Source of the DNA: a virus
Lineage: Duplodnaviria; Caudoviricetes
Strand: one strand, 5' to 3'
Virus record (IMG/VR): IMGVR_UViG_3300030085_003578
Location: 1-25,922 of that record
Length of the DNA: 25,922 nucleotides
The notes under the pieces are model-generated. The model saw nothing but the letters and a program-made list of their open reading frames with translations, was not told the origin of the DNA and made no database searches. The first letter of the stretch is position 1, and each line of letters begins with the position of its first letter. Below are positions 1 through 25,922 of the stretch, piece by piece. The position numbers and the translations under genes are program-made.

Positions 1-1
1 T

Positions 2-334
2 AGTACTATAGATGGAGAAACAAGACAGAAGTTTAAAGGTGAAAGATATCAAGTATTCTCTAACAATGTTACAATGACTATCAAAGGATTTGAAAGACAT
101 CTAATTACAGATGGTTCATTTACAATGTATACCAGTGGCAATACTAACATAGTATCTGATTCAAATATAACATTGAAGTCTACATCTAATGTTAATATTC
201 ACACAGAAGATGGTTTGAACATGGATGCATTAGGCAATACTACTATTGATACACCGCAACAGTTTCTTGTTGGCACCAGTGTCACGCCAACGAATACATT
301 TATCAAATCAACTAGAATTGATCTAAACGAATGA
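2..334 (+). CDS. gp5: Baseplate hub/central spike protein gp5, C-terminal beta-helix region (5'-truncated by the window edge)
   Basis: The frame of the 74..334 ORF stays open back to base 2 (STIDGETRQKFKGERYQVFSNNVT-M...), so ATG 74 is internal. It shows roughly 8-residue beta-strand periodicity, ends in RIDLNE like the IDLN/IDIG terminus of T4-type gp5 spikes, and lies upstream of gp25/gp6. Confidence 0.7.
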   Translation, partial: STIDGETRQKFKGERYQVFSNNVTMTIKGFERHLITDGSFTMYTSGNTNIVSDSNITLKSTSNVNIHTEDGLNMDALGNTTIDTPQQFLVGTSVTPTNTFIKSTRIDLNE

Positions 335-1629
335 GTATGAACTTTAGCATAGAGGAATTCAATAAGGCACTACAAAATAGTGGTATCGATGAAAAGCTAT
401 CTGATATAACTGATACTGTTACAACTCAACTAAACAGTATTATTGATCTTGATATATCTGCTGAAAGTCCTTCTACACTAAAGTCTACACTTCAATCATC
501 TACAGATGCTATTGCTGATATAACAAATGTATTGCATGAAGCTACTGCTGAACTAGCACCTCAGCTTACAAGTTTACAAGAAAAAATGGGTGAAATACTA
601 TCTGGTAGTGCTGCTGTTGGCCAACTACAGGCTCTGATTGATAGCGTTTCAAATGATATTGACATACCTTCTGTTGAAACATTACAACAAAGAGCTAGTG
701 ATTCTATCACATCTATACAACAAACTGCATTAGATGCACTAAGAGGTCAAGAAGATGACCTTGCTCCTGGAGGTACTTGGAGTGATGCATCTGGAGCAAT
801 AAGAGCTCAGTTGAATCAAGCTACTACTAGCATTACAGGTTCAGCATTTGATCCAGGTAGCTTATTTGAGAATATTGTATTCAAAACTGAACCTACATTT
901 GATGAAGATGGTATACAAAATGGTGAAAGAGTTGTTGCATTCAAACTTGGTAAGGCTCCATTACAACCAGTTAAAGATGCGCTGTCTAATGTTGATCTCA
1001 AACCTTATGAGATAAAACAACCAGCTGAAATTGTAAAGAACAAGCTGTTAGAAGACAAAGGAACATCTATTGCCACACTGTCTACTGTTATAAATAAATT
1101 TAAGGAAAGAATTGCCACTGATGTGGTGTTTGATGAATCAACTGGTGAGAATATTGTGTTTGTCAGAACCATTGACGAAGATGGTGCTGAGATAACACTA
1201 CCAGCTGGTTTTGCAAGTAAGAGTGACTTTGAAGAATCATTTGTGCAAGCAAGAAATGCAGCACAAGGTATGATGCAAAAGAATGCTGGTGAATTAAGAA
1301 AGTTTGTAGGAGATAACACTGAAGTAGCTCAAGATACATTTGAACGATTAAGTAAGATAGCATCTACACTACCTACTTCAGAACTAAGTGGTGGAAATGT
1401 AATAAAATTTGAAAGAGATCCAATCACTGGACTTGCTGTCAACCCTGAGAATGCATTGAATGCTTTTGGACCTACCATAGAGGCAGCTAAGAAAGCATCT
1501 CCTGGTATTGAAGATAACTTGAAAGAGCTCTCAGAGAAATTCAAAAAGTACTTTACTCAGTTGGGTAAAGAACTACCGCCTGGTCAAGAACCAGAGCCAT
1601 TCGACGAACCTGAGGAGGGTGCAGAGTGA
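331..1629 (+). CDS. Hypothetical acidic, probably largely helical protein (432 aa) between gp5 and gp25
   Basis: Long ORF with an ATGA overlap to the upstream gene and a GTGA overlap to the downstream gene, and codon style like its neighbours. No recognisable motif. The start could be Met1 or Met3. Confidence 0.8.
   Translation: MSMNFSIEEFNKALQNSGIDEKLSDITDTVTTQLNSIIDLDISAESPSTLKSTLQSSTDAIADITNVLHEATAELAPQLTSLQEKMGEILSGSAAVGQLQALIDSVSNDIDIPSVETLQQRASDSITSIQQTALDALRGQEDDLAPGGTWSDASGAIRAQLNQATTSITGSAFDPGSLFENIVFKTEPTFDEDGIQNGERVVAFKLGKAPLQPVKDALSNVDLKPYEIKQPAEIVKNKLLEDKGTSIATLSTVINKFKERIATDVVFDESTGENIVFVRTIDEDGAEITLPAGFASKSDFEESFVQARNAAQGMMQKNAGELRKFVGDNTEVAQDTFERLSKIASTLPTSELSGGNVIKFERDPITGLAVNPENALNAFGPTIEAAKKASPGIEDNLKELSEKFKKYFTQLGKELPPGQEPEPFDEPEEGAE
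1089..1096 (+). promoter_or_regulatory. TATAAATA match inside the 432-aa ORF
   Basis: Exact consensus, but about 530 nt upstream of gp25, so it may be a chance match in AT-rich DNA. Confidence 0.25.
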
Positions 1630-2045
1630 GTAAAGTTGCAGTTGTTACAGAGAATAGATCAGATGTTACTGTCTATTCAGATTTCTTTACAGACTTCTCT
1701 CGTAATGCAGTCACAGGTCAACTAAACAAAAAAACTAATGCTGAAGCTGTAAAACAATCAGTTAGAAACCTATTACTTACAGATAAGCTAGAAAGATTGT
1801 ATCAACCAAGTGTAGGAGCTGGTCTAAGAGCTTTGTTATTTGAAAATGCAACACCATTTACTCAAATGCAAGTTCAATCATATATTAACGAAGCAATACG
1901 TAATCATGAGCCAAGAGCCGAGCTTATATCAACTGAGCTTGAGTTTAGGAATGATCAACACACTGCAGAGATAGTAGTAACATTTGCCATCATAAATATA
2001 GAAGACCCAGTAACATTTACCATAGGACTAGAGAGGACTAGATAA
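1626..2045 (+). CDS. gp25: Baseplate wedge subunit gp25 (sheath initiator)
   Basis: GTG start with GAGGAGG upstream. Motifs YSDF, AVKQSVRNLLLT..ER...P.VG..L..LLFE and I..HEPR match the GPW/gp25 family. 139 aa, directly before gp6. Confidence 0.93.
   Translation: MSKVAVVTENRSDVTVYSDFFTDFSRNAVTGQLNKKTNAEAVKQSVRNLLLTDKLERLYQPSVGAGLRALLFENATPFTQMQVQSYINEAIRNHEPRAELISTELEFRNDQHTAEIVVTFAIINIEDPVTFTIGLERTR
1991..1998 (+). promoter_or_regulatory. Possible late promoter CATAAATA
   Basis: One mismatch from TATAAATA, about 47 nt upstream of the gp6 start. Confidence 0.4.
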
Positions 2046-3862
2046 TGGCTACGACCAATACAGAATTTTCGGTCGCCAACTTAGATTTTAGTACAATAAA
2101 ATCTAACTTAATCACGTTTATGCAAGGCCAGGATATCTTTTCTGACTATGACTTCACTGGATCTAACTTAAATGTATTGATGGATCTGTTGTCATACAAC
2201 ACGTACTACAATTCAATATATCTTAACCATGTTGCAACTGAGATGTTTCTTGACAGTGCACAGTTAAGAGATAGTGTGTACTCAATATCCAAGTCACTAA
2301 ACTATCTACCAAGATCATTTAGATCATCGTTAGCATATGTAAACATCAATGTGAACCCAACAAGCAATCCACATCAGATCACAATACCAAGACTTACTAA
2401 GTTAACATCTACTATTGGTGACAATACATATACATTTTCAACCAATTCAGATATAATTGTGTATGCAAATAACAGCTATCTTGCTTCTAATGTAGCAATA
2501 TACGAAGGTGATATAGTTCAAGAAGCATTTCTCGTTACAAATACATCACCAAACACACAAAGTTTCTTTATCAACAACTCAGATGTTGATGTTACAAGTC
2601 TTGCAGTAAAAATAAGAACTTCAAACACGGATAGTACAAATTCTGAGTACACAAGAGCAAATACACTATTTGGATTGACAAGTACAAGTAATGTATACTT
2701 TGTAGAGCCATCAACTAATGGAAGCTACAAAATTGTATTTGGAAATGGTACTTTTGGAAGACAACCATCAAATAACAATTTGGTTGAGATATCTTACAGA
2801 AGATCTAATGGAGAAGATCCAAATGGAGCTAATAATTTTTCTGCTGATAGTATCGCTGGCCACCCTGCAGCTATTAGTTTAGTTACCAGAGCTACTGGTG
2901 GATCAGGACCACAAGAACTTGATGATATAAGGTTCTCAGCTCCAAGAGCATTAGCAGTTCAAGAGAGAGCTGTCACAAAAGAAGACTATAAAACTATAGT
3001 TACAAACGAGTTTAATGATATTTCATCAATGAATGTCTATGATGGTGCAGATGAACCTGTGCCTCAGAATGGTGTTGTTAAGTTAGCAATACGTAGTGAT
3101 TCATTTGACATTCTACCAACAACTCTCAAGACACAAATACAAAACTTCTTGAGAGATAAGACACCTATTGGTATAAGAACTGACATCATAGATCCAGAGT
3201 TTATTAACATAGAAGTCAAGGCAAATGTTAAGTACAACAGGAATGCTACTACTGATGGACCTGGAACTATACAAACATCAGTTGAAACAACAGTAAATAC
3301 ATTCAATAATGATAATTTAGACGACTTCTTCAAGACATTCAGAAAAAGTAAGTTAATTGAAAAGATAAACGAGACAGCTACTTCTATCCTCAGTTGTGAA
3401 GTAGATGTAAGGATGATGAAACTGATAAGCCCACAAGCTGATATAAGTTTCAATAAAACATTGTTATTCAACCAAGCATTCAAGAGAGACAATCCAGTAG
3501 AGCCTGTATCGCAAGGATCATTTGTATCATTCTCTACTCCTACAGTTCAATCAGAAACATTTGTATTCAATAACATTACTGGTGCATCATTGAGAGATAA
3601 TGGAGCTGGAACACTACAAGTAGTGACAGCAAACTTGACAAACATTGAAGTTTTGAGCGCTAATGTTGGCACAATTGACTATTCATCTGGGGAGGTTGCT
3701 ATATCAAATCTTGTTATAAACTCATACTCATCTGGTACTTCATCTGGTACCATAAAAATATTTGCTCGACCAGAGGATGATGACATCCAAGGACTGAGAA
3801 ATGATGTTATAAGGATTAGAACAAATGAGACTAGTGTGAGTGTTATAGAACTTAGAGAGTGA
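2045..3862 (+). CDS. gp6: Baseplate wedge subunit gp6
   Basis: Motifs LDF..IK.NL, FSDYDFTGSNLNVLMDLLSYNTYY, EMFLDSAQLRDSV, Y.PRS, FGNGTFG, RAVTKEDY and GTIDYSSGEV. TAATG coupling to gp25 and a GAGG RBS. Confidence 0.95.
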   Translation: MATTNTEFSVANLDFSTIKSNLITFMQGQDIFSDYDFTGSNLNVLMDLLSYNTYYNSIYLNHVATEMFLDSAQLRDSVYSISKSLNYLPRSFRSSLAYVNINVNPTSNPHQITIPRLTKLTSTIGDNTYTFSTNSDIIVYANNSYLASNVAIYEGDIVQEAFLVTNTSPNTQSFFINNSDVDVTSLAVKIRTSNTDSTNSEYTRANTLFGLTSTSNVYFVEPSTNGSYKIVFGNGTFGRQPSNNNLVEISYRRSNGEDPNGANNFSADSIAGHPAAISLVTRATGGSGPQELDDIRFSAPRALAVQERAVTKEDYKTIVTNEFNDISSMNVYDGADEPVPQNGVVKLAIRSDSFDILPTTLKTQIQNFLRDKTPIGIRTDIIDPEFINIEVKANVKYNRNATTDGPGTIQTSVETTVNTFNNDNLDDFFKTFRKSKLIEKINETATSILSCEVDVRMMKLISPQADISFNKTLLFNQAFKRDNPVEPVSQGSFVSFSTPTVQSETFVFNNITGASLRDNGAGTLQVVTANLTNIEVLSANVGTIDYSSGEVAISNLVINSYSSGTSSGTIKIFARPEDDDIQGLRNDVIRIRTNETSVSVIELRE

Positions 3863-3863
3863 T

Positions 3864-6536
3864 ATGCCAGAACTCAATACTATTCAGGATAAGATATCTC
3901 CTTTAATCAAGGAGCAGTTTCCAGACGTTTATAAGAACGATGGTGAGCTTATGACATTATTTGTCAAGGCTTACTATGAATATATTGAGCAAGAGGATGA
4001 AGCGCTTGGTCTATCTAGAAATATGGCTTCTGAGATAGATGTTGACCAAGCTACTGCCAGTTTCTTGGAACATTTTAAGAAAACATATCTTTTCAGTATT
4101 CCAGAGACTATGACTATAGATCAATCGTTTGTTATCAAACATATTCTTGATCTTTATAGATCCAAAGGTTCTAAGAGAGCACTGCAGTTGTTTTTCAAAC
4201 TGATCTATGGTAAGAATGCTGATCTGTTTATTCCAAATGAACATCTTGCAAAAGCATCGGATGCAACATTTGTTACTCCAAGATACATTGAAATATTTGC
4301 TGGTGAAGATGAAATACAAGCATTCTTAGGTAATGAAATCACTGGTCAGGTCTCAGGTGCCACTGCTTTTGTAACATCTATTGTAGATACAAGTGTGCAA
4401 GGTAAGGCATTACAGATTGTTTACTTAGAAAGACTTGTTGGAGAGTTCATAAGAGACGAGTTAGTGTTTGATCCAACTGGAGTTTACTTTGCAAGAACAA
4501 ATGGATCACTATCTGCTGTTACATTAACTGATGGTGGTAACAGTTATTCTGTTGGACAAGAACTTACAGTAAAGTCAAAAGCAAATACATCTACAGTAGG
4601 TAGAATAAGAGTTACTGGTGTAGCTAATGGTACAGGTGTGCCTGCAATTGAATTGCAGATAGGTGGATCTGGATATAGTGCAAATAACTCATTATCAAAT
4701 GTTATAATCAGTGAAACAATACTTGAAGTTAACAATATATCTAATACTGCAGTATCAGTTGGACCTGATGGGTCAAATACTGTACCAGCTAATACATTTC
4801 AAATCTTTGAAGAGATATTCTCACCAAGAGTAGCAGTTACATATACATCTGGTGATAATATATTTGCTCAAACTGCTAACTCATCAAGTTATGTTCAAGG
4901 TATCAACTCTACAGCTGGTGTTATAGCAAATGGTCATATAGCAGTTAATGCAAGGGACAGTGCTTCATCTACTAATGGTACATTAACAATATATGAAACA
5001 TCTGGTTCATTTGCAGCTGAAAATGGTGTTGTTAAGTTGAAATTTGCTGGTGATGCAACTGTCAATGCAGACTTTGGTACATTTACTAACAACTATCCTA
5101 CTGGAACATTCATTGGTAGAAGAGCAAACAATCTTGGTATTACAGCTAACAGTGGTGTGTGGCCTGTAGAACCTCAAGGGTTTGTGAAAGGAGCTGTTAC
5201 AAATACAGTAGCTGATATTGTAGCAAATAGATCTGGTGCAAACGCAAATGTGTTGATAAATGCTGTTGGTAATGCTATAGCAACAAACGTATATACAGAC
5301 TTCATAAAGTTTACTAACTCTGGTAATGTTCTTTCTACTGATATGCTTATCAATGGATCTAATAGTAATGTTACAGCAGCTGGATATGGATTTCCAAAAG
5401 ATACTACTGCTGGCATAGATGATGTAATTGATAAAGCACTAACATTTGAAACTAGTGAGCTTCTTGGTGAAGTAACATCTCTTACAGTTGTAAGTAGTGG
5501 TAATTCTTTCACTGCAGATCCAATTGTAATGACACAAAACAGATTTGTAGATAGTTTCTTTCAAAAAGATGTTGAGATAGGCTATAGAAACAGAGCTGGT
5601 ACTACTCCAGAGGTTGGAGATATGTATAGACAGTACAAAGCTCATGATACAAGAACACTTACATTTTCAACTAACACAGCTAACGACTTCTCAGTAGGTG
5701 AAGGAGTCAAGCAAGTAATCAATAGTAGTACCAATACATATGCCCAAGTTAGATCAATAACTAATACAACACATATGGTACTTGGTGGTTTGTATACATC
5801 TAACACTACTGCTGGTGCAGAAAGATTGATAGGTGATAATGCAGTTATCAATACATCAATAAATATAACTGGATTGTTAACTGGTGCAACAATAAACACT
5901 ATCACTGCAACTTCTAATACTAGTGAGAATACAGTTGCATTAGCTAAAGTGCTTGCATCAAACACATCCAATAACTATCTTAAAATGAGAATGCATTCAA
6001 TTGAATTTGACTACTTTGTTTCAAGTACTACCTCAGAAAGACTACAATCAAATAACAATACAAGATCATTTGAGATTGTTACTATAGATGATGCTACTAA
6101 CAATTACAACAGATTTGTTAAAGCTGGTGTCAATGCTAACACCTTTGCAAATGTTACTATTGGTACTGGTCTTATCACTAATGCTGAAGTTATATACTCT
6201 GGTTTAGGATTCAAAGATGGTGAGTTGTTAGACTTTACACTAGGTACTAATGCTCAAGCTGTAGTTGGTACTGCTACAGCAAATGGTACTGGTATTGGTG
6301 TAGGATATACAAAGCTCAATAGTGGTGTGTTAGGTGAGAAGTTTTCCATCCACGACAACAGCTTCTTCCAACAGTTCTCATATGAGGTGTTGTCTGAATT
6401 TGAGCTAAATAAATATGAAAGAATTTTAAAAGAAGTAGTGCATACAGCTGGATACAAGTTGTTTGGAAGACCAGTTGTAGATACTTTCAATAACGTAGCC
6501 ATATCCGTGGCAAACTCAGCTGTAAGTCAGGCGTAG
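3864..6536 (+). CDS. gp7: Baseplate wedge protein, gp7-like
   Basis: N-terminal I..QFP....F.KAYYEY and IKHILDLYRSKGS..AL.LFFKLIYG; C-terminal IHDNSFFQQFSYEV and VVHTAGYKLFG (a variant of HPAG). Lies between gp6 and gp8. Confidence 0.8.
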   Translation: MPELNTIQDKISPLIKEQFPDVYKNDGELMTLFVKAYYEYIEQEDEALGLSRNMASEIDVDQATASFLEHFKKTYLFSIPETMTIDQSFVIKHILDLYRSKGSKRALQLFFKLIYGKNADLFIPNEHLAKASDATFVTPRYIEIFAGEDEIQAFLGNEITGQVSGATAFVTSIVDTSVQGKALQIVYLERLVGEFIRDELVFDPTGVYFARTNGSLSAVTLTDGGNSYSVGQELTVKSKANTSTVGRIRVTGVANGTGVPAIELQIGGSGYSANNSLSNVIISETILEVNNISNTAVSVGPDGSNTVPANTFQIFEEIFSPRVAVTYTSGDNIFAQTANSSSYVQGINSTAGVIANGHIAVNARDSASSTNGTLTIYETSGSFAAENGVVKLKFAGDATVNADFGTFTNNYPTGTFIGRRANNLGITANSGVWPVEPQGFVKGAVTNTVADIVANRSGANANVLINAVGNAIATNVYTDFIKFTNSGNVLSTDMLINGSNSNVTAAGYGFPKDTTAGIDDVIDKALTFETSELLGEVTSLTVVSSGNSFTADPIVMTQNRFVDSFFQKDVEIGYRNRAGTTPEVGDMYRQYKAHDTRTLTFSTNTANDFSVGEGVKQVINSSTNTYAQVRSITNTTHMVLGGLYTSNTTAGAERLIGDNAVINTSINITGLLTGATINTITATSNTSENTVALAKVLASNTSNNYLKMRMHSIEFDYFVSSTTSERLQSNNNTRSFEIVTIDDATNNYNRFVKAGVNANTFANVTIGTGLITNAEVIYSGLGFKDGELLDFTLGTNAQAVVGTATANGTGIGVGYTKLNSGVLGEKFSIHDNSFFQQFSYEVLSEFELNKYERILKEVVHTAGYKLFGRPVVDTFNNVAISVANSAVSQA
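6404..6415 (+). promoter_or_regulatory. Possible late promoter (overlapping GCTAAATA/AATAAATA)
   Basis: Two overlapping TAAATA cores about 125 nt upstream of the gp8 start. Near-consensus only. Confidence 0.4.
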
Positions 6537-6539
6537 GGA

Positions 6540-8303
6540 ATGACAGAAAGAGTATATAAAGAGTTTAATGTTCACAGTGCAAGGCAGCTTGTTGAGTCAA
6601 TTGAAGAAGCTGCTAACACAATGTACTATGTGTTTTCTACTAAGCACACAGCATTTTCAGAAAGCAGTACACCAACACCAAATAAATCAATAGCTAACTC
6701 ATTATATCAAACATATGATGAAATGTTGTTTGGTAAACTTGTTACAGCTAATGATATTTCTCATGGAATAGAGAATTATGAGTGGGCAAATGGTACCATT
6801 TACCAACCATATGACGATCAAGATACAACATTATCTGATAAGGTTTACTACGTTTCTACACAAGAAGGTTCAGATTATCACGTATGGAAATGTATAAACA
6901 ACAATGGAAATAGTGTTTCAAACTCGCAACCATTGTATTCTGATGTGTCTAGTACTCTTGATTCTTTGTACGTAAAGAGTGCTACTGATGGATATCAATG
7001 GAGATTTATGTATACTATTCCAGCTGCTAAGTATACAAAATTTACATCTAACAACTATATTCCTGTCATATCTCATGCTAATGCACAAGGTAATGCAATC
7101 AATGGTGCACTAGATCATTACATTGTAACTGATAGTGGAAACAACTATAACGAGTTTGCAAATGGTGCAGTAGTAACAGGCACAAACTCAACTGTATTTA
7201 CAATTAACTCATCTAACTTTTCTATATCTGGTAATAATGATTTCTATAACAATTGTTCAATATACATGACTGGTGGTATAGGTAATGGTGAGATAAGAGA
7301 GATAGTAGATTATGTTGGTGCAACCAAAACTGTAACAGTCAATACAGCATTCTCTGGTACACCAGATAGCACAAGTACATTTGAGATTACTCCAACAGTT
7401 AGAATCAAAGGTGATGGATCTAATGCTATTGCAAGAGCATTGATTAACACATCAACAAATACTATAGCAAACATACAAATATTGCAACGAGGATCTAAGT
7501 ACACATATGCAGATGTTACTATTGAAGCAAACAATATGGCTTCTGGTAACTTGGCAGCTGTCCGTGCAGTCATTGGTCCGTTTGGTGGCCACGCCCATGA
7601 TCCTTTAGCTGAACTTGATGCAAGGTATGTAATCATATCAACTGACTTTGCAAACAATGAAGCAAGCAACATACAAACAGATAATGATTTCAGAACTGTT
7701 GGCATATTGAAAAATCCATTTTATGCTAACACAAGAATAACAATAGATTCACCAACAGCTAACTTCCAAGTAAATGAAACAGTAACTGATTCTGGTACTG
7801 GTGCTACAGGAACATTAATAACATCAAATACTACAACTGTTAGTCTTACTAATGCTTCTGGTATATTTTTGTTAACATCTAATGTGACAGGATCCATTAC
7901 AGGAGCTACAGCTAATATTACAGCAGTAAGAGTTAACGATGCTGACTCTTCAAGAGCCAACTATCATTACTTCCAACAAACATCTAAGTTTGAACATAAC
8001 TTAGTTTCTGGTAGTTCATTTACAGAGGATGAAAAGGTGACACAAGCTACCAGTGGTGCAAATGGTATAGTATATCAAAGCAACGCTACACACACTTCCT
8101 TAACAACAGTACGTGGAACATTTGAAGATGCAAACAGCTATATAGTTACTGGAGGTACTTCATCAGAAACAGCTCGATTCAAAGCTACAGTACCAGGAGA
8201 TCTTGTGAGAGGATCTGGAGAGGTATTATTTTTGAAAAATATTGAAGCAGTGTCGAGATCAAACACTTTAACCGAAACAGTCAAACTCGTGTTAAAATTT
8301 TAG
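6540..8303 (+). CDS. gp8: Baseplate wedge subunit gp8 (extended form)
   Basis: Motifs W.NGTIY..YDD, Y.VWKCINN.G..S..QP, DGYQWRFMYTI, P.GGH..DP..EL, NDFRTVGILKNP and SGEVLFLKN...R....E.VKLVLKF, as in gp8 of T4-like phages. Confidence 0.9.
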   Translation: MTERVYKEFNVHSARQLVESIEEAANTMYYVFSTKHTAFSESSTPTPNKSIANSLYQTYDEMLFGKLVTANDISHGIENYEWANGTIYQPYDDQDTTLSDKVYYVSTQEGSDYHVWKCINNNGNSVSNSQPLYSDVSSTLDSLYVKSATDGYQWRFMYTIPAAKYTKFTSNNYIPVISHANAQGNAINGALDHYIVTDSGNNYNEFANGAVVTGTNSTVFTINSSNFSISGNNDFYNNCSIYMTGGIGNGEIREIVDYVGATKTVTVNTAFSGTPDSTSTFEITPTVRIKGDGSNAIARALINTSTNTIANIQILQRGSKYTYADVTIEANNMASGNLAAVRAVIGPFGGHAHDPLAELDARYVIISTDFANNEASNIQTDNDFRTVGILKNPFYANTRITIDSPTANFQVNETVTDSGTGATGTLITSNTTTVSLTNASGIFLLTSNVTGSITGATANITAVRVNDADSSRANYHYFQQTSKFEHNLVSGSSFTEDEKVTQATSGANGIVYQSNATHTSLTTVRGTFEDANSYIVTGGTSSETARFKATVPGDLVRGSGEVLFLKNIEAVSRSNTLTETVKLVLKF

Positions 8304-8312
8304 AGGAACGAG

Positions 8313-11300
8313 ATGTCCAGAACCCTTGATACCAACCTTAATGTAAGTCCATACTTTGATGACTTTGATGTTGATTCACAACATCATAGAGTATTGTTTA
8401 AGCCTTCTGTTCCAATACAAGCAAGAGAGCTTACTCAGTTACAAAGTATATTACAGAACCAAATTGAGAAGTTTGGTGATGTTGTAGTTAAGGATGGATC
8501 TATAATTGAAGGATGTTCTTTCAATATCAAATCAGCAGAGTATGTAAAACTTCTTGATAGAAATACAGACAATGAATTGTATACAGTTTCTGAGTTTGCA
8601 AATGGTTACATACAACATGAATCATCTAACCTTATTATGCAAACTATTGATTCAAAAGCTGGTTTTGAAATAACCAACCCAGATCTTAACACTTTGTATG
8701 GTAGATATGTCAATACAGGCAACAGTGGTGGTACAGATAAGGTTGAATTCGTTGCTGGTGAGACAGTCAAGTTCTATCCAGCAAATGGACAAATATCAAA
8801 TACATTTACAATTAATGATGGTGGAGCAGCTTTTACAAATGGAGACACTCTTATCTTCACTGCTACTCGTGGTATTAACGCTAGTGCTAATGTAACAACA
8901 AACAGTACTGGTGGAATCACAGCAGTTACTCTTATCAAAGCTGGACAAGACTTTCAAATTACTGATGTTCCAACAATTACATTTGATACAGCTGGTGGTA
9001 CTGGTGCAAATATTACTTGTACGGTTAATTCAACAGCATCTTTTGAGATTGCTGGCTTAGGTTTTGCATCTACAGGTAACACAGAGTTTGATCCAGTAGG
9101 AAAGACACTAAGAGTTCAAGTAAGTGATGGAACAATCTATCAAAAAGGTCACTTTGTAGAAGTATTTTCTCAAGGTGTAAATGTTAAAGATTACGATCTA
9201 AAACCAAATAATTTTTCTGTTGGTTTTATTACTGAGGAAAGTATTGTCAATAGTTCTTCCAATACTGCTTTGTTGGATAACTCTTCAGGGTTCAATAATG
9301 AAAATGCTCCAGGTGCTGACAGACTAAAACTTACTCCAAATCTTATTTCAAATACAACAACCAATGCTCAATCAACAAACAACTTTCTTTCACTAATAAA
9401 ATTTCAAAATGGTTTACCAACTACTGTAAGAGAAGAAACTCAGTTCTCAGAGATTGGTGAAGAGTTAGCTAAACGTACATTTGAAGAAAGTGGTGATTAT
9501 GTTGTAAAACCATTTGCTTTTAGTACAGAAGAGAATACAGCAAACACTGACTTAGATACTATGGTTATTGGTGCTGGTAAAGCATTTGTTAAAGGCTTCC
9601 GTAATGAAACTGTTGGTGCTTCAAGAATACAAATCAGAAAAGGAACTGATTTTGCTAATGTTGAAAATGCAACGATCAGTCAAAACTATGGTAACTATAT
9701 TGTTGTTAATGAGTATCTTGGTAGCTTTGATTTCAACACTGCAGCTGAAGTTAAATTATTGGATACTGCCGGTAATAGAATATCAACATGCCCTGCAGGT
9801 TCAGCAGAAACAGTTCCATCAACAAACTCAGCCACACAAGTAACAGCTTCTGGTCCTTCATTCACAGGTAACATTGTAGGTACTGCAAGAGTAAGATCAG
9901 TTGTATACGAAGACAATACACCAGGTAGTGCTGAAGGTGAATATAGGTTGTACTTGTTTGACGTAAACATGAACCAAGGAAAGAACTTTGCAGACGTACG
10001 ATCAGTATCATATTTTACAGGGTCTAATGCTGGAGTTGGATTTGCTGACGTTAAACTTACTAATGGTAGAGCTGTACTCCAAGATACTAACCTTAGGAAG
10101 TTTATAGTACCTACTGGAATCAAAGGTATAAAAACTTTCAATCACAAGACAGACAACGAAGCATCATACACATACAGAACAATATCTACAGGTACTGCTG
10201 CAACAAATGGTACTATAGTTTTAACATTAACTGGTAATCAAATCTTTGACTACACTGGTGGATCTACATTATCTACTGACCAAGAAAGAGAATTTGTTAT
10301 TGTTGCAAACAATACATCTGCGCAGACTGCTGCATTGAGTGGAACTGTAACAACGACAACAAGCAATGTAGTCACAGGTAGTAGTACTACGTTTACAACA
10401 GATTTCCAAGTTGGTGATACTATTAGAGTTGCTGGTTCAGAAGATGAACTCATAACTGGTATAACAAATGCTACACATCTTACAACACTAGGTGCATTTT
10501 CAACAGCAGTTAGTGGTGCAGCATACAGAAGATTATACGTTGCAGATAAACCAATTCATCTTGATGGTACAAGCTCAAATGTTACAATAAGTTCAGACCA
10601 AAAGTCAGCTACTATCAATATGTCAAGAGGTAAAACATTAGAGTCTACCTTTGCACTATTAGTCAAACATAATGTAACAAAAAGAGAGGCTGCACAAAAA
10701 GATAAGTTACTTTCTGCAAACACTTATGTAAAAATTAATTGTGCAACTAATGCTGACACTTCTGTTGGACCATGGTGCTTAGGTGTACCTGATGTTTATC
10801 AACTTCAAAAAGTGTATGTACAATATAACAACTTTACAAGTATAGAAGCTTCTGGTAATGACTTTACAGCTCACTTTGATTTATTACCTAACCAAAAAGA
10901 TGGCTTCTATGACTTATCAAAACTTAAATTAAGAACTGATACAGTTGGTGCACCAACAATAAACAGCACTGCAAGAATACTTGCAGTGTTTAATCACTTT
11001 AGAGAAAGTGGAAGTGGTTTTGGATACGCTACTGTTGATAGTTATCCTGTTGATGATGCAACAGCTACACTACCAGCTGATAAAATAAGAACAGAAGGTA
11101 TACCAATATACCTATCACCTACAGATGGTGAAACATTTGATCTTAGAGATTCAATTGATTTCAGACCACAAGCAGCAAATACAGCAAACACAACTAACGC
11201 TACAACTGCAGCTGGTGCAACAACAAACCCAGTTAAGACAGTATCATTTAGTGGTGAACAATATATTGCTGCTCCTGGTGAGAACATGACTCTTGATTAC

Positions 11301-14300
11301 CAACATTATCTTCCAAGAATTGATAAGATAATGATGGATACACAAGGTGTGTTTAGTACTACAGAAGGATCTGCAAGCTCTAAACCTGTACCTCCTCAAG
11401 ACTCTGCCACTGCAATGACATTAGGTTTGGTTACTGTTCCAGTATTTCCAACTCTTGCAAGTCTACCTGCAGCAAGATCAGCACGACCAGATTATGCATA
11501 TCAAATAGTAAGTAGACAACAACGTAACTTTACTATGAAAGATATTTCTCAAATTAAAAATGAAGTTAGGAAGATACAATATTATACATCTCTTAACTTG
11601 TTAGAGAAACAAGCAATTGATCTTACAATTCCATCTTCTGCAAATAGTTCATTAGAGAGATTCAAAAACGGAATATTAGTAGATAACTTTGTTGATCAAA
11701 CTACAGCTGACATTGGAAGCAGAGAGTTCAAAGCTGGATATGATAAAGTTAACCAAGTTCTAACTACAAGACAAAAAAATAACATTATTGATATCACACC
11801 AAATACATTTGCAAATACAGTTAAGACTGGTGATTTGATTACATTAACATTTGATCATACATCAGAATATGAACAAAGATCTGCAACTAGAACTAGAAAC
11901 TTAGCTGAGTTATTTTGGAGTTACAATGGTATTGTTAATGTTCTTCCAAGCTATGATAACTTTCATGATATAAGACATCCACCATCTAATGACTTTCATG
12001 TTGAGTTAGACTTAACAGCTGGTACAAGATCTCTATTGAATAGTATAAGAGATCTAGAAGCTATACAAGAGCCTCGAAGTGAAGTTATAGGTGACACATC
12101 AGTTACTAACTTTCTTGGTTCAACACAAAGTTCTGTAGTTACTCCAGTAGCAAGTAGAACAGCTGGTGGTACAACAACAAGACAAGATACTACTACTACA
12201 ACAGTCAACAACTTTCAAACTATTAGAACTATAAGACGACAGCAAAGTGAGAACCAGTTTCAAACTCAAGATATAGTCAATACACAAACTGTTGGTGAGT
12301 TTGTAAGAGATATATCATTCAATCCTTTCATAAGAGAACAGTTGTTGTACTTACATGCATTTGGATTGAAACCAAATACAAGACACTATGTATACTTTGA
12401 CTCTAAAGCTGTAAGTTCACAATGCCAACCTGCTACAGTCAATAGTTCAGATTCAATTACTGAAGCTAACTTCAGAACAACTGGTGCAGTTGGTGATGCA
12501 TTAAGAACTAATGAAAATGGTGAAATATTTGTTGTATTTCATTTACCTGCAGAAACATATCCTGTAGGTGAGAGACAAGTTAATATAGCTGATCAAACAA
12601 CAGTTGCAGCAGCAAAGGATACTGGATCTAAAGCTGGTGGTGTGTTCAATGCATACAACTTTGGTATTGATAAGGCTAGCATACAACTTACAACAAGACA
12701 ACTAGAAGTTAGAAGAGAAAGAGTTATTACTGGACAAACGGTTGAAACTCAAGCTACTAGATCTAGAAGGACACAAACAAATACAGTTGCTGGTCCATCA
12801 ACATTTGTAGCAGATCCTGCTCCAGCAGCTCCTCCTCCTCAAGTACTTAATACTCCTGAACAGATAGAAGCAGCTACAGGAGATGGAGATGGTGATGGAG
12901 ACGGCGATGGAGATCCATTAGCACAAACATTTATTGTTAAGAACTTGGATACAGATACAGGACAATTCTTAACTAAAGTTGATGTATTCTTTGAAAGTAA
13001 AGATCCAACTCTTGGAGTTCTATTACAACTTAGAACTGTTGAGAATGGTTTCCCATCATCTAAAGTAATGCCTAATGGAGAAGTTCATTTAAGATCTGCA
13101 GATGTAAACACAAGTACAGATGGAAGTGTAGTTACTACATTTAACTTCCCATCACCAGTATTTGTAAGAACTGGACTAGAATATTGTATTGTATTGAAAC
13201 CAGATGCAAACAATCCAAACTACAATGTATATGTTCGTAAAACAGGACAAGCTGATCTTACAACAAATACTATCTTAAACAGAGATGGCTTTGAAGGTGT
13301 CTTGTTCTTATCAACAAACAACAGAGCTTGGAAACCATATCAACAAGAAGACATCAAGTTTACAATATACAGAGCTGAATTCAATGCATCAACAGGTAGT
13401 GTAGACTATCAAAATGCTGATCACGAGTTCTTTTCATTAGAAAGTATCAATGGAACATTTGAACAAGGAGAAAGAGCCTTTGTCTACGACAACAGTGCAA
13501 ACATCACAGGTAACGTATCTTTTTCGGCAACTAGCGAAACGGTTACTGGATCAGGTTCGACGTTCACATCAGACCTGGCTGTAGGAAACTTTGTTGCATT
13601 AACAAATGGAACATCTCACTCAGTTAGAGAAGTAACTGCAATTGCAAACAATACTAGCTTGACTGTAAGAGGATTTCCAGACTTTACATCTTCTTCTGCT
13701 GATATACAATTGACTCCAACTGGTGAAGTGTTCTATTATGAAAGTACTGATCAGTTGAAAGAAATGCATCTTATCAAATCTACAGCAGCAAATGCTACAT
13801 TCAAGTTTGCTAACACAAACAGTATTGTTGGTAGTGATTCAGCTGCAAATGCTACAATTACAACTGTTGATAATATTAACATGACAGCATTTGATAATAT
13901 GATGTATCAAATCACTCCAGCAGATACAGCACTTACACAATACCATCAATCTAACACTGCTACTGGACAAACAGCAAATACACAAATGCCAATCAACAAT
14001 AGAAATAGATTGACAGAAGTTGCTATCATTAAGAGTAGATCAAATGAGATTGTGGATGGTACAGGCAAGTCTCTGAAGCATACATTCTTATTCAACTCAG
14101 CTAAGACTCATTTGTCTCCTGTTATAGATGATGGTATTAGTAACATACTAAGAGTTGAGAACATAATCAACAACAGTAATACTAATGAACATCTACCAGA
14201 TACAGGTAGTGCATTGTCTAAGTATGTTTCAAAAGCTGTTACATTGGATGATGGATTAGATGCTGAAGATCTAAGAGTATTTGTTACAGCTACAAAACCA

Positions 14301-14876
14301 GGATCTGCAGAAGTAGAGGTATATGGTAGAATATCTAATGAGTTAGAAGTTGATGACTTTCAAGATAGACATTGGACAAGACTACAACTTCAAGGATTCA
14401 ATAAACAATCTGCTCCAGGTTCTTTAGATGACTTTGCAGAATATGAATATAGAATACCTGATACACCTCCATCAACTCAATTAGATGGTAAAGGTTTAGC
14501 TGATAATGCAAACACTTTGATAGCAACAACGGATGATCAATCTAGTGCAATAGCAGCTGGTGATCTTCTAAAAATTGTCAACACAGATGCAGCTATAGAT
14601 TATCAAATAGAAACTGTCACAGCAGTTAACACTACAGTGATTACAGTTGGTAATGCAATTAGTTTTGATAATACTCAAGCAGATATATTCAAAGTTGATA
14701 CACCGCAAACAGCTTTCAAAGATCCACAAAATAGTTTCATAGCAACATACTACAACTCAAATCAAAACAAATTTGATACATTCAAAAACTTTCAGATCAA
14801 AATTGTATTGTTAAGTGATAATGCAGCAAGATCACCTAGAGTCAAAGACTTTAGAGCATTAGCATTGAGTATATAA
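8313..14876 (+). CDS. Large virion/baseplate structural protein, VrlC-like (DUF4815 type), 2187 aa
   Basis: Motifs NLNVSPYFDDFD, RVLFKP...QARELTQLQSILQNQIEKFG, APGADRLK, LAKRTFEESGDY, DSIDFRP, YLPRIDK, RFKNGILVDNF, DPLAQTF and a C-terminal F..FQIKIVL.S....PRVKDFRALAL. AGAGGA RBS. Follows gp8 as in marine/alphaproteobacterial T4-like phages. Confidence 0.88.
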   Translation: MSRTLDTNLNVSPYFDDFDVDSQHHRVLFKPSVPIQARELTQLQSILQNQIEKFGDVVVKDGSIIEGCSFNIKSAEYVKLLDRNTDNELYTVSEFANGYIQHESSNLIMQTIDSKAGFEITNPDLNTLYGRYVNTGNSGGTDKVEFVAGETVKFYPANGQISNTFTINDGGAAFTNGDTLIFTATRGINASANVTTNSTGGITAVTLIKAGQDFQITDVPTITFDTAGGTGANITCTVNSTASFEIAGLGFASTGNTEFDPVGKTLRVQVSDGTIYQKGHFVEVFSQGVNVKDYDLKPNNFSVGFITEESIVNSSSNTALLDNSSGFNNENAPGADRLKLTPNLISNTTTNAQSTNNFLSLIKFQNGLPTTVREETQFSEIGEELAKRTFEESGDYVVKPFAFSTEENTANTDLDTMVIGAGKAFVKGFRNETVGASRIQIRKGTDFANVENATISQNYGNYIVVNEYLGSFDFNTAAEVKLLDTAGNRISTCPAGSAETVPSTNSATQVTASGPSFTGNIVGTARVRSVVYEDNTPGSAEGEYRLYLFDVNMNQGKNFADVRSVSYFTGSNAGVGFADVKLTNGRAVLQDTNLRKFIVPTGIKGIKTFNHKTDNEASYTYRTISTGTAATNGTIVLTLTGNQIFDYTGGSTLSTDQEREFVIVANNTSAQTAALSGTVTTTTSNVVTGSSTTFTTDFQVGDTIRVAGSEDELITGITNATHLTTLGAFSTAVSGAAYRRLYVADKPIHLDGTSSNVTISSDQKSATINMSRGKTLESTFALLVKHNVTKREAAQKDKLLSANTYVKINCATNADTSVGPWCLGVPDVYQLQKVYVQYNNFTSIEASGNDFTAHFDLLPNQKDGFYDLSKLKLRTDTVGAPTINSTARILAVFNHFRESGSGFGYATVDSYPVDDATATLPADKIRTEGIPIYLSPTDGETFDLRDSIDFRPQAANTANTTNATTAAGATTNPVKTVSFSGEQYIAAPGENMTLDYQHYLPRIDKIMMDTQGVFSTTEGSASSKPVPPQDSATAMTLGLVTVPVFPTLASLPAARSARPDYAYQIVSRQQRNFTMKDISQIKNEVRKIQYYTSLNLLEKQAIDLTIPSSANSSLERFKNGILVDNFVDQTTADIGSREFKAGYDKVNQVLTTRQKNNIIDITPNTFANTVKTGDLITLTFDHTSEYEQRSATRTRNLAELFWSYNGIVNVLPSYDNFHDIRHPPSNDFHVELDLTAGTRSLLNSIRDLEAIQEPRSEVIGDTSVTNFLGSTQSSVVTPVASRTAGGTTTRQDTTTTTVNNFQTIRTIRRQQSENQFQTQDIVNTQTVGEFVRDISFNPFIREQLLYLHAFGLKPNTRHYVYFDSKAVSSQCQPATVNSSDSITEANFRTTGAVGDALRTNENGEIFVVFHLPAETYPVGERQVNIADQTTVAAAKDTGSKAGGVFNAYNFGIDKASIQLTTRQLEVRRERVITGQTVETQATRSRRTQTNTVAGPSTFVADPAPAAPPPQVLNTPEQIEAATGDGDGDGDGDGDPLAQTFIVKNLDTDTGQFLTKVDVFFESKDPTLGVLLQLRTVENGFPSSKVMPNGEVHLRSADVNTSTDGSVVTTFNFPSPVFVRTGLEYCIVLKPDANNPNYNVYVRKTGQADLTTNTILNRDGFEGVLFLSTNNRAWKPYQQEDIKFTIYRAEFNASTGSVDYQNADHEFFSLESINGTFEQGERAFVYDNSANITGNVSFSATSETVTGSGSTFTSDLAVGNFVALTNGTSHSVREVTAIANNTSLTVRGFPDFTSSSADIQLTPTGEVFYYESTDQLKEMHLIKSTAANATFKFANTNSIVGSDSAANATITTVDNINMTAFDNMMYQITPADTALTQYHQSNTATGQTANTQMPINNRNRLTEVAIIKSRSNEIVDGTGKSLKHTFLFNSAKTHLSPVIDDGISNILRVENIINNSNTNEHLPDTGSALSKYVSKAVTLDDGLDAEDLRVFVTATKPGSAEVEVYGRISNELEVDDFQDRHWTRLQLQGFNKQSAPGSLDDFAEYEYRIPDTPPSTQLDGKGLADNANTLIATTDDQSSAIAAGDLLKIVNTDAAIDYQIETVTAVNTTVITVGNAISFDNTQADIFKVDTPQTAFKDPQNSFIATYYNSNQNKFDTFKNFQIKIVLLSDNAARSPRVKDFRALALSI
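12879..12914 (+). repeat. (Gly-Asp)6 coding microrepeat in the VrlC-like gene
   Basis: gga gat gga gat ggt gat gga gac ggc gat gga gat; its last Asp is the D of the conserved DPLAQTF motif. Confidence 0.9.
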
Positions 14877-14877
14877 C

Positions 14878-15093
14878 ATGAGTGATGTTGTAAGATACGA
14901 GACTGATAATGACTCTTATGATCGCGATCCTAACTCCATGGCTCTTATAAATACTGATAGGAATGCCTTCGAGCTCTATAAGAGTAGAAGGAAAGATGCG
15001 ATAGAAGCAAAGACATTACATAATGACGTTGAAAAACTCAAGTCAGACATTGGTGAAATAAAAGAATTGTTGCAGAATTTAGTTAGAGGATAG
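14878..15093 (+). CDS. Small coiled-coil protein (71 aa) of the type usually found after VrlC-like genes
   Basis: RDPNSMALINTD...Y motif followed by heptad-like DVEKLKSDIGEIKELLQNLV. One-base gaps to both neighbours. Confidence 0.8.
   Translation: MSDVVRYETDNDSYDRDPNSMALINTDRNAFELYKSRRKDAIEAKTLHNDVEKLKSDIGEIKELLQNLVRG
14946..14953 (+). promoter_or_regulatory. T4-type late promoter consensus TATAAATA
   Basis: Exact match to the gp55-dependent late promoter consensus, inside the 71-aa ORF and about 140 nt upstream of the fibre gene cluster. Confidence 0.6.
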
Positions 15094-15094
15094 T

Positions 15095-15754
15095 ATGGCA
15101 AAAACATCTTTTTTAGGAGCTAACATTGCTGTAGCTACTGATACCTTCAGAGAATGGGTTGAAAGAACAAATCAACTTGTTTATGATGCAGGTACAATAA
15201 TAGTTACAGTTGGTGCAGTTAGTTCTCCAAACTCAACAAACCATACTATTACTACAGGAAATGGTCATGTAAATGGCTTCTTCTCTGCTAATACATTAGT
15301 TGCTAAGGATACAATAAGAGGTGGTACTGTTGCAACAGCAGCAGCTCTTAATGTTGCATCCAATGTTCATGTATCTGCAAATGTAACTCATGATATTGGT
15401 ACACCTACTATGATGGTTGCAAATGGATATTTTAACAACATATTAGTAGCTGGTGATGTTGAAGCTAGTTTTTCATCTGACATAAAATTGAAAACTGATA
15501 TCTTACAAATGACTAATGCAATGGAAGTTGTAAGTAAAATAAATGGTTATCAGTTTAGATGGAAGACAGATGATCAGAAAAATGGACAGCTTGATTTAGG
15601 TGTTATTGCTCAAGAGATAGAAGAAGAATTACCTTTTCTTGTTTCTACAAACGGTAACGGAAACAAAGCAGTTAAGTACCAATCGCTCATTCCTCTGTTA
15701 ATAGAAGCTATTAAAGAACTCAATAATAGAGTTGAAGAATTGGAGAAAGAGTAA
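15095..15754 (+). CDS. Short tail fibre protein with C-terminal intramolecular chaperone (Peptidase S74/ICA domain)
   Basis: N-terminal DTFREWVERTNQL anchor-like motif. SDIKLKTDI...INGYQFRW...GVIAQEIE...V.Y..LIPLLIEAIKEL plus a coiled-coil end is the S74 chaperone signature. GAGGA RBS. Confidence 0.9.
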   Translation: MAKTSFLGANIAVATDTFREWVERTNQLVYDAGTIIVTVGAVSSPNSTNHTITTGNGHVNGFFSANTLVAKDTIRGGTVATAAALNVASNVHVSANVTHDIGTPTMMVANGYFNNILVAGDVEASFSSDIKLKTDILQMTNAMEVVSKINGYQFRWKTDDQKNGQLDLGVIAQEIEEELPFLVSTNGNGNKAVKYQSLIPLLIEAIKELNNRVEELEKE

Positions 15755-16047
15755 TGCCATTAAAAGTAGCTGGCGTAACTATTGTTAACAGCACCGCCAA
15801 TGTTCAAACAGCAACACTTCCAGACACGGGTATATCAACTGGTAACTTTGGAAATACAACTTTTGCAATAACTGCAAATGTTACAAGTAGAGGTCTCGTG
15901 AATGCTATTAGTACTGCAGAGATAACAAAAACATCTCGCAACTTTGAAGCAGCCTCTAACAATGATTCGTCGTATGTTGTTTACGTTAGCACATCAGGTC
16001 CATCTGGTGGTGCAAATGGAGACATCTGGTACCAGACATTTAGTTAA
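15754..16047 (+). CDS. Small fibre-associated protein (97 aa)
   Basis: TAATG coupling. Contains L.DTGIS.G.FG......NV.SRG.V (fibre-repeat-like) and ends in VSTSGPSGGANGDIWYQ, a motif common in phage fibre proteins. Confidence 0.7.
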   Translation: MPLKVAGVTIVNSTANVQTATLPDTGISTGNFGNTTFAITANVTSRGLVNAISTAEITKTSRNFEAASNNDSSYVVYVSTSGPSGGANGDIWYQTFS

Positions 16048-16061
16048 GGCATATATAAAGT

Positions 16062-19000
16062 ATGTCTTACTCTACACGACTCTACGCAAAAGAATACGCA
16101 GGAGGTGAACGAACCTTCGAGATCTCGTATACTGGAGAGAATACGAGAACTCCATACATTGTGTATACAAATGCGTTCCATGGATTCTACAATGGATTTG
16201 AAGGAGTCTATACCAAGAGTAGGACATCTACACTAGCTTGGCAATCTAACTTTGCTGGCAACTATACAAAGACCTATGAAGGTTTTACTAACTATCAATC
16301 TCAAGATACAACAACATACTCTAAGGCTTATACATCCTTAAAGAACTTTTCTGGTGTAGATGGATACAGAAAAGAGTATGGTTCAGAAACCAATCAGCCA
16401 GATAGTATCTGGGCTGCAATGAACATACTTGCAAACTATTCTGGTACTTACTCTTCAGATATAGGTTACAGTCGTGTAGTTGGATATGTTGGTGATGGTC
16501 CATATGATGGAGCATCATTTACTGGAACATATGAAGGTGTTGCAAACTTTACTCCAACATATTCTGGTTTCATTGGCTTTGCACAATACACAAAAACATA
16601 TGAAGGATCAACTGATTATCTCAAAACATATCAGAAGACATATGTTGGTGAAACAATTTACCAAGCTGAATGGCAAAGAGCATATGCTAAACAATATGCA
16701 GGTTTAGCAAACTATACAAAGGCATATCAAAAAGATTATGAAGGTTTAGTAAACTACTCAGCAGGTCCTTGGGTTGGAGCTGATAGCTTTATAGTTTTTA
16801 CAAAAAACTATGGTGGAGCTATAACATATCTAGATTCTACTGGTGCTGGTTTCACAGGTTTCATTAACTACACAAAAGAATATCAAAATCTAAGATACTA
16901 TACAGTACAGGTAAACTATACAAAAGATTATACAAAATCATACACTGGTGCTGCTAACTATGAAAAGCAATATGTAGGTAGAGCATCATATGCTGCTGAT
17001 GAAAACTTTAACAAAGACTACGTAAAAGCATATAATGTAACAGCTAACTTTACCAAAGTATGGTCTGGTGGACAAACATATGAAGGTCCAGTAAACTATG
17101 ATGGTGCATCATATACTGGAACATACCAAGGTGATACTGTTTACTCAACACTTATCTACTATGTTGCAACATCTGATTATACTGGATCATATAGTGGTGT
17201 TGCCACCAACTCATTCTTAGGATTAGCTTATGAAGGTGTATACAACAAAACATACGTTGGTGATTATGTAAAGACTTATACCAAAAATTGGTTGAAAGAT
17301 TATACTAAGATTTGGGTTAAGGCCTATGATAAAAATTGGGTCAAAGCATATGACAAGCTGTATGTAGGTGACTACGAAAAAGAATACCTTCTCTCTTATC
17401 ATAAAGATTATGAAGCAACATATACTAAATTATGGCAAGCTGATTATCAAGTTGCATATGATAAAACATATGAAGGTACGTTTGATACAATTTATGAAAA
17501 AGCGTATACCAAAAACTGGGTAAAAGACTACAATAAAGATTACACAAAGGCTTGGGTTGGTACTTACAATAAAGATTATGTAAAAACATATTCTAAGATA
17601 TATCAAAAAGACTGGGTCAAAGATTATGATAAGATATATGTTGGACCAGTTTTCTACGGTGGCTTTGCTTCTGGATCACAAACGACAAACTATACTAAAG
17701 TATGGCAAGCAAGTTATGTAAAAGATTATGAAAAAGATTGGGAAAAGGCATACGTTAAATCATACGAAGGATCGTTTGATACCAATTATGTTATAGCATA
17801 TCAAAAAGACTTTCTCAAAGATTATATCAAAGGTTACACTAAAACATATACTGGTGTATATACAAAGATATGGAACGCATCTTTCCTCAAAGACTGGGCT
17901 GCAGACTATGCCAAGATATGGACTAAGAACTATGATGAGTCTTGGGCCAAGGAATGGGAAAAGGATTACGGTAAAACATACACCAAGATCTGGGAAAAGG
18001 TATGGCAGAAAGATTATGTAACTGACTATGAAAAAGATTATGTCAAAACATATACAACAGATTACAACAAAGATTACGTAAAAACTTATTCCAAAGATTA
18101 TGTAAAAACATATGAAACAGATTATACAAAAATATGGTCAAAAGATTATGCTGATGACTATACTAGAGTTTGGGAAAAAGCATACGATAAGATCTATGAA
18201 AAAGTTTGGACCAAGACTTATACTAAGAACTGGGTAAAAGACTACGAGAAGAATTACGTAGCAGCATACATCAAAAACTATGATAAGACTTGGGAAAAAG
18301 ATTATGTAACTGATTATGATAAAGTTTATCTAACTGATTGGAACAAAGGTTACGTCAAAACTTATACAGCTGCATATACAAAAGACTGGGATAAGGTTTG
18401 GACTAAAACATACACCAAAGCATATGTTGGTGCTTATACTAAGATTTGGGAAAAGAACTGGGATAAGAATTATGTTAAGTCTTACGACAAAGCATGGGTT
18501 GGTGTATATCAAAAAGATTACATAACATCTTATCATGTTCCATACGACAACTTTGATGATACTGTTCTGTTACTAAATGCAGAGGCTCCAACAGCTACAG
18601 ATAATGATACAGACTTTCATGACTTGTCTGATCAAGGTAACCATGTTACAACTGTACACGGTAATGCTGCTAAGAGTACAGATCAAAAGAAATTTGGTTC
18701 TGCATCTATAGAAGTTCCAAGTAGTGGTTCTAGTGGTCTAACAATCAACTTTGCAGATGATGACTTTAATTTTGGCAATGAAGACTTTACAATTGAGTTT
18801 TGGTTAAGAGCTCCAGGTACAAACAATGCAACAATCTTAGAAGCATATGCATCTGCTGACAATAGTGTCAAGTGGGCTATAAGAGGTAACGATGCAAGTA
18901 GTCCAAGTCAAATTATATTCTACGAAGGAACAACTGCAAGAGTTACAGCAGATGACAATAGTCCATGGTCATCTGATACATTTAACCATGTTGCAATCGT

Positions 19001-22000
19001 AAGAATAAGTAACACAATCAAAGTATATATCAATGGTACAGCTGATGCAGCAACTTACGGAACTGCAGCAAACTTAGCTGGTGCAAATAGATTAGTTATT
19101 GGTAACAGAAGACAATTAGATGCATCCATTGGTGGTTTTATTGATGATCTTAGAATAGACAAAGCTAACGGTAAGTATACTGCTAACTTCAACGTCACTG
19201 ATAATGAAACAGCTCAAGAACAAATCAACTCAGCTGATTGGACATCATATCAAAAGAACTATGTAAAAACATACACTACTGATTACAACAAAGATTATGT
19301 CAAGGCCTACGAGAAGGCTTGGACTGGTGTATATACAAAGGACTGGGTAAAAGATTATGATAAGATCTATGAAAAGAACTGGGTAAAAACATACGATAAA
19401 GAGTATGATAAAGTTTATCAAAAGAACTATGTTAAGACATATACTAAGATATATGCAAAAGATTGGGTTGGTACATACGATAAGATCTACGTTGGCCCAG
19501 TGTTCTATGGAGGTTTTGCTTCTGGTTCTCAAACAACAAACTATACTAAAGTTTGGGAAGGGTCATTTACTGACAACTATTCAAAAGATTGGAATAAGGA
19601 CTACGTAAAAGATTATACCAAGATTTGGACAAAAGATTGGAATAAAGACTACGTAGCAGCATATACCAAAGTATGGCAGAAGAATTATGATAAGACATAC
19701 GAAGGTGTGTTCAATGCCAACTATGAAAAGAACTATGTAAAAACTTACACCAAAGATTGGAACAAAGATTATGTAAAAGATTACATTAATGTCTTTGTTG
19801 GTGAGTGGGTTAAAAACTGGGTTAAAGATTACGAAGGTTCTTTTGATGCAACATACAATAAAGATTACGTTAAGTCATATGCTAAAGATTATGATAAAGT
19901 ATATGAAGGATCTTTTGATGGTAACTGGAACAAAGATTATACTAAGATATATGATAAGATATATGAAAAAGACTGGAATAAAGAATATATTGAAACATAT
20001 GAAGCAGCATATACCAAGATCTGGACTAAGAACTGGGTCAAGAATTATGATACATCATATGAAAAACAATATGATAAAGACTGGGTAAAGACATATCAAA
20101 AAGATTATGTAACTGATTATGAAAAAGATTATGTTACCAACTATGTAAAAGATTGGATAAAAGGTTACGATAAAGTCTATGCTAAGTTGTGGGCTAAAGA
20201 ATATGATAAAATCTATACCAAGATCTGGGAAAAGAACTACGTAAAAGATTACGAGAAAAATTATGTTAAGACATATACCAAAGACTGGAATAAGAATTAT
20301 GTAAAAACTTATACCAAAAATTGGGTAAAAGATTACGTAGTTAACTATGAAGTAGATTATGGTAAGACTTATACAAAAGCATATGAAGCTCACTATACAA
20401 GAGACTTTGTAAAACTATATCAAGGTGAATACACTAAAACATATGAAAAAGATTATGTTGCATCATATGAAAAGAACTATGATAAGATATATGTTAAAGA
20501 CTATGTAACTGATTACAATAAGTTGTATCAAGGTGAGTACAACAAATCATATGATGCAATCTTTGCTACGTTCCTTAAATTCTATATGGGTGCAAGGAAC
20601 TTCGAAGGAGCAATCAACTTTGTTAAGAACTATGTTGGCCCAACATATTATGTATCTCAATGGGGTACACAATATATTGGTGTCTACACTGGTGACTATT
20701 CTCATGCATATACAAAGAACTATTCTAAAGATTACAATGCTGATTATACAAAAGCATGGAATAAAGTATATACTAAAGATTGGGTCAAAGGATATGATAA
20801 AGACTATGCAAAAGATTGGGTTGTAAATTATACAAAGACATATCAGAAAATATATGTTGGTCCTGTTTTCTATGGTGGTTTTGCATCTGGGTCACAAACA
20901 ACTGATTACACTGGTGACTGGAATAAAGATTATGCTAAGGTATGGGAAACACTATATGTTGGTACTTGGGAAAAAGCATATGCTAAAGACTATGATAAAG
21001 ACTGGGAAAAAGTATACACAGGTACTTGGTCTAAAGATTATCTTAAAGATTACGTAAAAACATATTCAGGAAACTACTCAGGTACATACTCACCAGCTGC
21101 TACATTTGATACTGGATACACTGGTGCTACAGATTATTCTGGTCCAGTAAATTATCTCAAAACTTGGGAAGGTCCATATCAAGGTAGCTTTGCTCCAACA
21201 TACACTGGAGAAGAAGACTTTGTACAAAGATACACTGGAGACTGGCCTACAAATATTGCTTTTGAAGGTACAACAAGTTTTGTTGGTCCATCCTCAGGAC
21301 AGCTTGATTCCGACCTTACTGGTCAACCTAAACTCCATGTTATGCAAGATAACACTTGGAAGTCTGTCAGAAACTTATTTGTACATCAATCTGGTCAATG
21401 GAAAAAAGTTAGATATTTAAACACCAAGCAAGGTGATGAATGGAAACTTGCTTACATAGGATACGATACTACTGACATCTTCTTAGATGAAGGTGAAGCA
21501 TTACTTGATGATTCTGATGCTGGATCAGCTAGAGGTGTTGAAACACACTTAGGTAAGATAACTTACTACATCAATAACTTTAATCTTAAATCTTATCTTG
21601 AAGCTAAAGGCAAGACACCAGACTCAGTTCCACAACTTGTAAACATATACATTGGTGATAAGAACGACTATACAAAGCAATTCATATTTGGTTCTACTGC
21701 AAACAACATACCTGCTGTTAACTTAGTTATGGATTCAGTAACAGCAAATGTTTCTGGTGATACACAAGCAGAAATTAAACACCTTGTTCGTATTGTAAAC
21801 TATACAACAGGCGTTATTGCTGGTAAAGGTGGTGATGGTGGTGATGCAAATGGTAGCACCAGAGGACTTGGAAATGATGGTAGTGATGGTGGCCATGCTA
21901 TTGAAACAGGAGCCAATGTACATCTGTTCATAGAGAACTATGGTATCATTGGTGGTGGTGGAGGTGGTGGAGGTGCATCAGGTATCTCTGATCCATACAG

Positions 22001-25000
22001 TAAAGAAGCTGGTGTTTACACAACAACATATCTTGGCGCCACATATCATGGAACTACAGCTCTTACAGAATATGCTGCTACATGGAATAAAGCGTATACA
22101 AAGGACTGGATAAAAGATTACATAAAAGACTACACTGGTGATTATGCAAAAATATATACCAAGACTTATGAAGCTGCATACACAAAAGCATATGTTGGTG
22201 CATATGAAAAAGATTGGGTAAAAACTTATACTAAAGAATATGCTGCTGACTTCTCAAAAACATATGATAAAGTCTGGTCTAAAGATTATGAAAAAGCATA
22301 CGAAGGATCTTTTGAAGAGAACTATGTTAAGACATATACAAAACTGTGGCAAGGTAACTATGAGAAAACATATTCAAAAGACTATGCTAAGATATACTCA
22401 AAAGATTGGACAAAAGCATTTGATGCTGTCTATGTTGGAATATATACAAAAACATATACAAAAGCATATGCAAGAATCTTTACAAAAGCATTCAATACTG
22501 ATTGGGAAAGAGACTTCTCAACAGACTACAATAAAGGATATGATGTTGATTACCAAGGTGATTATACTAAGTCTTGGGAAAAAGTTTACTCAGCAGACTA
22601 CGAGAAAAATTGGGCTAAAGATTATGTAAAAGAATATGTTGGTGACTATACAACTGATTACAATAAGACATATACAAAAGCATACGTTGGTGTGTATAAT
22701 AAAATATGGGCAAAAGATTATGATGCAGCTTACGTAAAAGTTTGGGAAGGCAACTACAACAAAGATTATGAAAAGAACTATGTCAAATCATATGAAGGAT
22801 CATTTGATCAGGCATGGGCAAAGGTTTGGGAAAAGAATTACGAGAAAGTATGGCAAGGAACATTCTCAAAGAACTATGCAAAGAACTATCAAAAAGTTTA
22901 CAGTAAACAATATCATGGAACATATGATAAAGATTACACAAAAGCATATGTTGGTAGATTGTATTGGATTGATGAAGATAAGGCAACATACACTGGACCT
23001 CTTGGATCGTTTACATCTGCAGTTGGATATGGTGATGGTGAAGTTGAATATGCAATTGATTATGGTAAGCAATATGTTTCTGGATTTACTGGAGCAACAG
23101 CATACACAGTATCATCAAGTTTTGTATCACCAGGTGAAATAGAATCATTCTCACAAGCTGAGAACTACGATGTTGATTATGTTAAACCATATGAGAGAAT
23201 ATACGACAAGCCATATGAGAAAGTTTATGCAAAGGCTTGGGATTCATCAGCAGCTAACTATGCTAAGCAATGGGAGAAGAACTGGTTAAGAGATTGGTCT
23301 TCTAACTGGGTTGGATCCTTCCATGGTGGAACACAAGATGCTGCTACACCAACTGCATATGTTAAAACATTCTTACCAGATACTGGTGTTGCATTGTATG
23401 CAAAAGAGTATACAAATACACTGTACACAAGATTGTATGGTGGTTATGAAAGTGCTGGTACAATTACATCCACAGGTTCATATGCAAAAGCATACTCTAA
23501 GGCATATGAAAAAACATGGACTAAGACATACGATAAAGCATACCTCAAAACATACACAAATATTTTTGAGAAAGCATATGACAAAGACTATGATGGACTT
23601 GGATATGATAAAGATTGGCTTAAACAATATGTTAAGACATATGATGGAGCATCATATACAGGATCATTTGAGAAGACATATCAAAAAGAATATACAAAAG
23701 TATGGCAAGGTGACTATGTAAATGAATGGGCTGGTTCTTTCAATAAAGAATATGCAGCAGACTATAATGCAACATATGTAAAAACATACGTTGGAGTATA
23801 TACAAAAACATATGAGAGTGCTGATGCTGCTTATGTTGGACCAACTTATGATGGTGCAACATATACTAAGTCCTGGGAGAAAGACTACGAAAAAGCATAT
23901 TCCAAAGATTGGGAAAAAACATATACCAAGTCTTGGGAAAAGGATTATGAAAAGGTATATGAAGGTTCATTTACAAAAGCATGGACAAAAGATTACAGTA
24001 AAGACTACAACAAAGATTTTGCATCTAACTTTACAAAAGATTACGTAAAGAATTATGATCGTGACTATGTTGGAGACTATACAAAAACATACGAAAAAGA
24101 TTACTCAGCAGACTATGCTAAAGCATGGAACAGCTCAGCTGCAACATATACAAAAGCATGGACTAAAGCATATGATAAGTTGTACCAAGGTACATATACT
24201 AAGTCATATGAAAAGAACTACGAAAAGGATTACGAAGGTGCATTCACAAAAACTTACACCAAGGTATATCAAAAGGATTACGAAGCTGCATATGCTAAAG
24301 ATTTCACGAAGGCTTGGGTCAAAGCATACGATGCAGACTACACAAAGACTTATTCAACAGATTATACAAAGGCGTATACAAAGAACTACGACAAGGATTA
24401 TGTTGGATCGTACATTGCCACATTCTCAAGATCATACGACAAAGATTATGAAGGCTCGTATGATAAAGAATATGAAAAAACCTGGACCAAAGTTTGGACC
24501 GTTGGCTTCGGGTCTACAACTTACGTAGGAGAATATACAAAAGTTTACATAGCTGATTACACCAAAAACTACGATAAAGACTTTGGTGGATCATACGATA
24601 AAGAATACGTTAAAGAGTACAATGCTGAATATGTTGGTACCTATACAGCAACTTACATCAAGACATACTCTGAAGATTTTGTAAAAGAATATACTAAGTC
24701 TTATGATAAAGACTATGTTGCAGAGTACAATGCTACTTGGATCAAAGAATATCTTGGTCAGTATCAAAGAGTTGGTGGTGTGTATGGAGGTTATCTCAAA
24801 ACATATACAGATACGTTTGTTAGAGTATACAACACTAAAGGATCGTTCATTGGTACATATACAAAGAACTATCAAAAAATATATGAAAGAGAATATCTTG
24901 GAACATATACTAAGTTGTATCAAAAAGCATATGAAGGTACATTTGATAAAGACTATCTAACTAACTATACAAAAAGTTATGACAAGATTTATGTTGGCCC

Positions 25001-25589
25001 AGTGTTCTATGGTGGTTTTGCTTCTGGCTCACAAACAACCAACTATACTAAAGTATGGAACAAAGATTACGAAAAGAACTGGATCAAAACATACACAGGT
25101 ATCTTTACAAAAGATTATCTCAAAGAATACACTGGAACATACCTTGGAACATGGACAAAAGATTATGCCAAGGTATATGAAGATAATGCATGGTCAAGAG
25201 AAGTTAATGTTTCATACATGGGCTTTGCTGAATCAACTGGTGTTGCAGGTTCTGGTGGTGCTGGTTGGAACATTGGTACAAAAGGTACAACAGAAGCTGA
25301 TCACAGTCATCTATTATTCTTACCACAAGATAGTGATGTATTCAATGGTGGTGGTAGAGGTGTTCCAGATTGGGAGTATGGAAACTCTAGAGCTATAGGT
25401 GGTAGAGGTGGTAACTTAGGAAACATTGGTACTGGTGGTGGTGAAAGATTCTTGAGAAAAACAAGACTTGCTAGATCTGGTGATGGTGGTAAGCCTGGTG
25501 CAGCCATTAAAGGATACAATTCCAACTTCGTAAGTATGATATATCAGGGCAACATCTTGGGTGATCCTAACTATAAGTTCCAAGGGTAA
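16062..25589 (+). CDS. Giant (3175 aa) Tyr/Trp/Lys tetrapeptide-repeat protein with a LamG-like domain and a split gp38-like glycine-rich adhesin domain; putative receptor-binding appendage
   Basis: Uninterrupted 9.5-kb ORF in a fibre-gene context. Domains were recognised by motif (see the sub-features below). The ORF is secure; the function is inferred. Confidence 0.85.
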   Translation: MSYSTRLYAKEYAGGERTFEISYTGENTRTPYIVYTNAFHGFYNGFEGVYTKSRTSTLAWQSNFAGNYTKTYEGFTNYQSQDTTTYSKAYTSLKNFSGVDGYRKEYGSETNQPDSIWAAMNILANYSGTYSSDIGYSRVVGYVGDGPYDGASFTGTYEGVANFTPTYSGFIGFAQYTKTYEGSTDYLKTYQKTYVGETIYQAEWQRAYAKQYAGLANYTKAYQKDYEGLVNYSAGPWVGADSFIVFTKNYGGAITYLDSTGAGFTGFINYTKEYQNLRYYTVQVNYTKDYTKSYTGAANYEKQYVGRASYAADENFNKDYVKAYNVTANFTKVWSGGQTYEGPVNYDGASYTGTYQGDTVYSTLIYYVATSDYTGSYSGVATNSFLGLAYEGVYNKTYVGDYVKTYTKNWLKDYTKIWVKAYDKNWVKAYDKLYVGDYEKEYLLSYHKDYEATYTKLWQADYQVAYDKTYEGTFDTIYEKAYTKNWVKDYNKDYTKAWVGTYNKDYVKTYSKIYQKDWVKDYDKIYVGPVFYGGFASGSQTTNYTKVWQASYVKDYEKDWEKAYVKSYEGSFDTNYVIAYQKDFLKDYIKGYTKTYTGVYTKIWNASFLKDWAADYAKIWTKNYDESWAKEWEKDYGKTYTKIWEKVWQKDYVTDYEKDYVKTYTTDYNKDYVKTYSKDYVKTYETDYTKIWSKDYADDYTRVWEKAYDKIYEKVWTKTYTKNWVKDYEKNYVAAYIKNYDKTWEKDYVTDYDKVYLTDWNKGYVKTYTAAYTKDWDKVWTKTYTKAYVGAYTKIWEKNWDKNYVKSYDKAWVGVYQKDYITSYHVPYDNFDDTVLLLNAEAPTATDNDTDFHDLSDQGNHVTTVHGNAAKSTDQKKFGSASIEVPSSGSSGLTINFADDDFNFGNEDFTIEFWLRAPGTNNATILEAYASADNSVKWAIRGNDASSPSQIIFYEGTTARVTADDNSPWSSDTFNHVAIVRISNTIKVYINGTADAATYGTAANLAGANRLVIGNRRQLDASIGGFIDDLRIDKANGKYTANFNVTDNETAQEQINSADWTSYQKNYVKTYTTDYNKDYVKAYEKAWTGVYTKDWVKDYDKIYEKNWVKTYDKEYDKVYQKNYVKTYTKIYAKDWVGTYDKIYVGPVFYGGFASGSQTTNYTKVWEGSFTDNYSKDWNKDYVKDYTKIWTKDWNKDYVAAYTKVWQKNYDKTYEGVFNANYEKNYVKTYTKDWNKDYVKDYINVFVGEWVKNWVKDYEGSFDATYNKDYVKSYAKDYDKVYEGSFDGNWNKDYTKIYDKIYEKDWNKEYIETYEAAYTKIWTKNWVKNYDTSYEKQYDKDWVKTYQKDYVTDYEKDYVTNYVKDWIKGYDKVYAKLWAKEYDKIYTKIWEKNYVKDYEKNYVKTYTKDWNKNYVKTYTKNWVKDYVVNYEVDYGKTYTKAYEAHYTRDFVKLYQGEYTKTYEKDYVASYEKNYDKIYVKDYVTDYNKLYQGEYNKSYDAIFATFLKFYMGARNFEGAINFVKNYVGPTYYVSQWGTQYIGVYTGDYSHAYTKNYSKDYNADYTKAWNKVYTKDWVKGYDKDYAKDWVVNYTKTYQKIYVGPVFYGGFASGSQTTDYTGDWNKDYAKVWETLYVGTWEKAYAKDYDKDWEKVYTGTWSKDYLKDYVKTYSGNYSGTYSPAATFDTGYTGATDYSGPVNYLKTWEGPYQGSFAPTYTGEEDFVQRYTGDWPTNIAFEGTTSFVGPSSGQLDSDLTGQPKLHVMQDNTWKSVRNLFVHQSGQWKKVRYLNTKQGDEWKLAYIGYDTTDIFLDEGEALLDDSDAGSARGVETHLGKITYYINNFNLKSYLEAKGKTPDSVPQLVNIYIGDKNDYTKQFIFGSTANNIPAVNLVMDSVTANVSGDTQAEIKHLVRIVNYTTGVIAGKGGDGGDANGSTRGLGNDGSDGGHAIETGANVHLFIENYGIIGGGGGGGGASGISDPYSKEAGVYTTTYLGATYHGTTALTEYAATWNKAYTKDWIKDYIKDYTGDYAKIYTKTYEAAYTKAYVGAYEKDWVKTYTKEYAADFSKTYDKVWSKDYEKAYEGSFEENYVKTYTKLWQGNYEKTYSKDYAKIYSKDWTKAFDAVYVGIYTKTYTKAYARIFTKAFNTDWERDFSTDYNKGYDVDYQGDYTKSWEKVYSADYEKNWAKDYVKEYVGDYTTDYNKTYTKAYVGVYNKIWAKDYDAAYVKVWEGNYNKDYEKNYVKSYEGSFDQAWAKVWEKNYEKVWQGTFSKNYAKNYQKVYSKQYHGTYDKDYTKAYVGRLYWIDEDKATYTGPLGSFTSAVGYGDGEVEYAIDYGKQYVSGFTGATAYTVSSSFVSPGEIESFSQAENYDVDYVKPYERIYDKPYEKVYAKAWDSSAANYAKQWEKNWLRDWSSNWVGSFHGGTQDAATPTAYVKTFLPDTGVALYAKEYTNTLYTRLYGGYESAGTITSTGSYAKAYSKAYEKTWTKTYDKAYLKTYTNIFEKAYDKDYDGLGYDKDWLKQYVKTYDGASYTGSFEKTYQKEYTKVWQGDYVNEWAGSFNKEYAADYNATYVKTYVGVYTKTYESADAAYVGPTYDGATYTKSWEKDYEKAYSKDWEKTYTKSWEKDYEKVYEGSFTKAWTKDYSKDYNKDFASNFTKDYVKNYDRDYVGDYTKTYEKDYSADYAKAWNSSAATYTKAWTKAYDKLYQGTYTKSYEKNYEKDYEGAFTKTYTKVYQKDYEAAYAKDFTKAWVKAYDADYTKTYSTDYTKAYTKNYDKDYVGSYIATFSRSYDKDYEGSYDKEYEKTWTKVWTVGFGSTTYVGEYTKVYIADYTKNYDKDFGGSYDKEYVKEYNAEYVGTYTATYIKTYSEDFVKEYTKSYDKDYVAEYNATWIKEYLGQYQRVGGVYGGYLKTYTDTFVRVYNTKGSFIGTYTKNYQKIYEREYLGTYTKLYQKAYEGTFDKDYLTNYTKSYDKIYVGPVFYGGFASGSQTTNYTKVWNKDYEKNWIKTYTGIFTKDYLKEYTGTYLGTWTKDYAKVYEDNAWSREVNVSYMGFAESTGVAGSGGAGWNIGTKGTTEADHSHLLFLPQDSDVFNGGGRGVPDWEYGNSRAIGGRGGNLGNIGTGGGERFLRKTRLARSGDGGKPGAAIKGYNSNFVSMIYQGNILGDPNYKFQG
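17631..17705 (+). repeat. Dispersed 75-nt repeat, copy 1 (KIYVGPVFYGGFASGSQTTNYTKVW)
   Basis: Read directly; other copies start at 19482, 20847 and 24984. Confidence 0.97.
18552..19190 (+). other. LamG/concanavalin A-like lectin domain within the giant ORF (about aa 831-1043)
   Basis: VLLL..., F.D.S..., GNA..ST.QKKFGSASI, FNFGNEDFTIEFW, NHVAIVR..NTIKVYINGT, L.IG, GFIDDLRI and YTANF make up the phage Laminin_G_3-type pattern. Confidence 0.9.
19482..19556 (+). repeat. Dispersed 75-nt repeat, copy 2 (KIYVGPVFYGGFASGSQTTNYTKVW)
   Basis: Same peptide as copy 1, with only synonymous DNA differences. Confidence 0.97.
20847..20921 (+). repeat. Dispersed 75-nt repeat, copy 3 (KIYVGPVFYGGFASGSQTTDYTGDW)
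   Basis: First 19 aa identical to the other copies; three substitutions in the last 6 aa. Confidence 0.95.
21576..21983 (+). other. gp38-like glycine-rich adhesin domain, N-terminal half (about aa 1839-1974)
   Basis: VIAGKGGDGG...GSDGGHAIETGANVHLFIENYGIIGGGGGGGG parallels the GRGG.GG...GG..I......LRINN.GAIAGGGGGGG pattern of T2/S16-type gp38. Confidence 0.75.
24984..25058 (+). repeat. Dispersed 75-nt repeat, copy 4 (KIYVGPVFYGGFASGSQTTNYTKVW)
   Basis: Same peptide as copies 1 and 2, with only synonymous DNA differences. Confidence 0.97.
25239..25586 (+). other. gp38-like glycine-rich adhesin domain, C-terminal half (about aa 3060-3175)
   Basis: GSGGAGW..G..G, GGGRG, GGRGGNLGNIG, GGKPGAAIKG and GNILG parallel the later glycine-rich motifs and the G.I.G terminus of gp38-type adhesins. 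Confidence 0.72.
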
Positions 25590-25595
25590 GAGGCT

Positions 25596-25922
25596 ATGGG
25601 TAAGCCTCTCAAGATTAAAACCACTGGTGGTGGAACTTGGGTTGCACTACAAGAAATACCTGATACCGAACTAACACACATTGTACATCAAGTTCTTTTA
25701 GAGTTTGCTTCTAGTACTTCTGGTACAGGAACTTTATCTGTTGGAACTGATACTGGTGACAGTATAGGTTCTTTTACTGATACAAATTCATCTGCAAGCT
25801 CAACAACAACAGTTTATCAGAATCTAACATCAGTTTCTGAAACAAGTATGATCCGTCCTGTTGAATTTAGTACAACTATACAGGAAACATCGGATGCAAA
25901 TCTTAACTCGATTATCATTAGT
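25596..25922 (+). CDS. Hypothetical Ser/Thr-rich, probably structural protein, 3'-truncated (not in the ORF track)
   Basis: ATG at 25596, six bases after the giant ORF stop, preceded by AAGAGG. Open for 109 codons to the window end: MGKPLKIKTTGGGTWVALQEIPDTELTHIVHQVLLEFASSTSGTGTLSVG... Confidence 0.8.
   Translation, partial: MGKPLKIKTTGGGTWVALQEIPDTELTHIVHQVLLEFASSTSGTGTLSVGTDTGDSIGSFTDTNSSASSTTTVYQNLTSVSETSMIRPVEFSTTIQETSDANLNSIIIS

Follow-up and report, generated by a model that had tools for sequence, protein, structure and literature searches.

A gp38-type phage adhesin whose aromatic-lysine repeat tracts probably pair into a branched tree of two-stranded ribbons

In the present study, a 3175-residue protein encoded in a 25,922-nucleotide stretch of viral DNA (IMG/VR record IMGVR_UViG_3300030085_003578; the whole stretch is referred to as the window) was analysed. 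We propose that this protein is a gp38-type adhesin whose repeat tracts fold back on one another, forming two-stranded beta-ribbons arranged as a branched tree. Starting at the tip of the tail fibre, this tree would extend for about 100 nm and catch sugars on the host surface. The proposal as a whole is considered likely, and its central element, the fold-back pairing of the tracts, is regarded as very probable.

Results

Repeat tracts

The first-pass annotation, made from the letters alone, had described a protein with Tyr, Trp or Phe at every fourth residue over well more than half of its length, mostly Lys (otherwise Gly, Ala or Thr) at position 3, residues such as Thr, Val, Glu, Asp or Asn at positions 2 and 4, and a long register in which the sequence never simply repeats. 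This description was confirmed by counting. Runs of at least three units number 28 and comprise 502 units, i.e. 2008 residues or 63% of the protein, and the longest in-register runs extend over 86, 74 and 72 units, compared with an average of 4.8 and a maximum of 9 for the longest run in 200 residue shuffles. Position 1 is occupied by Tyr (72%), Trp (20%) and Phe (8%), position 3 by Lys (63%), Gly (16%), Ala (7%) and Thr (5%), and positions 2 and 4 by Thr-, Val-, Glu-, Asp-, Asn- or Ala-like residues; among 376 units counted, 191 were distinct, and the charge was near neutral (261 Lys plus Arg against 237 Asp plus Glu). The search pattern ([YWF].K.){10,} recommended earlier is too strict for this protein, in which only two runs attain 10 units (11 and 16), because Gly, Ala and Thr at position 3 belong to the pairing code described below.

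At the DNA level, Tandem Repeats Finder (TRF) returned short, 12-nt-based arrays only. The full-length gene was found without gaps in two further contigs (L124 and L230) at 99.5-99.7% identity, which rules out an assembly artefact. The view that the repeat belongs to no recognised family was upheld in part: neither the tracts nor the whole protein matched a profile in Pfam, PHROGs or NCBIfam, searches whose sensitivity is lowered by the biased composition, and the tracts matched no PDB sequence. In addition, no homologue of near-equal length was found in the protein database, and the repeat was not found described in the full texts searched, a collection mostly outside the subscription journals. 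No counterpart of the proposed branched self-pairing fibre design was found among the structures, families and papers searched.

Locus and hub

Profile searches gave the gene order gp25, gp6, gp7-like, gp8-like wedge, DUF4815, a 71-aa virion protein, a 219-aa fibre protein, a 97-aa protein and the 3175-aa protein. The order from gp25 to DUF4815 is that of a T4-like (Kyanoviridae-related) tail module, so that the position after baseplate and fibre genes noted in the first-pass annotation was correct. The closest cultured matches of gp8 were from Caulobacter phage Cr30 (36%) and Sinorhizobium phages (32%). Upstream of gp25, a 432-aa protein (window 331-1629) gave no convincing family match. The genes at the end of the window are as follows.

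15095..15754, + strand: 219-aa fibre protein with S74 intramolecular chaperone (PF13884, E 2.3e-14)
15754..16047, + strand: 97-aa protein without family match, directly upstream of the repeat gene in 10 of 10 loci compared
16062..25589, + strand: repeat adhesin gene, 3175 aa; proposed ribbon tree 1, hub (beta-hairpin domain and split gp38-like domain), proposed ribbon tree 2
25596..25922, + strand: start of a second repeat protein, cut off by the end of the window (a near-identical contig has all 1452 aa)

The 219-aa protein is likely a trimeric fibre segment, and the 97-aa protein is a candidate adaptor. The location of the 3175-aa protein on the virion is highly probable. As had been supposed, its chain carries adhesion domains, namely a LamG domain (PF13385) and a gp38 domain (PF05268); what had been overlooked is the gp38-type adhesin scaffold itself, which is split by the repeats.

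18555..19247, + strand: LamG/concanavalin-A-like domain, residues 832-1062 (PF13385, E 1.4e-18, 67.9 bits against a cut-off of 27.6)
21321..21461, + strand: small all-beta domain with three Trp-Lys hairpins, residues ~1754-1800 (phrog_25859, E 1.8e-4; beta-hairpins predicted)
21462..21983, + strand: gp38-like domain, first half, residues 1801-1974 (PF05268, E 9.7e-11; beta-helix part)
21984..25247, + strand: insertion in the gp38 loop, about 1090 residues (hairpins and a less regular inner stem)
25248..25589, + strand: gp38-like domain, second half, residues 3063-3175 (phrog_11439, E 0.0014; glycine-rich motifs and C-terminal strands)

The Pfam GP38 match (residues 1895-1980) exceeds the cut-off and ends half-way. 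Glycine-rich segments lie at residues 1921 and 1964 in the first half, and at 3063, 3096, 3114-3127 and 3140, in an order that fits gp38 with a count of five or six; gp38 itself has five such motifs, with four short hypervariable loops between them. In nine intact homologues, 126-149 aa separate the second motif from the C-terminus, compared with 968-1439 aa in six split ones, including the window protein. The intact hub of one homologue (L043) was modelled with AlphaFold (pLDDT 65.5, pTM 0.70), and this model, of a protein to which the two halves of the split window domain are 41% and 37% identical, matched S16 gp38 (6F45; Z 17.2, rmsd 4.8, 219 aligned) and PP01 gp38 (9V85; Z 16.8, rmsd 3.0, 206 aligned), with the next match at 6.9; Foldseek agreed. 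The predicted fold of the hub thus points to a gp38-type scaffold, in which about 1090 ribbon residues occupy the counterpart of a receptor-binding loop of gp38. A ribbon tract within one loop must leave and return, and this was the first hint of fold-back.

The gp38-type N-terminal attachment domain was not found, as the PF05268 match begins at profile position 44-57. Its place is occupied by the Trp-Lys domain, which, judging from position and gene order, likely docks on the fibre tip. The protein would thus function in the manner of a gp38 adhesin without being a canonical one. The LamG domain is inserted in an outgoing strand and is 90% identical in a homologue whose tracts are 66-67% identical; its family label suggests that it may bind sugars.

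Pairing of the tracts

An 18-residue Gly-Pro/Tyr-Gly-Gly motif, present in four copies in the 3175-aa protein, is the hairpin tip. In the second repeat protein, the centre of which reads 80 units, tip, 80 units in the near-identical contig, the units flanking the tip were equal in number in every contig compared (80/80 in L124, L125, L126 and L127; 79/79 in L130; a variant with 65/65 in L131). A total of 72 tips were found, 60 of which had 12 units on each side, and 55 could be aligned without gaps.

The tracts match one another antiparallel, with a single register per stem. The mutual information between positions 1 and 3 reached z 4-13.6 at the symmetric register in four of four hairpins and fell to noise three to four units off; in the same hairpins, position 1 covaried with position 1 one unit on (z 6-10), and positions 2 and 4 covaried at neighbouring offsets (z up to 7). 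Covariation of this kind is the same for pairing within one chain and for pairing between two copies. The preferred cross-strand pairs were Tyr:Lys, Trp:Ala/Thr, Phe:Gly and Gly:Gly, and the avoided pairs were Trp:Trp, Asp:Asp, Glu:Glu and Val:Val, and on the other face like charges are avoided. In eight regular stems (193 units), Trp stood opposite Ala, Thr or Ser 35 times against 9.3 expected, Phe opposite Gly 15 times against 3.5, and Trp opposite Trp not once against 8.3 (chi-square p 1e-31, a nominal value as the units are not fully independent). The first-pass annotation had predicted a ladder of aromatic and Lys side chains along one side of a strand. Aromatic-Lys contacts are indeed supported, but the strongest signal lies between strands and follows a size code (Tyr:Lys, Trp:Ala/Thr, Phe:Gly).

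Moreover, compensatory changes were observed in comparison with the homologue in L125, the tracts of which are colinear with those of the window protein and 66-67% identical. Among 214 pairs, Trp:small changed to Tyr:Lys or Tyr:Gly in 10 concordant and no discordant cases (Fisher p 2.5e-4), with 14 and 19 one-sided changes, and other registers gave 0-4 concordant swaps. Positions 1 and 3 were conserved at 86% and 79%, and positions 2 and 4 at 46-53%. No long inverted repeat in the DNA that could be the source of the symmetry was found; the longest arms measured 34 nt at 71%.

The beta conformation assumed earlier was also returned by AlphaFold. From the tip alignment, residues 1099-1208 were modelled as a strand (2-51), a turn at Gly-Gly and a second strand (54-106) with a pLDDT of 74.7 in the one confident model of five (others 39-52; pTM 0.30), an input alignment that carries the same covariation making this predicted beta-hairpin a consistency check and not independent evidence. 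Fold searches with the hairpin model gave generic long hairpins as neighbours (Z no higher than 3.9, with rmsd 8-20 Å in the top rows) and no close solved or predicted structure, a result that does not by itself show a new fold. Atlas searches returned unnamed clusters only for the hairpin and nothing for the N-domain of the neighbour protein, and PDB sequence searches with the hub, the 97-aa adaptor, the enzymes described below and the hairpin gave nothing meaningful. On the aromatic/Lys face the contacts fell at offsets +2 and +4, and on the opposite face at 0 and -2; by general sheet geometry, this would fit a two-stranded ribbon that is strongly twisted and has diagonal contacts between aromatic residues and Lys.

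Branched architecture

Residues 390-831 and 1063-1504, 107 units each, taken as the arms of one hairpin with LamG at the end, showed no antiparallel covariation at 17 offsets. This model was rejected in favour of a branched tree. The same two tracts (window 17229-20573) showed a parallel-register correlation at position 1 (z 8.4; p ~0.01 over 34 offsets, before correction for 16 position pairs), which may be chance, an old duplication or a higher-order contact.

Stems were searched all against all with no registers supplied, using scores whose training set included the neighbour protein of the near-identical genome and one distant orthologue. Six nested stems with scores of 22-106 were recovered, against a maximum of 15.5 in eight unit shuffles: 628-831:1245-1448 (51 units, 105.9), 1063-1142:1165-1244 (57.5), 2012-2139:2156-2283 (51.5), 438-521:552-635 (26.9), 398-437:1457-1496 (24.3) and 2613-2684:2700-2771 (22.0). 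The units of residues 390-1504 are fully consumed by nested stems, 14+21+21+51 going out and 21+21+51+14 coming back. Pair scores were then retrained on three neighbour-gene proteins only and applied to 13 segments in 13 registers each, the registers of 2004-2291 and 2601-2787 being taken from the all-against-all scans and not predicted. The proposed register was the best in 10 of the 13 segments, two of these ten being near zero; of the others, one was off by one unit and two gave no fit. The parts of the first proposed tree are listed below, with the score of the proposed register followed by that of the next.

16062..17228, + strand: residues 1-389, irregular repeats upstream of 17229; no stem returned by the pairing scores
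17229..17396, + strand: root stem, outgoing strand, residues 390-445, 14 units; partner 1449-1504 (18.6 vs -20.8)
17397..17942, + strand: side hairpin T1, residues 446-627; 21 units, tip motif 526-543, 21 units (24.6 vs -56.6)
17943..18554, + strand: main stem, outgoing strand, residues 628-831, 51 units; partner 1245-1448 (118.6 vs -77.4, retrained scores)
19248..19793, + strand: terminal hairpin T3, residues 1063-1244; 21 units, tip motif 1143-1160, 21 units (61.7 vs -45.2)
19794..20573, + strand: returning strands of the main stem (1245-1448) and root stem (1449-1504), from the stem searches
20673..21098, + strand: hairpin T4, residues 1538-1679; 16+16 units and tip motif, weak (3.0 vs -22.6)

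Within the insertion, hairpins were assigned at residues 2004-2291 (36+36 units), 2601-2787 (about 22+22) and 2933-3042 (12+12, with the tip motif), and the inner stem (2292-2600) was resolved in part only by the pair scores. A second, short, Ser/Ala-rich tip type closes the hairpin 2601-2787 (window 24126-24149, residues ~2689-2696) and perhaps also a small 6-unit hairpin at 2369-2423 (window 23238-23261 region, residues ~2393-2400), which the scores did not resolve.

Other members of the family showed the same kind of organisation. In four shorter homologues, the best partner of the N-terminal tract is the tract immediately preceding the hub, above all shuffles in P0003, P0004 and P0010, and in the same geometry, not above shuffles, in P0031. 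Stems in a single register extended over 95 units in L129, 73 in L128 and 60, 57 and 53 in L043, and branches are gained or lost among homologues while single registers are retained. The long single-chain ribbon or solenoid stalk suggested earlier therefore stands as a long ribbon and falls as a one-way path, since the registers and swaps indicate a chain that goes out, comes back and branches. As far as pairing in the sequences can tell, the chain likely folds in an RNA-like manner into very long two-stranded ribbons that branch like a tree, with LamG in one strand.

Distribution and neighbouring repeat genes

The tip motif was found in 43 stretches on 17 viral contigs and in 55 stretches on 30 metagenome contigs, the two sets partly overlapping, and was absent from 185,579 cellular genomes, which hence gave no hint of a host. 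Hairpin searches matched 185 clusters at 50% identity (E 0.001). Most of the 150 of these that were listed had the neighbour-type scaffold, many of them with Arg in place of Lys, and a few were unrelated. Of 28 distant relatives with enough Lys-type units, 16 exceeded all five shuffles. A loose Y-x-K-x DNA pattern was rejected as a family search, as most of its 122 loci were unrelated simple repeats.

Database searches found no cultured close relative, and the only annotated phage record matched was phage C48C1 (hypothetical protein WJE88074). In its base stem, Arg-x-Ser stands opposite Phe-x-Gly in 6 of the first 17 positions by eye; the count over the whole protein was not above control (19 against a mean of 17.8). 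WJE88074 (L001 13845-23888) is an Arg-type protein of 3347 aa with several globular inserts; Arg stands at position 1, too, facing Phe-x-Gly units, and the protein contains an exact duplication of ~70 residues, maybe an assembly error. A frameshift near residue 1490 in another orthologue (L127 4851-14257), on a contig with Ns, is probably also an assembly error.

The second repeat gene (window 25596-25922; L134 10001-14359) shares a short C-terminal strand motif with most of the 150 relatives listed, which suggests that its ribbon, too, is probably a loop insertion in that unnamed domain. Near its base, blocks of six units are separated by 2-residue insertions. The same kind of repeats occurs in P0021, P0033 and P0045, the N-termini of which resemble the gp7-like wedge protein of the window by eye; the ribbon may have been grafted into several virion proteins. 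In relatives, the repeat genes are followed by three genes (L134 14370-16750), of which phage C48C1 has more distant counterparts downstream of its repeat gene. They encode an acidic helper, a glycosyltransferase-like protein with Asp-x-Asp and a protein resembling an oxygenase, the last with two further copies in C48C1 (L236). One enzyme-like protein has invariant His-x-Asn, His and Arg-x-Thr residues, which we take to indicate an oxygenase, and the other an Asp-x-Asp motif, presumably of a glycosyltransferase; one weak Pfam match was obtained, and structure searches gave no structural match for either.

Discussion

Herein, we propose the following mechanism. First, aromatic and Lys side chains of both strands would interlock on one face of the ribbon and stand in for a hydrophobic core, and the size code would set the register across hundreds of residues. 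Second, the hub would keep the gp38 fold and dock through its Trp-Lys domain on the S74-chaperoned fibre, with the two ribbon trees extending outward from it. Third, LamG, the tips and exposed aromatics might bind host glycans, resulting in a wider capture radius. An extended strand rises 3.3 Å per residue, at which the longest arm (86 units) would measure about 115 nm and the branches 16-50 nm, and LamG would lie about 28 nm below the arm tip.

The same antiparallel pairs might instead be bundled into a thicker multi-stranded fibre, made up of several branches, of several copies or jointly with the neighbouring repeat protein; the three hairpins of the T4 gp37 needle are bundled in this way. 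A bare two-stranded ribbon of more than 300 residues would be unusual, and solved long hairpins occur in oligomeric barrels; two branches have 21 units each (21 and 20 in L130), the second repeat gene adjoins, and the parallel-register outlier at position 1 (p ~0.01 before correcting for 16 position pairs) would also fit a bundle. However, the contacts on both faces are accounted for within one ribbon, branch number and length vary freely among homologues, the tracts lack His-x-His metal motifs, and gp38 adhesins are monomers according to PMC12032242. Bundling is thus considered unlikely, and free two-stranded ribbons quite probable.

Free ribbons could serve a purpose other than host capture: they might act in drag or buoyancy, adhere to particles, shield the virion or function off the virion. 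The insertion fills a receptor-binding loop of gp38, which it may block; scaffolds other than this one, e.g. the neighbour protein, carry similar repeats, and likely modifying enzymes are encoded downstream. Despite these points, such a purpose appears improbable, as one chain combines the gp38 fold with a LamG domain that is far better conserved than the tracts, and the near-neutral charge of the tracts speaks against nucleic-acid binding. A narrow one-way beta-solenoid or a triple beta-helix bearing domains along its length would agree with the strict 4-residue period and the fibre gene context. This fold is very improbable given the long-range antiparallel registers, the symmetric arms, the compensatory swaps, the unbroken AlphaFold strands and a tract in one loop that has to come back to its start. 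Finally, low-complexity, slippage-made or disordered filler, although suggested by short 12-nt-based arrays and by lengths that differ among homologues, can practically be dismissed, as the two arms of a hairpin keep equal lengths, conservation is higher at positions 1 and 3 than at 2 and 4, changes are compensatory and no long inverted repeat accounts for the symmetry.

Long protein fibres are coiled coils, collagen helices, solenoids or trimeric beta-structures. If the branched ribbon tree is correct, it would represent another way of building a fibre, in which a partner strand hundreds of residues away is located by a simple cross-strand code and three-way junctions form without linkers, by rules that are legible from the sequence and could be used for testing and design with short constructs. 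The tracts would also serve as naturally occurring data on which residue pairs are preferred across strands and would make it concrete how phages in dilute water might extend their reach, and the hub links the architecture to a known virion part, so that its location can be tested. We give about even chances to the broader hypothesis of a new filament class, in which a pairing-code fold with RNA-like branching, predictable from the sequence, forms free ribbons of more than 100 nm. In marine T4-like phages, such ribbons would have been inserted into several virion proteins to form a capture net, and would be finished by dedicated hydroxylase-like and glycosyltransferase-like enzymes.

Comparison with known systems

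The closest known system is gp38 of T2-like phages (PF05268; 6F45; 9V85), which shares the beta-helix and glycine-rich sandwich, a fold match obtained from the intact homologue, what seem to be the same glycine-rich motifs with variable loops between them, and the place of the gene after an S74-chaperoned fibre gene. The putative attachment domain of the window protein is predicted to be all-beta, whereas that of S16 gp38 contains helices. The window protein differs also in size (3175 aa against about 250) and in having 1750 residues ahead of the hub. According to PMC12032242, the loops between the glycine motifs of gp38 bind the receptor and the second loop has 14 residues, compared with about 1090 after the second glycine motif here.

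The T4 gp37 needle, whose D10 is made of residues 811-881 and 1010-1026 (PMC6957217), resembles the proposed ribbons in a chain that goes out to the tip and returns, and in Gly opposite an aromatic residue across strands. In contrast, the needle is a trimer with seven iron atoms bound via His, about 130 residues out and back, and no tetrapeptide repeat or branching, whereas single stems of the present type reach 95 units (380 residues per strand) and the tracts contain no His-x-His metal motif, the sole one in the protein lying outside them at residue 3081. Pore-forming toxin stems and the phi29/P68 lower collar were the sole fold-search neighbours of the hairpin model, but these are poor fits, being strands of oligomeric barrels without the aromatic-Lys repeat. 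In designed Trp-zipper and Tyr/Trp-Lys hairpin peptides and in the Trp-Arg ladders of thrombospondin, cross-strand aromatic and cation-pi contacts steady few-stranded sheets that have no core. These systems comprise 12-60 residues, in comparison with about 2000 residues governed by a size code in the window protein.

Follow-up and report, generated by a model that had tools for sequence, protein, structure and literature searches.

The window, the whole stretch of 25,922 nucleotides that was analysed, encodes a T4-like baseplate cluster (the end of a gp5-like hub, gp25, gp6, gp7 and gp8), and a tail-fibre locus follows gp6-gp7-gp8. After gp8 come a 2187-aa DUF4815 protein, a 71-aa virion protein, a 219-aa mini-fibre, a 97-aa protein and a giant repeat protein of 3175 aa; the next gene, starting at 25596, is cut by the window end (Table 1). 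The giant contains 14% Tyr, 11% Lys and no Cys. We infer that the mini-fibre is a possible anchor of the giant and the 97-aa protein a possible adaptor. In every relative with the region visible, the fibre genes are followed by a helper gene, a glycosyltransferase-like gene and an oxygenase-like gene; the three encoded proteins gave no family or PDB match, and Atlas searches with them gave as sole lead clusters resembling Asp/Asn beta-hydroxylases. The phage is marine or estuarine and not rare, with 14 of 24 listed runs (6 studies) containing at least half of the sampled words. psbA was found in none of five records, four of which are incomplete. RNA contigs of one run cover the stretch; such contigs are no proof of transcription.

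Table 1. Features of the tail-fibre locus (positions in the window; stems and tips are predictions).
Feature	Position	Strand	Evidence
219-aa mini-fibre with S74 intramolecular chaperone	15095..15754	+	PF13884 E=2.3e-14
97-aa protein, strongly conserved among 9 relatives	15754..16047	+	no family match
Giant [YWF]-x-K-x repeat protein, 3175 aa, predicted tree of two-stranded antiparallel ribbons	16062..25589	+	
Outgoing strand (aa 390-429) of the trunk; predicted partner aa 1465-1504 (20454-20573)	17229..17348	+	nested fold
Hairpin 1, aa 442-631, ~84 residue pairs	17385..17954	+	nested fold
Motif copy 1, aa 524-542, predicted tip of hairpin 1	17631..17687	+	rank 1 of 344
Outgoing strand (aa 632-831) of the long stem; predicted partner aa 1245-1444 (19794-20393)	17955..18554	+	
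LamG/ConA-like domain, aa ~832-1062, at the junction closing the long stem	18555..19247	+	PF13385 E=1.5e-18, PHROG matches
Hairpin 2, aa 1063-1244, ~80 residue pairs	19248..19793	+	nested fold
Motif copy 2, aa 1141-1159, predicted tip of hairpin 2	19482..19538	+	rank 1 of 346, AlphaFold2 hairpin
Hairpin 3, aa 1550-1667	20709..21062	+	nested fold
Motif copy 3, aa 1596-1614, probable tip of short hairpin 3; weakest case	20847..20903	+	rank 16 of 349
gp38-like glycine-rich adhesin domain, first part, aa 1894-1980	21741..22001	+	PF05268 E=2.8e-8; phrog_11439 positions 592-668
Hairpin 5, aa 2008-2287, predicted tip without motif	22083..22922	+	nested fold
Hairpin 6, aa 2605-2779, predicted tip WNSSAAT, without motif	23874..24398	+	nested fold
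Hairpin 4, aa 2933-3042	24858..25187	+	nested fold
Motif copy 4, aa 2975-2993, predicted tip of hairpin 4, within insertion in gp38-like domain	24984..25040	+	rank 1 of 354
gp38-like domain, second part, aa 3059-3167	25236..25562	+	phrog_11439 positions 671-772, E=0.0017
Beginning of the downstream repeat gene; product of 1452 aa in a contig with 99.7% identity to the window	25596..25922	+	

Two regions of the giant are recognized by domain profiles. The LamG profile PF13385 (67.9 bits against a cut-off of 27.6, aa 897-1032) covers an insert in the repeats and not the motif described below. The GP38 profile PF05268 matches with 34.3 bits against a cut-off of 25 over profile positions 47-125 of 218, and this gp38-like domain is preceded by three x-W-K repeats (aa ~1757-1800). 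The gp38-like profile match stops at about aa 1979 and resumes at aa 3059, so that the domain is split by ~1,080 aa of ribbon. The remainder is repeat, for which the predicted layout is a trunk leading to hairpin 1 and to a 200-pair stem that, in the homologue-averaged fold, encloses LamG and hairpin 2. Beyond these come hairpin 3 and the gp38-like core, within whose insertion hairpins 5, 6 and 4 lie. The trunk stem is also predicted in the relative L003. The downstream protein has the same repeat and is predicted to form a single long hairpin of 316 pairs. At 3.3 Å per residue, an upper bound if the ribbon coils, the predicted arms of the window would be at most ~15-65 nm long and the regular part of the downstream hairpin ~100 nm.

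Four times the repeat of the giant is interrupted by the 19-residue motif KIYVGPVFYGGFASGSQTT, always in the frame of the open reading frame 16062-25589. The first-pass annotation had described four copies conserved at the protein level only, and this description is correct: the core is invariant (0 amino-acid differences in all 6 pairs), each pair differs at 6-11 nucleotides, every one of them at codon position 3, and the Gly and Ile codons that it quoted are as given. Fourteen of the 19 codon columns vary. The mean number of differing codons among the four copies of the window is 8.67, against 9.78 +/- 1.06 under full synonymous randomisation (P=0.17); divergence so close to full randomisation indicates that the copies are old. 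The break in the four-residue register that had been noted is also real, 18 residues separating the last in-register Tyr from the next, with the first four motif residues (KIYV) still within the register. The flanks of the copies have identities of 0.44 and 0.41 over the nearest 20 aa and of 0.31 and 0.26 beyond, compared with 0.34 +/- 0.10 for random in-phase 20-mers; 27 residues are common to three of the copies, and the longest exact repeat in the giant outside the motif is 15 aa. Equal conservation of the flanks would have meant recent duplication; they are instead near the repeat background, which together with the near-saturated synonymous sites rules out a simple recent duplication.

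A fifth copy is encoded in the downstream gene past the window end, in the contig 99.7% identical to the window. The five copies of this species lie slightly under synonymous saturation (7.6 vs 9.7, P=0.017). In three near-identical strains the motif has changed only synonymously (1, 1 and 2 changes). An assembly artefact was ruled out, as L034 and L035, two separate assemblies, have the four copies together in a single reading frame. The reading originally proposed, a functional unit under purifying selection, is supported.

The motif very probably forms the tip of a fold-back hairpin. This was among the guesses of the first-pass annotation, and it is strongly supported by mirror covariation, a nested fold, a rank test and AlphaFold2. 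In the mirror scan, each protein was tested at 360 axes for mutual information of residue pairs (i, S-i), with phase-preserving shuffles as control, and the best axis fell at the GGF-A of the motif in all four downstream proteins (z 7.8-11.1). At the sum 2G+14, W-Y pairs are favoured, as are G-G pairs, and W-W pairs are avoided (3 seen, 13.9 expected); at +16 the pairing is Y-K, W-A/T and F-G, and at +12 it is V-E and D-N. In beta-sheet geometry, a twisted antiparallel pair of strands gives a direct pair plus opposite diagonals on each face. The three sums can be read as such a two-stranded ribbon, since they comprise a direct pair and opposite diagonals on its two faces. The repeats flanking the motif would then pair in mirror image, aromatic facing aromatic and Lys facing Lys, with the +16 and +12 combinations on one and the other diagonal. 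That each pair of arms is an antiparallel ribbon with this pairing pattern is a prediction that we hold very probable. Column covariation among 40 tip hairpins, computed with no trained matrix, has its peaks at i+j = 14, 16 and 12 from the motif Gly, and 18 of the 20 top covarying column pairs lie at sums 12-16.

Pair scores were trained on the downstream proteins of two other phages (L014 and L002) and used in a Nussinov-type nested fold that is blind to the motif. When five homologues, the window among them, are averaged, the fold has eight stems and closes all four copies, with four stems closing at sums 1070, 2304, 3214 and 5972, exactly 2G+14 for each copy. With the window alone three of the four copies are closed (copy 3 is missed) at a score of 292; 20 block shuffles of the window scored 41-59 and matched 1 of 80 motif axes. 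When 48-residue arms were ranked against ~350 in-phase partners, copies 1, 2 and 4 came first and copy 3 came 16th of 349. In a set of 15 proteins, drawn from 10 phages, predicted tips coincided with 38 of 52 copies, against 2 of 52 after shuffling (one shuffle each), and 14 copies were not placed at tips; two of the giants in this set come from the same phages as the training proteins and are different genes. The 2713-aa downstream protein of the relative G005 has four predicted arms, each ending in a motif copy. On the distant proteins P0002 and P0003 the trained code performs poorly, with fold scores of 28 and 6.

Substitutions between phages follow the same register. Their co-occurrence peaks at or within four residues of the predicted register in five of five pairwise phage comparisons; W704Y and W708Y, for example, co-occur with A872K. 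AlphaFold2 with an alignment of 40 hairpins gives strands 2-35 and 38-74 joined by a Gly-Gly turn (mean pLDDT 83.1, pTM 0.38; four of five models at pLDDT >= 78), and with 16 hairpins two long strands at mean pLDDT 60 with the motif below 50. These models are not independent evidence, because the alignments were assembled from the same covarying hairpins. An offset of about three residues would lie in or near the motif, as the strand ends give 2G+14 and the turn gives 2G+11. The motif would thus comprise a tight Gly-Gly turn between aromatics, followed by the offset in its S/G/Q/T half.

Since stems close at the motif copies and AlphaFold2 returns a hairpin, the giant is predicted to be a ribbon tree. 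Its stems would nest without crossing, in the manner of RNA secondary structure, and its branches would end in the motif, in LamG or in plain turns. A residue-pairing code of this kind could zip four-residue repeats into a programmable tree of tens to more than 100 nm.

Both the motif and the repeat are narrowly distributed. A profile search for the motif, suggested in the first-pass annotation, matched 7 among 1.84 billion proteins, all bearing the same repeat, and two relaxed viral scans gave 65 stretches, 63 of them in repeat context; the remaining two look unrelated. As far as these searches reach, the motif is confined to this repeat-protein family. Mimicry of a host peptide was considered and rejected, a DNA pattern for Y-V-G-P-[VI]-[FY]-Y-G-G-[FY] having 0 matches in GTDB genomes. 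The tip hairpin matched no Pfam family at E<=1, and the repeats matched no PHROG. Among PDB sequences one chain matched the motif or repeat at E=1.1, Atlas matches to them were unnamed and under the recognition threshold, and homologue searches with repeat regions gave 2 and 0 matches. Fold searches with the predicted hairpin gave nothing at Z>=5 or, in Foldseek, at E<=0.001. Of the phage records, C48C1 (OQ984149, Kyanoviridae) alone matched the repeat region; the N-terminal domain of the downstream protein gave no tblastn match in the phage collection, though it is pairwise alignable to C48C1. A literature search, thin on subscription journals, found no published description of such fibres.

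The motif probably does more than make a turn possible. Of 71 predicted terminal stems 33 lack it, and it is therefore not needed for the turn; the equivalent of hairpin 3 in L003 ends in VDGSGDT instead. The number of copies in the giants of relatives ranges from 3 to 6. Among 27 motif variants the second half is variable, and a phage tends to have a single version of its own in the majority of its copies, which are spread over two genes: G005 has ASGSDET in 6 of 8 copies, G006 has E in place of A in 7 of 8, and G007 has ASGSDTT in 5 of 8. Phage-specific versions spread through most copies suggest one common partner. In these three phages the copies are less diverged synonymously than expected by chance (6.9 vs 9.1, 4.1 vs 8.2 and 5.9 vs 8.7, respectively), so that recombination or duplication of branches could by itself have homogenised them. 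A change from F to Y is found in three of four copies of L009 and in all four of L019, and L003, which is 95.7% identical to L009, keeps F. The Y copies of L009 are synonymously saturated (10.0 vs 9.7), each with its own synonymous background, which suggests that F changed to Y in parallel. The four copies of L024 differ mutually in the variable half.

We consider the chances about even that the motif tips bind one common target, most likely on the host cell surface. A host-surface ligand is favoured by the fibre locus, by the presence of LamG and gp38-like domains and by copy 4 lying in an expanded loop of gp38 type: it sits in an insertion at the place of a loop that follows a glycine-rich motif, where P0002 and P0003 have the short loop intact. 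Host-range loops are usually hypervariable, and the greater conservation of the tips (0.95-1.0 between the window and L003) than of LamG (0.89) or the gp38-like domain (0.86) between such close phages argues against a host-binding tip; the DNA-level homogenisation in G005-G007 and the four different tips of L024 count on the same side. An unlikely alternative is that the motif is a purely structural nucleus, a very stable turn that sets the register so that near-identical units zip without slipping, the identity of the copies then coming from structural constraint and recombination between copies. The longest arms do bear the motif (the 316 pairs of the downstream protein and four of four downstream tips in G005), its first half (G-P-x-aromatic-aromatic-G-G-aromatic) is suited to a turn and is stable across the 27 variants, a stability partly set by the search pattern, and the synonymous homogenisation in G005-G007 means that copying at the DNA level occurs. 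However, the ~130-pair arms of hairpin 5 and many others end in different turns, the exposed half is free between phages but fixed within a phage despite near-saturated synonymous sites, and a parallel change of F to Y in saturated copies is unexpected from structure alone.

A common partner encoded by the phage itself would explain the concerted change as well as a host ligand does, and it could be the helper, the glycosyltransferase-like or oxygenase-like enzyme, the 97-aa protein as a cap, or another tip; for an enzyme, the S/T-rich half of the motif would be a site of modification. The constant presence of the three-gene cassette after the fibre genes fits such a partner, as do three similar-looking genes in C48C1 (the glycosyltransferase-like one at E=2e-20, the other two by eye). 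Yet C48C1 has cassette and pairing code with no motif copy seen in its 3347-aa protein, and the 97-aa protein is nearly constant while the tip loops of L024 change completely. The helper and enzymes also differ more between two phages sharing a tip (10-12%) than between F-tip and Y-tip phages (1-3%), a weak point on the same side. We regard a phage-encoded partner as unlikely overall. The downstream protein, once proposed as a docking partner, looks rather like a parallel fibre, since it carries the same motif at its own hairpin tip. A site of maturation cleavage or a branch point, both also raised in the first-pass annotation, is very improbable. An exposed, conserved Gly/Ser-rich loop could be cut, and a cut at the tip would keep the paired strands together; against this, nothing suggests a protease, and the varying copy number and the motif-free equivalent of hairpin 3 speak against either role. 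Contrary to the branch-point guess, the predicted junctions (aa ~430-441, 631/632, 832, 1244/1245 and 1445-1464) lie outside the motif.

On the favoured reading, host-surface binding, the motif would be a minimal binding tip, present in several copies on each chain and also on the neighbouring fibre, giving avidity for a repeated surface ligand, and the giant would likely be a monomeric gp38-type adhesin hung on the trimeric mini-fibre. The multivalent scaffold that the first-pass annotation envisaged is plausible in this form, as multivalent tips. The complete picture, an RNA-like single-chain beta-ribbon tree that bears a 15-residue receptor-binding tip on up to eight ends, retuned together for multivalent capture of the host, is put forward tentatively, at somewhat less than even chances.

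In the long tail fibre protein gp37 of T4, the chain runs out, turns at the distal tip and returns, with a hairpin in a six-strand geometry. According to the part of the published account dealing with the tip, its residues bind LPS and OmpC, and the protein is a homotrimer with seven His-coordinated irons forming one short unbranched needle (PMC6957217). The giant resembles the needle as described there in its predicted fold-back with a distal tip and in the predicted packing of Gly on Phe in the stem (PMC6957217). Unlike the needle, its stems lack His-x-His (the one occurrence in the giant, at aa 3081, lies outside all stems, and the downstream protein has none), and the predicted arms have 80-316 pairs, branch and follow a four-residue pairing code. 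The solved gp37 needle is not among the listed fold and PDB matches, an absence that is no exclusion. The predicted hairpin has its best structural matches in the long hairpins of lysenin, the protective antigen pore and the phi29 collar (best VIA Z 3.6 with r.m.s.d. 7.5 over 78 residues; Z 3.4 with r.m.s.d. 8.8 over 73). The likeness is one of shape only: pore and collar hairpins form multi-chain barrels and lack the aromatic/lysine repeat.

Closer in domain content is gp38 of T2/S16-type Straboviridae, described, in the sections of the sources that treat it, as a monomer on a trimeric fibre (PMC12032242, PMC6851490) whose receptor-binding loops lie between glycine-rich motifs (PMC12032242) and are four-residue hypervariable turns (PMC12032242, PMC6851490). 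The giant likewise has a glycine-rich adhesin domain matching PF05268 within a fibre locus. Where gp38 is small and stands alone, this domain makes up ~8% of a 3175-aa chain and is split, and the tips of the giant are identical within a phage whereas the gp38 loops are hypervariable. gp38 attaches to the trimeric fibre by three Trp; the giant has the three x-W-K repeats before its domain and the S74 mini-fibre gene upstream. A tetrapeptide-repeat fibre is also known in the CryoSeek glycofibril TLP-4, which the available portion of its description presents as a single linear chain with dihydroxyproline and Ser/Thr glycans (PMC11725842). Tetrapeptide repeats are shared with the giant, whose repeat genes are adjoined by glycosyltransferase-like and oxygenase-like genes; the repeat of TLP-4 differs, and that portion describes no fold-back pairing (PMC11725842).

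The nearest named relative is the C48C1 protein WJE88074.1, annotated as hypothetical. It shares the N-terminal domain (pairwise E=1e-16), a similar C-terminal strand, a four-residue aromatic repeat and similar downstream genes. Its N- and C-terminal arms pair in mirror image (Y-Y, R-G, N-S); the register was set by eye and the mutual-information scan missed the axis, so that this pairing is illustrative only. In this protein Arg replaces Lys, no GPxxYGG motif was seen and the repeats are broken up by non-repeat stretches of 70-250 aa.

Most known phage fibres are trimers that have a single end for binding. What the analysis adds is a repeated motif that is predicted to mark several branch tips per chain, to be dispensable as a turn and to change in concert. 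The 75-residue tip hairpin offers a small construct for structure determination and ligand screens, natural tip variants exist (F/Y, A/E, Q/D and plain turns), and C48C1 provides a genome-sequenced relative in GenBank with the same code. Long beta-ribbons might also be designed with the help of the pairing rule. If the predictions are true, a branched single-chain ribbon tree with a readable pairing rule would be a new fibre architecture, and a short tip module borne by several of its branches would offer a new way of gaining avidity in dilute seawater.

Besides the motif, the giant repeat protein carries a second conserved tip sequence, WNSSAAT, which in the window and in the related contigs L003 and L033 closes hairpin 6 (a predicted branch that lacks the motif) as its predicted tip. 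SSAA words akin to WNSSAAT also occur at other places in the giants. A degenerate GGVYGGY, resembling the motif core, is found in the window and at the equivalent place in the related contig L019, and is possibly a decayed or short tip. The giant gene of L019 is in two overlapping frames with a break near 15350-15550, attributed to a frameshift or an assembly error.

The gp38-like domain contains a repeat insertion of about 1,080 aa located C-terminal to a long glycine-rich motif; the distant proteins P0002 and P0003 have a loop there that is short, roughly 10 aa. Three x-W-K repeats lie ahead of the domain, and a conserved GDIWYQ forms the C-terminal end of the 97-aa protein; these two elements possibly serve in monomer-on-trimer attachment. 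In the Phage C48C1 homologue, 8-mers of an Arg type and a Phe type follow a mirror order. It also has several non-repeat inserts of 150 aa, and near aa 2010-2150 about 70 aa appear to be duplicated.

Features in the window and in related phage contigs (L007, 99.7% identical to the window)
Feature	Position	Size or residues	Remarks
432-aa protein	window:331-1629	432 aa	between gp5-like gene and gp25; weak helical-repeat matches only, below cut-off
97-aa protein	window:15754-16047	97 aa
x-W-K repeats	window:21330-21461
gp38-like domain insertion	window:22002-25235
WNSSAAT	window:24126-24146	aa 2689-2695
GGVYGGY	window:24777-24794	aa about 2906-2911
Downstream protein, N-terminal domain	window:25596-25922 and L007:10607-11320
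L019 giant gene	L019:10964-20373
C48C1 homologue	L028:13599-23642	3347 aa
Helper-like protein	within L007:14976-17356	263 aa	cassette
Glycosyltransferase-like protein	within L007:14976-17356	295 aa	cassette; DAD motif; alignment to C48C1 gene, E=2e-20
2OG-Fe(II)-oxygenase-like protein	within L007:14976-17356	257 aa	cassette; HxN...H...R; Atlas lead only
Phosphate-binding-protein-like gene (PF12849)	L009:17508-18545 (-)		beyond cassette, one relative
Membrane-like hydrophobic protein	L007:17754-18713 (-)	319 aa	beyond cassette, window's species; without family

At its N-terminus the downstream protein has a domain with, apparently, three internal repeats (PLKIK.., RPVEF.. and PLKVN..), also seen in C48C1; this domain may form a pseudo-threefold base. 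A conserved strand, LWVRxA, lies at the C-terminus. In relatives this fibre gene is followed, beyond the window end, by a three-gene cassette. The Lys-rich ribbons might be substrates that its putative products hydroxylate and glycosylate.
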